A stretch of 64,000 nt of DNA, taken from the IMG/VR virus record IMGVR_UViG_2974786931_000001, positions 32,001 through 96,000 of that record; one strand, written 5' to 3'. The notes beneath the pieces were generated by a model. The model was not told the DNA's origin. It saw only the letters and a program-made list of their open reading frames with translations, and did not search any database. This DNA comes from a virus (lineage: Duplodnaviria > Caudoviricetes). The translations under genes were made by a program, and so were the position numbers. Of the stretch, positions 1 to 64,000 are shown one piece after another (within the stretch, counting starts at the first letter, position 1; every line of letters begins with the position of its first letter).

Positions 1-525
1 GTCAATCAATGCTAAAAGCAAAGTTGTAGACATAGTTGGTGCTAAATTATGCTCATCGATTTCTTTAGCCAAACCTGTGCAGAACGTATAGTCAAACATA
101 CATTCTATACCTGAATTTAAGCTAGGATTACAGTGTAACAAAATCTGCTTAACATTAGGACGAATTTGTCTGAGATGTTTAGCCACTGCCAACATTTCTT
201 CTGTCTTACCTGAACGACTAATATTGACCACTACATCATCTGGAGCAATGAAACCAGCATCACCGTGAAGATAATGACCTGTGTTCAGATAAAGGCTTGG
301 AATACCAAGAGAAGCAAATGTTTCTGAAGCCTTAGCAGCGATATTAGCGTTTTTACCAACACCGGTTATGATTACTCTATTCTTGTAATCAGAGAGTCCA
401 GGGACTCTCATACACTCTAGGATTTGCTCGTACTTATCTTTATGAACAAACAGATTAGTACTTAATGCATGTAATGCGTGAGCTTGGAGAACTAGGGCAT
501 CTCGTGCCCTGTCTATTGAATTCAT
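1..525 (-). CDS. SIS-domain sugar isomerase, D-arabinose 5-phosphate isomerase (KdsD/GutQ-like); 3' end lies outside the window
   Basis: Manual translation from ATG 525: MNSIDRARDALVLQAHAL...RVIITGVGKNANIAAKASETFASLGIPSLYLNTGHYLHGDAGFIAPDDVVVNISRSGKTEE. It has the KdsD-type TGxGK, HGD and ISxSGxTxE motifs and starts 1 nt after the gene 43 stop. Not in the ORF track because it is truncated. Confidence 0.88.
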   Translation of the reverse strand, partial: MNSIDRARDALVLQAHALHALSTNLFVHKDKYEQILECMRVPGLSDYKNRVIITGVGKNANIAAKASETFASLGIPSLYLNTGHYLHGDAGFIAPDDVVVNISRSGKTEEMLAVAKHLRQIRPNVKQILLHCNPSLNSGIECMFDYTFCTGLAKEIDEHNLAPTMSTTLLLALID

Positions 526-526
526 A

Positions 527-3232
527 TTACCATCCAAAAATATCATCAAGGGATGCACGTTTTTCATAGTGCAATTCAGCTGCAGTTGTAAAGGATTCAA
601 GAGGCTTTACAAATGTCTTGTTAAACAAAGATGTGTAGTCAAGATATTTTAATACATCATGTTCTATAGCACTAGGCAGATTAATACCTGATGGCCATGA
701 GATAACTTTATCGCCAAATGGGTTTTGGTCCATCAATGGTAGAACCATTACCTTTTCACCTTCAACAATAGCTTCAGCACCATCGACATTTTTAGATGCA
801 CGGTTATAAGTTAACACACCACGAATATGAGATGGGCATTTAAAGGCTGGGAATCCGTTATCATCATATTTTGCAATGTTATTAGCAGAACTAACAGAAG
901 CAATAGTTGTATAGTCCTGTTGCCTGAATTCAGATTCGAATTCTTTGTAATATTCTTGAAGAGATTGTTCACCTTCTTGAAGCATACGACGAATACATTC
1001 TTTAAGAGCTTTTTGACATGCTTTAGGCGTACTTGATTTTTGTGTTTCAAGACCCATGATTTTCATCTTAGGTTCTGCATAACGTGTTCCTTCCATATCA
1101 TACACATTTAAAGCATAACGTTTCTTAGCAGTCCAGAATCCACCAATACCATCGGAACCAAGAGGTGGACAAGAAATAGCTTCACGGTCCATGAACATTA
1201 AGTGTTCCTTATTGTTCATGTAAGCACCCATTTCACGGAAACCTGCATCAATGGCTGGTTCCATTTTTTCACGAGCAAACTTATCTAAGAAATCGACTAA
1301 GTGGTTCGTATCACGGAATTTATCTTCACCAACTTTTTCAATCAATTTATCAACACAAACGTAAACCGAGTCAGTATCACCTGCGATAACATAATTGAAA
1401 TTATCTGTGCCAATAGTCTTATTCAGATATTCATTAATCTTACGTTCAATCCATTGAATAGCCATTTGGCCGAACAAAGTGATAGCTGATGCGTTACGTA
1501 AATCATAATAACGGAAGTAGATATTGCCAAGTGCACCATACAATGAGTTGATGAGCAACTTACGGTTAATCTGGGCTGTGTTAGAAGCAATTGCTGCACG
1601 GTCTGCTTTATCCAACAGCATACTCAAATCAGCTTCGGTTAGTTCTTTCAATAGTTCTTTAACTTCATCGTCAAAGTCAGCTCGATGGTTGATATCAGTT
1701 TTAAGAGATTTGTCACCAAATGATTTATGGTTCAAAATATCTTTAATAAGTTCCATATTACGCTGTGCTGCAAGCATATAACCTTTGTGTTCTTTACGTT
1801 GATTAAACACTTTAGTAATTTCTACTGGGATGATGCCATCAATATTTTTATCGAACATCCAACCGTTAGGAGAACAACTAAATTCTTCTGAAGGTTTAGG
1901 TGCAGTCATATTAATATATTCTGCAATAGGATGCAGTTTAAATTGTCCTGCAATTGTTTCTGGACTAATACCGACTTGACGAATAATTGATGGATACAAT
2001 GACGTTAAGTCAAAGCTCATAATATATTTGTAAGCAGACGGTTTAGGCTCTTTAACATATGCACCTGGATAGCCTTGTTGCACATGACGTTGTGATTGTG
2101 GAATAACTTTATCTTGAGCTTTCAGTGAGTTAAAGATAATAGCGTCCCAAGTCTTGATAGGACTAAACACTGATTGGATTTGCATTTTAGCATAATAACC
2201 CAATGACATACTCAAGTTCAAGAATTGACGTTTCTGGTCAATTTGTTGTACACGTGCTACGTCGATAATGTTGTATGAAATATAACGTTGATGGTCTAGT
2301 TCACGAAGTTTGTTAATAGGACCATCATACTTCATCTTACCAACACCAAGTTCAGCTTCAGCTACATAATCCAACTTATATGATGCTTGGTTAGTAAAAC
2401 TAAACTTCTTGTACAAATCAAGATAATCTAGTACACTAATACCTAATGGTGTAATAACTTCTTTATCGCCATACATATTTTGAATAATCTTAGAATTCAC
2501 CTTACGATTAGGACTTAAACGTTTAGCAGTGTTTTCGCCGAACACATTCTTCAAACGATTGTACATATACGGGTTATCAAAACCTTCAACGTTCCAACCA
2601 GTTAGAATAACAGGAGTTTGACGTTCCCATAGATTCAAATATTCGAGCAACAATTCTTCTTCTGTATCAAAAGCCATATACTCAATACGGTCTAAGATAT
2701 CTTGCGGAATTTCATCGCCACCTTCAGATTCTGGAAGACCAGCTTTAATTGGACACCATTTAGTGACAGAGCCATAAGGGGAGTTTAATAAATCGAATAC
2801 ATAAAACTTATTAGCTACTGAATCATAGTGTGTTAGGGCGTCAACAGGATATAATGCTTGTGATGCATTAGGAAACTCTGGAGCTGTTACTTCGATGTCA
2901 TAGTTAACAGTTCTGATTTTTGATGCATCGTATTGAATTTCATCAGGATACTTATCAGACAAGTAGGCTAATTTAAAATCATCCATACCCATTGCATCTT
3001 GTCCAATATCTTCCATACGTTTCATCCATTGCTTAGCTTCCCACAATGAATCAAATTTCTTTTTCTGGCAATTAGCGCCGTAGATATCTTTATACTTACT
3101 TTCATTTTGAGTGTGATGGAATAACGTAGGACTATATTTAATTTCTCGACGTTGTTCTTGTCCATTCTTATCAATAAAACGTTCGTGTAAGGTATCACCG
3201 ATTTGTTCAATAGTTAGATAAAATTCTTGCAT
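527..3232 (-). CDS. 43: B-family DNA polymerase gp43
   Basis: DIE exonuclease motif, SFDLTSLYPS, KLLINSLYG and GDTDS motifs; C-terminal clamp-binding SLDDIFG. Confidence 0.99.
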   Translation of the reverse strand: MQEFYLTIEQIGDTLHERFIDKNGQEQRREIKYSPTLFHHTQNESKYKDIYGANCQKKKFDSLWEAKQWMKRMEDIGQDAMGMDDFKLAYLSDKYPDEIQYDASKIRTVNYDIEVTAPEFPNASQALYPVDALTHYDSVANKFYVFDLLNSPYGSVTKWCPIKAGLPESEGGDEIPQDILDRIEYMAFDTEEELLLEYLNLWERQTPVILTGWNVEGFDNPYMYNRLKNVFGENTAKRLSPNRKVNSKIIQNMYGDKEVITPLGISVLDYLDLYKKFSFTNQASYKLDYVAEAELGVGKMKYDGPINKLRELDHQRYISYNIIDVARVQQIDQKRQFLNLSMSLGYYAKMQIQSVFSPIKTWDAIIFNSLKAQDKVIPQSQRHVQQGYPGAYVKEPKPSAYKYIMSFDLTSLYPSIIRQVGISPETIAGQFKLHPIAEYINMTAPKPSEEFSCSPNGWMFDKNIDGIIPVEITKVFNQRKEHKGYMLAAQRNMELIKDILNHKSFGDKSLKTDINHRADFDDEVKELLKELTEADLSMLLDKADRAAIASNTAQINRKLLINSLYGALGNIYFRYYDLRNASAITLFGQMAIQWIERKINEYLNKTIGTDNFNYVIAGDTDSVYVCVDKLIEKVGEDKFRDTNHLVDFLDKFAREKMEPAIDAGFREMGAYMNNKEHLMFMDREAISCPPLGSDGIGGFWTAKKRYALNVYDMEGTRYAEPKMKIMGLETQKSSTPKACQKALKECIRRMLQEGEQSLQEYYKEFESEFRQQDYTTIASVSSANNIAKYDDNGFPAFKCPSHIRGVLTYNRASKNVDGAEAIVEGEKVMVLPLMDQNPFGDKVISWPSGINLPSAIEHDVLKYLDYTSLFNKTFVKPLESFTTAAELHYEKRASLDDIFGW

Positions 3233-3235
3233 TGT

Positions 3236-3262
3236 ATTTCCTTTTTAGACGAGTAATTGTCT
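3236..3262 (-). promoter_or_regulatory. Gene 43 translational operator hairpin plus Shine-Dalgarno
   Basis: Minus strand AGAC-AATTACTC-GTCT AAAAAGGAAA immediately before the ATG; the T4 operator loop is AAUAACUC. Confidence 0.75.
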
Positions 3263-3276
3263 TTAGTGTGTAAGAG

Positions 3277-3309
3277 TATTATACCCCGAAAGGAGCCTTT
3301 CGGCTCCTA
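3277..3309 (-). terminator. regA terminator hairpin followed by the -10 of the gene 43 promoter
   Basis: AGGAGCC-GAAA-GGCTCCT TT, then TATAAT at 3282-3277. Confidence 0.7.
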
Positions 3310-3313
3310 TTGC

Positions 3314-3679
3314 TTAATTACCAATCGTATATTTAGATTTCAGAGTCCATTCTTCTTTTTGTTTGAATGAAATAACTCTGAAGTTATTTTCCATTTCATA
3401 CATAGTTTCATCGGCTGATTTAATATCTAAAAGTCCCCAGTTTTCTAGCAACTGAGCAATTGAATCTCGACGAACTTCATCTTCAGAATCAATTAGAACT
3501 TGTCGGCCATCCATTTTAAGCATTTCTTTAAAATGAACAATATAATAAAGACCTTGTTTTTGGAGAATATGGCAGCTTTGATATAGGATTTTTTGAGTAT
3601 TATTTGCAATACCCATACGTGTCAAGGTTTCTTTAACTTTTAAAAAATCTTCAGGTTGTTTCAATGTGATTTCAATCAT
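3314..3679 (-). CDS. regA: Translational repressor RegA
   Basis: MIEITLKQPEDFLKVKETLTRMGIAN...YYIVHFKEML; synteny. Confidence 0.97.
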   Translation of the reverse strand: MIEITLKQPEDFLKVKETLTRMGIANNTQKILYQSCHILQKQGLYYIVHFKEMLKMDGRQVLIDSEDEVRRDSIAQLLENWGLLDIKSADETMYEMENNFRVISFKQKEEWTLKSKYTIGN

Positions 3680-3681
3680 TT

Positions 3682-4251
3682 TTACCATTCCAATGCTTGC
3701 TTTTTCAAGTCTTTTTGTTCTTTGACATTTTTAGTCACTGTTTTTAAGAAATCATCAGTAACCAGCGATTTTAATTTTTTTAAAGTTGGAACCAATGTAT
3801 TTTTAAGTGTCATAGTCTCTTTGTACATAATTGCATCATCTGCATTAATGCCATAATAAGACATCAGTAACTTAATAATAAACACGGTATCAGTCTGTTC
3901 TACAAACTTAGTTGATTTAGAAAATCTTTTACCGTGCGGAATACTATTTAAATAATAATTATAATGTTGTTGATCTGTTAAACTTGAACCAACAAGATTC
4001 ATCACATTGACTGACATAATACAGTCAACATGTTGGCTTAACATATTATCAATCATGAATTTACTATAATTACTAGATACTGAAACATCACGAGCACGTT
4101 TACTTGTGTTGATATCATTAAGAATAGCGAAGAATTCATTTTCTGGTTTTTCGCTGAACTGTTCACACAACTTAGATAGCATGTCCCAATCTTGGGTCAT
4201 CCATGCTATATCAAAGTCTGACTGTTTTTCGTCGTCATCAAACAAACTCAT
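3682..4251 (-). CDS. 62: Clamp loader small subunit gp62
   Basis: MSLFDDD N-terminus; lies between 44 and regA. Confidence 0.93.
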   Translation of the reverse strand: MSLFDDDEKQSDFDIAWMTQDWDMLSKLCEQFSEKPENEFFAILNDINTSKRARDVSVSSNYSKFMIDNMLSQHVDCIMSVNVMNLVGSSLTDQQHYNYYLNSIPHGKRFSKSTKFVEQTDTVFIIKLLMSYYGINADDAIMYKETMTLKNTLVPTLKKLKSLVTDDFLKTVTKNVKEQKDLKKQALEW

Positions 4252-5213
4252 TGCCATTGCATTTCCACCGCTAAACGAATCAAAAGATATGCGATATGAA
4301 TTTCAATATTAGCAGCTAGGCCATAATATTGATTGCTTTCACCGATTAGTTCATATAAACGAATCTTACTGGACTTATTGATAACTTCGTACAATTCATT
4401 AGACAATTTTTCTACAAAGTTAGCATAATCAGCGGCATATCGTGGAGCTAGTGAACGAAGGTCTTTAATATTCTTATCTTTCAAAGCTTCGATTACTTCA
4501 TTAATAGTACCACGTTCTACAACAACAGCACTCAAAATGCCCGAGTCAATAACACCTTTATAAGAATAACGGTCTAAGTCATTAACTGTTTTACGAAGGC
4601 TTGGGAAATTCTTTTTAACTAATGCTGCAATAACTTTCATATCTTGGATTTCGATATTTTCGTTTTTACAGATATCAACACAACGATAAATCATTTCTTT
4701 CATCATTGCATTTTTGTCGACATCAGTTGCTAAACCAAATTTAATAACTTGAGCTCGGTCTTGAAGAGGTTTAATAATACCTTCAAGGTTGTTTGCTGTA
4801 ATAATAATTGTACAGTTATGAGAATATGTTTCCATGAAAGCACGTAAGTGTTTTTGGGATTCAGCAACATGAGAACCACGGTCGAATTCATCAATAACAA
4901 TAACTTTTTTACGCCCATCAATAGAACCAGAAGATGCAAAACGTGTCAATTCAGTACGAACAAAGTTGATCAAACAATCAGCGCCATTAACAAACATCAT
5001 ATCAGCATTAGTGTCATTACATAATGCTTTAGCTACTGTTGTTTTGCCTGTACCTGGTGAATTACTTTGTAAGATTAAATGAGGAAGTGTGCCTTTTTTA
5101 ACTAAGGCTTTAAACATGGCTTTATCTTCAGCTGGAAGAATACAGTCATCAATTGTTTGTGGACGATATTTTTGTTCGAAGATATGTTCGTCGTTATTTG
5201 TTGCAATTTGCAT
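4248..5213 (-). CDS. 44: Clamp loader AAA+ subunit gp44
   Basis: EQKYRP, SPGTGKTT and IDEFD motifs. Confidence 0.98.
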   Translation of the reverse strand: MQIATNNDEHIFEQKYRPQTIDDCILPAEDKAMFKALVKKGTLPHLILQSNSPGTGKTTVAKALCNDTNADMMFVNGADCLINFVRTELTRFASSGSIDGRKKVIVIDEFDRGSHVAESQKHLRAFMETYSHNCTIIITANNLEGIIKPLQDRAQVIKFGLATDVDKNAMMKEMIYRCVDICKNENIEIQDMKVIAALVKKNFPSLRKTVNDLDRYSYKGVIDSGILSAVVVERGTINEVIEALKDKNIKDLRSLAPRYAADYANFVEKLSNELYEVINKSSKIRLYELIGESNQYYGLAANIEIHIAYLLIRLAVEMQWQ

Positions 5214-5230
5214 ATTATGTTCCTCAAATT

Positions 5231-5246
5231 AGGGACCGAAGTCCCT
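5231..5246 (-). terminator. C(UUCG)G hairpin between genes 45 and 44
   Basis: AGGGAC-TTCG-GTCCCT with a weak U-tract. Confidence 0.6.
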
Positions 5247-5253
5247 TTAAAAA

Positions 5254-5958
5254 TTAAACGAAATCGTAAGTCGAATCTGATTCTACAGCAATAACATAAT
5301 TAACTTGTGTACCTTCAAAACGCAATGCAGCTTGCTTTTCAGTACCTTTGATTTTTCCCCAAATCATTACTTTATAATCGCCATCAACAATTTTCAAGTT
5401 GCTCATATTGATAAGAATATTAAATTGATGTTCACCGTCGTATTCGCCTGCTTCAAGAGAATACAGAATTTTAGAACAAGACGAATCAGCTACTTTGTTA
5501 TAGCCATTAATAACAATTTTACCTTCATTATTAGTAATGCCTAATGTGTCGATACCCATACCACGTGATACACGAAGCAATTGTTTCAGTTCTTCACCTG
5601 GAAGTTCAAAGATGACATGAGCCAATGGGAACTTAACAGCACTTGGCGGAAACTTAATTGAACTTGGGTCTGCAGAAGCCCAGTTAATAGTTGAACGACC
5701 ATTTCGAATTTCGATATTAGCCATTTTAGAATCATGAGTGATTTCAGCATTTTCGCCAACCAGACTCAATACACTCAAGAATGCTGGCAAATCGTAAATC
5801 GCTACATCAAAATCAATTTCGTCTGCAATAGTTGCATCAGCATAACTTGTGCCATTCACAGCACGAGTCATTACAAAGTTACCTTTCTTTAGCATCAAGC
5901 CAGAGTTAATGGATGAGAAGTTTTTAAGGATGCTAATAGTTTCTTTGGACAATTTCAT
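5254..5958 (-). CDS. 45: Sliding clamp gp45
   Basis: MKLSKETISILKNFSSINSG, with an AAGGA RBS before ATG 5958. Confidence 0.97.
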   Translation of the reverse strand: MKLSKETISILKNFSSINSGLMLKKGNFVMTRAVNGTSYADATIADEIDFDVAIYDLPAFLSVLSLVGENAEITHDSKMANIEIRNGRSTINWASADPSSIKFPPSAVKFPLAHVIFELPGEELKQLLRVSRGMGIDTLGITNNEGKIVINGYNKVADSSCSKILYSLEAGEYDGEHQFNILINMSNLKIVDGDYKVMIWGKIKGTEKQAALRFEGTQVNYVIAVESDSTYDFV

Positions 5959-5987
5959 TTTATTTCCTTTCAAATCAGTGTGAGATT

Positions 5988-6015
5988 ATTATATCAAATC
6001 TTTATATTAAGCGTT
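5988..6015 (-). promoter_or_regulatory. Middle (MotA-type) promoter for gene 45
   Basis: AACGCTTA box followed by TATAAT. Confidence 0.55.
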
Positions 6016-6420
6016 AACAACGCCATTCATTTCATTACGAACTGAAAGAGGCAATTCAGTAAAGAAGCCTGGCAATGCATCGATTGTACGCAATGCGGCT
6101 GTAATAAGATGTTCATCCGAATCCATACAGAATTTATCTTCTAGACGATTGTCACCAATTTTATCTACAATCATTGATGCACCGTTTTTAATAGAATCTT
6201 CTTTATGGGAATTCATAACACGAATCCATTCTTCGCCAACCATGGAATCAATTGCAGAATAAATCATGAAACGAGTTTCTTGGTTAATTCGACGAAGTTG
6301 TGTGCCAAGTTCAGTTGGCAATTGCATGACCCATGATTTACGAACACGGTTGTCGATATTAGGGTTCATAGAAGAACGAACGTTTACTGGTTGCAGGTCT
6401 TTAGTTGTGATAGCGATCAT
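6007..6420 (-). CDS. rpbA: RNA polymerase-binding protein RpbA
   Basis: DLQPVNVRSSMNP..NRVRKSWV; synteny. Confidence 0.9.
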   Translation of the reverse strand: MIAITTKDLQPVNVRSSMNPNIDNRVRKSWVMQLPTELGTQLRRINQETRFMIYSAIDSMVGEEWIRVMNSHKEDSIKNGASMIVDKIGDNRLEDKFCMDSDEHLITAALRTIDALPGFFTELPLSVRNEMNGVVNA

Positions 6421-6431
6421 AATATTTTCTC

Positions 6432-6632
6432 TTATTTGTTAAAATAATCTTCAAGGAACCAGGCTGAACTTCGTCCAGCCAATATTTTTTCTAATTCTTT
6501 AGGGTTATCAGCAAATGCATCTTCAAGCATTTTATCAGTAACCATATGGTGTTGGCTACTGAATGTATTGTGTAGAATATAACGTTTTATTTCTAATGCA
6601 CATAACAAGTGCTGATTTGAATCGATTTTCAT
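6432..6632 (-). CDS. 45.2: gp45.2-like conserved protein
   Basis: RYILHNTFS motif; lies between 46 and rpbA. Confidence 0.7.
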   Translation of the reverse strand: MKIDSNQHLLCALEIKRYILHNTFSSQHHMVTDKMLEDAFADNPKELEKILAGRSSAWFLEDYFNK

Positions 6633-6634
6633 AA

Positions 6635-8317
6635 TTATTCCATTACGGTAAACCGTCCAACTTTCTTCATTTGGATATGCTGCCCATAATCTTGTGGGTC
6701 ATGGTCTTTATGGCTAATAATAAAGATATTGGCGTCTTTCATACCGTTAATAATATTAGCTACGCATTTAACTGCATCTGAGTCAAAGCTTCCATCAAAA
6801 ACCTCATCCAAGAACAATGAAGAAATATTCATACCTGACACTTTAGATGCAATATCACGCCACGTAAACATCAAACTGATGTCGATACGTGATTTTTCAC
6901 CTTCACTAAATGATGCATACATAAATTCTTCACGACCACGGGATTTAATTGTTTCATTAAACTCTTCGTCAAGATTGAAACTATAATCGGCTTCAAGTAT
7001 TTTCAAATAATGATTAATTTGTTTGTTGAACAAAGGAATATATTTCTTAATAATAGCACCTTTAATGCCAGAATCTTTAAGCATTTCAGTGATAATACCA
7101 CGATGATATTTTTCCATTACCAATTCAGTTTTTGTTGCAATGATTTTATCATGTTCAGTTTGAAGCATAATAACATCATGACTGTTATCGATAAATTCTT
7201 GTGCAGCTTGTTCAATCAATGTTTTAACTTTCTTGGCTTTAGTCACAGCTTCAATTGCTTGAGCTTTGTGATTAGCAATATTTGTTTTAGTAGTCTGTGC
7301 TGCGCGTGATTGTTCAACAAATTTATTTTGAATTTCTTTTAATTCATCACGTTGTGTCTTAATTATATTAAGATTTTCATTAAGCACGCTATGTTTAGAT
7401 TGAATAGTTGAAACAACATTACCATGTGCTTCAAGATTCTGAAGACATGTAGGGCAATCACCGCCATCTTTATACAATCCAAGAACTCTAGTGAAGTTAC
7501 TCATCTCAGATTGAATACCATACATCTTCTGATCTAATTGACGACAGGATTCACTAGGGTCATCCGAGATAACTAAGTTGAGTAATTCATCAGTTAATAT
7601 TTCTATTTTAGCCTTGTGACCCTGGGCTTCACTTACGAAGTCATCATACATACTTTGGAAACGAGCTACGTTTTCTTCACCCATTTTCTTTTGGCGTTCA
7701 GCATTATCTTGGTAGATTTTAATCTGCTGCAATATGCCATCTTTCTTTGTATCAATGATTTGAACTGATTGATTAATCTCACGAATATTAGATTTATTCA
7801 ATTTATCCATTTCGGCTAATACAGAAACTTCTAAAAGGTCTTCAACAAGTTTGCGACGAGCTGGCGTGGTAAGTGCCATAAACGGTGTATATCCTGCTGT
7901 TCCAAGGACAACGATTTGTTTAAAGGCGTTGTAGGTGATTCCAATAAGTGATTCGAAGTAACTTTGGAAATCTTTTGAACTGGCCGATTCGTTAAGCTTT
8001 TCGCCGTCTCGTTCAATTTCGAATACTGTAGGTTTCTGACCACGTTTGATATAATAAGAATGGCCATCATATTCCATCCATAATTCAGTTAGTAATGCTT
8101 TCTTATTAGTCGTGTTAACTAATAAGCCCTTTTTAATATCACGGAATGGCTTGCCGAACAATGCAAATGTAATGGCTTCAAGCATTGTTGATTTGCCACC
8201 ACCATTCTTACCAGTGATTAATGACTTATGGGTTTTGTCTAGTTGAAGGTCAATTGCTTGGCCACCAACAGACATGATATTTTGATACTTGATTCGATTA
8301 AGTTTAAAGTTCTTCAT
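6635..8317 (-). CDS. 46: Recombination nuclease ATPase subunit gp46 (Rad50/SbcC-like)
   Basis: GKNGGGKST, CPTC zinc hook, FSEGEK and LDEVFD motifs. Confidence 0.98.
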   Translation of the reverse strand: MKNFKLNRIKYQNIMSVGGQAIDLQLDKTHKSLITGKNGGGKSTMLEAITFALFGKPFRDIKKGLLVNTTNKKALLTELWMEYDGHSYYIKRGQKPTVFEIERDGEKLNESASSKDFQSYFESLIGITYNAFKQIVVLGTAGYTPFMALTTPARRKLVEDLLEVSVLAEMDKLNKSNIREINQSVQIIDTKKDGILQQIKIYQDNAERQKKMGEENVARFQSMYDDFVSEAQGHKAKIEILTDELLNLVISDDPSESCRQLDQKMYGIQSEMSNFTRVLGLYKDGGDCPTCLQNLEAHGNVVSTIQSKHSVLNENLNIIKTQRDELKEIQNKFVEQSRAAQTTKTNIANHKAQAIEAVTKAKKVKTLIEQAAQEFIDNSHDVIMLQTEHDKIIATKTELVMEKYHRGIITEMLKDSGIKGAIIKKYIPLFNKQINHYLKILEADYSFNLDEEFNETIKSRGREEFMYASFSEGEKSRIDISLMFTWRDIASKVSGMNISSLFLDEVFDGSFDSDAVKCVANIINGMKDANIFIISHKDHDPQDYGQHIQMKKVGRFTVME

Positions 8318-8526
8318 AGGTTTTCTTCTTCAATTCGCGCAGTAGTCCATTCTATCATATCGGCTTCAGAGCTAAATTCTTTGTTGAAATGTTCAGACCA
8401 TATATGATTAATAGAACATTCAGACATAACGTACATCAATCCAGTGTATAGACCATCTGTTTCTGTCCATTCAACACTTCCATACCAGCCATCGCCTAAA
8501 TAAAAATCATGCATTTTGAGCCTCAA
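8314..8526 (-). CDS. gp46.1-like hypothetical protein
   Basis: DFYLGDGWYG..EW; lies between 47 and 46. Confidence 0.6.
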   Translation of the reverse strand: MRLKMHDFYLGDGWYGSVEWTETDGLYTGLMYVMSECSINHIWSEHFNKEFSSEADMIEWTTARIEEENL

Positions 8527-9532
8527 TGAAAAGTTTTTTAGCTAAGATTTTAAGTGATTTGATGTCATCTGGAGTAACATCATTGATAGCATCAATATAA
8601 TCTTCCATTATCTCAAGCAAACTTTTAACTTCAATTTCTTCATCAGAATCTGCAAGGTCAACACCATTATCTACTTTAGAAATAACTTTAAGTGTATAGA
8701 CGACTTTTTCTAATTCAGCTTCAAACTTAGTTAAGCCATCATCAACTTTTTCTGCAATAACACGAACAGCCAAGTTTTTAAAATCTTCTACTTTAAATGA
8801 TGCATCAGCAGGATAAAAAATCTTACGATGCCAGCATGTTGGGTTTTCTACAAATACCATGCTTTTATCTTCAGTATCAAATACCCAAAAACCACGTGGA
8901 TCATTTTCATCGCCAGCAGTTAATGTCCATGGAGTACCAATATACTTAACGTTAGCAGCTTCGCTGATTGTGTGGAAATGCCCAGACCAAACTTGTTTAT
9001 ATTTCTTCAAAAAATCTGGTTCTAATCCATGAGATTTCATGCCACGATAAAAATAAAAACCATTTAGTTCCCAGTGCCCAATACAATAATCAGCTGAAGA
9101 TGTTTTAACGTGATTCATAATCTCAGTCGTGTTTTCGTTACACATCCAAGGAATCAAATCAATTAAGCACCCGTCGAAATCTACTGTAGTTGGATTTTCA
9201 TAGACAATGATATTTTCATATTTACCTAACACTTCAGTTACTGCGTTAGGTGTTAATGTATCTTTATAGTGCATATCGTGATTTCCAACAATGACATGCA
9301 TCACAATACCAGCTTCTTCGAGCATCGTAGCGATTTCACGTGCAAATTCTAAGCACTTATGCGTAATAGCTTTGCGAACATCAAATATATCGCCATACTG
9401 GATAATTACTTTAATATTATTTTCTTTAGCATATTTGATATGTTGGCGGATACCTTCACGCTGAATATTTTGTACCCAAGGGTCATCATTTTTAACGCCA
9501 AGATGCCAATCGCCTGATTGAATTATTTTCAT
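8507..9532 (-). CDS. 47: Recombination nuclease subunit gp47 (Mre11/SbcD-like)
   Basis: GDWHLG, GDIFD, GNHD and SGHFH motifs. Confidence 0.98.
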   Translation of the reverse strand: MKIIQSGDWHLGVKNDDPWVQNIQREGIRQHIKYAKENNIKVIIQYGDIFDVRKAITHKCLEFAREIATMLEEAGIVMHVIVGNHDMHYKDTLTPNAVTEVLGKYENIIVYENPTTVDFDGCLIDLIPWMCNENTTEIMNHVKTSSADYCIGHWELNGFYFYRGMKSHGLEPDFLKKYKQVWSGHFHTISEAANVKYIGTPWTLTAGDENDPRGFWVFDTEDKSMVFVENPTCWHRKIFYPADASFKVEDFKNLAVRVIAEKVDDGLTKFEAELEKVVYTLKVISKVDNGVDLADSDEEIEVKSLLEIMEDYIDAINDVTPDDIKSLKILAKKLFIEAQNA

Positions 9533-9558
9533 TCTGTTTTCCTCTAATAAGTTAATTC

Positions 9559-9584
9559 ATTATATCATATGTTTAGAAAGCAAA
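9559..9584 (-). promoter_or_regulatory. Middle promoter for gene 47
   Basis: MotA box TTTGCTTT, then TATAAT. Confidence 0.8.
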
Positions 9585-9608
9585 AATGGAACCACTAGGG
9601 TTCCATTT
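9583..9608 (-). terminator. Rho-independent terminator
   Basis: AAATGGAACC-CTAGT-GGTTCCATTTTT. Confidence 0.7.
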
Positions 9609-9855
9609 GTTTTGTTAGCACATAGCCATTAGCTTCAACAATTGCTTTAGCTTTTATAAATTCATTTATCATTTGCTGTTTCTGAGCGCGTATTTTAGCA
9701 AATTGGATATTTTCTGACTTAGAGCAAGGATAACAATAATAAGACCGTTTAGGGCCAGAATATTGAACACTACACTCATGACATATACAAAAATACGACT
9801 GGTCATCAGGCCAGTCGTGTAATGACGCGCGTATAGTAAATTCTTTAATATACAC
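9595..9855 (-). CDS. Hypothetical Cys-rich (CxxC...CxxC) protein
   Basis: CHEC...CYPC; GTG start is uncertain. Confidence 0.6.
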   Translation of the reverse strand: MYIKEFTIRASLHDWPDDQSYFCICHECSVQYSGPKRSYYCYPCSKSENIQFAKIRAQKQQMINEFIKAKAIVEANGYVLTKQMEP

Positions 9856-9870
9856 CCCAATCTTCTTCGT

Positions 9871-10071
9871 TTACCATAGTCGTTTCCACCAAGGTTTAAG
9901 CATATATGAATCAGCCCATACAATTTGTTTTTTAATTGTAGGTATAAATCCAGGTTTCGAAAGATCGTAATAATTCTTTTCATCACGTTTAACGCAAATT
10001 GCACCCAGTGGAGAAGCTAAAGTGAAGCCTGCATTAACTTTCAGATTCTTAAATTTTGTTTGTATTAACAT
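9871..10071 (-). CDS. a-gt.3-like hypothetical protein
   Basis: Synteny; C-terminal KPWW. Confidence 0.6.
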   Translation of the reverse strand: MLIQTKFKNLKVNAGFTLASPLGAICVKRDEKNYYDLSKPGFIPTIKKQIVWADSYMLKPWWKRLW

Positions 10072-10378
10072 TAATTAAGTCCCATACAGATTTACGAGTA
10101 GTAGCCCATTGAGTAGCTATCAATTCGTCGTTATAAGGCTGCTTATAGAAATCACGAAGTTTCTTAAGCGAATATGAATAAGCCGCAAAATTATTATCTA
10201 AAACTGAATCATATGCTACTTGTTGTAGACGTGCAATTTCGCGTTTATTCTTTTTAAGGAATTTATTAGCCTTTGCTTTAGCTTGAATCTCAACTTCAGT
10301 TTGGGCTTGATCGATAATTTCTTGAATTCGTTCTTCATTAATAACTGTATCAGGCTCGTTCATTTTAGGTTGAATCAT
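10049..10378 (-). CDS. a-gt.4: a-gt.4-like protein
   Basis: KANKFLKKNKREIARL motif; synteny. Confidence 0.8.
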   Translation of the reverse strand: MIQPKMNEPDTVINEERIQEIIDQAQTEVEIQAKAKANKFLKKNKREIARLQQVAYDSVLDNNFAAYSYSLKKLRDFYKQPYNDELIATQWATTRKSVWDLINVNTNKI

Positions 10379-10611
10379 AATTCCTCGAAAGGCTTAAAGT
10401 CAATAGAAACGCTGAATTCGGTATCAGTTACATTATATTGGTATTCAACTATACCGAAGTCAGAAGTAATGGTTTCATCTCCAGGATTTAAAGGATCTAT
10501 TTTAATAGGAATCTTAATAACATCCAAGAGATATAATTTTAAAAGATAAGGGATACTTGATACATCATCTATTTCATCTAGAAAGCCAGCTAGGTTAATC
10601 TTCAGGCTCAT
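10375..10611 (-). CDS. a-gt.5: a-gt.5-like protein
   Basis: [30 protein letters not shown]. Confidence 0.75.
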
Positions 10612-11137
10612 ATAAAAATTCCAAATTAGCACCATCAGTTTCTGTTTCGCTCTTTTTAGGCCCTGGCGTCTTGAAAGCTGAGGTTTCGTACTGCGTCATT
10701 TTATCATAGATGTCTTGAATAAAGGTTTCATCTGCTAACGCTACTATATCGTCATCCATAGAGTCATAAACGTTATGGACAAAATAACTATATTTCTTTG
10801 CAATTTCTTTACGTTCTTTTTTGATACGTTGTACAAATGCGTGGAAACAAGCTGTGGTTATATATGCATGTGGATTGGTATATTTGGTTTCGTCATAGTT
10901 ATGGAGTCCTTTAATAGAAGCTTCAATACCATCAGAAATCATTTCTTCTTTCCATGAACGGGAGTATCCAGAGAAATTGAAACGCTTACATAAGCCTTCG
11001 GCAATCAGCATAATAGCCAAACCGATCGTATCATTCTGGCGAATAATTTTATTTGGATTTGTATTAGCTCTAAGGCGGGTTTTCCATTCTACAATGGCTG
11101 CTTGGAGCTCCTTATTGTTTACATAATTATTAGCCAT
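10595..11137 (-). CDS. 55: Late-transcription sigma factor gp55
   Basis: [15 protein letters not shown] and NPHAYIT motifs. Confidence 0.98.
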
Positions 11138-11206
11138 GATGCCTCTGTTGTTATATATGTATTTAATACTTATTATATCACTTATTCTTTATTAAAGTAG
11201 TTTGCT

Positions 11207-11581
11207 TTAAAATGTTTCAAGTTCTTTAAGCAATTCACGAATTTCGTCTAGAACCATTTCTTTAGTTCTAGGTGGTTTAATAGGCTCGAACTTGTTGTCG
11301 GTAACTTCATTAAAATATTTGCTTTCATCTTCAAAGAAAAGAGCCAAGTAACTATGGTCTTCAGCATTTATTTCTTTAGTGGCAGACCGAGCTTCTAAAG
11401 CATCACCATCTTGAGTAGTGCTTAATACTAAAAATGGTTCTAAATGTGCATAATCTTCAAATAATTGTTCGCAAATAGTTTTATTAATACTATCATTATA
11501 AACGAAAGTTTGATAATCATGGAAAGAAGCAAACTTGTAATAATGCCCAGGTTTAAAGAAATTAACTTTTGTCATTTTCAA
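11207..11581 (-). CDS. Hypothetical protein (paralog of 11562 and 13023 ORFs)
   Basis: ORF on the early/middle strand overlapping its neighbour. Confidence 0.7.
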   Translation of the reverse strand: MKMTKVNFFKPGHYYKFASFHDYQTFVYNDSINKTICEQLFEDYAHLEPFLVLSTTQDGDALEARSATKEINAEDHSYLALFFEDESKYFNEVTDNKFEPIKPPRTKEMVLDEIRELLKELETF

Positions 11582-11978
11582 CCTCTTTCAATTCAGCTTC
11601 TAATTTAGAAATACGCTTTTTATGTGATACAATTTTTAATTTAAGGTCAGCAATTTTATACGATTTAGATAATTCAGGATCGCATAATTGGAAATATTCT
11701 TGCTGTTCAGGTTCAATCATATAAAACTCAAATGATTCTAGTAAAGATTCATCATTTATTTCTTTAGCGTATTGATGACAAGGATGCACTGAAATATTAG
11801 TTACTGTACCATTAATGACAGATTCTACTTTAAAAGGGCGAAGCCCTACACAATTAATAAATTTATTAACTTCCATCATATAGTCATATACATCATATCG
11901 CAATTTAGTTGGCAAATCTCTAAGATAATTTTTAATTTCTTCATTATCTCTAAATTGGTACCATTGACCTTTAATCAT
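11562..11978 (-). CDS. Hypothetical protein
   Basis: ORF with ATGA coupling. Confidence 0.7.
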   Translation of the reverse strand: MIKGQWYQFRDNEEIKNYLRDLPTKLRYDVYDYMMEVNKFINCVGLRPFKVESVINGTVTNISVHPCHQYAKEINDESLLESFEFYMIEPEQQEYFQLCDPELSKSYKIADLKLKIVSHKKRISKLEAELKEVENDKS

Positions 11979-12202
11979 GATAAATCCTTAGCAGCTTGTA
12001 ATGCATCATCTAGAAGACTAAACGTATCAACTGTAAAGTAAATTTCTCGTGTAGAATCAAATTGGTATAGCCACCACACGCCAAAATCTTCTTCAATGGC
12101 CCACTGTGTTCTATTAGAATGGCTTTCAATAAGTAATCTATCGTCAGAAGTAGATTTTACTGTGTATCCAATTAGCACAAGGTCTCGAGCAAGATTTTTC
12201 AT
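11975..12202 (-). CDS. 55.1: gp55.1-like protein
   Basis: GYTVK...IEEDF..WWLY...VDTF motif. Confidence 0.7.
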   Translation of the reverse strand: MKNLARDLVLIGYTVKSTSDDRLLIESHSNRTQWAIEEDFGVWWLYQFDSTREIYFTVDTFSLLDDALQAAKDLS

Positions 12203-12409
12203 TTATTTTATTTCCTGGATGTAATGAATTTCAGGCACATACAAAGCTCTATCTAAAATTTCTTTAGCATCCATAGCTTCTTGACGTGTATCAAATCTAT
12301 AGGCTTCTTCAATATGGTTAAAATAGCTAGGAGCACCCCATTTTGTGTCAACAAAATATAAACGTTCGATACCAGGCCGGTTGGATTTAGTATAAAGAAT
12401 ATATTTCAT
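12203..12409 (-). CDS. Hypothetical protein
   Basis: Tightly packed ORF. Confidence 0.65.
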   Translation of the reverse strand: MKYILYTKSNRPGIERLYFVDTKWGAPSYFNHIEEAYRFDTRQEAMDAKEILDRALYVPEIHYIQEIK

Positions 12410-12738
12410 AGTGCAGCCTTAACTGATTTAACATCGCGAAAACCTTTCTTGCGTTGATTCTTCATTTTACGAATAGCTGAATCAGAAATAGTGCTTAAAC
12501 CTTTTACTTTGCTTTCAATACCAAAAGCTTTGATATCAAATTCACGAAGAATATATTCTACTAACAGTTCACGAATACGTGCTTTACCGATCTTTTGGTC
12601 GTTTTCTTTCATATTGCCGTGGAGTTGGATTTCCCACTCATCAAGTAAAGAAGGTGTCACAAAAGTACCTTGTTCCATCATAGCTTCAATTTTATTAAAA
12701 GCGAAAGAATTCAAAACGTTTTTGATTGCTTGTGACAT
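12406..12738 (-). CDS. 55.2: gp55.2-like protein (host topoisomerase I inhibitor in T4)
   Basis: MSQAIKNVLNSFA...KIGKARIREL...KMKNQRKK; GAGG RBS before ATG 12738. Confidence 0.8.
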   Translation of the reverse strand: MSQAIKNVLNSFAFNKIEAMMEQGTFVTPSLLDEWEIQLHGNMKENDQKIGKARIRELLVEYILREFDIKAFGIESKVKGLSTISDSAIRKMKNQRKKGFRDVKSVKAAL

Positions 12739-12769
12739 GTTATTTTCCTCATTGATATTCGATGTAGCC

Positions 12770-12796
12770 ATCTTATATTAAAATGGCTAAAGCAAA
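12770..12796 (-). promoter_or_regulatory. Middle promoter
   Basis: MotA box TTTGCTTTA, then TAAGAT. Confidence 0.6.
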
Positions 12797-13021
12797 TTAT
12801 TTAATTTTAGAGGCAATAACCGAGGCATCAGCCATACTGATACAAGGGTTCAAGGATATAATAGCCTGAGCTACTTTGTCACTTGAACCTCTGACATATG
12901 TCATAAGACCGTTAGTTCTTATAGTAATGAATGAATCTTCTACTTCAATCTTAACTGTAATACGGTCATAAGCATTTAAAAGAATCGCGAAGTCATAGTT
13001 TGCTTTAGAAGATACAATCAT
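12797..13021 (-). CDS. Hypothetical protein
   Basis: Packed ORF. Confidence 0.65.
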   Translation of the reverse strand: MIVSSKANYDFAILLNAYDRITVKIEVEDSFITIRTNGLMTYVRGSSDKVAQAIISLNPCISMADASVIASKIK

Positions 13022-13022
13022 A

Positions 13023-13406
13023 TTAGTGCCCTAATTTAAGTTTAACTAAATTCAAAGCCATTTCACTGATACGTAATAGCGCGCCAACATCAAGATTAGA
13101 TAAATCTGGTTCTATTGGTTTGATATATTCGTATAATTCAAAATATTCTTCCAATTCTTCTGAACTCAAAACGCATGACGTAGGCAAATCAGCATCTGTC
13201 AGTAAAGCACCAGTATGGTTTTTAATTGCATGCACATTACCAGTACCAATACACTTTTTAGCATCGACGATACCATATATTACTTCAAACACTGCATCTG
13301 TTACTTGATCTAGCCCTGATGTGATAAAAGATGCAATTTGCCCATTAACGCCGTGGCATGCAGAAAATTGTTTATATGAGTAAAAACTTTTGAATTTATA
13401 TTTCAT
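13023..13406 (-). CDS. Hypothetical early protein
   Basis: First gene after an early promoter; GAGGAG RBS. Confidence 0.75.
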   Translation of the reverse strand: MKYKFKSFYSYKQFSACHGVNGQIASFITSGLDQVTDAVFEVIYGIVDAKKCIGTGNVHAIKNHTGALLTDADLPTSCVLSSEELEEYFELYEYIKPIEPDLSNLDVGALLRISEMALNLVKLKLGH

Positions 13407-13433
13407 ACTATACTCCTCTTTTTAGATAGGAGT

Positions 13434-13463
13434 ATAGTAACATGAGTATAGAAGAATGTAAAC
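13434..13463 (-). promoter_or_regulatory. T4-type early promoter
   Basis: GTTTAC-N18-TACTAT. Confidence 0.85.
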
Positions 13464-13762
13464 TATTCTTCTATCAAATCAGAATCATGACCTAGAGAAA
13501 TCAGCAGTGAACGTAGGGCCGCCAGGTCGTTTAAAGGAGAATTTTTGAATGTTACTATAGGGTAGGATAAAGCTAGTGTCTTGGAGCCTATAAGCGATGC
13601 TAACTTTTTAATTAGTTCTCGGTCAAAAATAATGTCATTACCATGCTTGTTTATTACAGGAATAAACTCATAAGAAGCTCCTACATCATCTAGAAGCTTC
13701 TTAACAGTTCTACAAGCATGACATCTATGAATTTCTTCAGGGATGCCATATACTTTAATCAT
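13463..13762 (-). CDS. nrdH: Glutaredoxin NrdH
   Basis: IKVYGIPE..HRCHAC...LSYP; synteny. Confidence 0.85.
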   Translation of the reverse strand: MIKVYGIPEEIHRCHACRTVKKLLDDVGASYEFIPVINKHGNDIIFDRELIKKLASLIGSKTLALSYPIVTFKNSPLNDLAALRSLLISLGHDSDLIEE

Positions 13763-14028
13763 TGCTTTTGAATCTGCAATTTAATTTTAGGCTTATACGT
13801 CCACAGAGCATCGCCAACATTAATTTCAATAACAAAATCGCAATCGCCTGTAAAGAATGTTACGTCGATTTCATAACCTGAAGTTTCTTTAGCATCTAAG
13901 ATTGCATCATAATCAGATTCAGCGCCGATAAAAAAGTCTGTATTTAATACACAATCGTATAAGCAAATACCATCACCAATATCGTCCCATGCTGCCCACT
14001 TCTTAACTACGAATTCAGATAGACGCAT
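13759..14028 (-). CDS. Hypothetical protein
   Basis: Overlapping ORF. Confidence 0.65.
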   Translation of the reverse strand: MRLSEFVVKKWAAWDDIGDGICLYDCVLNTDFFIGAESDYDAILDAKETSGYEIDVTFFTGDCDFVIEINVGDALWTYKPKIKLQIQKQ

Positions 14029-14257
14029 TTTTAGTGGCCTTCTTGGCTTTAATGATGTCAGATTGTTTTTTAATCTCGTCTTTAAGACCAGTGAAAACTA
14101 TTGTGATATCGTCGGTTTTAGAATCTGAAGAAAATACTGATAACAAAGCAATAACTACAATAACAGGAATAGCAGCCAAACAAATATAAATGAAAAGAAT
14201 CAAGCTGATAAGTGTAGTAGCAATTTTTACAAATTGCGCAAAAAATTTATTAATCAC
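14015..14257 (-). CDS. Hypothetical membrane protein
   Basis: Long hydrophobic N-terminal segment; GTG start overlaps the upstream stop. Confidence 0.65.
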   Translation of the reverse strand: MINKFFAQFVKIATTLISLILFIYICLAAIPVIVVIALLSVFSSDSKTDDITIVFTGLKDEIKKQSDIIKAKKATKNASI

Positions 14258-14418
14258 AGGAATTCACCTTTTTCGTAGTAAGAGAAACTTTCTTCTTCGT
14301 TCATAAAACTTTCCAACCCAGTCGGAAGAGCACCGTCAATAGTAGAGATAAGTGCTTTAGCTTTTTGAAGTTGAGACATTAAATAATTATTTTCTTCAAT
14401 CAATTTTTCAATTTGCAT
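14254..14418 (-). CDS. Hypothetical 54-aa protein
   Basis: Manual translation MQIEKLIEENNYLMSQLQKAKALISTIDG...KGEFL; overlaps both neighbours. Confidence 0.55.
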   Translation of the reverse strand: MQIEKLIEENNYLMSQLQKAKALISTIDGALPTGLESFMNEEESFSYYEKGEFL

Positions 14419-14519
14419 CACGCCACCATTACAAAGATATATAAAGAAGGGAATTCTTCGCCAAAAGCACAGATATAATTATAAAATACATCTGCAATAA
14501 AAGGGATTATTTGATTCAT
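14418..14519 (-). CDS. Hypothetical 33-aa hydrophobic peptide
   Basis: MNQIIPFIADVFYNYICAFGEEFPSLYIFVMVA; ATG overlaps the gene 49 TGA. Confidence 0.45.
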   Translation of the reverse strand: MNQIIPFIADVFYNYICAFGEEFPSLYIFVMVA

Positions 14520-14986
14520 TTAAGTGATTTCCTTAATTGTTTTTTGAATGATGCTTGAAGTTTTGTTTTGGTTTCATCTCCGTAAACAAAACCGTATTTT
14601 TTCATTTCAAGTATCATATCATCTTTTCCTAATCTACCAAATTCTTTTGCTTTATCCGTGATATAATTAGGGTGAATATTTGCATTGCTATAATCTATTT
14701 CAAGATAGGACAACATATTTTTAAGCCATTCTAGGTAGTCGACATCACGACTTTTTAAACCCGACCGATTAAATTTATGTCTAATTTGTCCTTCAGCAGT
14801 ATTGCACCATGGGCATAGTAAACCACGAATCTTACCAGCTTTTGGCCCGATCAATTCGTGGTCGTGGTCAAGGTGATTACTTTGAACATCTTTGTCCAGC
14901 TCTAGTTTACATGTTGGGCAAATACCATTCTGTGCATTATAATATTTTTCTTTTTCTTCTTTATACGTTCTAGCTGTTAATAACAC
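14516..14986 (-). CDS. 49: Endonuclease VII (Holliday junction resolvase) gp49
   Basis: CPTC, HLDHDH and RGLLCPWCN motifs. Confidence 0.97.
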   Translation of the reverse strand: MLLTARTYKEEKEKYYNAQNGICPTCKLELDKDVQSNHLDHDHELIGPKAGKIRGLLCPWCNTAEGQIRHKFNRSGLKSRDVDYLEWLKNMLSYLEIDYSNANIHPNYITDKAKEFGRLGKDDMILEMKKYGFVYGDETKTKLQASFKKQLRKSLK

Positions 14987-14987
14987 A

Positions 14988-15025
14988 GTTCACCTCAAAG
15001 CAATAATAAGATGAACGTATTTATT
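14988..15025 (-). promoter_or_regulatory. Late promoter plus RBS-occluding hairpin of gene 49
   Basis: AATAAATA followed by GTTCATCTTA...TGAGGTGAAC, which sequesters the SD in long early transcripts; same design as in T4. Confidence 0.75.
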
Positions 15026-15028
15026 AGT

Positions 15029-15472
15029 TTAGAAGCTTGGACAATCTAGTTCTTTTTCTAGCCAGCGAATATAAGCTGCAGCTTTAACTATCAGATCGTA
15101 TTCTTCAGTATCGCAGTTTTCTTGTGACGCCATTTTATCTAAAGCTAATACAATTGGACGCCCTGCATACATATTGAAATCATTAATCACTTCAATAGGG
15201 TCACTAGAAATCTCTTCGATTTGTTCTATAAGATGAGCCATGTCATTGTCAGTATAAAAGGCCCAGAACAGAGAATTAGGAAATTCTGTAATATCGATCA
15301 ATGGACCAGCACGAAATTGAACAGCTGTGATGCCAGTAGCCCATCTTTTCTCTTCAATTTTTACAACTTTGAATTCAGCACCTTTCTTGAATTCTGGATG
15401 ATAAACAACAGTACCACTGCCAGAATCAAAATCTTCACCGATTATTTTATAGCATTGACCGATATTAAGCAT
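15029..15472 (-). CDS. pin: Pin-like inhibitor of host Lon protease
   Basis: C-terminal ALDKMASQENCD.EEYDLIVKAAAYIRWLE; immediately upstream of 49. Confidence 0.8.
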   Translation of the reverse strand: MLNIGQCYKIIGEDFDSGSGTVVYHPEFKKGAEFKVVKIEEKRWATGITAVQFRAGPLIDITEFPNSLFWAFYTDNDMAHLIEQIEEISSDPIEVINDFNMYAGRPIVLALDKMASQENCDTEEYDLIVKAAAYIRWLEKELDCPSF

Positions 15473-15481
15473 AATATTTCC

Positions 15482-15790
15482 TTAGCAATTAACCCAATTG
15501 ATAACAGTTTTAGTTACAACTTCTTCTACTTTGCGAACAACTGAAACATCAGGGTCTTCATAATGCCAATCTGTATGATAAGAACCTGAACGTGCTTCAT
15601 TTACTGCAATAAAGACACAATGCTTAGTAGACCAATAGATAACTTGACGATACTGATGCTTATGGTTTTGAGTCCACTCGTCGGCTTCGACTTCTTCCAA
15701 ATATTCACTGTCATCAAAGTCTGGTGTATCAGACCAACGGCTATTAGAATGTTCTTTAATAATTTCTTTAATAATTTCTTGATTAGTCAT
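15482..15790 (-). CDS. gp49.2-like protein
   Basis: WTQNHKHQYRQV...RSGSYHTDW motif. Confidence 0.65.
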   Translation of the reverse strand: MTNQEIIKEIIKEHSNSRWSDTPDFDDSEYLEEVEADEWTQNHKHQYRQVIYWSTKHCVFIAVNEARSGSYHTDWHYEDPDVSVVRKVEEVVTKTVINWVNC

Positions 15791-16131
15791 TTTTTATATT
15801 TCTCTTCTAATGAACTTGAAATACATTTATATGCTTCATGACCTGCATTAATCAAAGGAAGACGTTCATCGTATGAAATCAACTTATCATGAACTTCAGG
15901 CTTATCTCGCTTAAGAGCATCATATTTGCTTCTAGTCATAGTTAAATGCCAAATTCGCATAATTTCAAATTGAGCATGAATAGACGAAATAACATGGATT
16001 GGATCAATATCTTCTTCTATGCATTTTTGCATGATGTGTAAAGCAAATATATCAGTTTCTTCACTAATATAACTATCAATAAATTTAGTTAATTCGGGTG
16101 TTGCATTTCCAAAGTCATCGCGGCCTTCCAT
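15787..16131 (-). CDS. Hypothetical protein
   Basis: ORF with RBS. Confidence 0.65.
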   Translation of the reverse strand: MEGRDDFGNATPELTKFIDSYISEETDIFALHIMQKCIEEDIDPIHVISSIHAQFEIMRIWHLTMTRSKYDALKRDKPEVHDKLISYDERLPLINAGHEAYKCISSSLEEKYKK

Positions 16132-16140
16132 AACAAATCC

Positions 16141-16413
16141 TTATTTAAGATATTCACGTAGTTCAGTAAAGCCACCGATATAATCTTCACCTTCAAAGAT
16201 TTGTGGCATAGTCAGCCCAACTTTAGTATCACGATTGAGTTTATCAAGTAAAGTCAGAATAACACCATCATCAAACACAGGACCATTTTCATCTTTATTA
16301 ATAACAACAGAGATAAATTTAAATTCTTTTTTCTTAGTAGCAAGTAAACGTTTAGCATTGATGCAAGGGACACACTTATGAATGTGTTCGTCATAGCCAT
16401 AAATCGTAAACAT
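16141..16413 (-). CDS. nrdC: Glutaredoxin/thioredoxin NrdC
   Basis: YGYD..IHKCVPC...LTMPQIF...IGGF. Confidence 0.93.
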   Translation of the reverse strand: MFTIYGYDEHIHKCVPCINAKRLLATKKKEFKFISVVINKDENGPVFDDGVILTLLDKLNRDTKVGLTMPQIFEGEDYIGGFTELREYLK

Positions 16414-16415
16414 CT

Positions 16416-16643
16416 TTAATCCTTATATTCTATATAAATGTCTGGACGTCCTATTTTACACAAGATAAAATCAAGCAAATGACCTGGATTATAATTGGTA
16501 GAATCACAACAAGAAGCAAATGGCATCAAATCATCATAGACAATGCCATCAATTTCTACTTTATAGCCTGTAGCGCTATTCCAACAACCTAGCTCACAGT
16601 CACCGCTTTCAGTGTATATTTCATCGACTTTAATTTCCATCAA
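16416..16643 (-). CDS. Hypothetical protein
   Basis: Packed ORF. Confidence 0.6.
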   Translation of the reverse strand: MMEIKVDEIYTESGDCELGCWNSATGYKVEIDGIVYDDLMPFASCCDSTNYNPGHLLDFILCKIGRPDIYIEYKD

Positions 16644-16833
16644 TAACTACCTCAAATTTATGTCTGCACCGACGGCATTTAAATTGAACTGGAGATTTAA
16701 ACCAACCAATAAGTTGTACCTGTTCGCTATTACAACTTGGGCATATTGGTGCTTTTTTGCTGGCTTGCTCACGCCGTTCTACAATTTCAATCATTCTAGC
16801 ATAGAAAATATCTTCATTTAATTGATTTTTCAT
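16630..16833 (-). CDS. Zinc-ribbon protein
   Basis: CPSC...CRRC. Confidence 0.7.
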   Translation of the reverse strand: MKNQLNEDIFYARMIEIVERREQASKKAPICPSCNSEQVQLIGWFKSPVQFKCRRCRHKFEVVIDGN

Positions 16834-16834
16834 A

Positions 16835-16921
16835 TTAATCTCGATTAAAAACAAAGATCATGGCTAAACTTACACAGAATACTACAGCAATACAAGCACC
16901 TACAATTATTTCAATAATCAT
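16835..16921 (-). CDS. 28-aa membrane peptide
   Basis: MIIEIIVGACIAVVFCVSLAMIFVFNRD; ATGA coupling. Confidence 0.45.
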   Translation of the reverse strand: MIIEIIVGACIAVVFCVSLAMIFVFNRD

Positions 16922-17160
16922 AAAATTACCCAGCCTTTAACTGAATCGAACCAGACTTTACGGTCTAATTCTATAGAGCATTTAGAACCTGAGATATTTG
17001 TATGCGTTACTATGATGCCATGCCCTTCAGTTTCAAATGCCGCAAATTTAATGTCGTGTTCTACTCTAGAACTAAAAATATATGGTAGACCATTAAGTAC
17101 AACAATCTGTCCAGTTATCAATTTACTAGGTAGAACATAAGTAATATCAAGTGGATTCAT
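16918..17160 (-). CDS. Hypothetical protein
   Basis: ORF. Confidence 0.6.
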   Translation of the reverse strand: MNPLDITYVLPSKLITGQIVVLNGLPYIFSSRVEHDIKFAAFETEGHGIIVTHTNISGSKCSIELDRKVWFDSVKGWVIL

Positions 17161-17173
17161 TCTATCATAATCC

Positions 17174-17461
17174 TTAAGTAAAGTAAACTGATGGTTTTCG
17201 TTTTGGTTCTAGATCTTTCAAATCAGTCTTATACACTTGCAAAGCTGTTGCTTTGAGATTTTTAAAAACATTCACGGCAGCTATTTGTCGACGGTCCATT
17301 GCAATAAGGCCTACAGTTTTACAGACAATATCAGACTCTAAATTGTTAGAAAATACTGGATATCTTAGTGAATAAGCCATATCGATTTCAAATGATTTAC
17401 GAGCCATTTGCAGATTTGTCTCGTAGCGTTTCAATGCTTCTAATTTAAGTTTTATACTCAT
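17174..17461 (-). CDS. Hypothetical protein
   Basis: ATGA coupling. Confidence 0.65.
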   Translation of the reverse strand: MSIKLKLEALKRYETNLQMARKSFEIDMAYSLRYPVFSNNLESDIVCKTVGLIAMDRRQIAAVNVFKNLKATALQVYKTDLKDLEPKRKPSVYFT

Positions 17462-18336
17462 TTTAGAGTTCTCAATGATTCTTGAAGTTTTGCTGCAGTT
17501 TTATCCAATACTATTACTTGGGCCAATAACTTATTTTTCTCTGCGAGAACTTCGTTTAATGATTCTTGAAGTTTTGCTGTACATTCAATTATTGCACTAG
17601 GAATAGATTCTTTAACTGGCTCGGCTATAAAATAATCTGAACTGTTTGATTCCGTTTTAAAATACAGCGAGTTAAGTTGAACACAAAGTGTTGTACCGTT
17701 ATCATGTACTTTATCAACAATAGACATTGCATTAAGCATTTTAAGAACATGCAATTTATTTCTGGCGAAATGATACGGTTTGGCTAAGTCGATAGTAATA
17801 CTATCTTTACATGTTTTGCTTATTGATGCAATAAAATGCTTAGTTCTAACCTTAACAACTACGCGGTCATTACCTGAGCACAATCTTGCACCTTGTGCAA
17901 TTAATCTATTAGATTCCATATTCAAGTATGAGACGAGCCATAAAGCACTATTGTCTGTAGTAAATGCATTATCGCCATTTACTACAAAACGTCCTGTATT
18001 ACGATAAACGCCTAATTTGCTTAATTTCTGCTCCGCAGAATACTTACTGAAAACATTCTTGCGTTTAAACAATTTCACGAATTCAGTGAATAACGAATTC
18101 GGTGACATAAACTTAGAAGATTCTAAGGTTTCATCTCTGGTATTTACATTACGTGGGTCCCAACCAGGCGCATCACAAATAGGATGAAAACCTGATAGTT
18201 CACTTACTTTATCATACAAATTTTCTAAAAATGAATCATCGATTCGAACAGATGAGTTAGAAAATACAGTACGATCGGAATACTTATCATCGATTTCAGT
18301 TGTAATTAAATCTTTTAACTCAGTGAATAAACTCAT
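17458..18336 (-). CDS. nrdC-region hypothetical protein with C-terminal coiled coil
   Basis: 292-aa ORF after a middle promoter; AKLQESL occurs twice. Confidence 0.75.
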   Translation of the reverse strand: MSLFTELKDLITTEIDDKYSDRTVFSNSSVRIDDSFLENLYDKVSELSGFHPICDAPGWDPRNVNTRDETLESSKFMSPNSLFTEFVKLFKRKNVFSKYSAEQKLSKLGVYRNTGRFVVNGDNAFTTDNSALWLVSYLNMESNRLIAQGARLCSGNDRVVVKVRTKHFIASISKTCKDSITIDLAKPYHFARNKLHVLKMLNAMSIVDKVHDNGTTLCVQLNSLYFKTESNSSDYFIAEPVKESIPSAIIECTAKLQESLNEVLAEKNKLLAQVIVLDKTAAKLQESLRTLK

Positions 18337-18367
18337 ATCAATTACCTAAATGGATAGACCTAAAGTC

Positions 18368-18394
18368 ATTATACCGTTATTTTTGTAAAGCATT
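18368..18394 (-). promoter_or_regulatory. Middle promoter
   Basis: MotA box AATGCTTTA, then TATAAT. Confidence 0.8.
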
Positions 18395-18461
18395 ATTTGT
18401 TCCACCATTGGATTATCAATAATGCTACCATAATAATAATCATTACCGTTACGCCATCCAT
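18393..18461 (-). CDS. 22-aa hydrophobic peptide
   Basis: MDGVTVMIIIMVALLIIQWWNK; TAATG coupling. Confidence 0.4.
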   Translation of the reverse strand: MDGVTVMIIIMVALLIIQWWNK

Positions 18462-19132
18462 TACCAGCCAAACTCGGTTGATGGCAAGAACACTTGCTGT
18501 TGACGACGGAAAATTTGATTTAAATCTGTTTGTGGTTCAAAATAATCTGTTTCAGTAACACGAATCAAATAACGCCAACCTGACTGACGAGCTGCTTGAG
18601 CAGTATGCAATTCCCACCAATCCCACTCATAGATGAAGCCTGGTTCAATTTCATACGTATCATATAGGTTTATATCAGCTTTGACCTTCTGTGTCAAGGA
18701 CTTATACAGGGACGTCAGGTTCGTATCTAAGAGTTCTACTTCAACATTACGATTCTTAATAAAAATAGTAGGACAATCAATACCTAATACCATTAAATGA
18801 TATTTAGGAGCACGAGTATTTTCTTGCATATTAATATCAGGCGAACCTTTAGCAGGAGACATACTTCCACCGCGTGGAACACCATCAGTATGCCAGCCTG
18901 GTATCGCAGGAAACATGCCAGGCTGTAGCAGGTGGGTTTTAACATCAACAATAATATGTTTATACTCATAAGTCAGGTTCATTGAACTGAGAGCTTCCTG
19001 AGTGATTTTACCACCAAAGTTTATTGCTATTTCTAGTGGAGCATTCCATAACCCAGGAGCATCTTTAATATCCGCTTGAGTAAATGAATGGACACTATTT
19101 CCAACTTTAACTTCATTGCGATTAAATAACAT
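18461..19132 (-). CDS. Putative 2OG-Fe(II) dioxygenase-fold protein
   Basis: W-H-T-D, distal L-H-T-A and R-Y-L-I-R (HxD...H...R); GAGG RBS before ATG 19132. Confidence 0.65.
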   Translation of the reverse strand: MLFNRNEVKVGNSVHSFTQADIKDAPGLWNAPLEIAINFGGKITQEALSSMNLTYEYKHIIVDVKTHLLQPGMFPAIPGWHTDGVPRGGSMSPAKGSPDINMQENTRAPKYHLMVLGIDCPTIFIKNRNVEVELLDTNLTSLYKSLTQKVKADINLYDTYEIEPGFIYEWDWWELHTAQAARQSGWRYLIRVTETDYFEPQTDLNQIFRRQQQVFLPSTEFGW

Positions 19133-19142
19133 TTTTATTTCC

Positions 19143-19409
19143 TCACAGGTCGCCAGATTTATATTTTTCGATTGTAACATCTAAATCATAACCTTTAGAT
19201 GCTTCATTTTCACGAACAATTTGAGTATCATAACCAAATGAATGAGTATATTTGTAATAATTTTCAATTTGGCCTTTAATTAAAGGATCTGTACTAAAAG
19301 TGATAATAGTAATAACACCTTCAAGCATACGAAATAATACGGTTTGGACTTGAATTCCATCCCAAGTGTTTGTTACAATACGGTCACCAGGTCTAAGATC
19401 GTGTCTCAT
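19143..19409 (-). CDS. Hypothetical protein
   Basis: GAGG RBS. Confidence 0.65.
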   Translation of the reverse strand: MRHDLRPGDRIVTNTWDGIQVQTVLFRMLEGVITIITFSTDPLIKGQIENYYKYTHSFGYDTQIVRENEASKGYDLDVTIEKYKSGDL

Positions 19410-19413
19410 TTTT

Positions 19414-19601
19414 TTATTTCCTCACAAAATCAATTGAATTTAATTCTAAAATCTTTTTAGCAAATTCTAAAGCTTGGCATTAGATAATGTAATAGAACCT
19501 GCCCCAGTAATATCATCTGCATGTTCAGAGATTATATCAATGCAGTTTTCAGAAATATCAACATCAAAAGATTCATCCTTACCTTTAAGAGTAAACAACA
19601 T
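19414..19601 (-). pseudogene. Small gene with a probable single-base frameshift
   Basis: The frame from ATG 19601 stops at 19467; a shifted frame continues QALEFAKKILELNSIDFVRK to 19414. Confidence 0.45.
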
Positions 19602-19604
19602 TTT

Positions 19605-19844
19605 TTATTTCCTCAAGTTATCGATTAATGCAAAAATTGCATTTAAGATATAATTTATCACTAAACATCCTATCAAAATAACCAATACTCCTAGTGCCAG
19701 CGGCCATAACACTACAATAATAATTCCTAATATAGATGATAACTCTGAATCATCTGGTTCTAAAGCATGAGTGGTCAATTTACAAAAAACTGCTGTAATC
19801 AGTCCACAAAAGAACCATATCATACAAAAAATAAAAGCATCCAT
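19605..19844 (-). CDS. Small two-TM membrane protein (LWPL family)
   Basis: Two hydrophobic helices. Confidence 0.7.
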   Translation of the reverse strand: MDAFIFCMIWFFCGLITAVFCKLTTHALEPDDSELSSILGIIIVVLWPLALGVLVILIGCLVINYILNAIFALIDNLRK

Positions 19845-20635
19845 TAGATAACCTTAATCTGAGAAGGGCGTTTAAAGAAAGCGTGGGTTTTATCATTTTC
19901 GGCTACTTCGAATGTAGCCGCGAATTCGATTTCACCACGATAATCAATTGACACTGATTTAGGCAAAGAACCGTAAACAGTAGAACCATTTTCAAGAACA
20001 ACAGTCATCTTAATAGAAGGACCGTAGAAACTTTCAACTACTTTAGTTGAGCGAAGTGTTCCTTTAACATGAGTTTTACCTGAAGGCGCATCACCTTTTA
20101 ATAATTTAAGTTGTTCGTATAAGTTTGTAAAGAATGCATCAGAAAATGTCTTGATTGTGTCAAGGAAAATTGGGTTAGTTTTTATTTCACACATAAAGAC
20201 ATTAATGCCTTCATTTACCCAAGTTTTATAAGGAGGGAGAATGTCAATTGATTCTTTCATCATGCAAAGAGAATTGTACATTTCTTCTGTAATACGAAGT
20301 TTCCAAAACCCATATGCAGATTCACTAATAGGTCTTGATATATAATCAGCTTCGTCAGCATATGGCAAATATTGCCCACCGCCATAAGCTTCTATTTCTT
20401 GTGTAATCGGGTCTTCCCACAGATAGCCATCAAATGGGGCATGAGGACGTCCATCAACACCCCAAGTAGGGTCAACACATTTATCAAATGATTTACGACC
20501 TGATAGTGTAGCAGACCATCCCGAATTAAGTTCAATTGCGCGATTTGTAACACGTACACGATGAGCTTTATACTTGGCACGTTGCGCGTCACGAAGTTCT
20601 GTTAAAATTTCTAAAATATCTTTTGATGTAGACAT
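19844..20635 (-). CDS. Hypothetical early protein, possible C-terminal OB-fold
   Basis: First gene after an early promoter; beta-rich C-terminus. Confidence 0.75.
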   Translation of the reverse strand: MSTSKDILEILTELRDAQRAKYKAHRVRVTNRAIELNSGWSATLSGRKSFDKCVDPTWGVDGRPHAPFDGYLWEDPITQEIEAYGGGQYLPYADEADYISRPISESAYGFWKLRITEEMYNSLCMMKESIDILPPYKTWVNEGINVFMCEIKTNPIFLDTIKTFSDAFFTNLYEQLKLLKGDAPSGKTHVKGTLRSTKVVESFYGPSIKMTVVLENGSTVYGSLPKSVSIDYRGEIEFAATFEVAENDKTHAFFKRPSQIKVI

Positions 20636-20662
20636 AATAATCTCCTTTGATTTGATAGGAGT

Positions 20663-20692
20663 ACTATACCATGTCTACATCAACATGTAAAC
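20663..20692 (-). promoter_or_regulatory. Early promoter
   Basis: GTTTAC-N18-TATAGT. Confidence 0.85.
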
Positions 20693-20883
20693 TATATTTT
20701 TCCACGACTGAGCAAATAAAATATCCATAATGGATAAAGCAGAGCAATGATACTACATTTAATGGTTGTCCACACCTTTCCGCCTTTAGGAGCAAATGTA
20801 TGCGTAGCTATAGCTACGACTGAACCTGTGATGATCCAGCAGAATAAAGCAAACAGACTTAATATGATAAGTGCAATAGACAT
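20692..20883 (-). CDS. Small two-TM membrane protein
   Basis: MSIALIILSLF...LLYPLW. Confidence 0.65.
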   Translation of the reverse strand: MSIALIILSLFALFCWIITGSVVAIATHTFAPKGGKVWTTIKCSIIALLYPLWIFYLLSRGKI

Positions 20884-20888
20884 AAGAC

Positions 20889-20990
20889 CTACATTTTCAA
20901 AGTGTATTGATAACCTGCAATCCACAAAACACTCAAGATCGCTGCGATAGTTCCAAAGACATCGATATTAGCTACGATATAATCAATCAT
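20889..20990 (-). CDS. 33-aa membrane peptide
   Basis: MIDYIVANIDVFGTIAAILSVLWIAGYQYTLKM; AGGA RBS. Confidence 0.5.
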   Translation of the reverse strand: MIDYIVANIDVFGTIAAILSVLWIAGYQYTLKM

Positions 20991-20999
20991 AGTATTTCC

Positions 21000-21215
21000 T
21001 TATTCAGTAAGATATTCATACCATAAACGTTCTACAAACATTCCAGCATAAACGAATATAAGAATAAACCCAACTAATGGCCAAAGGCATGTAACCCATG
21101 CAGCATAAACAGAATCAAATTCAACATCAAAGAATTTATTGATACGTTTTACTAATAGTGCAATTGCCACACCCAATATAATGTACAAAGCAAAATAACA
21201 AATTGCAAGAATCAT
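21000..21215 (-). CDS. Small two-TM membrane protein (LWPL family)
   Basis: Hydrophobic, LWPL motif. Confidence 0.7.
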   Translation of the reverse strand: MILAICYFALYIILGVAIALLVKRINKFFDVEFDSVYAAWVTCLWPLVGFILIFVYAGMFVERLWYEYLTE

Positions 21216-21466
21216 GATTTAACCTTATTCAAACGGATGTCCCATAAATGCTTAACGAGAAATGTGATGAAAATAAAAGGCATAATAAGCACTAAAAGTG
21301 GCCAAAGAGCCGTGGCCATTAAAGCAGAACTTGAATCAAAAGTGCTAGTTGTATAAGGATTTCTATTAGCCCATTCACATATCAATGCAACTAATGTGCC
21401 AATACCAATGTACACCACAAGTCCACATAAAAAATAAATTATAATTGTAATCATAAGTCCTTCCAT
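21212..21466 (-). CDS. Small two-TM membrane protein (LWPL family)
   Basis: Hydrophobic, LWPL motif. Confidence 0.7.
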   Translation of the reverse strand: MEGLMITIIIYFLCGLVVYIGIGTLVALICEWANRNPYTTSTFDSSSALMATALWPLLVLIMPFIFITFLVKHLWDIRLNKVKS

Positions 21467-21900
21467 TCTAAGGCTAATGTATCATGAGCAGCTATAACGT
21501 TCTGGAACAAATTTGTATCTGGATAACAGTCATACAAATAGCTTTTAATTTCTTGGTTCTTTAAGGCCCATGGCTTGTACCATTCAGCTAAATCAGGATG
21601 TTGCTTACAAAGCTTTTGAATTTCACGATTAGTAACCAAAGCCCAGAACAAAAATGTTCCTTGAACTTTATCGATATATTCCAGTTTAACATCATAATTA
21701 GCATTCATTATAGAAGCAACTACTACATCACGCCAGGCCGAACGTAATTCACCTAATACATTAGGCTTATTACCATGATTGAATTTATAAAGCTCTTCAC
21801 AGATTCTAACAGCATTTTTTTCTTGTTTACCTTGAGGTTTACCTGCATAGATATGTGCAGGTGGATATAATGATGTATTCTCGACCCAGTTATTCATGAG
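21451..21900 (-). CDS. T4 nrdC-region conserved protein
   Basis: NNWVENTSLYPPAHIYAGKP...CEELYKFN; start uncertain. Confidence 0.7.
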   Translation of the reverse strand, partial: LMNNWVENTSLYPPAHIYAGKPQGKQEKNAVRICEELYKFNHGNKPNVLGELRSAWRDVVVASIMNANYDVKLEYIDKVQGTFLFWALVTNREIQKLCKQHPDLAEWYKPWALKNQEIKSYLYDCYPDTNLFQNVIAAHDTLALEWKDL

Positions 21901-22327
21901 AATCATATGGACGCTCCATAATAAAATCGTAGTTATCATTTACATCCATCTTCAGCCAAAAGACACCTAGTTGGATATTATTTGGCTCATTACCTTTAGA
22001 CCCAGTAGATCGTCCGAAGTCACGTTTAGAATATCGATGATGACCATGCTCGTCATAAAGTGTCTCATATGAAGTGCCTGGATTAGAGAGACCTTGCATA
22101 GTAACCACTGAACCGCCGAGAGTAGTATATTCGTAACCTTTAGCAAATGTATTTGGATTACCATTAGTTGAAGCAACCATCACAATTTCATATTCTTCAT
22201 TTTCTTCAGAATATGACCCTAAATGACATACAGCTTGGTATTCATTAGGAGCTTCAATTTTAGATGTATGGAAAATTCCATCCCATTTACCTTCTACTAA
22301 ACGACGATATTTAATTTTATATAACAT
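21890..22327 (-). CDS. Hypothetical protein
   Basis: GAGG RBS. Confidence 0.7.
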   Translation of the reverse strand: MLYKIKYRRLVEGKWDGIFHTSKIEAPNEYQAVCHLGSYSEENEEYEIVMVASTNGNPNTFAKGYEYTTLGGSVVTMQGLSNPGTSYETLYDEHGHHRYSKRDFGRSTGSKGNEPNNIQLGVFWLKMDVNDNYDFIMERPYDSHE

Positions 22328-22329
22328 AA

Positions 22330-22491
22330 CTACCTCAGAAATTTAGGTTTAACTACGGTATAAGTCACATGACGCCAAGTAGCCTTATATTTCTTAATCA
22401 ATATATCTACTTCTTCAAGAGATTCAGTTTTAGTGAGATACCATTTATCCCCACCTATTTCCATTGAACCATATATCACATAAACTGTCAT
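22330..22491 (-). CDS. Hypothetical 53-aa protein
   Basis: MTVYVIYGSMEIGGDKWYLTKTESLEEV...; ATGA coupling. Confidence 0.5.
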   Translation of the reverse strand: MTVYVIYGSMEIGGDKWYLTKTESLEEVDILIKKYKATWRHVTYTVVKPKFLR

Positions 22492-22721
22492 GATTTAAGT
22501 TCTAAAGATTCACCTAGGTTATTCATTGTGTTAGCTACATAAGCAAATACAACTACACCTATAGCAGTGAAAGCTAATTCAATAGGACCAATCGAAGAGA
22601 AGAAAGCAGACAAATTAGGGTTATTGATTTTAGCTTGAATAGTAGCCATAAACAATTCACCATCATGATCTAGACCAAGTTTGTTCAGAATTACTTGATA
22701 TACATAAGAGATATAAGACAT
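22488..22721 (-). CDS. Hypothetical membrane protein
   Basis: GAGG RBS; one TM segment. Confidence 0.65.
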   Translation of the reverse strand: MSYISYVYQVILNKLGLDHDGELFMATIQAKINNPNLSAFFSSIGPIELAFTAIGVVVFAYVANTMNNLGESLELKS

Positions 22722-22735
22722 ATTATTTTCCTCAA

Positions 22736-22951
22736 TTAAATTGTCACTGAATCATCGTATTTTGTTTCACGAGGTGTGTAATCTGTTGTAGCCGATAATC
22801 CACAGGATTTACAAACCATTTTTGGGATAACATTTTGGTGGAAAAAAGAATCATCGTAACCACTAGATTTTTCTTCGAATTCACAATGTTCGCATTGGTA
22901 AATAGCCTGAAAATCTCGGCGATGTTGAGATATCATCTTTTTAATATGCAT
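22736..22951 (-). CDS. Zinc-finger protein
   Basis: RRDF.AIYQCEHC...CKSCG; GAGG RBS before MHIKK. Confidence 0.7.
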   Translation of the reverse strand: MHIKKMISQHRRDFQAIYQCEHCEFEEKSSGYDDSFFHQNVIPKMVCKSCGLSATTDYTPRETKYDDSVTI

Positions 22952-22967
22952 ATTATTTTCCTCAATT

Positions 22968-23234
22968 TTACAAAATAAATGGTTCAATATCTGATAAGTC
23001 AACAGTCCAACCACGAGTAGATATGTTATCACGACTAATACGAGCTGTTTTGTCGGTATGAGAATCTAACATAACACTATTAGGACCATACATTACTATA
23101 TCACCAGGTTTTAACGAGCGAAGCCAATTAAGACGTTCAACATCTTTAACTAAATTAGCTTTGATCAAAGCATCTAGAACTTCATTTTGATCCATTTCGC
23201 GAACTACATGACGAACTATATCATAAACACTCAT
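22968..23234 (-). CDS. Hypothetical early protein
   Basis: Follows an early promoter. Confidence 0.7.
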   Translation of the reverse strand: MSVYDIVRHVVREMDQNEVLDALIKANLVKDVERLNWLRSLKPGDIVMYGPNSVMLDSHTDKTARISRDNISTRGWTVDLSDIEPFIL

Positions 23235-23263
23235 ATCGAATCCTTGATTAATTTGATAGGTCC

Positions 23264-23293
23264 ACTATAACATGAACCTATCTTAATGTAAAC
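23264..23293 (-). promoter_or_regulatory. Early promoter
   Basis: GTTTAC-N18-TATAGT. Confidence 0.85.
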
Positions 23294-24270
23294 TATTTCA
23301 ACATTGTCACTTCAGCAATTTCTTTCCAGTTGTGACGATCAGTAGAGATGAAGTCTGCTACATACAGAGCTGTACGTAGTGAAACATTACGTAAACGATT
23401 AACATTAAGTTGCATCCACTGAAGAGCTTCAATAGTTTCACTATTTGATAATCCACGTTTTTGTAACATGTCTGTAGTCATCACTACATCTTCAACACGA
23501 GACATAATTTCTTCGTTTGTGTGAACACCTAAATCTAAGTAAACTGAACGAGATATTAAAGCATTTAAGTGTGGAGATAATTTACTTCCACGTTCTAGTT
23601 CACGGTCGATATTAACGTTTGTAATGAAGACTATAGTAGCTTCGAAATCGAACTCAGTAGGGATACCAGCATCAGCAAGATATGAAGAGGCAGTGCTCCA
23701 GCATACTTTACGCTTCTCACCTGAGTCGAGTGCAGCTTTAAGAATATTCAATATATCCATATCACTAAACACATCAACATCATCAATCAAAAGAACTTGA
23801 TTTTTCTCACGTGAATTCCAAAGACGTTCATAAAGACCGATACCTGAAACCTTACCATTAATAGATGTATATTCGATATCACCACGTTCATCAGCTCGAG
23901 TTAATGCTTTATCAAGTGAAAAAGTTTTACCAATACCTGCTGCACCTGAAATAATCAGAGAACGGATATTACCTCCAATAATACCATTAGTCATTAAGTT
24001 CATTACATTAAAACGTTTTTTGATACGTTGTTTCATTTCATCATAAGATTCAACTTCGATGACCTGAGATTCTGGCATGTTATCCATAACAACATCTTTC
24101 TTGAATACCCATACACCACGTTCTTTACCGCCAATAGTAACAAATACTTTTCCATCTCCAAGATGTTCTTCATGCGAAGGCACTACTTCTGGAAACCATA
24201 CTCGTGAAGCAATAAACTTACCAGAGACTTCATTACCACGATAAGTACCTGTGTTGATTTGAACTTGCAT
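23293..24270 (-). CDS. nrdC.10: AAA-type ATPase, NrdC.10-like
   Basis: SGAAGIGKT Walker A and LLIDDVD Walker B. Confidence 0.85.
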   Translation of the reverse strand: MQVQINTGTYRGNEVSGKFIASRVWFPEVVPSHEEHLGDGKVFVTIGGKERGVWVFKKDVVMDNMPESQVIEVESYDEMKQRIKKRFNVMNLMTNGIIGGNIRSLIISGAAGIGKTFSLDKALTRADERGDIEYTSINGKVSGIGLYERLWNSREKNQVLLIDDVDVFSDMDILNILKAALDSGEKRKVCWSTASSYLADAGIPTEFDFEATIVFITNVNIDRELERGSKLSPHLNALISRSVYLDLGVHTNEEIMSRVEDVVMTTDMLQKRGLSNSETIEALQWMQLNVNRLRNVSLRTALYVADFISTDRHNWKEIAEVTMLK

Positions 24271-24307
24271 TTTTAACTCCATTTACTTGTTTTGTTTCGA
24301 TGTTGGT

Positions 24308-24336
24308 ATAATAACACAGTAGGCGTAAGTGTAAAC
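24308..24336 (-). promoter_or_regulatory. Early promoter
   Basis: GTTTAC-N17-TATTAT. Confidence 0.8.
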
Positions 24337-24347
24337 TATTAAATGCC

Positions 24348-24372
24348 AAAAAACCCACAGAAGTGGGTTTTA
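24348..24372. terminator. Rho-independent terminator (bidirectional-looking)
   Basis: AAAAACCCAC-AGAA-GTGGGTTTTT. Confidence 0.75.
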
Positions 24373-24380
24373 TTTTTAAA

Positions 24381-25322
24381 TTAAATTGCATCAAGTGCAG
24401 TTAATGCTCTGATGAATGCTTCTTTAGCTTTTTCTGCTTTAGAAATCTCATCATTAAGATTTTTGATTTTTGATTTCAAAATTTCTTTAACTGTTGATAC
24501 AGCATCTTCATCTAAATTTGAATTTGAGTCTTTTTTCACTGAAATTTCCTGATATGCATAATTAGGGGATAATGTAAATTGAATGCAACCTTTAGATACA
24601 TGTATAATGCTACCTTCAACCCATTTATTTCTGAACACAAATATTTTAAGCATCTCAATGCAGAAATCAATATCTTTTGTCGGTGCATCGATGTCTTGTT
24701 TAAACAATTTAACAGTCACAGTTCGCGTAGTTTCGCCAGTATAATCTATAGCTGAATAAATTCCGCTGGTTGTTGGCAAAGAAAATCTATTTTTATGTTG
24801 TGACAAATACGATGAATCTGAAATAATACGTTTAAGGTCATCTCGGAGTAAATCAACAAACTCTTCATTACGGTTCTGGAAACCTTTTACGAGGCGATGG
24901 GCACCATATACATCTACAATACGGCCGTTAACAATAGTTCCGAACTCATTTAATTTTTTATATTTCTTTACTCGTGCTACACAACCAGTACCGACTAAAC
25001 GTACCCAAATATCATAGATACTTAAATTTCCATAATTATCATAATTAGCTATTTTAATCAGTTGAGTCGATGTTAAATATTTTACACCGCCAAGCTCAGA
25101 ATTACTATTCATGTATATAGTCATAGCTTTAACAATGCTATTAGATAAAATTCTATGACTAATTGAGTTGTAGTTATTAATCAAATCTTTTATGCACAAA
25201 TGTGGATGCACAGGATTTGCAAGTTCAACTGGTTTAATAGTGAATTTAAGACCTAATTCAGACAGAAAAATAGATTTAAATTTATCGAATTCAGCTTTAT
25301 TTGATAACGATTTAATACTCAT
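24381..25322 (-). CDS. nrdC-region hypothetical protein with C-terminal coiled coil
   Basis: 313-aa ORF; ATGA coupling. Confidence 0.75.
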   Translation of the reverse strand: MSIKSLSNKAEFDKFKSIFLSELGLKFTIKPVELANPVHPHLCIKDLINNYNSISHRILSNSIVKAMTIYMNSNSELGGVKYLTSTQLIKIANYDNYGNLSIYDIWVRLVGTGCVARVKKYKKLNEFGTIVNGRIVDVYGAHRLVKGFQNRNEEFVDLLRDDLKRIISDSSYLSQHKNRFSLPTTSGIYSAIDYTGETTRTVTVKLFKQDIDAPTKDIDFCIEMLKIFVFRNKWVEGSIIHVSKGCIQFTLSPNYAYQEISVKKDSNSNLDEDAVSTVKEILKSKIKNLNDEISKAEKAKEAFIRALTALDAI

Positions 25323-25510
25323 GGTTGCTCCATTTTAATTTCTTCACGTAATAAGAATTTCTTAACTCTACGAGCATGTCGATGTTCTTTCTTTATATCT
25401 CTGGCTCGAGCTCTGATAGAACGATTACTTCTATAAGTATCATTAGGATAATCGTCATGACCTGGGCAACAATACCCAGGATTATACACATCAGCTATTT
25501 CTCGTTTCAT
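25319..25510 (-). CDS. Small basic protein with CCPGHD motif
   Basis: Arg/Lys-rich ORF. Confidence 0.65.
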   Translation of the reverse strand: MKREIADVYNPGYCCPGHDDYPNDTYRSNRSIRARARDIKKEHRHARRVKKFLLREEIKMEQP

Positions 25511-25513
25511 AAA

Positions 25514-25921
25514 TCACCAGTTAAAAGCTAACATCATACGCTTATTTTCGCGATGATGTTTATCTTTAAGATAATATTCTTCATCTTCAGGGTCTTCGAA
25601 CACACCAAGAACGCATTGTTCGCCAAAAGATAAAGCTTCGTCTTTAGTATTAAATGCTCTGTTCAAGTTATAAACAGGTTTTCCATCTGTTATGCCAAAA
25701 TCATTTAAAAACATTTTATCTATATAGCTTTGTTCTTCATCCGTACAACTAATGTAATCAATACAAATATTGATATACAGATGCCCACTTTGTGAAAGTA
25801 ATGGCTTTGATAGAATTACAACTTTAGAAACAGCTTTTTCTATATCCGCAACACAATTAGTGCCGTGAACACGAAAGATAGTAGAACCTACTTCTAGTTC
25901 AGATGCCGATTTAATAGCCAT
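25514..25921 (-). CDS. Hypothetical early protein
   Basis: Follows an early promoter; GAGG RBS. Confidence 0.7.
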   Translation of the reverse strand: MAIKSASELEVGSTIFRVHGTNCVADIEKAVSKVVILSKPLLSQSGHLYINICIDYISCTDEEQSYIDKMFLNDFGITDGKPVYNLNRAFNTKDEALSFGEQCVLGVFEDPEDEEYYLKDKHHRENKRMMLAFNW

Positions 25922-25949
25922 GATAATATCCTCTTGATTGTGTAGAACA

Positions 25950-25979
25950 ATACTATCATGGCTTTGAACGATTGTAAAC
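25950..25979 (-). promoter_or_regulatory. Early promoter
   Basis: GTTTAC-N18-TAGTAT. Confidence 0.8.
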
Positions 25980-25981
25980 TG

Positions 25982-26377
25982 TTAGATATCAAATTGCGTA
26001 AAAGAAAAAGCATCTGTGATATCTACTAGGTCTTCAATGAAGTAGACTTTAAGACCATAAGCTATAGGACAATAAACTTGTCCTTTAATACTTTCAGGTA
26101 AATCAAATATTCCAAGCAAATCATGAATCAATTCTTCAGGGTACTCATGGTCTAAAGAAGGCAAACTATCACTTAGATTTTGGCTGATATTATGCTTATG
26201 TTCTAATAACCGTATAAGATGTACAAATTTAGCATTAGAAATAATTTTATCGCCTAATCTATCTTCATAAAAGTTTTTTATTAGCTCTATTACAAATGCA
26301 GCATCATTATATTCTTCAAACACTAGATGTGCCAATTCATTACCTAAATAAAATGTAATATTATAACCTTCTTTCAT
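25982..26377 (-). CDS. Hypothetical protein
   Basis: AAGGA RBS. Confidence 0.65.
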   Translation of the reverse strand: MKEGYNITFYLGNELAHLVFEEYNDAAFVIELIKNFYEDRLGDKIISNAKFVHLIRLLEHKHNISQNLSDSLPSLDHEYPEELIHDLLGIFDLPESIKGQVYCPIAYGLKVYFIEDLVDITDAFSFTQFDI

Positions 26378-26386
26378 AATAAGTCC

Positions 26387-26554
26387 TTAATCAAAGCTGA
26401 TATCAGAAATTCCTACATCGCCGTCATCAGTCCGAAGAACTAAACTGATATGAGTTGTAATAGCTTGACTGTAGAAGTCTTCTCTACGCTGGTTAACATC
26501 TAAGTATAGATTTTCTTTTAAGAATTCGATTAGTTCTTCTTTGTTTATACTCAT
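26387..26554 (-). CDS. Hypothetical 55-aa protein
   Basis: MSINKEELIEFLKENLYLDV...; ATGA coupling. Confidence 0.55.
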   Translation of the reverse strand: MSINKEELIEFLKENLYLDVNQRREDFYSQAITTHISLVLRTDDGDVGISDISFD

Positions 26555-27561
26555 TTGTACCAACTATTCAATTCATCAAGATAAACTTCTTCTAGGAACT
26601 TATCCCAGAAGGTCATATCAACATGTTCAGGCATACCGTTTTTAGCAGCAATCGCCGAAGCTTTTTCTACTGCATCAACTACATGCTCTAGATTATGCTG
26701 TACATGTTTAAAATCGCATTCCCCAGCTTTAACTGATTTAAGCTGAGAAGCCATTGACAAAGGATATTTCAAATCGCCGGTTTCATAAATTTCAAGCAAT
26801 TGATAACCACCACGTAATGCATGGCTCAAAGCTTTCCAATCAATACCTTCATTAGCTTCTGCTTTACGAGCACGTTCGCCATATTCATTAAACAATTTAG
26901 TCAACGAATATTTGAATTCTTCAATGCTTAAGGTATCTTGGAATTTGCAACCAAGTACTACATAAAACAATTGTTCGCCAAGCTTATGGTCTACAAATGG
27001 TAGCCACTCAATGAATTCACCTGTTGGCAAATTAGCTGCGATATCTTTAATTTTCCAACGAACATTTTCTCGTTTGTTTTGAGGCTTATCAGGATGTTTC
27101 CATCCTGGAATATTTTGGATAAATTCTAAAACAGAGCGTAAATTAGCAAGTCGAGAACCTTTAACACCATACTTGCCAGCTTGTTTCCGCACATAGCCTA
27201 AATATGATTCCATGCTTGTCGTATAAAAACGACTACGATTCTTTTGAATGAAATTCCATACTTCTGGCAAGTCTGATTTAACGACCAAATCTGCTGGAGT
27301 ATGTAACATATCTAAAGCTACTGTTTCGCCATTTGATGCTAATTTAAGAAAATATTTTAGACTAAACAATTCATGGTCGATATCGTCTTGAGAATTTTTA
27401 GTAGCAGTGTTATTAGTGTTTAAATTAAATTGATTTTGCATAGTTCCTAAAAGAATTTCTTTAGCACTAGGAACAAAGATTTCTTTAAAATCAATATCGC
27501 TTTCTGGAGTAGAGGTCCCATAAAGATGGGAGCCGAAATATGCTTTGACAATAGTTTTCAT
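26551..27561 (-). CDS. nrdC.11: Pol-beta superfamily nucleotidyltransferase, NrdC.11-like
   Basis: FGSHLYGTSTPESDIDF; DWKALSHALR. Confidence 0.9.
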   Translation of the reverse strand: MKTIVKAYFGSHLYGTSTPESDIDFKEIFVPSAKEILLGTMQNQFNLNTNNTATKNSQDDIDHELFSLKYFLKLASNGETVALDMLHTPADLVVKSDLPEVWNFIQKNRSRFYTTSMESYLGYVRKQAGKYGVKGSRLANLRSVLEFIQNIPGWKHPDKPQNKRENVRWKIKDIAANLPTGEFIEWLPFVDHKLGEQLFYVVLGCKFQDTLSIEEFKYSLTKLFNEYGERARKAEANEGIDWKALSHALRGGYQLLEIYETGDLKYPLSMASQLKSVKAGECDFKHVQHNLEHVVDAVEKASAIAAKNGMPEHVDMTFWDKFLEEVYLDELNSWYK

Positions 27562-27968
27562 AGATAAATATGAGTCCTTTTAGCAATGTTGATTATATTT
27601 TTTAATGCCATAAAATATTCTGAGGCTTTTTCTTCGGTTTCAAATTTTGAGATCAAAGATTGACCTCTCATTTTCTGCACGATTTGCCAAATAGGCTTAA
27701 TCTTATAGCCACGAGTATCATCGCTATATTGTTCAGTTGATTCATACACTGCTGGAATGCAAATAGGTATAATATGATAGTCGGTTTCACCTTTAATTAT
27801 GATAACTGTTTCAATATATTTTCCGTATTTTACATTATTTACATATCCTAATACGCACTCACTTGGAAATCTATTGGCGTGGAAAATAGTTTTATTTGAG
27901 GCTAAAGTCATCTGTTTAATATGACTTTGTGTCAATTTAGTTTTAGATTTAATCAGCTCAATTTCCAT
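27558..27968 (-). CDS. Hypothetical protein
   Basis: Coupled ORF. Confidence 0.7.
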   Translation of the reverse strand: MEIELIKSKTKLTQSHIKQMTLASNKTIFHANRFPSECVLGYVNNVKYGKYIETVIIIKGETDYHIIPICIPAVYESTEQYSDDTRGYKIKPIWQIVQKMRGQSLISKFETEEKASEYFMALKNIINIAKRTHIYL

Positions 27969-28396
27969 TATTCAATCTCAATAAGTGGACAATATTTAGA
28001 TTTCTTAGCTTTAATGAATTCACCAACTAATGTAGGCTCACGATCTTTAGTTTTAGTTTTAACAAAATCTTTTGATGCTTCATAACCTTTAAAAACTAAG
28101 AATGAACCGCCTAAACAAATGCTAAGAATAATAACTATTGCAATAAGACCTGAAATAATAGATAGCGGAACAAAAACAACCGAAGATAAAGAGATCGAAA
28201 GAGCCGTCAGAATTGCTTTAAGTATAGGGAAACCCATTATGGCCCCAGCGCCTAATGCTACTGAAATTTTAAACAATACAAATGCACAATATCCTACAGT
28301 TTTCCAGAAATATCCACACAATGTTTTTGGGATATAATATTTGTTAGAATAAAACATGTGCAAACGGTAATGCCAAGATTTTTTAGAAATTTTCAT
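27968..28396 (-). CDS. Hypothetical membrane protein
   Basis: MKISKKSWHYRL..LCGYFW, two TM segments, K.K.CPLIE. Confidence 0.75.
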   Translation of the reverse strand: MKISKKSWHYRLHMFYSNKYYIPKTLCGYFWKTVGYCAFVLFKISVALGAGAIMGFPILKAILTALSISLSSVVFVPLSIISGLIAIVIILSICLGGSFLVFKGYEASKDFVKTKTKDREPTLVGEFIKAKKSKYCPLIEIE

Positions 28397-28620
28397 TATT
28401 GACCCTTATCCATAGTTGGGATTACAGCAGAAAGATAGCTAAGTAATGCAGATGCTTCGGCTTTAGTAAAAGCTACATAGTCGTCATCTTGACGTAAATG
28501 AATCAAGTCTCGTACAGTATCTGGACTTGTTATTTCTACAGATAAAATTGTTGGAGAACAACTACTGATATCTGAAACAATAGTAGCATTTCGATGTTTG
28601 GCCCAGGTTAGTAAACTCAT
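28396..28620 (-). CDS. Hypothetical early protein
   Basis: Follows an early promoter; GAGG RBS. Confidence 0.7.
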   Translation of the reverse strand: MSLLTWAKHRNATIVSDISSCSPTILSVEITSPDTVRDLIHLRQDDDYVAFTKAEASALLSYLSAVIPTMDKGQ

Positions 28621-28650
28621 TTTTATTTCCTCATTGATGTTAGTAAAAAT

Positions 28651-28680
28651 ATTATATCATACAATTTTATTGATGTACAC
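28651..28680 (-). promoter_or_regulatory. Early promoter
   Basis: GTGTAC-N18-TATAAT. Confidence 0.75.
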
Positions 28681-28691
28681 TGCTTAAATGA

Positions 28692-28699
28692 TATAAATA
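28692..28699 (+). promoter_or_regulatory. Late promoter
   Basis: TATAAATA consensus. Confidence 0.85.
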
Positions 28700-28724
28700 G
28701 TAATATTCCACCACAGGAGGATGT

Positions 28725-29543
28725 ATGCTAATATCGGCTACGAACGTAACAGAACTGAACGAGAAAGTTCAAGAGAAATTAGATGCTGGATTGTATCTAT
28801 TTGGAGGTCCTACCATCCTTCCAAGTACGATATATGATTCTAGCGAAAGATTTTTCCAACAAGTTTCAGAAACAGTGGATTTGACACCTGGGCCTCCAGG
28901 TCCTGCTGGACAAAGTATTGTTGGTCCTCCCGGGCCTCAAGGAGTTGAAGGTCCAACTGGTCCTCAAGGAGCTACTGGTGGCGAAGGAGATCAAGGTCCA
29001 GTTGGTCCAGTAGGTCCTGGAGGTAAATCTGCTTATCAGTTATGGCTTGATGAAGGACACACTGGAACTATTGATGATTTTTTGAATAATATAGCTGGTA
29101 TCAGAAAGAAATCAGAATTATATTGGACAGGTTTAACTCTTGCTTTAGCAACCGGAGTATCAAATAATCTAATTAGTATTCTTAAAGCAATTCCGCCTAC
29201 AACAGGAACTTTACTTCCATTCTTTGATATCACCGATAATAAAATGAAAGTATTTAACCAAAGCGAATCTGTTAGTTTTAAACTAAACTTGATTGGTGTT
29301 TTTACAGGTGCTTCTCAAGCAAGAAGTATAACTGTTGATTTCGTAGGAACTAATGGGAATACTTTAGTTGAATCTAGACCTCAGAATGCTTCAGACATTT
29401 TATCGTTTACTACATTCTTTAGTGTAGATAAAGATGGTGCTATGGCTACTAATGGAACTGCCATAAACGTGACAGCAAATGCCGGAGTTTTTACAATAAA
29501 TTCTGTTTTACTTGTTGCTGAACAAATGGTTAGAAATATATAA
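28725..29543 (+). CDS. Collagen-repeat protein, putative virion decoration or fibre
   Basis: G-X-Y repeats, GKSAYQLWLDEGHTGT motif, beta-rich C-terminal domain; GGAGG RBS and late promoter. Confidence 0.8.
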   Translation: MLISATNVTELNEKVQEKLDAGLYLFGGPTILPSTIYDSSERFFQQVSETVDLTPGPPGPAGQSIVGPPGPQGVEGPTGPQGATGGEGDQGPVGPVGPGGKSAYQLWLDEGHTGTIDDFLNNIAGIRKKSELYWTGLTLALATGVSNNLISILKAIPPTTGTLLPFFDITDNKMKVFNQSESVSFKLNLIGVFTGASQARSITVDFVGTNGNTLVESRPQNASDILSFTTFFSVDKDGAMATNGTAINVTANAGVFTINSVLLVAEQMVRNI

Positions 29544-29545
29544 GC

Positions 29546-29574
29546 AAAAAGGGAGACTCATTGAGTCTCCCTTT
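29546..29574. terminator. Bidirectional terminator between convergent genes
   Basis: AAAAAGGGAGACTCA-T-TGAGTCTCCCTTT. Confidence 0.8.
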
Positions 29575-29594
29575 AATATTTTAAAACTGAACAT

Positions 29595-29882
29595 TTATTT
29601 GTTTTCGTCGTCTAATTTTACTTTACGCTGCATAGCGTATTCGTTAGCTGCATCTCTTCCATCTACCGAACAAGAGGCTTGACATCTGGCTTGTTGCCAT
29701 TTTGATTTAATAAATGAGTAAAACTGTTCTGATTGTTCCCTGGATGGTTCTTTAAATTTGGAATATATTGTCATCGCGCCTTCAAAATACTGATGCTTAT
29801 TATGTTCATCAGCCATTGATGCAGTTGGCGAGACAAAAAACGCTATCATCATAGCGCAAACAGCTAGTTTAGTTAAGCTCAT
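29595..29882 (-). CDS. rI: Antiholin / lysis inhibition regulator RI
   Basis: Signal-like N-terminus, YFEGAMTIYSKFKEPS...C.ASC..DG; synteny. Confidence 0.9.
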   Translation of the reverse strand: MSLTKLAVCAMMIAFFVSPTASMADEHNKHQYFEGAMTIYSKFKEPSREQSEQFYSFIKSKWQQARCQASCSVDGRDAANEYAMQRKVKLDDENK

Positions 29883-29890
29883 ACGAGCTC

Positions 29891-30103
29891 CTATTTAGGC
29901 CCTGTATTAATTTTATGCTGTAAAACAGCCTTAACCAAAATGAGGTATTTTTCTATTGTACGTTTACGTGTATAATCTGCTTTAGCGCCATGAATTTGAA
30001 TTTCGTGAGTAAGACGGCCTAATGAATGGCCTAATTCCAGTCGAATTTCATCTAATTGAGGGATAGAGAGATTACTAAGTTGCTTCTTCGTCAAATGTAT
30101 CAT
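29891..30103 (-). CDS. rI.1: rI.1 protein
   Basis: LSIPQLDEIRLELG...ADYTRKR. Confidence 0.85.
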   Translation of the reverse strand: MIHLTKKQLSNLSIPQLDEIRLELGHSLGRLTHEIQIHGAKADYTRKRTIEKYLILVKAVLQHKINTGPK

Positions 30104-30129
30104 ATTTACCTCTAAGGGTTAGATAATAG

Positions 30130-30137
30130 TATTTATA
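30130..30137 (-). promoter_or_regulatory. Late promoter for rI.1-rI
   Basis: TATAAATA, followed by a stem covering the GAGG SD. Confidence 0.8.
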
Positions 30138-30164
30138 ACATTAAAATTGTACAAAATAGACCCA

Positions 30165-30746
30165 TTAATATAATTCTAGCATTTCGCACCAATGCTTTCT
30201 GCACAAAGATACATATTTGTCTTCACCACCTAACTCTACTTGAGCGCCATCTTTAACGGCATTTCCATTACTATCAATACGAGCTACCATTGTAGCTTTC
30301 TTACCACAATGACATACACCTTTTAGTTCAACTAATTTATCAGCACATTGTAATAATGCTTTAGAACCAGGGAATAATTCTCCTCTGAAATCTGTTCTTA
30401 AACCATATGCCATAACAGGAACATTATAGATATCTACAATTTTACACAAGTCTTGTACCTGAGCTGGTTCTAAAAATTGTGCTTCATCGATTAATACACA
30501 ATGGATATCTCGTTGTGTCTGAGCCCATTTGAAAAATTCTACAATATTCATTCCTGGGTGAATAACGTTTGCTTCAAGTTTGATACCAATTCTAGATACG
30601 ATTTCAGATGAAGAATCGCGTGTATCTACGGCTGGTTTCATTACCAATGTACCCATGCCACGTTCTTTGTAATTGTGAGCAACCGATAGTAAAGATGTTG
30701 ACTTACCTGAATTCATTGCTGCGTAATTGTAATAAAGCTGTGCCAT
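30165..30746 (-). CDS. tk: Thymidine kinase
   Basis: AMNSGKST, DEAQF, YGLRTDF and zinc-binding cysteines. Confidence 0.98.
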   Translation of the reverse strand: MAQLYYNYAAMNSGKSTSLLSVAHNYKERGMGTLVMKPAVDTRDSSSEIVSRIGIKLEANVIHPGMNIVEFFKWAQTQRDIHCVLIDEAQFLEPAQVQDLCKIVDIYNVPVMAYGLRTDFRGELFPGSKALLQCADKLVELKGVCHCGKKATMVARIDSNGNAVKDGAQVELGGEDKYVSLCRKHWCEMLELY

Positions 30747-30755
30747 TTTAAATCC

Positions 30756-30965
30756 TTATACCCATTTAACAAGTAAACAATATTCTTCTACATAAATCTT
30801 TCGTTTCTTTTTATCAATATAAGTATACTCTACAAATGTGCCAGCATATTCTTTCTCTTCAACATCTGATTTAATAGGACATTTAGTGAATCGGGTTTCA
30901 GACCATATCCGATGAATAATAGCTTTCCATTTAGGATCAAAAGGATGCGGATAATGAACTTTCAT
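30756..30965 (-). CDS. T4 tk-region conserved hypothetical protein
   Basis: PFDPK...TKCPI...GTFVEYT.IDKK. Confidence 0.7.
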   Translation of the reverse strand: MKVHYPHPFDPKWKAIIHRIWSETRFTKCPIKSDVEEKEYAGTFVEYTYIDKKKRKIYVEEYCLLVKWV

Positions 30966-31420
30966 TATTGAGCCTTATAATTAACTACAATTATATCAAG
31001 ATTAGGAGTAACAGCATCAATAAGTTTAGAGATAATATTCCAATCGCCTTTAGCTATACCTGCTCCGATCTTAGGAATATATATTTCTGGGATAGTATAA
31101 GTTGTAGCATACATTCCATTCAATTTAGAGAAAGCATTTACGATAGCGCCGTAATCTACATTAGGTCCAGGTTCATATTGAGTATAAAGATTAAAACAAT
31201 ATCCTGCATCTGCCTGATAATATGAACTATAATTGCCTAATTTATCACGTTCGCCTTTGGCCCAATGTAATTTATCAACTTTTAAAATACTTGGAAATGC
31301 TTTAGCTAATTGGCCAGCAACGCCAGCGCCCATTTTGTGGAAGCAATTACATCCATGAGCAATTTTATTACCTTCACGGAACAATTGAACAATATCGCCA
31401 TCAATTTCTTTAATAATCAT
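30965..31420 (-). CDS. tk.4: Macrodomain ADP-ribosylhydrolase, Tk.4-like
   Basis: GDI, AHGCNC..MGAGVA and PKIGAGIA.GDW motifs. Confidence 0.92.
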   Translation of the reverse strand: MIIKEIDGDIVQLFREGNKIAHGCNCFHKMGAGVAGQLAKAFPSILKVDKLHWAKGERDKLGNYSSYYQADAGYCFNLYTQYEPGPNVDYGAIVNAFSKLNGMYATTYTIPEIYIPKIGAGIAKGDWNIISKLIDAVTPNLDIIVVNYKAQ

Positions 31421-31590
31421 TTATCTTCTATCCCGCTTATTATATCACAAATTTCGTCATAAGCCATAGCTATATCAGCATCGATTTCTCTCATAGCTAC
31501 GTGAGAAGAATCCCAACGGTTAGCTTCTCTTCCGCGATCTTCAAATAGCTTAGCATATTCTTCTATTTTAGAAATAAGATGTTCTCTCAT
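31417..31590 (-). CDS. Hypothetical 57-aa protein
   Basis: MREHLISKIEEYAKLFEDRG...; ATGA coupling at both ends. Confidence 0.55.
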   Translation of the reverse strand: MREHLISKIEEYAKLFEDRGREANRWDSSHVAMREIDADIAMAYDEICDIISGIEDK

Positions 31591-32024
31591 GAAATATCCT
31601 TAAATGTCAAACTTTCTTTATTATCAAAACGATATGCTGCATATGTGCCAGTCATTTTATTATAAATTCTGATGAATACTGGTTGTTCACAGTTTTTAAG
31701 GATTTGTGTAAATTTAGTTTGATTAGGCGGAGTCATGAATACAGAGCTTTCTAAGATAAGTCCTTCAGCTCGTTCTTGGCATGCAGACATTGTGAATTCA
31801 GCTTCTGTAATAAATGCTTGGTCTGCTTTATTTTTGTTGTAAAATGTTACTGCAAACTGTTTTAATTTAGGAGCATAAGCGAGTTCAACATGCTGTTTAA
31901 ATGCTCCTGATGTTTCAATTTGGTTTCCAGTAAGAGAATATAATTTTTCTGGGTAGCCTGAAACAGGAGACCAAGCTACCGCAGAAGTTGACACACATAA
32001 CAATATACTCACTAATAATTTCAT
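31587..32024 (-). CDS. Hypothetical exported protein
   Basis: Signal peptide MKLLVSILLCVSTSAVA. Confidence 0.7.
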   Translation of the reverse strand: MKLLVSILLCVSTSAVAWSPVSGYPEKLYSLTGNQIETSGAFKQHVELAYAPKLKQFAVTFYNKNKADQAFITEAEFTMSACQERAEGLILESSVFMTPPNQTKFTQILKNCEQPVFIRIYNKMTGTYAAYRFDNKESLTFKDIS

Positions 32025-32341
32025 TTTTGCAATCCACTAATAAATTGTTTCATTATATTTTCACGATATGAAACACACATAGTTAAGTTAGGTGCTTTAT
32101 CGCAGAATGTTTCTAATTGTTTTTCTTTACGCTTAATAGCATCAGTTCGCCATTTGTTAATAGCTGTTTGACCATCTCTATAAGCACTATCTAATTCTAA
32201 AGCTATAACGTCAACACACTCGTTATTACTCCCACAAAACAATTTTGCTGTTTTGATTGATTCTTTCCAAACTGCATCGTCTGCTTTAACATCCGAAGTG
32301 CAAACTAGGATCAAACTTAGCACAACTAGTGTCTTATACAT
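32021..32341 (-). CDS. vs: Vs (valyl-tRNA synthetase modifier)-like protein
   Basis: Cys pattern FC..N.ECVD...LD.AY.DG; lies downstream of vs.1. Confidence 0.75.
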   Translation of the reverse strand: MYKTLVVLSLILVCTSDVKADDAVWKESIKTAKLFCGSNNECVDVIALELDSAYRDGQTAINKWRTDAIKRKEKQLETFCDKAPNLTMCVSYRENIMKQFISGLQK

Positions 32342-32892
32342 TAATCTATCCTTTGTTGAAGCATTTTATTAGATTTCAAGTAATTTGATTTTGTTAGAAC
32401 TTCTGAAGCATATTTATTCCCAGCTTTGGTATTCCATCCTGCATTATAAGAGGCTAATGATTTGCGCATGTCTCCGTTATGTTGCTCTAACCAGTAAGAC
32501 AATTCTATATAAGCCCATGTCGCTGAATTAGAACGTTTTTGTACCATATTAATTATTTCTTTATCTGATAATTTCCATCCTATTTGTTTTACTCTGTTAC
32601 GCAATGTAGGTAAGTAATTTTGAAACATTCCATATGCATGGTGTTTGTCCTTACTTATACCTGTATTTATTCCAGCTGAACTTTCTTGCCAAAGCAATCC
32701 AGCCATTATATATCCAAGACCGTTATTATCATAACGAGTTTCATTATCTTTGAACTTCCCCGTCTTTTGGAATTGTTCTCCAAAAGCGTAAGCATATTGC
32801 AAATTGTCGAGTTGTTCATTACTGAAAGTGTGCTCTACGCTATAGGCAGACATACTAACTGTCAATAGTAAAGTGGCTATCGCTTTTTTCAT
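32341..32892 (-). CDS. vs.1: Vs.1, SLT-type lytic transglycosylase domain protein
   Basis: Signal peptide, WQESSAG, YGMFQ and ASYNAG motifs. Confidence 0.9.
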   Translation of the reverse strand: MKKAIATLLLTVSMSAYSVEHTFSNEQLDNLQYAYAFGEQFQKTGKFKDNETRYDNNGLGYIMAGLLWQESSAGINTGISKDKHHAYGMFQNYLPTLRNRVKQIGWKLSDKEIINMVQKRSNSATWAYIELSYWLEQHNGDMRKSLASYNAGWNTKAGNKYASEVLTKSNYLKSNKMLQQRID

Positions 32893-32902
32893 GATTTTTC
32901 TC

Positions 32903-33358
32903 TTATAGATTTATAACTTTAGTTCCGATTTTACCTTCTAAACGACGATTGTTAACAATGGCCATTCTGCAACGTAGTCCAGATTCATGTTTGAGTGGAT
33001 TGTCTACAGTAAGACCTAACCATAAATTGCCATCTGTCAATTCTAAACGGAAAGGACGATACTCTACACCAGGAAGAATTTTATATTCTACAGCTGGAAG
33101 TGGAGTCATTTCTAAATACTCAACTACATCTTTTACTTTTGTATGAAGACGATTAAACAGTTTGAACATATAAACTTCGTCAATTTCGCGTTGAATTGCT
33201 CGGTCTAAAAGATGCGGAGTAAAGCGGATATGAAACGGCTTGAGATTTTGTTCTTTACAAGCCGTTTTAATTGAAGCATTGATTTGAGCAAATTCCGTTT
33301 CGAAGACTCGGCGTAATTTGCTGCGGCGGATATGTGTTTCATATGTTAGTTCAGACAT
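32903..33358 (-). CDS. regB: Site-specific endoribonuclease RegB
   Basis: IRRSKLRRVFETEF..HLLDRAIQR..CRMA. Confidence 0.93.
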   Translation of the reverse strand: MSELTYETHIRRSKLRRVFETEFAQINASIKTACKEQNLKPFHIRFTPHLLDRAIQREIDEVYMFKLFNRLHTKVKDVVEYLEMTPLPAVEYKILPGVEYRPFRLELTDGNLWLGLTVDNPLKHESGLRCRMAIVNNRRLEGKIGTKVINL

Positions 33359-33386
33359 AATATTCTCCTTTTGTTTCAGTAAGAGT

Positions 33387-33416
33387 ATAATATCATGAAC
33401 TAACTTGTATGTAAAC
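33387..33416 (-). promoter_or_regulatory. Early promoter of regB
   Basis: GTTTAC-N18-TATTAT. Confidence 0.85.
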
Positions 33417-33685
33417 TAGTAAGTTTCAGTTGGACGGAAAATAGAACGACATGCCCACATACTAGATTCTTTTAAAGAACGAATAGCTACTTGAACTTGG
33501 AAAATTCGTTCACGGATATCACTTGCTTCTAAACTATCAGCATCTGCTAGTGTTAATTCAGCATCTAATCTAGTTAAAATAGAAGTATAAACTTGGCCTA
33601 AATTGTTTTCAACACTTTTAACAATGTTAACCAATTCAATCTTTTCATCTGTGTGAGGCTTATAGCCTTTAATATCTTCAATCAT
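33416..33685 (-). CDS. vs.4: Vs.4 / Acb2 cyclic-nucleotide sponge (anti-CBASS)
   Basis: MIEDIKGYKPHT.EKI..VN...LKESSMWACRSIF.P. Confidence 0.9.
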   Translation of the reverse strand: MIEDIKGYKPHTDEKIELVNIVKSVENNLGQVYTSILTRLDAELTLADADSLEASDIRERIFQVQVAIRSLKESSMWACRSIFRPTETY

Positions 33686-33881
33686 TCAAATGTTCCTCAA
33701 TAACTATTTGGTTATGCCAATCCGGGTATTTAAATCCAATAAATGATTCACTATGGCCATCAGCATAAGCTTCAGCAAAATCTTTCTCGCCGCAAGCAGA
33801 CATCCAGCCTAAAAAGCTGTCACGTATGGATTCCGGCAAAGTGATAATGATTTGTACGTTTTCAGTTGCTTGTGTTCCCAT
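33678..33881 (-). CDS. Hypothetical protein
   Basis: ORF with AGGA RBS. Confidence 0.6.
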   Translation of the reverse strand: MGTQATENVQIIITLPESIRDSFLGWMSACGEKDFAEAYADGHSESFIGFKYPDWHNQIVIEEHLND

Positions 33882-34108
33882 AATAGGATTTCTCGCGTAG
33901 GTTTAGTAAATCCAGGATAAGCCTTGATTTGTCTGTCAAAACAAATATTACTAAGGCACTGTACACCTAGACCGTGTTTAGTTAACAATGTAATATATCG
34001 ATATTCACCACTATTAACTATAGATTTATCTTGTAGTTCTTCAATCGTATGTTCACTTAAAAAGGCCACTTTCTTAAAAGGACCGTCAACCATAATATAT
34101 CGATTCAT
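33809..34108 (-). CDS. Vs.7-like hypothetical protein
   Basis: Coupled to the vs.8 stop; synteny. Confidence 0.6.
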   Translation of the reverse strand: MNRYIMVDGPFKKVAFLSEHTIEELQDKSIVNSGEYRYITLLTKHGLGVQCLSNICFDRQIKAYPGFTKPTREILLWEHKQLKTYKSLSLCRNPYVTAF

Positions 34109-34644
34109 TATTGCATTCCTAATACGATGAACAAAGGTAATTTCTTTCCTGATGAAACTGTATTAATATACAACTTATTTTCGAAAGCATTATAGAATTT
34201 AAAAATGTCTGGCATTTTATGGCATGGTTCGTCTATGACAATTAAAACCTTTTTCATAGAAACGCCACGATATTGATTATCATATGAGTCTGATAAAAAA
34301 GCTCGGATGCTTTGAGTGCTAATATTATTACGATAGCCATTAGGTAAATTTATCCTGCCTTCGCATTTCTTACGAATTCGGCAACCTGTATCAAATGCAT
34401 ATTTCTCGCTATCAGCTAGACAAATAACATGTCCATCATCTTGAATCCAGTCTGCAGCAAATAAAGCTACTGCTTCTGTTTTGCCAGACTGACGGCCACC
34501 ATCAATACGAAGTGTACGGTATTCAGCAAGAATATTAATACGTGAATATTGGCTAATAAAACCTGTTTCTTTACTTAAAACTGCTTCTGAACGGTCATTA
34601 AAAGCATTCATCAGGGTTAAGTATGGAGCTGTTAGATATTTCAT
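34108..34644 (-). CDS. vs.8: Vs.8-like P-loop NTPase-fold protein
   Basis: MKYLTAPYLTLMNAF...TLRIDGGRQSGKT...VIDEP...GMQ; AGGA RBS before ATG 34644. Confidence 0.85.
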   Translation of the reverse strand: MKYLTAPYLTLMNAFNDRSEAVLSKETGFISQYSRINILAEYRTLRIDGGRQSGKTEAVALFAADWIQDDGHVICLADSEKYAFDTGCRIRKKCEGRINLPNGYRNNISTQSIRAFLSDSYDNQYRGVSMKKVLIVIDEPCHKMPDIFKFYNAFENKLYINTVSSGKKLPLFIVLGMQ

Positions 34645-34654
34645 ATTATTCCTA

Positions 34655-34792
34655 AGTTGGGCCATTCCTTGGCACATAAGTAGTCCATTTCACCGAATGT
34701 AAGCCCCTTACCGCACTAGGGCTCGACCTTATTACAGGTGGGAAAAGATCCATTACTCAGAGGAACATTGTTCATGAGGAGAGGGCCGGCGT
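34655..34792 (-). ncRNA. Candidate structured 5' leader RNA of vs.8
   Basis: GC-enriched noncoding stretch with nested complementary stems, downstream of TATAAT at 34804-34799. Confidence 0.55.
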
Positions 34793-34839
34793 GTCTTTAT
34801 TATACTTGCTTGGGCTTAATATCTTTAAAGATAAATTCA

Positions 34840-35424
34840 TTAATTTTGTTTGCGCCAAATAGCCCGTGAAATTACTTCCCATGCATACTGTACATTAGCA
34901 TCAGTATAAATTTCTTTAGTATGGTTAAAGTCAACTTTATGGCCTGCGCGCTTCATAATATTTACGAATTCTTTACGCGTATCAGAACGATCTTGTTTAA
35001 ACCAATTGGTTTTATGTTTAGCAAATTCAGTACCAGCATAGTTAATAATTTCACCTAGCTTGCTATTCATAGCCCACTGTCCTTTCTTAGGAACAAAAGA
35101 AGGACCTTTATCGTATGCTTTGCTATAAACTTTCGTATAGCGACGCATTTCTTTATCGGCAGCTAAAAAATCAGCATCATGATTAGAAGCAAGAACATCC
35201 ATAATATTATCAAATTTAAAACCATTTACTTCAATTTTATAGTCATTACGATACTTTAAACCTTCCCATGCAAATGCTTTAAAGTCTGCAACTTTTGTAG
35301 CTAAATAACGGTCAATAGTGGCGGTTTTAGAATCAAATCCATTGCCACCATAAGTCCATTCATCTTTATTGATACCTTTAATACCACCAGCAGCTTCAAA
35401 GATAAATTCGTTATAAGTTTTCAT
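34840..35424 (-). CDS. Internal head protein with capsid-targeting sequence
   Basis: N-terminal MKTYNEFIFE. Confidence 0.75.
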   Translation of the reverse strand: MKTYNEFIFEAAGGIKGINKDEWTYGGNGFDSKTATIDRYLATKVADFKAFAWEGLKYRNDYKIEVNGFKFDNIMDVLASNHDADFLAADKEMRRYTKVYSKAYDKGPSFVPKKGQWAMNSKLGEIINYAGTEFAKHKTNWFKQDRSDTRKEFVNIMKRAGHKVDFNHTKEIYTDANVQYAWEVISRAIWRKQN

Positions 35425-35468
35425 TTTATAGCCTTTAGATTAGTTAATAGAAACATTCTATCATATTT

Positions 35469-35888
35469 CTATTTATTGTAAATTGCTTTACCAAAATATT
35501 TATACCATAAAGGCTTCAGAGCAATTTTTTCATCAAGACGTGCTTGTGATAAGTCTAAAGCATCTTGAGGTGCATCATAATTATTACGCCATTCATTTGG
35601 GATATCAGTGATATCCTGAACAGTTGTATCCTTAATTTTAAAACCACGGACCAAACATTCTGTAATGAGATCTATTTGTCGTAATCTTAAAAATTCTAAT
35701 TTGTCATAAAAGAATGTTACATGGCCTGTTCCTAAAATAAAGACTGGAGAAATTTTAAAGTCTTTAAGTTTTTTGCCATTTTGAACATGTTTACGTACTG
35801 CACCAAATACCCGTGGAAGTTCACGGTATTCAGCCATAAGATGTTGGTCGGCAAGTTCAGATACTAGTGTTAAATTTATACGTGTCAT
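35469..35888 (-). CDS. denV: Endonuclease V, pyrimidine-dimer DNA glycosylase
   Basis: [28 protein letters not shown]. Confidence 0.98.
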
Positions 35889-35914
35889 AATGACCTCCCG
35901 TTTATAAGAAGGAC

Positions 35915-35944
35915 ATTATACCACAGCATAATCTTAATGTAAAC
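35915..35944 (-). promoter_or_regulatory. Early promoter
   Basis: GTTTAC-N18-TATAAT with upstream TGTGG. Confidence 0.85.
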
Positions 35945-36241
35945 TTATTTTAGTTCTTCATTAGCTTTAATAGAAGCTGCTTGAAGGTCATCCATTGACA
36001 TACCATATTTAGAAGCAAAAGCATCAATCTTCTTGTCAATAGCTAACAAAGGTTTAGCTTGTTTACCATCTTTAGCACCCGGAAGTTTACGAATACGTTC
36101 TTTTTCTTTATAAAGGTCTATAATTTTCTTACGCTCTTTGTCATCAAGGTCGTCAAAAGATTTAGCTTTTTTATTGACAGCTTTAATAATAGTATCAGCG
36201 TGGGCTTTAGCTTCTGTTATAAATTCGTTGTAACTTTTCAT
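35945..36241 (-). CDS. Internal head protein, IPII-like
   Basis: MKSYNEFITEA; lies between denV and e. Confidence 0.8.
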   Translation of the reverse strand: MKSYNEFITEAKAHADTIIKAVNKKAKSFDDLDDKERKKIIDLYKEKERIRKLPGAKDGKQAKPLLAIDKKIDAFASKYGMSMDDLQAASIKANEELK

Positions 36242-36249
36242 TTGTTTTC

Positions 36250-36738
36250 CTATTTGTAGGCATTCATCGTGCCAGTTTTAAATACATCAATTACTCGTTT
36301 AGCACGATTTGGCGTTTGTTTGAACCATCTAGATTGAGCAAGGTTCAAAGCAGCTTGGTCCCACTGTTTTGCTTTAAGTAGTTTAATAGAGTTATTAAAT
36401 CCAGCAACACCAGCAACACCCATCTGGAATACCATATTCACTAAAGCCATTTGCCTAATAGAGTCTAATGACAAATATAAGTCATTTAAAACCGTATTAG
36501 ATTTAATCCCAGCTTTAGCTTTTTCTACATCTTTACTAAACAAATATTCAGCATCTTCAGTAGTAATTCTACCTTGTGTGCTTCGTCCTAATTCTTTATC
36601 TAGAATAGAAATTCCAGTCATTAAATTATGGACCTTCGTAAGCAGATGGCCAACTCCAACAGTTGGATAACCTTCAGTATCAAAATACACTTCAAGTTTC
36701 AGGCCTTCGTCATAACGTAACATTTCAAATAAATTCAT
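36250..36738 (-). CDS. e: T4-type lysozyme (endolysin)
   Basis: [29 protein letters not shown] and [10 protein letters not shown] motifs. Confidence 0.98.
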
Positions 36739-36742
36739 ACAT

Positions 36743-36770
36743 CCTCCTAGGTTAGTAGGAGGTATTTATT
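36743..36770 (-). promoter_or_regulatory. Late promoter plus SD-occluding hairpin of e
   Basis: AATAAATA followed by CCTCCTA-CTAACC-TAGGAGG. Confidence 0.8.
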
Positions 36771-37176
36771 AGAAAAAAGAAGCTATCAAATTAGACATAC
36801 TAGGATTACAATATTTAGGAATATCTGAAACGCTTACCCATTCAAAACGGTCCATTTCGAATACTTTTCGTTCATCTTTATAGAACCAAGCTGTGCATAC
36901 ACATTCTGAAGCAATAGGCAATTCAGATCCATTATATATAAAGATATGTAAATCTTTTTTAGGAATGTAATATTTAACCCCAAAATCAATCAAATCATAT
37001 GAATGAACATCAAATCCTATTTCTTCTTTTGTTTCACGAATAGCCGCAGCAATGGCATCTTCGCCTGGGTCGATATGACCTTTAGGAATACCCCAGTATG
37101 GAGTTTCTGTAGCATGAGCTAAAAGAACTTTCTGTGTTTTCTTGTTATAGAAAATAATACCTGCTGAATGTTCCAT
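36769..37176 (-). CDS. nudE: Nudix hydrolase NudE
   Basis: PKGHIDPGEDAIAAAIRETKEEIG Nudix box. Confidence 0.93.
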   Translation of the reverse strand: MEHSAGIIFYNKKTQKVLLAHATETPYWGIPKGHIDPGEDAIAAAIRETKEEIGFDVHSYDLIDFGVKYYIPKKDLHIFIYNGSELPIASECVCTAWFYKDERKVFEMDRFEWVSVSDIPKYCNPSMSNLIASFF

Positions 37177-37177
37177 G

Positions 37178-37357
37178 TTAGCTCCAATAATGAACACATT
37201 TGTTAATTTGATTTGTTAATAATTCATTGACACAATTACGACAAATAGGAAATAAGCCATTATCAGAATTAGCTGACTTTTTAAATTCTTTTGTAGACAG
37301 CTTTTCTTTGCATTGCTTGCATTTAATAGTCTTCTGAACTTTCGAAATCTTCATCAT
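37178..37357 (-). CDS. Small zinc-finger protein
   Basis: CKQC...CRNC; start uncertain. Confidence 0.55.
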   Translation of the reverse strand: MMKISKVQKTIKCKQCKEKLSTKEFKKSANSDNGLFPICRNCVNELLTNQINKCVHYWS

Positions 37358-37586
37358 AATCAGAGTCCCATGATTGACTATGGAGTTTAGAAACAATATC
37401 ATGAATAGCTACTTCACGTTCTTCGGAACAATTATCACCAGTTGCAGTTTCGAATTCTGCAATTTTACCAATATGATACATTTCATTACGTAATGCATAT
37501 TCTATGTCCGATGTTGAATCATCAGGCCCATAAGAATACAAATAATTATCGCCAGATTCGCTTTTAAAAAAAATTGCTACGCTCAT
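37323..37586 (-). CDS. e.8-like acidic protein
   Basis: MSVAIFFKSESGDNYLYSY; ATGA-coupled to the NTase. Confidence 0.7.
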   Translation of the reverse strand: MSVAIFFKSESGDNYLYSYGPDDSTSDIEYALRNEMYHIGKIAEFETATGDNCSEEREVAIHDIVSKLHSQSWDSDYDEDFESSEDY

Positions 37587-38515
37587 TGTTCACCTCGTGT
37601 GAATGGTTTAACTTTATCAAAGTTTAGTTTAAATCGTTTAACATAATCATTAGGGCCTAGTTTTTTGTACATAGCCATAACAACAAAATAGTTTTCCCAG
37701 GCAAATTCACGGAACCAGCCTGATGTGATGCTTGTACACACTTTCTCAAGAGCCATTTTAAAGCTTAACTCTGAGCCAGGTTTAAAGTTATTAGGAATCT
37801 GCGAACGCTCTAAAGCTAATACACAGGCTTCTTCATATACGCCAGCCAACTGAATCTCTTTAGGCAAAGCCATGAACTTTTCTTTAGAAGTCATTACTTG
37901 GGAATCGTCTTTCATGTAATATTTGTATGCTGGTTTATCAGTTAATGCAATGGCTTCATGAATTGTATCATGGTCATATGTATAGATATCATCTTTAAAG
38001 AATGCATCTTTAGTAACATCTAACACAGGATGTGCATAACTCAAAGTTTCTTTTTGGCGCAATTTTACAATATCTTCAAGATATGACGTCAAACGAATAT
38101 CTTTATTACGCAAGAAGCGAATATGGTGTTGTGTCTTCTCAAAAAATGGATTATTCTTTTTATAACGATGTGACAATTTAATAGCCAAACACATTTCAGG
38201 TGTGGCCCATTTAAACCCGGTCAAACGATCAAGTCTACAGTTGCCTTCAGCATAATTAAGCAAAAGAGCATTTGAATCTTCATTATGTCCTTCTTTAACA
38301 ATGTACGATTCAAAATGAGTTTCTTTACCACCATGCATACACACAAAAGCGCTCACATTAGGATTAGCTACTTTAACTTCAATGCCAAACATTTTAGATT
38401 TAAAGTCAATCCAATCAGGCTCATCTGCAATAAAATCCCAATCAGAATTTTTTACATCATTAATAGAAATAAGACCTGCATTATACAACGCTCGGGAGCC
38501 GATGACTAATAACAT
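37583..38515 (-). CDS. Uncharacterised Pol-beta-superfamily nucleotidyltransferase-like protein (310 aa)
   Basis: VIGSRAL (hhGS), SDWDFI (DxD) and a third acidic residue in HFESY; GAGG RBS before ATG 38515. Confidence 0.75.
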   Translation of the reverse strand: MLLVIGSRALYNAGLISINDVKNSDWDFIADEPDWIDFKSKMFGIEVKVANPNVSAFVCMHGGKETHFESYIVKEGHNEDSNALLLNYAEGNCRLDRLTGFKWATPEMCLAIKLSHRYKKNNPFFEKTQHHIRFLRNKDIRLTSYLEDIVKLRQKETLSYAHPVLDVTKDAFFKDDIYTYDHDTIHEAIALTDKPAYKYYMKDDSQVMTSKEKFMALPKEIQLAGVYEEACVLALERSQIPNNFKPGSELSFKMALEKVCTSITSGWFREFAWENYFVVMAMYKKLGPNDYVKRFKLNFDKVKPFTRGEQ

Positions 38516-38545
38516 AATATTTTCCTCATTTGTTTCGATAGAAGT

Positions 38546-38575
38546 ACTATAACATGGTCTTATTTGAATGTAAAC
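38546..38575 (-). promoter_or_regulatory. Early promoter
   Basis: GTTTAC-N18-TATAGT. Confidence 0.85.
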
Positions 38576-38787
38576 TAGCAATCTGAACTTGATGAAGTCC
38601 ATACTTGTGGGATAATTTTAATGCTACCTTGGTTTGCACCATATTCATGCACACTGAAAATATCGCTGATATACCCAGAATGAGAAATATGCAGTATTGG
38701 TTCAGCACCTTCTTCGATTGCAACATCAATAAGATTTTCAAGTGCAGTTACAGCATTACGGATTGAAATTTCTAATAGTGCAGACAT
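38575..38787 (-). CDS. WxSS..C-tail micro-protein D
   Basis: Ends WTSSSSDC; AAGGA RBS. Confidence 0.8.
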   Translation of the reverse strand: MSALLEISIRNAVTALENLIDVAIEEGAEPILHISHSGYISDIFSVHEYGANQGSIKIIPQVWTSSSSDC

Positions 38788-38796
38788 AATTATTCC

Positions 38797-39057
38797 TTAG
38801 TTACATTCTTGGGTACTTGAGACCCAGCAACCTTTATTTTCAGAGACATCATACAATGCACGAGTAGTCCATTCCATATCGCCATTAACAGATTTAGCAA
38901 ATGCCTCTTCTTTATCTAAAGCACCTGCTGAATGATATGTCCCACCCATGCCATAAGCTGGATAAATATCGAATGTGGCATTTTCCTTTTCAGCGATTTC
39001 TATTGCTTTATTAATAGCGGCTCTAATAGCTTTTACAGCTTCATCTAGTTCTGACAT
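38797..39057 (-). CDS. WxSS..C-tail micro-protein C
   Basis: Ends WVSSTQECN; AGGAG RBS. Confidence 0.8.
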   Translation of the reverse strand: MSELDEAVKAIRAAINKAIEIAEKENATFDIYPAYGMGGTYHSAGALDKEEAFAKSVNGDMEWTTRALYDVSENKGCWVSSTQECN

Positions 39058-39090
39058 AAATTCTCCTAGGCAGGTTTCCCTGCCATTAAA

Positions 39091-39360
39091 TTAACACAAA
39101 TCGCTTGACGATACCCAACCAGCAGTATGAACTACGCCATCTTCACAATTATCATCAGACATCCAATCAGCTACTTCATAAGCACTATGTTTATAACCTT
39201 CAGGATAATATGTGCTAGTGCTATCATCAAACTCGAAGCTAAACGGAATACCAACTTCATTTGCAATTTTTACAGCTTTAGTGTAAATAAGATTTTCAGC
39301 TTCATCAAGAAGAATTTTAATTGCTGCTTTTGCTGCTAGTTGTTCTGGAGTATAAGACAT
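39091..39360 (-). CDS. WxSS..C-tail micro-protein B
   Basis: Ends WVSSSDLC; AAGGA RBS. Confidence 0.8.
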   Translation of the reverse strand: MSYTPEQLAAKAAIKILLDEAENLIYTKAVKIANEVGIPFSFEFDDSTSTYYPEGYKHSAYEVADWMSDDNCEDGVVHTAGWVSSSDLC

Positions 39361-39373
39361 TTTATTTCCTTAA

Positions 39374-39598
39374 TTAGCAAGAAGATGATTCCCAAATACT
39401 ACCATTTTCAAGAGTACCGAAACCTTCATCATCACCTTCGCCATAGCAAGAAGATGACAACCAATCTTTAAATTCCAGTGTTCCATCATCAGTGTCGACT
39501 TCAATACCATAATTGTTTTGCTCGGCTAATTTAATTACTTCGCCAAACAATTTAGTTAATTCTGAAGCTTTTGCCATTAATTCAGTTGAACGACTCAT
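39374..39598 (-). CDS. WxSS..C-tail micro-protein A (motif duplicated)
   Basis: Internal WLSSSC and terminal WESSSC; GAGG RBS. Confidence 0.8.
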   Translation of the reverse strand: MSRSTELMAKASELTKLFGEVIKLAEQNNYGIEVDTDDGTLEFKDWLSSSCYGEGDDEGFGTLENGSIWESSSC

Positions 39599-39939
39599 TT
39601 ATTACCTCTACAATAAGTTACGAACTCATTTACTGCTTCGAGTTCAGCTAGTTTTTCATGTTGATGTTTCATTTTAATCTTGGTTTCTTGAAGCATTTTA
39701 CTAAGTTTACGGTTCCGTAATCTGGCTGGAAAATAATATATCATCTCTACTATATTAGACCAGAAGAAAGCTAATACCCAAGAAATAAAAACACTTAGTA
39801 TTGTTATTCCTACTACATTAGGCCCATTTATTTCTAGTACTAGAAATCCTGCTGCAAGACTTAAAGTTAGTATAACAGCTATACATACGCCTATACCGCT
39901 TTCAGTATCATATGATATTGGTAATTTAGTTCTTTCCAT
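39595..39939 (-). CDS. e-region membrane protein (e.2-e.4 family)
   Basis: Two TM segments, YFPARLRN, EFVTYCRG. Confidence 0.7.
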   Translation of the reverse strand: MERTKLPISYDTESGIGVCIAVILTLSLAAGFLVLEINGPNVVGITILSVFISWVLAFFWSNIVEMIYYFPARLRNRKLSKMLQETKIKMKHQHEKLAELEAVNEFVTYCRGNK

Positions 39940-40250
39940 TATCTACCTCGGCATTCTGAAATAAAATCTTTAAATGCTTTATATTCTTCGTTATATTTCC
40001 AGCGCTTTTTCATAAGATAATTTCTTACACGAGCAGGGATAAACCAAAGCCACTCAAAGATAAACCAAGCAACTACTGAACATGGTACAGAAATAAGCCA
40101 AGTAGTAATCCAAAATCCAGGAGTTAAGTCTAAATTAATACATGCTACCATAGAAATCAATAAAGATGCTATATTGAAACAAATTAAAGGCATAATAATA
40201 TTATAGCCACATACACGAAATTTAGTAGATTCTTTATGCACGATAATCAC
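39939..40250 (-). CDS. e-region membrane protein (e.2-e.4 family)
   Basis: Two TM segments, FIPARVRN, DFISECRG. Confidence 0.7.
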   Translation of the reverse strand: MIIVHKESTKFRVCGYNIIMPLICFNIASLLISMVACINLDLTPGFWITTWLISVPCSVVAWFIFEWLWFIPARVRNYLMKKRWKYNEEYKAFKDFISECRGR

Positions 40251-40515
40251 CTTTTAAAGTTCGGCGGCATTGATCAATAAAATCTAATAGGTCAAGGTCT
40301 AAATTTTCTATAGGTTGCCATTTGTTATTAAAATAAACTAAATTAGTTCGTTCATTATGAGTGTAATTTTTGACTAATTCATGTAAAGCTAAAAGGGTTT
40401 CTTGATCTGCATCATTGCCGTCATAACAATACATACGAGTGATATCAGCAATTACTATATTATTGTAAATATTAATGTATGAAATACGGTTGTAATCTTT
40501 TGTCGTATAAATCAT
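40234..40515 (-). CDS. e-region hypothetical protein
   Basis: C-terminal DFIDQCRR, shared with neighbours. Confidence 0.7.
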   Translation of the reverse strand: MIYTTKDYNRISYINIYNNIVIADITRMYCYDGNDADQETLLALHELVKNYTHNERTNLVYFNNKWQPIENLDLDLLDFIDQCRRTLKGDYRA

Positions 40516-40525
40516 TTTATCTCCT

Positions 40526-40541
40526 AGGGCTCCGAAGAGCC
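40526..40541 (-). terminator. UUCG hairpin
   Basis: GGGCTC-TTCG-GAGCCC with no U-tract; possibly stabilising. Confidence 0.5.
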
Positions 40542-40550
40542 CTTTCTTAA

Positions 40551-41150
40551 TTATTTCAGGCTATTGATATAATCAGTAACATCAGCGCTTGTAGTAGTCA
40601 TTGCTGGATCAGAACCGTTGAATGTATCAACACGCATCAAGATGGTATCAATATCAATCTTAGTCAATTCAGCCAGTTCAATAACACTTTCTGAAGTATC
40701 AAGACCCATTGAATTAGCGGCTTTAGATTCACGAATGAATTCAAGCTTAATTGCGATATCTTGTCGCTGTTCATCAAGTTCAACAACAGTTTGCGCAATT
40801 TGAGTCTGCATTTCTACTAACTTAACTGTTTTAGAACGAAGTGCTTCAGCCGTGCGACGATACAAAAGACCTAGTTTAGCATGAGTTACAACATTAGCAT
40901 CTTTATTATCTGCAAGTAGTGCACGGATTTCACGTTCTTTAGAAGCGCCTTGTTTATCTTTCTGATTGGCTAAATCTTCAAGACGAGTAATTTCAGATTT
41001 AGATGTAACATAACGTTGACGAAGAGATTTAATCTTATCAATCAACTGATTAGCCGCATCGGTGTATTGGTCTTCAACCGTAGTATTTTTTGATACAACG
41101 GTGCTGATTTTAGAGCGAACAAAATTCAAAACACTTTTAATAGTTTTCAT
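40551..41150 (-). CDS. e.6: e.6-like coiled-coil (PspA-like) protein
   Basis: TVEDQYT.AA..LID...HAKLGLLYRRTAEAL. Confidence 0.8.
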   Translation of the reverse strand: MKTIKSVLNFVRSKISTVVSKNTTVEDQYTDAANQLIDKIKSLRQRYVTSKSEITRLEDLANQKDKQGASKEREIRALLADNKDANVVTHAKLGLLYRRTAEALRSKTVKLVEMQTQIAQTVVELDEQRQDIAIKLEFIRESKAANSMGLDTSESVIELAELTKIDIDTILMRVDTFNGSDPAMTTTSADVTDYINSLK

Positions 41151-41160
41151 AATTATTCCA

Positions 41161-41460
41161 TTATTTGTAAGTAGGTTTAGACATTTCTTTTAAGTCAATA
41201 ATCATATCGCCGATATCTTTAGAGCAAACATTGAATCTGACACAGATAGCTTGTGAGATATTGAATACTGTAAAATCAGACAAATCAAATGATAATGTTG
41301 TAGTGTGGATCCCTACAACAGATTCTAGAAGAAAAGTTGTCGTAGCAATATTATAACGAGCTATGATACTTTGCGGATTATTGCCGTTATCAATGATGTC
41401 GAATACAATACTATCAATGTGTTCTACGATTACGCTTTTAGTGGTTTTTTGAACTTTCAT
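41161..41460 (-). CDS. Hypothetical early protein
   Basis: Follows an early promoter; GGAG RBS. Confidence 0.7.
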   Translation of the reverse strand: MKVQKTTKSVIVEHIDSIVFDIIDNGNNPQSIIARYNIATTTFLLESVVGIHTTTLSFDLSDFTVFNISQAICVRFNVCSKDIGDMIIDLKEMSKPTYK

Positions 41461-41497
41461 TTTTATCTCCGTTTCTATCTGTTGTTTCGATAGGAGT

Positions 41498-41527
41498 ATA
41501 GTAACATGACTAAAAGTACTTGTACAT
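41498..41527 (-). promoter_or_regulatory. Early promoter (leftward member of a divergent pair)
   Basis: ATGTAC-N18-TACTAT, then ACTCCTATCGAAAC. Confidence 0.8.
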
Positions 41528-41579
41528 ACTTTTATAAAAGAAAATATTTTAAATTAATTTCATTTATTTGCTTTAAAAA

Positions 41580-41609
41580 GTGTACATATGCTTTAAGGCA
41601 GAGTATAAT
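41580..41609 (+). promoter_or_regulatory. Early promoter (rightward member of a divergent pair)
   Basis: AAAAA GTGTAC-N18-TATAAT, then ACTTCTATTGAAAC. Confidence 0.8.
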
Positions 41610-41659
41610 ACTTCTATTGAAACAAAACATGAAAACAAAAACCTTAACGGAGTTATAAA

Positions 41660-41917
41660 ATGAAAACTGAATTATATCAAGTAATCAACGCAGAAACTAA
41701 AGTTAATTGTGAAGCTAAAAAAGCTAAATTAGTTCGTAAATTTCAGAAAAACTTCAACGAATATTGTGCTTTACATTGTAAACAACAAGATTTTGGTGGT
41801 TGGCAAGCTCAGTTTGGTATCTCTAACAATAAAGAAGAACTTCAAACTAAAATGGATGTTCTGGAAAAAGAAAATGAAATGGTTATGGTTGAACTTCTTA
41901 AGTGTGTAAATATGTAA
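41660..41917 (+). CDS. Counter-oriented early helical protein
   Basis: Own promoter, GGAG RBS and terminator. Confidence 0.8.
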   Translation: MKTELYQVINAETKVNCEAKKAKLVRKFQKNFNEYCALHCKQQDFGGWQAQFGISNNKEELQTKMDVLEKENEMVMVELLKCVNM

Positions 41918-41928
41918 GAATAAGAAAC

Positions 41929-41958
41929 AAAAAAGCCACTTCAATTGAAGTGGCTTTT
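41929..41958. terminator. Bidirectional terminator
   Basis: AAAAGCCACTTCA-AT-TGAAGTGGCTTTT. Confidence 0.8.
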
Positions 41959-41963
41959 GGGTA

Positions 41964-42500
41964 TTATAGATTTTTATAGTGACGACCAACATCTCCGACA
42001 AATCCAATCGTTTGAGCTAAACGCCTATTATTATCTTCTGGAATAGCTGACATTTGAAGACCTTTAAGAACTGCGTAAAGATCTGGGGTCTTTCTGATAT
42101 GAACTTCAACACCAGCATTGGCAGAAGATACTTTAGCGTATAATGTAGCCGATAACTTATGAGCTTTATCATATGCAGTCTGTACATCGGCCCAGGCTTT
42201 TTCAAGAGCTTTTACTTCTGATGCAGTAATAGCTTCCTTTTTAACAACAGGCTTAGCAACTGGTTTAGCACTGCCTTTCTTAAAGATTTCGCCAGTAACA
42301 GCAAGTGATTTCCATGCATTGCTTACTTCACTTCCACGAAAACCTTCAGCTTTCATATCACGCGCAAATTGAAAACGTGATTCTTCAGTATTAGTGTATG
42401 AATACTTGCCTGCTTCTACAGCAGAAATAGCTGCAGCTTTAACATCTGATATACTAGCTTCACAAAAAAGCTCTTTTAAAAATTCGCTATATTCTAACAT
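41964..42500 (-). CDS. Internal head protein (CTS-like)
   Basis: MLEYSEFLKELFCEAS; Lys/Pro linker. Confidence 0.7.
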   Translation of the reverse strand: MLEYSEFLKELFCEASISDVKAAAISAVEAGKYSYTNTEESRFQFARDMKAEGFRGSEVSNAWKSLAVTGEIFKKGSAKPVAKPVVKKEAITASEVKALEKAWADVQTAYDKAHKLSATLYAKVSSANAGVEVHIRKTPDLYAVLKGLQMSAIPEDNNRRLAQTIGFVGDVGRHYKNL

Positions 42501-42509
42501 GTTTTGTCC

Positions 42510-43079
42510 TTATTTGCGAGATGCAGCATATTTCTTAGCGGCAGCTGGTAATTCATTTGCCGACTTAACCATATGATTAATTTCTTTATGCATTGGTTGA
42601 GTATATTTTAGAGATTCAATGGCTAGATATAAATTATACAAGTCAGGAGTTTCTAAGTTATTCATACGTTGCCCATTTCGTAACTTATCATATTCTCGGA
42701 CTAATTTAATAGTATCGCCTTCAATATCGTTAAGTAATGACGATAGTTGTTTATATTTTTTAACTAAAGAACTTGTATCGAAACTTAATGCAGGCGCTGG
42801 TTTAGGAGTTTCTACTTTTACTGGAGCTTTAACAGGTGCTTTGGTAGAAGTTGAACCAGCTAAATAAGTATCTAAATGAGCCTTATGCGCACTTATAGTC
42901 TTTTTATACATACTAGGAGCATACACGTTTATACCTAAAGTTTTATGTGCAGCATCTAAAAACTTAGACTCATTTGATAAATCTTTTTTGTCCATAGTAG
43001 AAAAAACTTTAAGCCAATCTGCTTTAGTTACAGCTTCAGAAATAAGCGATTCCTTTAAAAATTCATTGTATTGTAACAT
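42510..43079 (-). CDS. Internal head protein (CTS-like)
   Basis: MLQYNEFLKESLISEA; late promoter upstream. Confidence 0.7.
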   Translation of the reverse strand: MLQYNEFLKESLISEAVTKADWLKVFSTMDKKDLSNESKFLDAAHKTLGINVYAPSMYKKTISAHKAHLDTYLAGSTSTKAPVKAPVKVETPKPAPALSFDTSSLVKKYKQLSSLLNDIEGDTIKLVREYDKLRNGQRMNNLETPDLYNLYLAIESLKYTQPMHKEINHMVKSANELPAAAKKYAASRK

Positions 43080-43109
43080 ATGTGGTCCAATTATTAGTGT
43101 TGATAATTA

Positions 43110-43117
43110 TATTTATA
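43110..43117 (-). promoter_or_regulatory. Late promoter
   Basis: TATAAATA. Confidence 0.8.
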
Positions 43118-43131
43118 ATAGTTTACATGCC

Positions 43132-43155
43132 AAAAAGGAGACCGAAGTCTCCTTT
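43132..43155 (-). terminator. Terminator of the tRNA operon
   Basis: AAAGGAGAC-TTCG-GTCTCCTTTTT. Confidence 0.85.
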
Positions 43156-43300
43156 AGAATCGATACATAAGTTATACACAACTCAAGTACATATTCAACA
43201 AAAAGAACTTAGGGTGTATCCCATCCTTTATGCCTTGCCACTGTATAGAGAAACCTATCCCAGAGGACTTCTAGTAGCGTACTCGAGTTATCTACTAGCC
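43156..43300 (-). ncRNA. Candidate structured RNA of about 145 nt
   Basis: 7-bp hairpin whose 14-nt loop is complementary to 43191-43178. Confidence 0.55.
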
Positions 43301-43302
43301 TT

Positions 43303-43539
43303 TTATTTAGCTTTGCACATGAATTCTGCTACTTCGTCAAAATTATTATGAATATAGTATGTTTTAGGCCGAGTACTTTCATTAGGTTGTACAGTAATCT
43401 TTACAAGGCCAGATATATCTTCTACTAATCCTACTATAGCATTTGATCTAATAACCGCACGATTAATGTTAAGAATTTCGCCAGTGAAAAAAGCTTGGTT
43501 TTCAAGATCAATTTTAATTACAATACGTTCAGAAGACAT
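43303..43539 (-). CDS. Hypothetical protein
   Basis: ORF with GGA RBS inside the tRNA operon. Confidence 0.65.
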   Translation of the reverse strand: MSSERIVIKIDLENQAFFTGEILNINRAVIRSNAIVGLVEDISGLVKITVQPNESTRPKTYYIHNNFDEVAEFMCKAK

Positions 43540-43565
43540 TTTATTTCCGTTTATTGGGAAGAATT

Positions 43566-43641
43566 TGGAGCAGAGTATCGGATTCGAACCGATGTTTACT
43601 GGGTGGAAGTCAATAGTATTAAGCCACTATACGAACTCTGC
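43566..43641 (-). tRNA. tRNA-Gly(UCC)
   Basis: Cloverleaf, loop CTTCCAC, GTTCGAATC and encoded CCA. Confidence 0.9.
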
Positions 43642-43642
43642 G

Positions 43643-43801
43643 TTATTTGTTTTTAGATATTTCTATAGCAGCTAATTGTTTCTCTGCTTTCTTTTTAGAT
43701 GAATGAGTCCCTAGAACTTTAGAACCATCTTCGGTTTTAACTAAGAACTTATCTCCGCTTTTGACAATAATTTCATTTATGAATTCAATATATGTTTTCA
43801 T
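43643..43801 (-). CDS. 52-aa basic internal head protein (CTS)
   Basis: Manual translation MKTYIEFINEIIVKSGDKFLVKTEDGSKVLGTHSSKKKAEKQLAAIEISKNK; GGAGG RBS. Confidence 0.75.
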   Translation of the reverse strand: MKTYIEFINEIIVKSGDKFLVKTEDGSKVLGTHSSKKKAEKQLAAIEISKNK

Positions 43802-43891
43802 ATATCCTCCGGGCAGCTGAATGAAGCCGAATTACCATCTAGAACTCATGAAACATGAGGGAAGAAGAATAATCCTAGACAGCCACAATAT

Positions 43892-43966
43892 TGGCAGGCC
43901 TTGGGTGAATCGAACACCCGTCACTAGGTTTGGAGCCCAGCATAATCGCCACTATACTAAAGACCT
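43892..43966 (-). tRNA. tRNA-Trp(CCA)
   Basis: Cloverleaf, loop CTCCAAA and encoded CCA. Confidence 0.92.
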
Positions 43967-43972
43967 AAAATT

Positions 43973-44112
43973 TGAACAGTCCGCTTGGAGTCGAGCCAAG
44001 TTATATAAAAGTTGATGCTTCTATATATTTTTAGAAGGCCATATCCGTACAATATCCGAACGTTACATCAATAACGCTACTCGGTTTATTGCAAGGATAT
44101 TTCCTCGGACCG
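43973..44112 (-). ncRNA. 140-nt tRNA-like stable RNA (T4 species 1 / RNA C-like)
   Basis: Acceptor-like stem CGGTCCG/CGGACTG, T-arm-like CTTGG-CTCGACT-CCAAG; core GAGGAAATATC...CCGAGTAGCGTT...AACGTTCGGATAT...GATATGGCCTTCT resembles the T4 tRNA-cluster stable RNA from recall. Confidence 0.7.
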
Positions 44113-44118
44113 ATTGAT

Positions 44119-44361
44119 TTAAAACATTTCGAACCATCTATATTGTGTAACTGGTTGGTAATAACCATATGCAAAGTAAGATGCATTTTTATGACATGAA
44201 GCACAATTTATTTCGGCTTCAGCTAAATGGCTATCGACAGTTTCTTTAATTACACTATTAAATTCAGTGCATCCACAAAATACACACTTTATTGGTTCAT
44301 TACTTGTATTGTAATATTTATATTGAAAATATTTAAGCTTTATCTTTGATAATAGGCTCAT
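44119..44361 (-). CDS. Zinc-ribbon hypothetical protein
   Basis: CVFC...CASC. Confidence 0.65.
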   Translation of the reverse strand: MSLLSKIKLKYFQYKYYNTSNEPIKCVFCGCTEFNSVIKETVDSHLAEAEINCASCHKNASYFAYGYYQPVTQYRWFEMF

Positions 44362-44884
44362 TATTCAGTACCCATTGTTCTTTAGAAGCCCAATAATCGC
44401 CATTAAATTCTTGTAGAATAGGAATTTCAGGGATAATTATATCTTCTTTAATATAAAGCACTTTAATTATATCTATAACTCGACAAAAATTATAGTCGTA
44501 GTCGACAGCACGGTCCAAGAATTTTACAATGGTATCCATAATGGTATCTTCAAATTCACCAAGGATTTTTGGTAAGAAACTACTAAAACATTCTTCTATA
44601 GTATTGCCAAGAATTTCTAGACCAAATTGAGTCTTAACAAATTCTTTAGTGAGAAGTCCTTTTTCAGTATATTCAAATAGACGTTCTAAGAATATATCAA
44701 TATCAAATTCTTTATTGCCTAAGTCACTTTGTGCATGAGAATACCATTGCAAAATTATAATCCACTGAGCAGCTTCTTCTCGTGTGAAGCCATAATTATA
44801 AAGAGTTTTATAATGGTCGGCATCGTTTTCCCAAGTAGTTGTTTGAATAACATAGCCAGCTTTAATCTTTTGCCCAAAATCCAT
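44333..44884 (-). CDS. tRNA-region hypothetical protein
   Basis: TTWENDADHY motif; GAGG RBS. Confidence 0.75.
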   Translation of the reverse strand: MDFGQKIKAGYVIQTTTWENDADHYKTLYNYGFTREEAAQWIIILQWYSHAQSDLGNKEFDIDIFLERLFEYTEKGLLTKEFVKTQFGLEILGNTIEECFSSFLPKILGEFEDTIMDTIVKFLDRAVDYDYNFCRVIDIIKVLYIKEDIIIPEIPILQEFNGDYWASKEQWVLNNEPIIKDKA

Positions 44885-44894
44885 GACAATATCC

Positions 44895-45230
44895 TCAGAA
44901 AAAGTACGTAGGTTTTACTTCTGTTATAGGAAAATATCGAGACATGTAATAATCTATATCATCGCCATTAATTCGAACTAATTTATTTTCACAAAGGTCT
45001 TGCATTAAATTAAAACTAATACATGTTTGCTCTTTAGTAGGAGACCGCAAAGTATAATTTTCAAGTTTAAAATTAGCTATAGCTTTATATCCATGGCGAG
45101 CCCATGAAGCTACAATAATATTTTGGTTATCAAGGTGCCATTGAACTAATTTAGTTGAATCATTTTTGTACTGTTTAATAATCAATTTATATAGAACAAA
45201 TAATAATATCAAACCTAAAATATAGACCAT
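44895..45230 (-). CDS. Membrane-anchored hypothetical protein
   Basis: MVYILGLILLFVLY; AAGGA RBS. Confidence 0.7.
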   Translation of the reverse strand: MVYILGLILLFVLYKLIIKQYKNDSTKLVQWHLDNQNIIVASWARHGYKAIANFKLENYTLRSPTKEQTCISFNLMQDLCENKLVRINGDDIDYYMSRYFPITEVKPTYFF

Positions 45231-45248
45231 AATATTCCTTTCATAAAC

Positions 45249-45325
45249 TGGTGTCCCCAGCTGGAATCGAACCAGCAACCTACGGTTTAGAAGACCGTTG
45301 CTCTGTCCTGTTGAGCTATGAGGAC
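45249..45325 (-). tRNA. tRNA-Arg(UCU)
   Basis: Cloverleaf, loop CTTCTAA and encoded CCA. Confidence 0.95.
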
Positions 45326-45498
45326 TTAGAAATTGTATTCATTGTATAAGCTATACCTAAATCTATAACTATTACAATAGATATTAAAATTGTTTCGATA
45401 TGCGTAACTGCACCTACTGCATTAGCAATGATAAGACCTGTGCCGAGTGAAATACCTACAAAGCCAGCGATATCACGAATCAGTTCTGCAATTTTCAT
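45316..45498 (-). CDS. Small membrane protein (tRNA.4-like)
   Basis: Two TM segments; its stop lies inside the 5' end of tRNA-Arg. Confidence 0.65.
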   Translation of the reverse strand: MKIAELIRDIAGFVGISLGTGLIIANAVGAVTHIETILISIVIVIDLGIAYTMNTISKSS

Positions 45499-45525
45499 TT
45501 TAATCTCCTTTGTTTTGATAGGTCT

Positions 45526-45554
45526 ATAATATCATAACTAAAGGAGTTGTAAAC
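45526..45554 (-). promoter_or_regulatory. Early promoter
   Basis: GTTTAC-N17-TATTAT. Confidence 0.75.
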
Positions 45555-45561
45555 ACTTATT

Positions 45562-45638
45562 TGGTGACCCTTACTGGATTCGAACCAGTGACCTAACGAT
45601 TATGAGTCGCTCGCTCTACTCTTCTGAGCTAAAGGGCC
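45562..45638 (-). tRNA. tRNA with CAU anticodon, most likely Ile2 (lysidine) rather than Met
   Basis: GGCCCTT acceptor with C4-G69/C5-G68, anticodon arm GCGA-CTCATAA-TCGT, A73-CCA. Confidence 0.88.
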
Positions 45639-45681
45639 TTTGTTTATGGAGCCATCTCAATTAAGATAGCTCGGTAAACAA

Positions 45682-46068
45682 TTAGAAACCAAATGCAACA
45701 CCAGCAGATCCAACGTTTCCATCAGTGGTGGATGCAAACGAAGTTTTGAATGCTACACGATCTAATGGAGCAAATGTAATGCCAACTGCAACTGCACTTT
45801 CGTTTTCAAATGATCCAAAAGCGGCACCAACACTTAGTGTTTGACCAGCGACAGCTGGAATAGAGCTCATGGCTGCAACACCTGCAACACCTGCATTAGC
45901 TTGTTTTTGAACACTATTAATTTTTGCTTGGTTAACATTAAAACGCGATTCAATAAACTCTACTTGATCTGGGTCAGAAAAAGGTGGTGGTTTAATAGGT
46001 AGAGCGCCCATTGATACGGAAGCGAAACACAGTGCGACTACACCTACAATCATTTTGTTCATTTTCAT
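45682..46068 (-). CDS. Minimal trimeric autotransporter: signal peptide plus YadA-like membrane anchor
   Basis: ANAGVAGVAAMSSIP linker helix, four amphipathic beta strands, terminal AGVAFGF. Confidence 0.85.
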   Translation of the reverse strand: MKMNKMIVGVVALCFASVSMGALPIKPPPFSDPDQVEFIESRFNVNQAKINSVQKQANAGVAGVAAMSSIPAVAGQTLSVGAAFGSFENESAVAVGITFAPLDRVAFKTSFASTTDGNVGSAGVAFGF

Positions 46069-46103
46069 TTATTTGTTCTCTTGTCAATTGAGTAATTATT
46101 ATA

Positions 46104-46556
46104 TTACAGTTTAGTTTGAAGCATATTGCGTAAACGATACAGCTGATTGCAAAATTCACGCTCGGTTAAAACAGTTTCATTTATTTTACTACGTCCCATT
46201 GAATGTGTCAATGTAGCTTTTTGAGTAGCTAATAATGCATTTTGGAAAGATTTATTTTCACCTAGTGCATCATAGGCTTTAGTTAAAACATTTTGGTACA
46301 TCTCAGAAGAACGTTGCATAGGAACGCCTTTCCACCATAATGTTTGGTCTCTAAACCATTTCTTTTTCTTGCCTTTAAATTTAGCAGCTTTACCTACTAA
46401 TGTACAGACATGTTCTTGCATTTCTACACTACTAAATTTTAAGGATTGTAAAAATCCTTCCATTGATGCACAAAAGACTCCATCCATAACAAATGGGTGA
46501 GGAGAAAAATTGCTCAATGCACAACTAGGGTATGAATTACCTGAACCGATATCCAT
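46104..46556 (-). CDS. NADAR-family protein (T4 gp30.3-like)
   Basis: PSCALSNF.P.PFVMDG...SMEGFLQSLK...TLWWKG...LTHSMG...TVLTE.EF. Confidence 0.85.
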   Translation of the reverse strand: MDIGSGNSYPSCALSNFSPHPFVMDGVFCASMEGFLQSLKFSSVEMQEHVCTLVGKAAKFKGKKKKWFRDQTLWWKGVPMQRSSEMYQNVLTKAYDALGENKSFQNALLATQKATLTHSMGRSKINETVLTEREFCNQLYRLRNMLQTKL

Positions 46557-46750
46557 TATTTACCTGTCCAAAGAACTTGCATTACACCTTGAAGACCATT
46601 TGACCAATCTAAGTCAACTATGATAAACCAGGCTTTTACAATGATGTAGCCATATGCAGCTGACATCGTTAACATTATAATAATAACACTTATAATGATG
46701 GTCCAAACAATTGTGCTTAAAATATTGAAACGTTTTTTGTGCTGGTTCAT
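46556..46750 (-). CDS. Small membrane protein
   Basis: GAGGAG RBS before MNQHKK; one TM segment. Confidence 0.65.
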   Translation of the reverse strand: MNQHKKRFNILSTIVWTIIISVIIIMLTMSAAYGYIIVKAWFIIVDLDWSNGLQGVMQVLWTGK

Positions 46751-46778
46751 TATATACTCCTCACTTGTCAATGAAATG

Positions 46779-46808
46779 ATACTAACACAGACAAATGAGG
46801 ATGTAAAC
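46779..46808 (-). promoter_or_regulatory. Early promoter
   Basis: GTTTAC-N18-TAGTAT. Confidence 0.8.
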
Positions 46809-46817
46809 ACCTTTGAT

Positions 46818-47036
46818 TTAACCTTTTCTAGTACGTGCTTCGATGAAGCTCCAGCCATAATCTAATTCATCTTGTCGGAAACCATTAGAAGTACGGCCAT
46901 TCATATCGAACTGAAAACGTCCTGATTCACTATCAGAATAATTGTGCATTACTTTTTTAGTCCACTCTTCAACTTTTTTCTTGTTGAATTTGCGAGCCTG
47001 AGTAGATTCAGTGATAAATTCTTGGTAACTTTTCAT
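46818..47036 (-). CDS. Internal head protein (CTS)
   Basis: MKSYQEFITES. Confidence 0.78.
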   Translation of the reverse strand: MKSYQEFITESTQARKFNKKKVEEWTKKVMHNYSDSESGRFQFDMNGRTSNGFRQDELDYGWSFIEARTRKG

Positions 47037-47065
47037 TTATATTCTCTAACTTGTGATGATGTAAC

Positions 47066-47096
47066 TATAATACCACACCTTTGTGGTATTATACAC
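47066..47096 (-). promoter_or_regulatory. Early-type promoter embedded in a 12-bp inverted repeat
   Basis: GTGTAT-N18-TATTAT; TATAATACCACA-CCTT-TGTGGTATTATA. Confidence 0.6.
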
Positions 47097-47098
47097 AC

Positions 47099-48044
<946 letters not shown>

Positions 48045-48054
48045 AATTTTCTCT

Positions 48055-48291
48055 TTATTTTCCAAATTTTTCTTTTTTGATTTGAGTACCATAACGCATG
48101 GCATCATCGAATAAACCTAAAGCACCATTTTTATGGTCTTTAGCAGCTTTTTTAAATATAGGGTGTTTTTTAATTACACCTGCAAATGAACCTTGATTAC
48201 CGCCTGTTTGTAGATAGACCATTCCCAGTTCAGTTTGTTCATCTGTTAATTTCTTTTTTGCTTCAGATAAAAATTCTACATAAGTTTTCAT
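48055..48291 (-). CDS. Internal head protein (CTS) inserted between 1 and 57A
   Basis: MKTYVEFLSEA; ATGA coupling to gene 1. Confidence 0.75.
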   Translation of the reverse strand: MKTYVEFLSEAKKKLTDEQTELGMVYLQTGGNQGSFAGVIKKHPIFKKAAKDHKNGALGLFDDAMRYGTQIKKEKFGK

Positions 48292-48989
48292 ATAATCTCG
48301 TTTAATTTATTATATAAAGACTCTAAATCAGAATCATTCAGAATCATTATATCATTTTCTTTAACAAGCAATCCTGCTTCAGTGATATGCTTATCTTTAT
48401 TTTCGGTTTCACCAGGGCGAACAACATGGATTACTGTCGCTCCCATCGCTCTGAGATAATCGATTTCATGAACTTGACGGACATCAGGAATAATAAAAGC
48501 TTGTTTATTATCGCCGAAAGCTTCAATATGTTTTAATGCAAATAACTTCATCCAATACATACGATCGAATTCATTGACTACTAAATCTGTTCCAAGGGCC
48601 TGCATGAAACGTCTAATAGACATTGGTTCATTATTATTTATAACAAAATGTCTAACTGTTTCAGCATTATAATAAAGGTCTAGGAATTCAGTAGAAACAT
48701 AATCCAATGCACACATAAAAATATCAAATTGTGTTTCTAAATCTAATTCTAAATCGATTTCACGATCAATACCTTCACCAGCCCAATCAGCTTCACTTAA
48801 AATAGGATACATCAAACTATTTTTAATATAAAGATTATGACGTATACTAATATGATTATATGAATAAGCTAATGCTTCTTTAATAGGACCAGCTAATTGA
48901 TATTTCTCTGCATCATATTTCTCTGCTAGATAATCGGCTGAAGTATCTTTACCTGAACGTTTGATTCCGCTAATAACTAATAGTTTCAT
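48288..48989 (-). CDS. 1: dNMP kinase gp1
   Basis: SGIKRSGKDT, RRFMQALGTD and DVRQ.HE motifs. Confidence 0.96.
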   Translation of the reverse strand: MKLLVISGIKRSGKDTSADYLAEKYDAEKYQLAGPIKEALAYSYNHISIRHNLYIKNSLMYPILSEADWAGEGIDREIDLELDLETQFDIFMCALDYVSTEFLDLYYNAETVRHFVINNNEPMSIRRFMQALGTDLVVNEFDRMYWMKLFALKHIEAFGDNKQAFIIPDVRQVHEIDYLRAMGATVIHVVRPGETENKDKHITEAGLLVKENDIMILNDSDLESLYNKLNEII

Positions 48990-49564
48990 TGTTGTCTCAT
49001 AGAAGGATGCACACCTGGTGCTGAAGCCTTATTGGCATTTATAGATGGACGACCAGTTATTATTCGTCCATCCTTTTCAATTTCAAAATATTTATAATTT
49101 ATGGTTGCGTTACATACTACAATAGGGTCCCCATCTTGGCTGTAATCATATTCGATTTCAGATAAGGCTGAGCACCATCCTGATTTAAGGATGAATGTCA
49201 ATACTATATTTTTCTTTTCATTATCCAAAATGTGCAATAATACAGCTTCCGGCGTACCACCTGGACCCCAGGCAGTATTTTCAGAAGTCAAGTAGTTATT
49301 ATATGTCAACATCCATTGGTACATTTCTAACCAAGATTCTAAATTTTCATCAACAATGAATCTAATCATTACTGGGTCAAATTCTAATGTAGAACCTGGC
49401 AATTGGGCTCTTCCGAGCCCTTTTGGTGCACTAACTGTATCTGTTACTGGGATTCTTATTCCTGGCAAAGTAGCAGATTGTACGTTTAATTGAAATGATT
49501 TGGTTAAACCTGAATCAGGAATATCCAAAACAAAGTTAGTAATATTACTTTGGTTCTGTAACAT
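48986..49564 (-). CDS. 3: Tail tube terminator / completion protein gp3
   Basis: NQSNITNFVLDIPD..LTKSF.LNVQS. Confidence 0.93.
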   Translation of the reverse strand: MLQNQSNITNFVLDIPDSGLTKSFQLNVQSATLPGIRIPVTDTVSAPKGLGRAQLPGSTLEFDPVMIRFIVDENLESWLEMYQWMLTYNNYLTSENTAWGPGGTPEAVLLHILDNEKKNIVLTFILKSGWCSALSEIEYDYSQDGDPIVVCNATINYKYFEIEKDGRIITGRPSINANKASAPGVHPSMRQQ

Positions 49565-49573
49565 AATAAACCC

Positions 49574-50398
49574 TTATGATGACCAAACTTTTGATGCTGA
49601 ATAACGTTTGCCTTTTGACATAAATTGCTGCAACGGCATTAAAACCACATTGGCCCAGTCGTCAGGTTTTATTTCAACCATGGGACCTTTTATATTTCCT
49701 GGCAAATATGCTTTTATCATTTTATCAGCGCCGGCATAACCTTTAACATTAGACCAATTAATCTTTAGTTTAGTCTTATTTGTTATAGTCGATGTGTTAG
49801 CATATTGCTTTAACAAATCTTCTAATAATTGTTGCCGAGCCTTAGGTGGAATATAGTGCATATTAAGACCATACATTAATTGTGTAGAGCCTTGAGTTCC
49901 TAAACCTAGATATATAATTAACGGGTATTTATCCCAGAATGGTAATGTATCTTTATGTTTAGCATCATAAATATATGCATATACTTTACCTGGCGTAGGT
50001 TTACTAACTTTATGGCCACGTATTCCAGTCTTTAATGTCTCAGCAAACCATTTGGCAGATTTGTTGTTTGTTGCTGCGCCATCATTTCTAATTTTATCTC
50101 TAATAGATGATCTAAAACTATTCACCATCAAAAGCTTTTTATCTGCTTGAGACAATTTATTTTTAGGTTTATCTTGAAGAGTTTTAATCGTCTTAGCTAA
50201 TTTAATTTGGGTAGCATATCTTGATAAGCTTCTTGAAAAAGTAGATGGATTCAATCCTTTACTTTCAGCAAATGCTTTTGATGTTACGCCTTTCTTTTTA
50301 GCTTCTTGATATTCTAAGCCAAGTTGTATCCATTGACGTTCTTTACGCACAATAGGCGAAACTCTCTCGGCTTCATTTATTGTTTCAAATATAGCCAT
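49574..50398 (-). CDS. 2: DNA end protector gp2
   Basis: [27 protein letters not shown]. Confidence 0.95.
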
Positions 50399-50847
50399 TA
50401 GCCTTTCCATCCTAATTTTTTCAAAGAATTCTCTGTAAGTAATCTAAATTCTATATCATTTTTTTGCGCAAACGCCATAGTTGCTTTCCATTTGTCATGG
50501 TTTACACTCCATGTGTAAGCTTCGTTCATGTATCGTTTTTTAGCAGCAGTGGTCATTTGAGCAGGACGAATAGGAGCTCTTGTTTCTTTAGCAGGTTTAA
50601 CTTCAAATAAAAATTGTTTGCCACTGTTCCAAAGAACCCAGAAATCCATAAAATATCTACGTTTCTTTCCATCAGCATTACTGAAATATGGAATTACCAC
50701 TTCTTCTGAATTCCACTTCTTTACATCAGGGTGATTGTCTAGCCAACGCATTACAAATTGTTCCCATGAACTTCTGTAAGTAATCTTTTTCCAATCGCCT
50801 TTATATTTTTCTTTATTTACTGGAATGAATTTCCCCGAATAGGCCAT
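50398..50847 (-). CDS. 4: Head completion nuclease gp4
   Basis: MAYSGKF.P.N..KYKGD, YRSSWE and EVKP motifs. Confidence 0.96.
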
Positions 50848-50858
50848 AGCTGCCTCCT

Positions 50859-50882
50859 TAATAAATACTATTATTATTTATA
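50859..50882. promoter_or_regulatory. Divergent late promoters for genes 4 and 53
   Basis: AATAAATA on the plus strand (50860-50867) and TATAAATA on the minus strand (50882-50875). Confidence 0.8.
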
Positions 50883-50895
50883 CTTCGGAGGCTGT

Positions 50896-51474
50896 ATGCT
50901 TTTCTCGTTTTTTGACCCAGTTGCTTATACAGTAAAAACACTAGACCCTAATGCACCAGCTATTCCAATGGCTGATATATTTAAAAATTATGGAAAATAT
51001 TTTTCTACAGTAGCTAAAGGTTTTAAACTACAAACACACTATATTTCAGGTTATCCTCGTCCAGAAGAATTAGCATATCGTTTATATGGTAACGTCCAAT
51101 ATTATTGGCTCGTATTAATGATTAACAATATCTATGACCCTTATTACGGATGGATTACATCTCAGGATGCAGCTTATCAAGCAGCTGAGCAGAGATATAA
51201 AGATATTGGTGGAGACCAAGTTTTATACCATATAGATATCCTTGGTGAAAAGTATTATGATTTAGTAGAATATCCTATTGGACAACAAGTTTGGTATTCT
51301 AAAGGTGATAAGACACATACTTATCCACAATATAAAGGTGCTTTAGCTGCAGTAGATATTTACGAAGATGCTATTCTTAAAAATGAAGCTAAACGTGCTA
51401 TAAAAATACTTAATCCAAATGATTTAGATACATTTATTAATCAGTTAACTCATCTTATGGGACAAGGTCAATGA
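50896..51474 (+). CDS. 53: Baseplate wedge gp53
   Basis: MLFSFFDP, RPEELAYRLYGN. Confidence 0.95.
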   Translation: MLFSFFDPVAYTVKTLDPNAPAIPMADIFKNYGKYFSTVAKGFKLQTHYISGYPRPEELAYRLYGNVQYYWLVLMINNIYDPYYGWITSQDAAYQAAEQRYKDIGGDQVLYHIDILGEKYYDLVEYPIGQQVWYSKGDKTHTYPQYKGALAAVDIYEDAILKNEAKRAIKILNPNDLDTFINQLTHLMGQGQ

Positions 51475-53195
51475 TTAAAGTTAATGAACATATTCGCTAT
51501 TTTACGGGTATTGTTGAAGACAGAATGGACCCGATGAAATTGGGCCGTGTTCGTGTACGTGTTTTTGGCTATCATCCGTTCCAAAGAATTCAAGGTCCTA
51601 TTTCAGGATTATCTACAGAAGATTTACAATGGATGGATGTATTGCAACCATCTAATAGTGCAAGTATGTCTGGTATTGGTTATACTCCTACTGGTCCCGT
51701 TGAAGGTTCTAAAGTATACGGTCATTGGTTGGACAAATATAATACAACTGGATTAGTTTTAGGAACATTAGCTGGTATCAATACAGTTAAACCTAATAAA
51801 CTAGAAGGCTTTAGTGACCCAACTGGACAATATCCTAGACGATTAGGTTCTGACGTTAACCCGTTAACAGAAGGTGGCGCTGAAGGTTATGAATATCAAG
51901 CAAACACAGTGCAAGATTCTAACCTTGATACAGGCATAAATCCAGATGACCGTGATTTCTCTGATATTCCTGAAGACCCTAATCCTAATTATTCTATTAA
52001 CTTAATGATTAGACGAGATGAAGGTCTTGCATTAAAAATTTATTGGGATGTTCGTGGTTACACAGTTGGTATTGGACATTTCATTGGCGAATTTGCACGT
52101 GGTGATATGGCTGGTGCTAATAAAGCTTTAAGTAAACAAATTGGCCGTGAAGTTACTGGTAATCCAGGTAACATTTATATAGAAGAAGCCGATAAGTTAT
52201 TTGAACAAGACTTAGCTAAAGTTCAAAAAGATATTAAATCAAATAGTTCAACCGGGCCGGTTTATAATAAAGTAAACCGTTCAAGACAAATGGCTCTTGA
52301 AAATATGGCTTTCCAAATGGGTGTTGGCGGTTTAGCTAAATTTGGTAATATGCTTAATGCTATGTTTATTGGCGATTGGGAAACAGCTTATAAAGAAGCA
52401 AAAGATTCTACATGGGCCAACCAGACGCCAGGAAGAGCGTCTAGGGTCTCAATGATTATACGTGTAGGTAACTTAGAGTCGTATGGTATTCCGGTCCCTA
52501 CTACTCCCTTCGCTTCACGTATGATGATGCGTGCACAAACAAGAGAAGCTGATCCTTCTGACCCATGGACTCCTACTGATTCTCGTATTTTGTTTAAAGA
52601 ACCAGAAAGTTCGTATAAAGGCGAATATCCTTATGTCCACACATATGAATCTGAAAGCGGACACATACAAGAATTTGATGATACGCCAGGATATGAAAGA
52701 TATCGTATAGTTCATCCTAGTCGTTCTTATATGGAAATAGCTCCAGATGGACGAAGAACAACTAAAACTGTTGCAGATGAATATTCGATGGTCCAAGGAC
52801 ATCGAAATGAATATACTGGTGGTAAATTAGCAATAAACATCGGCGGTGATGAAACAACTTATAACATGTCTAATCGTCGTCAACAAATAGATGGTAATCA
52901 AGATGTTTATGTTCGTGGTAATGATACTTTGAATATAGATGGTGATGGAACTGTTTATGTTAAGGGTAATATTAAAATTATTGTTGAAGGCAATGCTGAA
53001 ATAACTGTTCAAGGTAATTGTGAAACAGAAGTTCAAGGTAATTATGATATGAAAGTTGGTGGGAATATGACGGTAACAGTAGCTGGGCAAATGGCTCAAT
53101 CTGTTACTGGTTCTTGGACACAAACTATGCAAAGTATGTCATCAATTGCTTCAGGACAATATACTATTGATGGTTCACGAATTGATATTGGATAA
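51471..53195 (+). CDS. 5: Baseplate hub / tail lysozyme gp5
   Basis: OB domain VEDRMDP..LGRVRVR, lysozyme domain and VxGN beta-helix repeats. Confidence 0.98.
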   Translation: MIKVNEHIRYFTGIVEDRMDPMKLGRVRVRVFGYHPFQRIQGPISGLSTEDLQWMDVLQPSNSASMSGIGYTPTGPVEGSKVYGHWLDKYNTTGLVLGTLAGINTVKPNKLEGFSDPTGQYPRRLGSDVNPLTEGGAEGYEYQANTVQDSNLDTGINPDDRDFSDIPEDPNPNYSINLMIRRDEGLALKIYWDVRGYTVGIGHFIGEFARGDMAGANKALSKQIGREVTGNPGNIYIEEADKLFEQDLAKVQKDIKSNSSTGPVYNKVNRSRQMALENMAFQMGVGGLAKFGNMLNAMFIGDWETAYKEAKDSTWANQTPGRASRVSMIIRVGNLESYGIPVPTTPFASRMMMRAQTREADPSDPWTPTDSRILFKEPESSYKGEYPYVHTYESESGHIQEFDDTPGYERYRIVHPSRSYMEIAPDGRRTTKTVADEYSMVQGHRNEYTGGKLAINIGGDETTYNMSNRRQQIDGNQDVYVRGNDTLNIDGDGTVYVKGNIKIIVEGNAEITVQGNCETEVQGNYDMKVGGNMTVTVAGQMAQSVTGSWTQTMQSMSSIASGQYTIDGSRIDIG

Positions 53196-53198
53196 CAT

Positions 53199-53702
53199 AT
53201 GGCTGATATATTTCCTATAAATACAACATTAAATACGCTCTCCGAAGGAGCGTATGTTTCACAACAATTTACTCCTATCCTTGATAGTAATGAAGAACTT
53301 GTATCTATTAGTATTATTGATTACCAACCAACGCCTGGAATAGAAGTAGTAGGTTCATTATACCAAGGTAATTATGAAAGCGTATTTGAATATGGTTCAG
53401 ATGCATTGAGTTATCGCCTCGGCGATGAATTCAAAACTGCTTCAACTTGGGAAGATCTTCCCACATCTTTAGATACTCAATTATACTTATGGCGTGCTCC
53501 ACAGGTCTTAGACAGGACGTTTACATATACAGTCCTAATGGAATATACAGTCACTACATCTAGTGGTTCAGGCGGCACAGGAAGGGCTACAGATGATGTT
53601 GTTACAGAGAAACAAATCACTAAAGTTTACTCTCAACGAATTGTTGGGAACTGGTCCAACTGGGCAAATAAATTACGCACTTATGTTTATGGGAGGGAAT
53701 AA
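53199..53702 (+). CDS. 5.1: gp5.1
   Basis: [19 protein letters not shown]; synteny. Confidence 0.85.
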
Positions 53703-53995
53703 TGTCTGGACTTTCATTTAATAAAGCAATAACATCTGGACATGCAACTTATCCTCCTACTGATATAAATGCTTCTCAAAGTAAAGTATTCACAGGTGGG
53801 ATTGCTGTCTTAGTAGATGGTGACCAAATAACTCCTCACCAAAACATGGTAGAACCGCATGATATTCATGGCGGAACTGTTCAACCAAGAACAAATAAAG
53901 TATATGTGACAGGCAAAAAAGCTGTCCAAATGGCAGATCCTATTTCATGCGGCGATACGGTTTCGCAGTCATCATCAAAAGTATTCATAAGGTAA
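53702..53995 (+). CDS. 5.4: PAAR spike tip gp5.4
   Basis: GH..YPPT, H..G and MADPISCGD motifs. Confidence 0.93.
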
Positions 53996-53998
53996 ATC

Positions 53999-55951
53999 AT
54001 GGCAGAATTAACTAATTTCCAATTAACAAAAACAGCTAATGCTATTCCAGAAGTATTTGAAGCTGCTACATTCGATGAGATTAAAGCTAAGCTAATAGAT
54101 TGGCTTAAATCTCAGAATGAATTTAAAGATTATGACTTCTTAGGTTCAAGATTAAACGTATTGTTAGATTTACTTTCATACAACACATTATATATCCAAC
54201 AATTCAGTAACACAGCTATTTACGAAAGCTTTATTCGTACAGCTAACCAACGTTCATCAGTTGTTCAAGCAGCACAGGACTCAGGATATTATCCTGCTAA
54301 TATGTCAGCCGCTTCTATTAGTATTTTGCTTAAAGTATCTCATGCACTGAATCCAGTTAATATTCGGATTCCACGTGGGACCAAATTCTTGGCTTATGCT
54401 AAAGGTGCTAAAGCTGATCCATACGCATTCGTATCATTAGAAGACGTTGTTGCTGTAAAAGATAAAGATAATTTTTATTGGCCGATTGTTAAATTAGGTC
54501 AAGGCCGAATTATGCGTAATGAATTAACTTACGATATAAATTCACCTATTATTATCCGAGACCCAGGCATCGACCGTAGTTTAATTCGTGTGTTTATAAA
54601 TGGTTCAGAATGGACCGATTGGACATCCAAATCAATGGTTCATGCTGGAAGTATATCCACAATATATTACACAAGAGAAACCATTGACGGCAATACTGAA
54701 ATTTACTTTGGCGAAGGCGTTGCTTCTCAAAGTGTTGCTGGTGGTGTTTTAGAAAGCAATTATATTGGTGGTTTAAAACCATTTAGTGGTTCTAATATTG
54801 TTGTCGAATATATCAGAACAAATGGCGAAGCTGCTAATGGTTCTACTGGCTTTAGTTATGCGGATACATTAACATATATCAGTATTGATGAAGTTATCGA
54901 AAACTATGAAAACAATCCTGATTTCGTTGGTGCAGATGGCGGCGGCGACCCAGAGAATATTGAACGTATACGAGAACTTGCCGTAGTTAAACGCGAAGCC
55001 CAAATGAGATGTGTAACTGCTTCAGATTACGAATCATTTATTTCTGCTCAATTTGGCTCTGTTGTTCAGGCTGTTTCTTGCTTTACTGATAGCGATAAAC
55101 CTGGATATGCATTTATTTCTATTAAACCTAAATCAGGCTTAAACTTAACTGCGGTCCAACGTGAGGATATGCAAAACTATCTTAAAGAATTTAACTTGGC
55201 TCCTATTACGCCTTCGGTTATTTCTCCTAACTATTTGTTTATTAAGCATAATGTAACAGTGACGTATAACTTAAATAAATTACAAGAATCTCAACAATGG
55301 CTTGAGTCTAAAATAATTGAACAAATTGATAATTATTATACTGAAGATGTAGAAATCTTTAATAGCTCATTCAGTAAATCTCGTATGTTAACATATGTTG
55401 ATAATGCTGATAAAGGCGTATCTATTATCGGTAGTTCGGCTACAATAGAATTAGTTAGAGAAATTCCTAACTTTTATGCTACACCTGAAGCTGGTATTAA
55501 ATACTATAATAAAGTGGACTCAAAAGGCATTTATTCAAGTAACTTCCCGTACGAAGCATATGAAGAATTGACTTATGATGTCAGGATTGTTTCTACTGCT
55601 GCAGATGCATTAGGTGCAGGTAAAATGGTTATTGGACCATTTAGAGCAGGTGATATTGTTGAAAGTTCTATTATTCAACCTTACATAGGAACAGATTTCG
55701 AAAAATTAACTAACCAGGATGGTAGAGATACATATTTTGTTGTTGGCGAACTTAACTATTTTAGTGATTACATTTATTGGAACTTAGGTGCCATTGACGT
55801 TGATTCAACTAAATTTCCAGTTCAAAGCATTGAGTTATATGCTGAACCTTCTCAAGATAATATCTTTGCTAAAGATGGGACCTTAATAGTATTTGAGAAT
55901 GATCTCCGTCCACAATACACTACAATAATTATGGAACCTATTACAGGATAA
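53999..55951 (+). CDS. 6: Baseplate wedge gp6
   Basis: QNEFKDYDF.GSRLNVL, GGGDPE. Confidence 0.96.
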   Translation: MAELTNFQLTKTANAIPEVFEAATFDEIKAKLIDWLKSQNEFKDYDFLGSRLNVLLDLLSYNTLYIQQFSNTAIYESFIRTANQRSSVVQAAQDSGYYPANMSAASISILLKVSHALNPVNIRIPRGTKFLAYAKGAKADPYAFVSLEDVVAVKDKDNFYWPIVKLGQGRIMRNELTYDINSPIIIRDPGIDRSLIRVFINGSEWTDWTSKSMVHAGSISTIYYTRETIDGNTEIYFGEGVASQSVAGGVLESNYIGGLKPFSGSNIVVEYIRTNGEAANGSTGFSYADTLTYISIDEVIENYENNPDFVGADGGGDPENIERIRELAVVKREAQMRCVTASDYESFISAQFGSVVQAVSCFTDSDKPGYAFISIKPKSGLNLTAVQREDMQNYLKEFNLAPITPSVISPNYLFIKHNVTVTYNLNKLQESQQWLESKIIEQIDNYYTEDVEIFNSSFSKSRMLTYVDNADKGVSIIGSSATIELVREIPNFYATPEAGIKYYNKVDSKGIYSSNFPYEAYEELTYDVRIVSTAADALGAGKMVIGPFRAGDIVESSIIQPYIGTDFEKLTNQDGRDTYFVVGELNYFSDYIYWNLGAIDVDSTKFPVQSIELYAEPSQDNIFAKDGTLIVFENDLRPQYTTIIMEPITG

Positions 55952-55956
55952 AACTA

Positions 55957-58900
55957 ATGATACAAGCCCCAGTTGTTACCAGCTTAAGAATTGACAAGCT
56001 ATCAGCAAATCAGGTAAGTATCCTTTGGGACGATGTTGGTGAGAACTTTTACTATTTTGTAGAACTCACAGAAACAAGAAACTTCAACGGGGATGAAATA
56101 TCCCCTGCGAACTATCAATGGCGTTCATTAGGATATACGGCTGATAATGATTGGTTCGAAGAAGCATTAATTCGTCCAACAACATATTATAAAATGCGAG
56201 TTGCTGTTGCTGCTAAAGGATTTACACAATCTCTTTGGGTTACAACAGAAGAATTCCAGACATTTGAAACCAATGCCTATACATTTGACATGATGAATGA
56301 ATTCACATTGTCTAAACAATTAATTAATCGTAAATTTGTTCACGACGATAATTCATTTGTTGACTTTAACCGTGATTTAATTTATGCATCTTTAATGACA
56401 GAAGATTTCCAATATTCTTCAGACTACACTAATGTTAGCGCTGTTTCTAATTTTATTGTTGGCGAAGATGAATATCACGAAATTCAAGGGCCTATAGAAG
56501 CTGTTTGTGTAGATAAAAATAGAACAATGTTGATGCATTCTGATGGTATTCTTTATTTGTTTGAACGTTTCCAACCTGTTGTTAAAGTTTCAAATGATAA
56601 AGCTCAGAATTGGCATTATGTTAGATTATTTGACGACCGCGTAGGTAATCCAGTATCTAGAATTTGTACATATCAAAGTAATACAACAACTTATGTTATT
56701 GGCTATGATCGGTTGTTTTATGGCCGTCTAAGTAATGACACTCGTTGGTCAGAAGATGATGTTAGATTCAGTTCGCAAGATATTACATTTGCTAAAATTG
56801 GTGACCAACTTAATTTAGGATTTGATGTTGAAATCTTTGGCACTTATGCTAAATATCCAGGCGATGTTTCTAAATATGTTGAAGCTATGACTTGTAATAA
56901 TGATAATCTTTATGTTGTTGCAAGAGACACTGTTAGATTCATTAAACTAAAAAATGCTCCAATAGATTCAGACCCAGCGTCTCCAACATATAATGAAAAA
57001 TTATTTGAAGATGAAGTTCTTCATATAACTGGCAATAATAAAGCTGTTTGTTATAAAATGGATTCTATTGGTAGTAGTATATTCGCTTTAATAACTGGTG
57101 AAGTTAAAACGTATGGTTTAGACCCAACCAATCCAGATAACGTTATTAATTCTGAAGATAAAGGTGTCTACGTACTCCAGAATGACAATACTTTCAAACG
57201 TATATTTGGTAATACACCAGAAGAACGCGAACGTATAGAACACACCTGGGCGTCAATGAGCACTGATGGTAAAGAATTATTCTTTAGTGGTTCTAATTTT
57301 GAATTCACTGAATTCGTTAAAGATGACGCATTAATAGAAAAATACCCTTCAGTTGTATTTGATGCTATTAAGGTTGCAGAATATACACAATGGCATTCAG
57401 ATAAGCATTATCATATGATGACATTCAGGTCTAATGAAGACTCGGCTTGGGAATCATTTATCCCTGGTCCTATGAAATATTATGCTGAGCCTTGGTTCTG
57501 TTGGTCTAGACGTGATTCTTCTCGTTCATGGATAACAACTTCTGATTTAGCTGCAGTTGTGTATTCAGATTTGATTTATACCAAACCTGTTGAATTACAT
57601 GGTTCTGGTTCTCCTGAACGTGTAGTGCATGAAATTTGGAACAAAGGAACAGGAACATTTAAATGTCCTAATGTTGAATTCAGCGGTTTTATAAAATATG
57701 CTTCTGGTATACTTTTCCATAAAGGCGGCACTGGCGATATTTTAGGTTATTATGAATTTAACTATCGTGTTAGAGATGAAGCAATAGTTTTCTGGAAACC
57801 TACTGAAACTATGTTTACTGCTTATCTCCAAAGTCAGACTAGAGAAGTTCCATGGACACCTGAAGCAAGCAATAAAGAACGCGATCCTGATCTTCGTCCT
57901 TTGATTAGAACTATGATGCCAGAAACATATCTTACCGAAGATACTAATTTCGAAACTTTCTGCACGTCATATTTGCAATTCCTTTCTGATGGCTATGGTA
58001 CTCAATATAACAATTTGTTAAATGTTATTAAAAACAAGTATCCACGAGAAGAACATGCATGGGAATACTTATGGTCTGAAATTTATAAACGAAATATCTA
58101 TTTGAGTCAAGAAGCTCGTGACCAAGTAATTAGATTCTTTGAAGCTCGTAAAGCTGATTTTTATGCTACCAAAGGTATTGAAGATTCGTATAAATTCTTA
58201 TTCAAAGTATTGTATAATGAAGATGTGCAAATAGATATAGAATCAAAGAATACTGATGAATACGATATCATTGTTGATTCTAATAACATTAGTAACGATT
58301 TGGCCGGTAGAACTATATACACGCCTACAGGTCGTTGTAATGTGACTTATATCGAACGTGATTATAGCGCTGGCCGATTAAGATGGCGTATAACAATACA
58401 TAACCTAATTGGACGATTTGTAACTGGACAAGTTATTAAATCTGAACAAACAGGATTTGTTGGTACTATTATTCAAGGTGTTCGTGGTAAAGAACTTCTG
58501 TCTAATAACATCGATTACATAAATAGAGCACGTTCATATTATGTAATGAAGATATCTTCTAATCTTCCTACTTCGCGTTATAGAAATGATATTCTTCGAT
58601 TTGTGCATCCAGTTGGATTTGGATTTATTGGCATAACACTTTTAACAATGTTTATTAATGTTGGCCTAACAATGAAGCACGTTGAAACTATTATAAACAT
58701 AATGAAGAACTACAAATGGGATGCTGGATTACCTTCAGTTTATCCGGATAGAGTTGCAGTTTTGGATTCTAATGGTAATATTGAACATGATTCGGTTTCT
58801 GGCAAAGCTTTATATACTGCTGCTCCTGATGCAGGTTTACCTTTCCCACTTCCTGTAGATTATAATAGTGAGAACGACGATAGTATTTTCCAAGGTCAAT

Positions 58901-59055
58901 TACCTGATGAACGTCGTAAAGCACTGAGTCCATTATTTGACCAGTCGGCTGTTACATTTAGTTCATTTAGAGATTTAGTTGATAAACGTTTAAAAGATGA
59001 TGCTGGCAATCCAAGAGACCCTAGCAATCCTACACAGGTTCTAATTAATGAATAA
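55957..59055 (+). CDS. 7: Baseplate wedge initiator gp7
   Basis: 1032 aa; SLRIDKLSANQV, FVHPVGFGF. Confidence 0.96.
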   Translation: MIQAPVVTSLRIDKLSANQVSILWDDVGENFYYFVELTETRNFNGDEISPANYQWRSLGYTADNDWFEEALIRPTTYYKMRVAVAAKGFTQSLWVTTEEFQTFETNAYTFDMMNEFTLSKQLINRKFVHDDNSFVDFNRDLIYASLMTEDFQYSSDYTNVSAVSNFIVGEDEYHEIQGPIEAVCVDKNRTMLMHSDGILYLFERFQPVVKVSNDKAQNWHYVRLFDDRVGNPVSRICTYQSNTTTYVIGYDRLFYGRLSNDTRWSEDDVRFSSQDITFAKIGDQLNLGFDVEIFGTYAKYPGDVSKYVEAMTCNNDNLYVVARDTVRFIKLKNAPIDSDPASPTYNEKLFEDEVLHITGNNKAVCYKMDSIGSSIFALITGEVKTYGLDPTNPDNVINSEDKGVYVLQNDNTFKRIFGNTPEERERIEHTWASMSTDGKELFFSGSNFEFTEFVKDDALIEKYPSVVFDAIKVAEYTQWHSDKHYHMMTFRSNEDSAWESFIPGPMKYYAEPWFCWSRRDSSRSWITTSDLAAVVYSDLIYTKPVELHGSGSPERVVHEIWNKGTGTFKCPNVEFSGFIKYASGILFHKGGTGDILGYYEFNYRVRDEAIVFWKPTETMFTAYLQSQTREVPWTPEASNKERDPDLRPLIRTMMPETYLTEDTNFETFCTSYLQFLSDGYGTQYNNLLNVIKNKYPREEHAWEYLWSEIYKRNIYLSQEARDQVIRFFEARKADFYATKGIEDSYKFLFKVLYNEDVQIDIESKNTDEYDIIVDSNNISNDLAGRTIYTPTGRCNVTYIERDYSAGRLRWRITIHNLIGRFVTGQVIKSEQTGFVGTIIQGVRGKELLSNNIDYINRARSYYVMKISSNLPTSRYRNDILRFVHPVGFGFIGITLLTMFINVGLTMKHVETIINIMKNYKWDAGLPSVYPDRVAVLDSNGNIEHDSVSGKALYTAAPDAGLPFPLPVDYNSENDDSIFQGQLPDERRKALSPLFDQSAVTFSSFRDLVDKRLKDDAGNPRDPSNPTQVLINE

Positions 59056-60052
59056 TTCAAGTGTAATTTATCGTGCAATTGTTACGAGTAAATTTCGAAC
59101 CAAAAAGATGCAAAACTTTTATCAAACGGTCGGCGATGGAGCCGACCAAAATGCTTTGTATGTAACATTTGGACGTAGTAAACCATGGGCTGCAAACGAA
59201 AATGACCCTGGTTTTGCTCCTCCGTATCCAGTAGATGATACGGAAGGCGAAGTAGATATGTGGACTAATATGATGGGTTCTGTTAAAGTGTATAAAAGTA
59301 TGCTTGATGCAATTACTCCTCGTAAAGACTGGGGTGATATTGATTACCCCAACCCACGTAATTTCCAAATAGGTGAAATTATAGTAACAAATAGTGCTCC
59401 ATATAACAGGACCGATATTGGTTCTGGCTGGATGATATATCGTTGTATTGATGTCCCATCAGTTGGAATATGTTCTATTACTGACTTCACTAATAAAATC
59501 GAATGTATTAAATTAGGTGGAATTTGGACCTCATCAGTTGAAAGTATTTCTCCTCCAAGTGGACGTGGTGATACTGAAGGCAAAGTTGATATGGGCGACG
59601 GCTATTTATGGGAATATCTATATGAAATTCCACCTGATGTAAGTATTAACCGATGCACTAATGAATATATTGTTGTTCCATGGCCAGATGAAGTTGAAGC
59701 TGACCCTTCTAGATGGGGTTATCAAAACAATTTAACTTGGCAACAAAACGACTATGGCATAATTTATCGTGTTAAAGCTAATACAGTTAGATTTAAAGCT
59801 TACTTAGATTCAGTATATTTCCCAGAAGCTTCTCTTCCAGGTAATGATGGTTTCCGTCAAATAGCTGTAATAGAAAATCCATTAGAAGCTAAAGCTCATC
59901 CTAATGACCCTAATGTTAAATGCGAAAAAGAATATTATGATGTTATTAATATGGAAAGACATTCTGGGGAAATGATTTATATGGAAAATAGACCTCCGAT
60001 TGTTCGAGCAATGGATCAGACGGAGGAAGTGAATATTATTTTTGAATTCTGA
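59048..60052 (+). CDS. 8: Baseplate wedge gp8
   Basis: SVIYRAIVTSKFRT, GDGYLWEYLYEIPPD. Confidence 0.97.
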   Translation: MNNSSVIYRAIVTSKFRTKKMQNFYQTVGDGADQNALYVTFGRSKPWAANENDPGFAPPYPVDDTEGEVDMWTNMMGSVKVYKSMLDAITPRKDWGDIDYPNPRNFQIGEIIVTNSAPYNRTDIGSGWMIYRCIDVPSVGICSITDFTNKIECIKLGGIWTSSVESISPPSGRGDTEGKVDMGDGYLWEYLYEIPPDVSINRCTNEYIVVPWPDEVEADPSRWGYQNNLTWQQNDYGIIYRVKANTVRFKAYLDSVYFPEASLPGNDGFRQIAVIENPLEAKAHPNDPNVKCEKEYYDVINMERHSGEMIYMENRPPIVRAMDQTEEVNIIFEF

Positions 60053-60053
60053 T

Positions 60054-60077
60054 AAGGAGCCTTCGGGCTCCTTTTTT
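60054..60077 (+). terminator. Rho-independent terminator
   Basis: AAGGAGCC-TTCG-GGCTCCTTTTTT. Confidence 0.88.
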
Positions 60078-60079
60078 GG

Positions 60080-60087
60080 TATAAATA
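60080..60087 (+). promoter_or_regulatory. Late promoter of gene 9
   Basis: TATAAATA. Confidence 0.85.
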
Positions 60088-60120
60088 TCTATATTACTTA
60101 ATCAATTATTGGGGTACTAT

Positions 60121-60987
60121 ATGGTCACTCAAGTCGCTAAACGAGTTGTAGATGTCGGTGAACTCGGGAACGCCTCCACTGGTGATATTTTATATGATGG
60201 TGGAGTTAAAATAAATGAAAACTTTGACTCGGTATATAATGCCTTTGCAGACCAACGTTTATTCGCTATAGATGAAGGTGCAAATCTTCAATTAATTCAT
60301 GCTACTGGCTATTATCAAAAAACAAATGATCCAGCTGCATTTATTCCCCCTGTTTCAATTGGTTCTATGCATGACATAGATACTACAACAGGAACAATTT
60401 ATGTGAATCTACCTAAAGGTAAATTGGGAGAAGGTGTAATCTTCGTCAATTTCAACGGTTCAATTTCAATCGATAACGCTTTAGTTATTCGTCCTAACGA
60501 TAGATTTGTTGGCGTGTCTGGTGAATTAAAAATAACTTCACCATTTGTCAAAGTTGAATGCTGGTGTGTATCAGATTCAGGCGGCGTGTCTGTATGGAAT
60601 TATTCTATTGGTTCTTTGTTTGGGACTTCATATACTTCTGTTGATGCCACTTATCGTTTAACTGCAGCTACTCCAAGAGATATTGTTATTGCTCATAAAG
60701 ATGAGTTTAGAACAATTAAACTTTTGTTGACGGCTACTTCTGCTGATGGGCGTAAAGTTAAATCTTCTGAAGTTAATTTATTGATTGACCCAGTGAATAA
60801 CTTAGTATATAACACAGAATATGCTAGTATCAGACTTGGTTCTACTGACGAAGAAGATGAAATTTATACGGCTGATTATACTGTTAATGCCCAAGGTTAT
60901 ATTACTTTAACCGCAAGAACAGATGTTGTTGGCATTGTATTAGCAGTAAAAACTATTAACACTCAACGAATTGGGGTTGCTATCTAA
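60121..60987 (+). CDS. 9: Baseplate tail-fibre connector gp9
   Basis: DVGELGNASTGDILYDGG.KINENF. Confidence 0.96.
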   Translation: MVTQVAKRVVDVGELGNASTGDILYDGGVKINENFDSVYNAFADQRLFAIDEGANLQLIHATGYYQKTNDPAAFIPPVSIGSMHDIDTTTGTIYVNLPKGKLGEGVIFVNFNGSISIDNALVIRPNDRFVGVSGELKITSPFVKVECWCVSDSGGVSVWNYSIGSLFGTSYTSVDATYRLTAATPRDIVIAHKDEFRTIKLLLTATSADGRKVKSSEVNLLIDPVNNLVYNTEYASIRLGSTDEEDEIYTADYTVNAQGYITLTARTDVVGIVLAVKTINTQRIGVAI

Positions 60988-62813
60988 TGAAACAAACAAT
61001 CAAAATCGGCAATGTTGTTGATGATGGCAGTGGCGACTACCTTCGTAAAGGTGGCGAAAAAATCATTAATAACTTTGACGAATTATACTATCAATTAGGC
61101 GATGGTGACTTCCCACATGCAGCTGGTGCCTGGAAAACATGGGCATTTGCTGATGGTGTGTTGTTATCGCCTAAATTTGGCGAATCGTTTACTGTTAATA
61201 CTACAGCTGGTGAAATTTCAATTCAATTGCCTAAAGGCACACCAACTGATTATAACCACGTTATTCGTATTCGTGATATCTGGAGCACATGGCAGAAAAA
61301 TCCTATTACTGTAGTTCCTGCTTCAGGCGATACATTAAAAGGTTCTCCGGTTTCTAGAGAATTTCCTAACAATTTACAAGACTTAGAATTTGTTTATTGT
61401 TCACCGGGACGTTGGGAATTTATTGAAAACAAATATGTAGATCGTATTTCCAATTCAGATTTATCGACGATGGCCAAAAAGACATTTATAGCTACTGAAG
61501 GTCAAACAGACTTTTTAGATGTATTTGAAGGCCATGATTATAATGTAGGCAACGTTGAAGTTTTCCGTAGAGGTAACTTACTGTTCTGTCAATATGATTC
61601 AGCTGGACAATATGTAGAAGCTAATAGTGACTTTGGTTCTGTTGGTTCTGTAGTCGGTGAATTAATTGCTCCTAATGGTTCGAATATTCGTTTAAAATGG
61701 CCATGCGTTGAAGGCGAAACAATCCAAATCATTACATATTTTGATGGGATTGGCACTTGGCGTTCATCATACAACAAAGAACAAATTCAATTTATTGACC
61801 AAACATTGACTAATCTAGAAACAGTTCCAGGTGAAACTTGGATCGGTGATTTGTCTACTAAAACTGAATTACTTCCTGGTGATTTAGGATTAGCTCCTGG
61901 CGAAAGAATTAACCCATTCTCATTAGAAATTCTTTTGAATGGCCGTGAACTCGTAGAATCAGGTAATGCTGGCCTAGGTGAAATGGCTTGTAATGGTGCA
62001 TTTGGCGATACAGATTCTGAATGTGTGGCTAATGGCGGTATTTGGGAAGATTCGAATTCAGATTATTCTGTTGTTTTTGTTGCTTTAACTGATACTATAG
62101 AAAAAATATTATTCCCTAAACCATTTGAATCGGGTGATATTTTAACTGTTAAATGGTATAACAATAATATCGGTTCTACGATGACAATCGAAGAAATAAC
62201 GGCCGAAACAGACAAAAGATATCTAAACACTCAAGAGCCTATTAATTTAGTTAACCGGATTGAATACACTGATTTTAACAATCCTTCGCAAAAAACTTCT
62301 CGTCCTGTAGCTAACGAATACAATATAAATGTTACTACAATGAAAGGCATGTTTGATTTACTTTATCCAATTGGTAGCATATACGAGAATGCTAATAACG
62401 CTGCTAACCCAGCTGATTATATGGGTATGGGCATATGGACACGTTGGGCTGAAGGTAAAGTTGTCGCAGGATGGTCTAGTAATCCTAATGACCCTTATTA
62501 TGCTTTAAATAATAATGATTTAGATGTATCAAATATTCCTTCTCATACTGCTGGCGGTACATTTGGTTCTAACGATGTTAATTTAAATAATAGTCAAATT
62601 CCTGTATTAGAATCAGTCGACAAAGTTCTTATTGCTGATGATAATGGTCCTATTGTTGTAGGTGGATGTCAATTTGACCCAGATGCTTCAGGCCCAGCTT
62701 ACACTAAATATAGAGAAGATAAATTAAAAGTTAACGATGCCATGACTACAGTTAATCCAACAGTAGTTATTCAACCAACAATTACGGCATATCGCTGGAT
62801 AAGGGTAGGATAA
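60987..62813 (+). CDS. 10: Baseplate wedge / tail pin gp10
   Basis: IGNVVDDGSGDYLRKGG, YPIGSIYEN, QP.IT.YRWIR. Confidence 0.96.
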   Translation: MKQTIKIGNVVDDGSGDYLRKGGEKIINNFDELYYQLGDGDFPHAAGAWKTWAFADGVLLSPKFGESFTVNTTAGEISIQLPKGTPTDYNHVIRIRDIWSTWQKNPITVVPASGDTLKGSPVSREFPNNLQDLEFVYCSPGRWEFIENKYVDRISNSDLSTMAKKTFIATEGQTDFLDVFEGHDYNVGNVEVFRRGNLLFCQYDSAGQYVEANSDFGSVGSVVGELIAPNGSNIRLKWPCVEGETIQIITYFDGIGTWRSSYNKEQIQFIDQTLTNLETVPGETWIGDLSTKTELLPGDLGLAPGERINPFSLEILLNGRELVESGNAGLGEMACNGAFGDTDSECVANGGIWEDSNSDYSVVFVALTDTIEKILFPKPFESGDILTVKWYNNNIGSTMTIEEITAETDKRYLNTQEPINLVNRIEYTDFNNPSQKTSRPVANEYNINVTTMKGMFDLLYPIGSIYENANNAANPADYMGMGIWTRWAEGKVVAGWSSNPNDPYYALNNNDLDVSNIPSHTAGGTFGSNDVNLNNSQIPVLESVDKVLIADDNGPIVVGGCQFDPDASGPAYTKYREDKLKVNDAMTTVNPTVVIQPTITAYRWIRVG

Positions 62814-63487
62814 TGTTTACAAAAACTAGAGGTGGGGCTGAGGTCCCATCTAGAAAGGCTGATTATCTAGAATTCAGTCCAGATGGCGCACAAGCTATAG
62901 TTGGTAATAAAAATCCAATAGGAATGACTACAACTACGCAAACGAATCTAGGTGTTTGGTATCCTAATATTCAATCGGCAATAGATGATTTGTCATCTAT
63001 GTTGACAGGTAATATTGGTGATGTAGTTATTAATACAAGTGGGTTAAATCCAGCAGGTGTTCAACAAGTTACTCAAATAGCTTTTTCTGGTACAGCTTCA
63101 GTCCAAATATCTACTGCTCCAGGAACTATTCTTACATCAGCTAAAACTGTTATTTTAGGTTTTCCTATTACAGTTGATGATGGTGATACATCCGATCAAA
63201 TAGCAACTAAATTAAAAGCTGAGATGGACACATACGTATTGCAAAATAAAGTAATAGATAATGTTACTCAAGATGGCACCGACCCAGGTATTTTGAATAT
63301 CAGACATATAGATTATCAAAATCATGATGTAGAAGATTTTAATGTATATGGTGTTTCTGCTGTAATGACAGTAGCTTCTCCTCCTAAAGTTGGGTATGGC
63401 ACTTGGTTTAAAATAGGCCAAGAAGCTAAAACTTTCCCAGGTGGAGCTATTTCTTATACGCTCAATTATTTCCAGAGAATCGCATAA
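62813..63487 (+). CDS. 11: Baseplate wedge / short fibre connector gp11
   Basis: SRKADYL, PNIQSAIDD, GYGTW. Confidence 0.93.
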   Translation: MFTKTRGGAEVPSRKADYLEFSPDGAQAIVGNKNPIGMTTTTQTNLGVWYPNIQSAIDDLSSMLTGNIGDVVINTSGLNPAGVQQVTQIAFSGTASVQISTAPGTILTSAKTVILGFPITVDDGDTSDQIATKLKAEMDTYVLQNKVIDNVTQDGTDPGILNIRHIDYQNHDVEDFNVYGVSAVMTVASPPKVGYGTWFKIGQEAKTFPGGAISYTLNYFQRIA

Positions 63488-64000
63488 TGTCACAAAATAA
63501 TATAAATCATATTAGTGATTCATCAAGTTATGTGACATTTGACCCTACAGGCACTCAGTGGCCTGTAACGGTTGTTAATGTCCAACAAGCCCTAGCCGAT
63601 ATTGGTTCTTGGGCTACTGTATCTGGTGGATTACCTATTGCTTCAGAAACTGTTGCTGGTATTTCTCGCATTGCTACTAGTGCTGAAATATTAGATGGGA
63701 CTGATGATACAACTATTGTTACTCCTAAAAAATTAAATGAACGTTTACAATATCCTCAAGCAACTGAACTTCAATTTGGCGTTGTTAAATTATCTACAAC
63801 TGCCGATACGACTGATTTTGTAAAAGATGATGTGGTTATTACGCCATTGAAATTAGGACAAGTGTTTGATACTATTACAGCAAATACTGCTCGTAATGGG
63901 ACTGTTAAAATAACTTCTTCTCCACAAGCTCAAGCAGGAACTGATAATACAACAGCTACTTCGCCTGCTCGTGTATTAGAAATGATTAACAAATTCGCTA
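63487..64000 (+). CDS. 12: Short tail fibre gp12 (partial)
   Basis: TAATG coupling; MSQNNINHISDSSSYVTFDPTGTQWP...NVQQALA, with ASE..AG..RIAT and VTPKKL repeats. Confidence 0.93.
   Translation, partial: MSQNNINHISDSSSYVTFDPTGTQWPVTVVNVQQALADIGSWATVSGGLPIASETVAGISRIATSAEILDGTDDTTIVTPKKLNERLQYPQATELQFGVVKLSTTADTTDFVKDDVVITPLKLGQVFDTITANTARNGTVKITSSPQAQAGTDNTTATSPARVLEMINKFA

Follow-up and report, generated by a model that had tools for sequence, protein, structure and literature searches.

The window analyzed here, a 64,000-nucleotide stretch of a phage genome (positions 32,001 to 96,000 of IMG/VR record IMGVR_UViG_2974786931_000001), carries four small genes arranged in tandem on its minus strand, directly upstream of a gene encoding a 310-aa predicted enzyme. 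Tail gene 1 (39374–39598, minus strand) encodes a 74-aa protein ending in GSIWESSSC, with a net charge of −11, while tail gene 2 (39091–39360, minus strand) encodes an 89-aa protein with the same net charge that ends in GWVSSSDLC. Tail gene 3 (38797–39057, minus strand) encodes an 86-aa protein of the YGMGG subfamily ending in CWVSSTQECN, and tail gene 4 (38575–38787, minus strand) a 70-aa protein with a net charge of −7 ending in VWTSSSSDC. The first three belong to phrog_899 and the fourth to phrog_4882. A GAGG/AGGA-type ribosome site is found 6 to 10 nt 5′ of every start. When stop-to-stop frames of at least 35 aa were counted, a loose tail pattern was present in 4 of the 1,688 frames of the whole 167,773-bp phage genome, all four of them at this locus, and in 0 of 1,835 frames of phage T4. 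This confirms the four consecutive small genes with ribosome sites and WxSS..C ends described in the initial annotation, and shows that they are the sole such tails among these frames. An alignment of the four proteins, in which tail proteins 2–4 are 18 to 27% identical to tail protein 1, displays invariant M1, S2, E6, A25, W69, S71, S72, and C74. Tail protein 1 represents a subfamily with two motifs, one internal (DWLSSSCYGE) and one terminal (IWESSSC). None of the four proteins matches a Pfam family.

In its structural model, the 86-aa tail protein is a compact alpha/beta domain (mean pLDDT 89.0), with helices at residues 3–25, 44–57, and 65–69 and strands at residues 28–31 and 39–42. The C-W-V-S of the tail is predicted to form a further strand (residues 77–80), with W78–S80 inside it, which is followed by a turn (residues 81–84). 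The last residue block has a pLDDT of 72, and only the final S-x-x-x-C turn is less certain. The original picture of a leader helix plus a free terminal core is weakened by this model, since it places the W-V-S of the tail in a beta-strand. Such a tail strand within a folded domain would fit docking as well as it would fit a substrate. The Protein Atlas offered nothing usable for the 89-aa tail protein, with a poor model (pLDDT 0.63) and TM scores all around 0.4 to 0.5.

The enzyme gene (37583–38515, minus strand) starts with an ATG behind GAGGA; its longest ORF starts at 38602 and would encode 339 aa. The protein consists of a Pol-beta–like N-domain (DUF7277), with G6-S7 and D25-x-D27, and an all-helical C-domain (DUF7275). 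It carries I-G-S-R-A-L and S-D-W-D motifs and a His/Glu-rich C-terminal part, as first noted. Of 96 unique enzymes, 92 to 95 retain the catalytic-type residues G6, S7, D25, and D27, and conservation across the family extends to K113, H116, K127, R153, H182-D183, H186, E228-E229, E236-R237, K258, and R269. In the enzyme model (pLDDT 89.8), a strand (residues 2–5), a helix (residues 7–12), and a second strand (residues 26–31) form a strand-helix-strand scaffold, where G6-S7 is found at the strand 1/helix 1 junction and D25/D27 at the start of strand 2. The enzyme shows the hG[GS] and [DE]h[DE]h patterns by which the Pol-beta–type nucleotidyltransferase superfamily is recognized, and is a predicted member of it as judged from its sequence and model. 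E69, in a strand of the model (residues 64–73), is invariant in an alignment of 32 sequences. In a set of 96 sequences, which also covers the short clade described below, it is not one of the positions conserved in 93% or more. C231, C260, H182, and H186 are invariant in the DUF7275 alignment of the same number of sequences. H116 or H162, H182-D183, H186, and E228/E229, which are conserved, are candidates for the H...HD...D metal-binding motif of an HD-domain phosphohydrolase in a protein whose DUF7275 domain is all-helical and has no Pfam HD match.

Searches of Pfam, NCBIfam, and PDB sequences did not connect the enzyme to any known nucleotidyltransferase family, and PDB gave no sequence hits at all. 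DUF7275 and DUF7277 were the only matches in all 32 members of the family, the next best being Poly_A_pol_cat in one member (E 0.11). In the Protein Atlas, the enzyme falls in viral and Saccharimonadota clusters, with DUF6036 at 0.91 in 15% of the members, which we treat as a lead only. PADLOC assigned 0 families to the enzyme, the four tail proteins, and an acidic 87-aa protein encoded next to them. The enzyme is found in 730 of 50,697 phage records, whose holders include RB69-, JS98-, and KVP40-type phages, Acinetobacter, Aeromonas, and Pseudomonas phages, and actinophages. The pair in RB69 is ORF134c with ORF136c/137c.

The gene for the acidic 87-aa protein (37323–37586, minus strand; phrog_2900) overlaps the enzyme stop in ATGA. 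The overlap stands as originally described, but the gene is probably not part of the module since it is lineage-specific, occurring in 7 of 39 enzyme locus groups. A Metallophos phosphatase neighbor was rejected as a third component on the same grounds (10 of 39 groups). Between tail gene 4 and the enzyme there is a sigma-70–like site (38546–38574, minus strand), TTTACA-17-TATAGT with TG. Shuffled sequences have as many promoter-like sites as the region does (20.3 vs. 20 in the region), and this one is thus a candidate promoter by sequence match. Of what had been proposed for the junction between array and enzyme, the lack of a terminator holds, with no terminator-like site on the minus strand of the region, and the enzyme's own promoter would be this candidate site.

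How constant is the pairing of enzyme and tail genes? In 80 IMG/VR loci with an enzyme homolog, corresponding to 39 groups at 70% enzyme identity, a tail gene is present on the same strand within 3.6 kb upstream of the enzyme in 75 loci and somewhere in the locus in 79, these loci being nonindependent samples and the tail pattern having been written after the tails were seen. Tail-bearing frames account for 219 of 1,627 frames upstream of the enzyme vs. 10 of 18,628 elsewhere. With a stricter pattern, 70 of the 80 loci score, and the other 10 have variant tails (WVQSSC, WYESRC, WAGSSC, and WYNSSESC), genes on the other strand, or a short flank; one locus (L012) has just one doubtful, start-less 45-aa tail frame. 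The pairing also holds in reverse. Among 25 loci found through the YGMGG motif of a tail protein, 22 contain the enzyme within ~1.6 kb; two of the others are contigs ending just past the tail genes, and in the third the enzyme lies 30 kb away with a tail gene of its own. The co-occurrence across phages that the initial annotation had proposed to check is thus near-universal both ways and in many lineages. A search of 185,579 species genomes yielded five enzyme loci, all in MAG contigs and all with tail genes just upstream, while phage T4 has neither enzyme nor tail genes. Across the 39 locus groups, the tail family is the only neighbor that tracks the enzyme, and the pairing is kept in contigs of 90 to 120 kb, ~150 kb, and 305 to 371 kb that have no other recurrent neighbors in common with T4-like loci. 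The pairing therefore extends beyond local synteny.

The array proteins are small and very acidic, and their sole invariant feature is a C-terminal G-x-W-x-[S/A/P]-S-S-x(0–3)-C. There are one to six tail genes per enzyme and genome, and the family is highly diverse, with at least 1,249 clusters at 50% identity. Tail sequences from 199 unique relatives make use of all six Ser codons, with TCN and AGY codons mixed in 129 of them, which indicates that the tail is conserved at the protein level. The terminal Cys is found at +5, +7, or +8 from the W, and S-S-C also occurs. The tail is at the very end of the protein, with a free carboxylate, in 142 of the best 150 metagenome matches. Some tail proteins have two or three copies of the motif, and the same tail is also found on unrelated bodies of 139 to 159 aa.

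A tree of 123 unique enzyme sequences revealed a clean switch of partner. In the long enzyme clade, tail genes are present in 89 of 91 members and a second small family never is. In the short enzyme clade (support 1.0), there are no tails, and this second small acidic family is present in 31 of 32 members, in one to four tandem copies; the loose tail pattern appears in 3 of 4,136 frames of short-clade loci, which are start-less and basic and were taken as chance. The one invariant residue in 34 diverse sequences of the second family is a Ser, in G-x-Y-x-S-[YW], and no Cys is required. Three protein clusters (379 to 387 aa) are in-frame fusions of a second-family protein and the enzyme. The tail family and the second family are not homologous (hhalign probability 0.6%), and PDB profile searches with both returned designed helical proteins or nothing. 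Because of the co-occurrence in forward and reverse samples and of the clade-specific partners, the notion that enzyme and tail proteins are a functional pair is strongly supported.

These findings show that a Pol-beta–type enzyme and the one to six small acidic proteins encoded in an array upstream of it form a conserved, phage-restricted two-part module. Taking everything together, our best explanation, which we put forward tentatively, is that the enzyme modifies its partner proteins at the invariant Ser. As to the chemistry, we infer that an NTP-type donor would supply a nucleotide, or some other phosphoryl-linked group, which the enzyme would attach to the Ser motif. The Ser-Ser turn would be held out by the strand that carries the Trp, with the terminal Cys perhaps acting as a second recognition or reactive group. 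A single enzyme would in this way mature a varied collection of small effectors produced early in the infection, whose role would most plausibly be in host takeover or counter-defense. Modification of Ser leaves the near-invariant terminal Cys unexplained.

Several known systems offer partial parallels. In the type VII toxin–antitoxin (TA) system MNT-HEPN (MntA-HepT), a minimal Pol-beta–type enzyme poly-AMPylates a Tyr of its small partner, which is encoded next to it. The phage module has a similar layout, with modification of the partner being our proposal here, but it differs in 1) its partners, which are not HEPN (no Pfam match, and an alpha/beta model instead of an all-helical one) and number up to six per phage enzyme, 2) the large conserved helical DUF7275 domain, 3) its occurrence in lytic phages rather than in cellular TA loci, and 4) a candidate acceptor that is a Ser and not a Tyr. 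CitX and MdcG, which have a nucleotidyltransferase fold, put a nucleotide-derived group on one Ser of the small acidic CitD and MdcC, respectively. The combination of a nucleotidyltransferase-type enzyme with a small acidic Ser-bearing partner is shared, again with Ser modification as a proposal for the phage pair. In contrast, the enzymes are unrelated in sequence, the neighborhood of the phage module lacks citrate lyase and malonate decarboxylase genes, and the phage partners are diversified multicopy arrays whose C-terminal motif includes a Trp and a Cys. The Pol-beta–fold enzymes GlnE and GlnD AMPylate or UMPylate a protein hydroxyl, in glutamine synthetase and PII, respectively, and in GlnD the transferase is joined to an HD-type helical domain. 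Unlike the phage enzyme, they are cellular, and they are unrelated to it in sequence, with large metabolic regulators modified on Tyr as targets.

Other readings of the module have to be weighed against Ser modification. That the genes adjoin merely through inherited T4-like phage synteny is hardly credible. Gene order is generally conserved in T4-like phages and the enzyme may have its own promoter. Against this reading, the pairing persists in the three contig size classes with no other recurrent neighbors in common with T4-like loci, the partner family is swapped in the short enzyme clade, and fusions occur. A different use of a functional pair would be one where the tail is an unmodified docking tag and the variable acidic bodies steer one enzyme to different host or phage targets. 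We consider this unlikely, even though it would fit the presence of one enzyme with one to six diversified partners per genome, the same tail on unrelated bodies, and the tail strand that is part of a folded domain in the 86-aa model; a second-family protein fused to the enzyme suits a subunit as well as a substrate. C-terminal docking motifs keep a terminal position with a free carboxylate, and by analogy the free carboxylate in those best metagenome matches might play such a role. However, the variable spacing between W-x-S-S-S and the Cys is awkward for a rigid carboxylate-anchored dock, and the second family keeps a single residue invariant, which carries a hydroxyl, as expected of an acceptor. 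A TA-like pair, in which a harmful or tightly controlled enzyme is inhibited by the tail proteins as pseudosubstrates or else neutralizes them, is improbable. The close linkage of two genes, the partner coming first, does resemble TA layouts, and nucleotidyltransferase-fold toxins and antitoxin enzymes exist, namely MenT, AbiEii, and MntA. Against this, the module belongs to lytic phages, it can have as many as six divergent partners for its one enzyme, it is all but absent from cellular genomes (the five MAG contigs), and it matches no PADLOC model. Moreover, the main text of a toxicity screen of phage phiR1-RT, for which the 94 genes screened are listed in the supplement, reports Gp064, Gp136, Gp137, and Gp232 as toxic and makes no mention of g124–g128 (PMC6893735).

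Some loci bring RNA into the picture. The module adjoins tRNA gene clusters in phage TG1 and Gordonia phage BrutonGaster, in Streptomyces phage TunaTartare the gene for the short enzyme directly follows one for an RNA ligase, and in a single 630-aa protein the enzyme is fused to an OB fold and an RNA ligase. The adjacent ligase gene and the ligase fusion hint at an RNA substrate instead of a protein. The enzyme could accordingly be imagined as a tRNA/RNA 3′-end nucleotidyltransferase or a repair enzyme, with the small proteins as cofactors or mimics, but we give this little credence. The fusion is one sequence, RNA ligase is not among the neighbors recurring across the 39 locus groups, no CCA-adding or poly(A) polymerase family was matched beyond the one member at E 0.11, and both the invariant Ser/Cys tails and the second-family fusion would be left unexplained. 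Less probable still is a maturation resembling that of RiPPs, where activation and elimination of a tail Ser would be followed by addition of the terminal Cys, giving a thioether ring of the lanthionine or AviCys type. AviCys and lanthionine rings are formed from S-x-x-C at the C terminus, a layout to which the tail is analogous, and as in the precursor–modifier pairs of lanthipeptides and AviCys peptides, several diversified small genes with Ser/Cys tails are found beside one enzyme. The Cys and His residues invariant in the DUF7275 alignment might be seen in the same light, and so might an NCBIfam match between the 86-aa protein and the plantaricin C lantibiotic model, which is weak and nonsignificant (E 0.16); the other NCBIfam matches were nonsignificant as well. 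However, Cys spacing is variable and includes S-S-C, the second family needs no Cys, and the motif is inside folded proteins of 60 to 160 aa, as modeled, and not in an unstructured core after a leader. In addition, no RiPP maturase (LanB/LanM/LanC dehydratases and cyclases, YcaO, radical SAM, or HFCD flavin decarboxylase) was found by a Pfam scan of the 10 ORFs between positions 37178 and 40515 of the window, or among 16 sampled neighbor and large tail proteins from other loci.

The literature search found no paper on DUF7275, DUF7277, PF23940, PF23942, the PHROG identifiers of the module, or the topic of the module. The two-part module is new, widespread, and phage-restricted, and the pairing of enzyme and tail genes suggests a system for modifying or targeting proteins that has not been described before. 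The strict enzyme–partner rule, the clade-wise swap of partner, and the natural fusions provide a directly testable hypothesis on several large groups of phage "dark matter" genes. If the enzyme modifies the tails, as we tentatively prefer, this would be a new phage protein modification system as well as a portable tag–enzyme pair; should the tails instead serve as adaptors, phages would have a new means of retargeting one enzyme. A bolder version of Ser modification, which we regard as doubtful, is that DUF7275 enzymes have twice recruited unrelated tiny acidic proteins with an aromatic-x-x-Ser and charge them covalently, for example with nucleotides, to generate a diversifying arsenal of conjugates against host targets or defenses. 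W-x-S-S..C would then be a portable tag making any protein body a client of the enzyme. RB69 and Escherichia coli provide a ready laboratory system for the enzyme–tail module.

The phage of the window is T4-like, and Yersinia phage phiR1-RT shows 91% DNA identity to the region, over 91% of 3 kb. Between nudE/lysozyme genes on one side and a cluster of genes for small membrane proteins on the other, four consecutive minus-strand genes, each with a Shine-Dalgarno–like site, encode proteins of 74, 89, 86, and 70 aa ending in IWESSSC, GWVSSSDLC, CWVSSTQECN, and VWTSSSSDC, respectively (hereafter tail proteins). When aligned, they are 18 to 27% identical to the first, share an N-terminal helix, and all retain the tail's W, S, S, and C. 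Sixty bases downstream of the array starts a 310-aa protein (38515–37583, minus strand; hereafter the enzyme), which Pfam divides into DUF7277 (residues 3 to 89) and DUF7275 (residues 108 to 293) and whose stop codon is overlapped by an acidic 87-aa gene. The initial annotation thus described the locus accurately, with its four W-x-S-S..C tails with ribosome-binding sites, the adjoining 310-aa protein, and the overlapping acidic gene. A loose pattern for the tail matches 4 of 1,688 frames in the phage's own 167,773-bp genome, all four being the array, and none of 1,835 frames in T4.

The initial annotation proposed co-occurrence of enzyme and tail genes as a test, and locus counts in both directions bear it out. 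In a forward search, we scanned IMG/VR with two conserved enzyme peptides and took the best 80 of 174 relatives, corresponding to 39 groups at 70% enzyme identity and originating from contigs of about 90 to 120, 150, 160 to 180, 230, and 305 to 371 kb. With a strict pattern, a same-strand tail gene was found at most 3.6 kb upstream in 70 of the 80 loci. The ten misses comprise four loci with variant tails, four with a tail gene on the opposite strand 6 to 7 kb off, one with just 683 nt of flank, and one (L012) with only a doubtful remnant. A looser pattern placed a tail gene upstream in 75/80 loci and anywhere in the locus in 79/80, with 219 of 1,627 upstream frames matching versus 10 of 18,628 elsewhere, these being counts from related loci with a tail pattern defined after the data had been seen. 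In a reverse search, the tail-family peptide YGMGG retrieved 25 loci (10 on contigs not met in the forward search). In 22 of them, the enzyme lies downstream at a distance of no more than about 1.6 kb; two are on contigs that break off just past the tail genes, and one 305-kb phage has its enzyme 30 kb away, next to another tail gene. The use of exact conserved peptides biases these searches toward well-conserved enzymes and one tail subfamily. In a cellular survey (one genome per species, 185,579 species), the enzyme pattern occurred in five loci only, all on MAG contigs and each with tail genes just upstream, and T4 has neither enzyme nor tail genes. These findings show that the enzyme–tail module is real, widespread, and phage restricted.

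Neighbor clustering across the 39 groups revealed no further family tracking the enzyme; two candidates, a Metallophos phosphatase and the acidic phrog_2900 gene, were rejected, being present in only 10 and 7 groups, respectively. The phosphatase, which is calcineurin-like and lies at most 5 kb from the enzyme in 13 loci (L037 6800–7537 and 12 others), might remove a phospho-linked mark or be a mere neighbor. In RB69- and Kosakonia-type phages, an extra gene of ~83 to 90 aa (L003 4519–4770; L004 5159–5431) separates the enzyme from the last tail gene; it is tailless, ends in CREI or CYEI, and is absent from the window.

From the 80 related loci and the window, we gathered 199 unique tail proteins. 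Their motif, numbered from the Trp, is G(−2)-x-W-x followed by S (129), P (23), or A (20), then by Ser in 194 and Ser in 174 proteins, with the terminal Cys at +5 in 41, +7 in 144, and +8 in 8. The proteins are very acidic (median net charge −9; 97% negative), and 173 of them form one BLAST-linked family even without the last 12 residues; the others, including bodies of 139 to 159 aa, are unrelated, yet end in the same tail. Some subfamilies have an invariant YGMGG loop, others a second internal motif copy, W-x-S-S-C-Y-G-E. Since all six Ser codons are used, selection acts on the tail protein. A profile built from 53 diverse members retrieved 1,249 clusters (50% identity; E ≤ 0.001) from a set of 1.84 billion proteins, and 148 of the best 150 matches have the tail, 142 with the exact Cys end. 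Pfam, NCBIfam, and PADLOC contain no relative, nor does PDB. In a model built from a 102-sequence alignment (pLDDT 89.0), the 86-aa protein folds into a compact alpha/beta domain, with a long helix (3 to 25), strands 28 to 31 and 39 to 42, two helices, strand 77 to 80 (C-W-V-S), a short turn (81 to 84), and Cys85. Read as secondary structure only, the model puts W-V-S in a strand; the tail is therefore within the fold and is no floppy peptide.

RB69 ORF139c and ORF138c (L003 3673–3979) look like one tail gene that a frame change has broken in two; the second part ends in GAWVSSPALC, where related phages have one ~100-aa gene ending in GAWVSSSALC (L016). In the 305-kb phage, the tail protein that stands alone, 30 kb away from the enzyme (L107 9959–10764), has three motif copies (WVSSDC, WSDSGC, and WSASSQSC), and its gene precedes one for a kinase-like P-loop protein (AAA_33).

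In the enzyme, G6-S7, D25-x-D27, and many charged residues of the C domain are conserved among 32 homologs (44 to 89% identity). Across 96 unique homologs, a set that takes in a distant short clade, at least 93% conservation is seen for G6, S7, D25, D27, K113, H116, K127, R153, H182-D183, H186, E228-E229, E236-R237, K258, and R269. A confident AlphaFold2 model based on the homolog alignment (pLDDT 89.8, pTM 0.83) consists of strand 2 to 5, helix 7 to 12, strand 26 to 31, helix 32 to 41, three further strands, and then an all-helical domain. G-S lies where the first strand gives way to the first helix, and D-x-D where the second strand begins, which is the arrangement of Pol-beta–type nucleotidyltransferases. 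No sequence-level link to any named nucleotidyltransferase family was found in Pfam, NCBIfam, or PDB; a few phage records annotate a homolog as "nucleotidyltransferase." In one 630-aa protein (P0121), DUF7277 and DUF7275 are fused to a PHA02142 OB fold and an RNA ligase domain, and the enzyme of Streptomyces phage TunaTartare has a gene for an RNA ligase directly upstream (L121 3162–3821).

The distant homologs, of 250 to 264 aa (phrog_6944), come from Gordonia, Streptomyces, and Vibrio phages and retain DUF7275 with a shortened DUF7277. None of 33 short-enzyme IMG/VR loci has a tail gene, and 31 have a different family of small acidic proteins (phrog_18295/8206/13591), in one to four tandem copies that mostly sit immediately downstream. 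This second family, which follows the short enzyme in Vibrio (KVP40-size contigs), Gordonia, and Streptomyces phages (L129–L161; L120–L123), has the pattern GGEG..YF[KR]..G.Y.S[YW].G..WDG..EV.P..TVYE and no homology to the tail family (hhalign probability 0.6%). Across 34 diverse sequences of the second family, only one residue is invariant, the Ser of G-[YTW]-Y-x-S-[YW]-[DG]-G. In L131 (3830–4993), a copy is fused in frame to the enzyme's C terminus, and a database search found three fusion clusters (P0273, P0274, and P0275; 379 to 387 aa), all with DUF7275 and 46 to 92% identical in the fused second-family part. In a midpoint-rooted tree of 123 unique enzymes, tails accompany 89/91 long-clade enzymes and the second family none, while in the short clade (support 1.0) the second family accompanies 31/32 enzymes and tails none. 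Catalytic-type residues are kept in the enzyme and a Ser motif in its partners. That two unrelated families are both tandem, acidic, and fast diverging, each built around an invariant Ser with an aromatic residue ahead of it, speaks for an enzyme that acts on these proteins or together with them. As sequences, the two motifs may be faintly alike, with an aromatic-x-x-Ser after Gly.

How the module works can be proposed only tentatively. The initial annotation proposed that a Pol-beta–like nucleotidyltransferase modifies the Ser/Cys tails of the adjacent proteins, and the reading we favor, with somewhat less than even confidence, is that the enzyme would transfer a nucleotide or related phosphoryl-linked group onto the invariant Ser and would thereby mature a set of small effectors. 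The main rival, which we consider rather unlikely, is that the tail serves as a docking tag and the variable bodies determine which target the enzyme acts on; this reading fits the natural fusions and the folding of the tail strand as well as modification does. A role in RNA repair, to which the single RNA-ligase fusion, an RNA ligase gene next to the enzyme in one case, and tRNA genes in the vicinity would point, is less likely, as are a regulator or toxin–antitoxin–like role and RiPP-like thioether formation. The near-invariant terminal Cys is accounted for by none of these models, Ser modification included.

Nucleotidyltransferase–partner pairs are known in MntA–HepT, CitX–CitD, and GlnE–glutamine synthetase. 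The enzyme–tail layout resembles these pairs, but the module belongs to none of them: its partners are multicopy and diversified, it is strictly phage restricted, it matches no known family, and, unlike in MntA–HepT, the partner is not HEPN. Our literature searches found no paper mentioning DUF7275, DUF7277, or the PHROG families, and topical searches gave no relevant matches. A toxicity screen of phiR1-RT genes (PMC6893735) names four other genes as toxic, and its main text is silent on the homologs g124–g128.

Further small ORFs adjoin the module in the window. A four-Cys zinc-ribbon ORF (37178–37402, minus strand; about 58 aa from an MMKISK start) overlaps the acidic gene at the latter's end, abuts nudE, and has weak PHROG matches to endonuclease VII/HNH-type proteins; phiR1-RT and TG1 have no annotated gene in its place. 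Just upstream of the tail array is a second tandem set (39595–39939, 39939–40250, and 40234–40515, minus strand), with predicted membrane segments in most members. This family is likewise defined by its C terminus, of the F-[IV]-x-x-C-R-[GK]-[KR] type, with FVTYCRGNK, FISECRGR, and FIDQCRR in the window and NFIKECRK and NFIKECRGK in RB69 (L003, e.3 and ORF133c), and similar genes are found at L004 and at L012 10952–12363.
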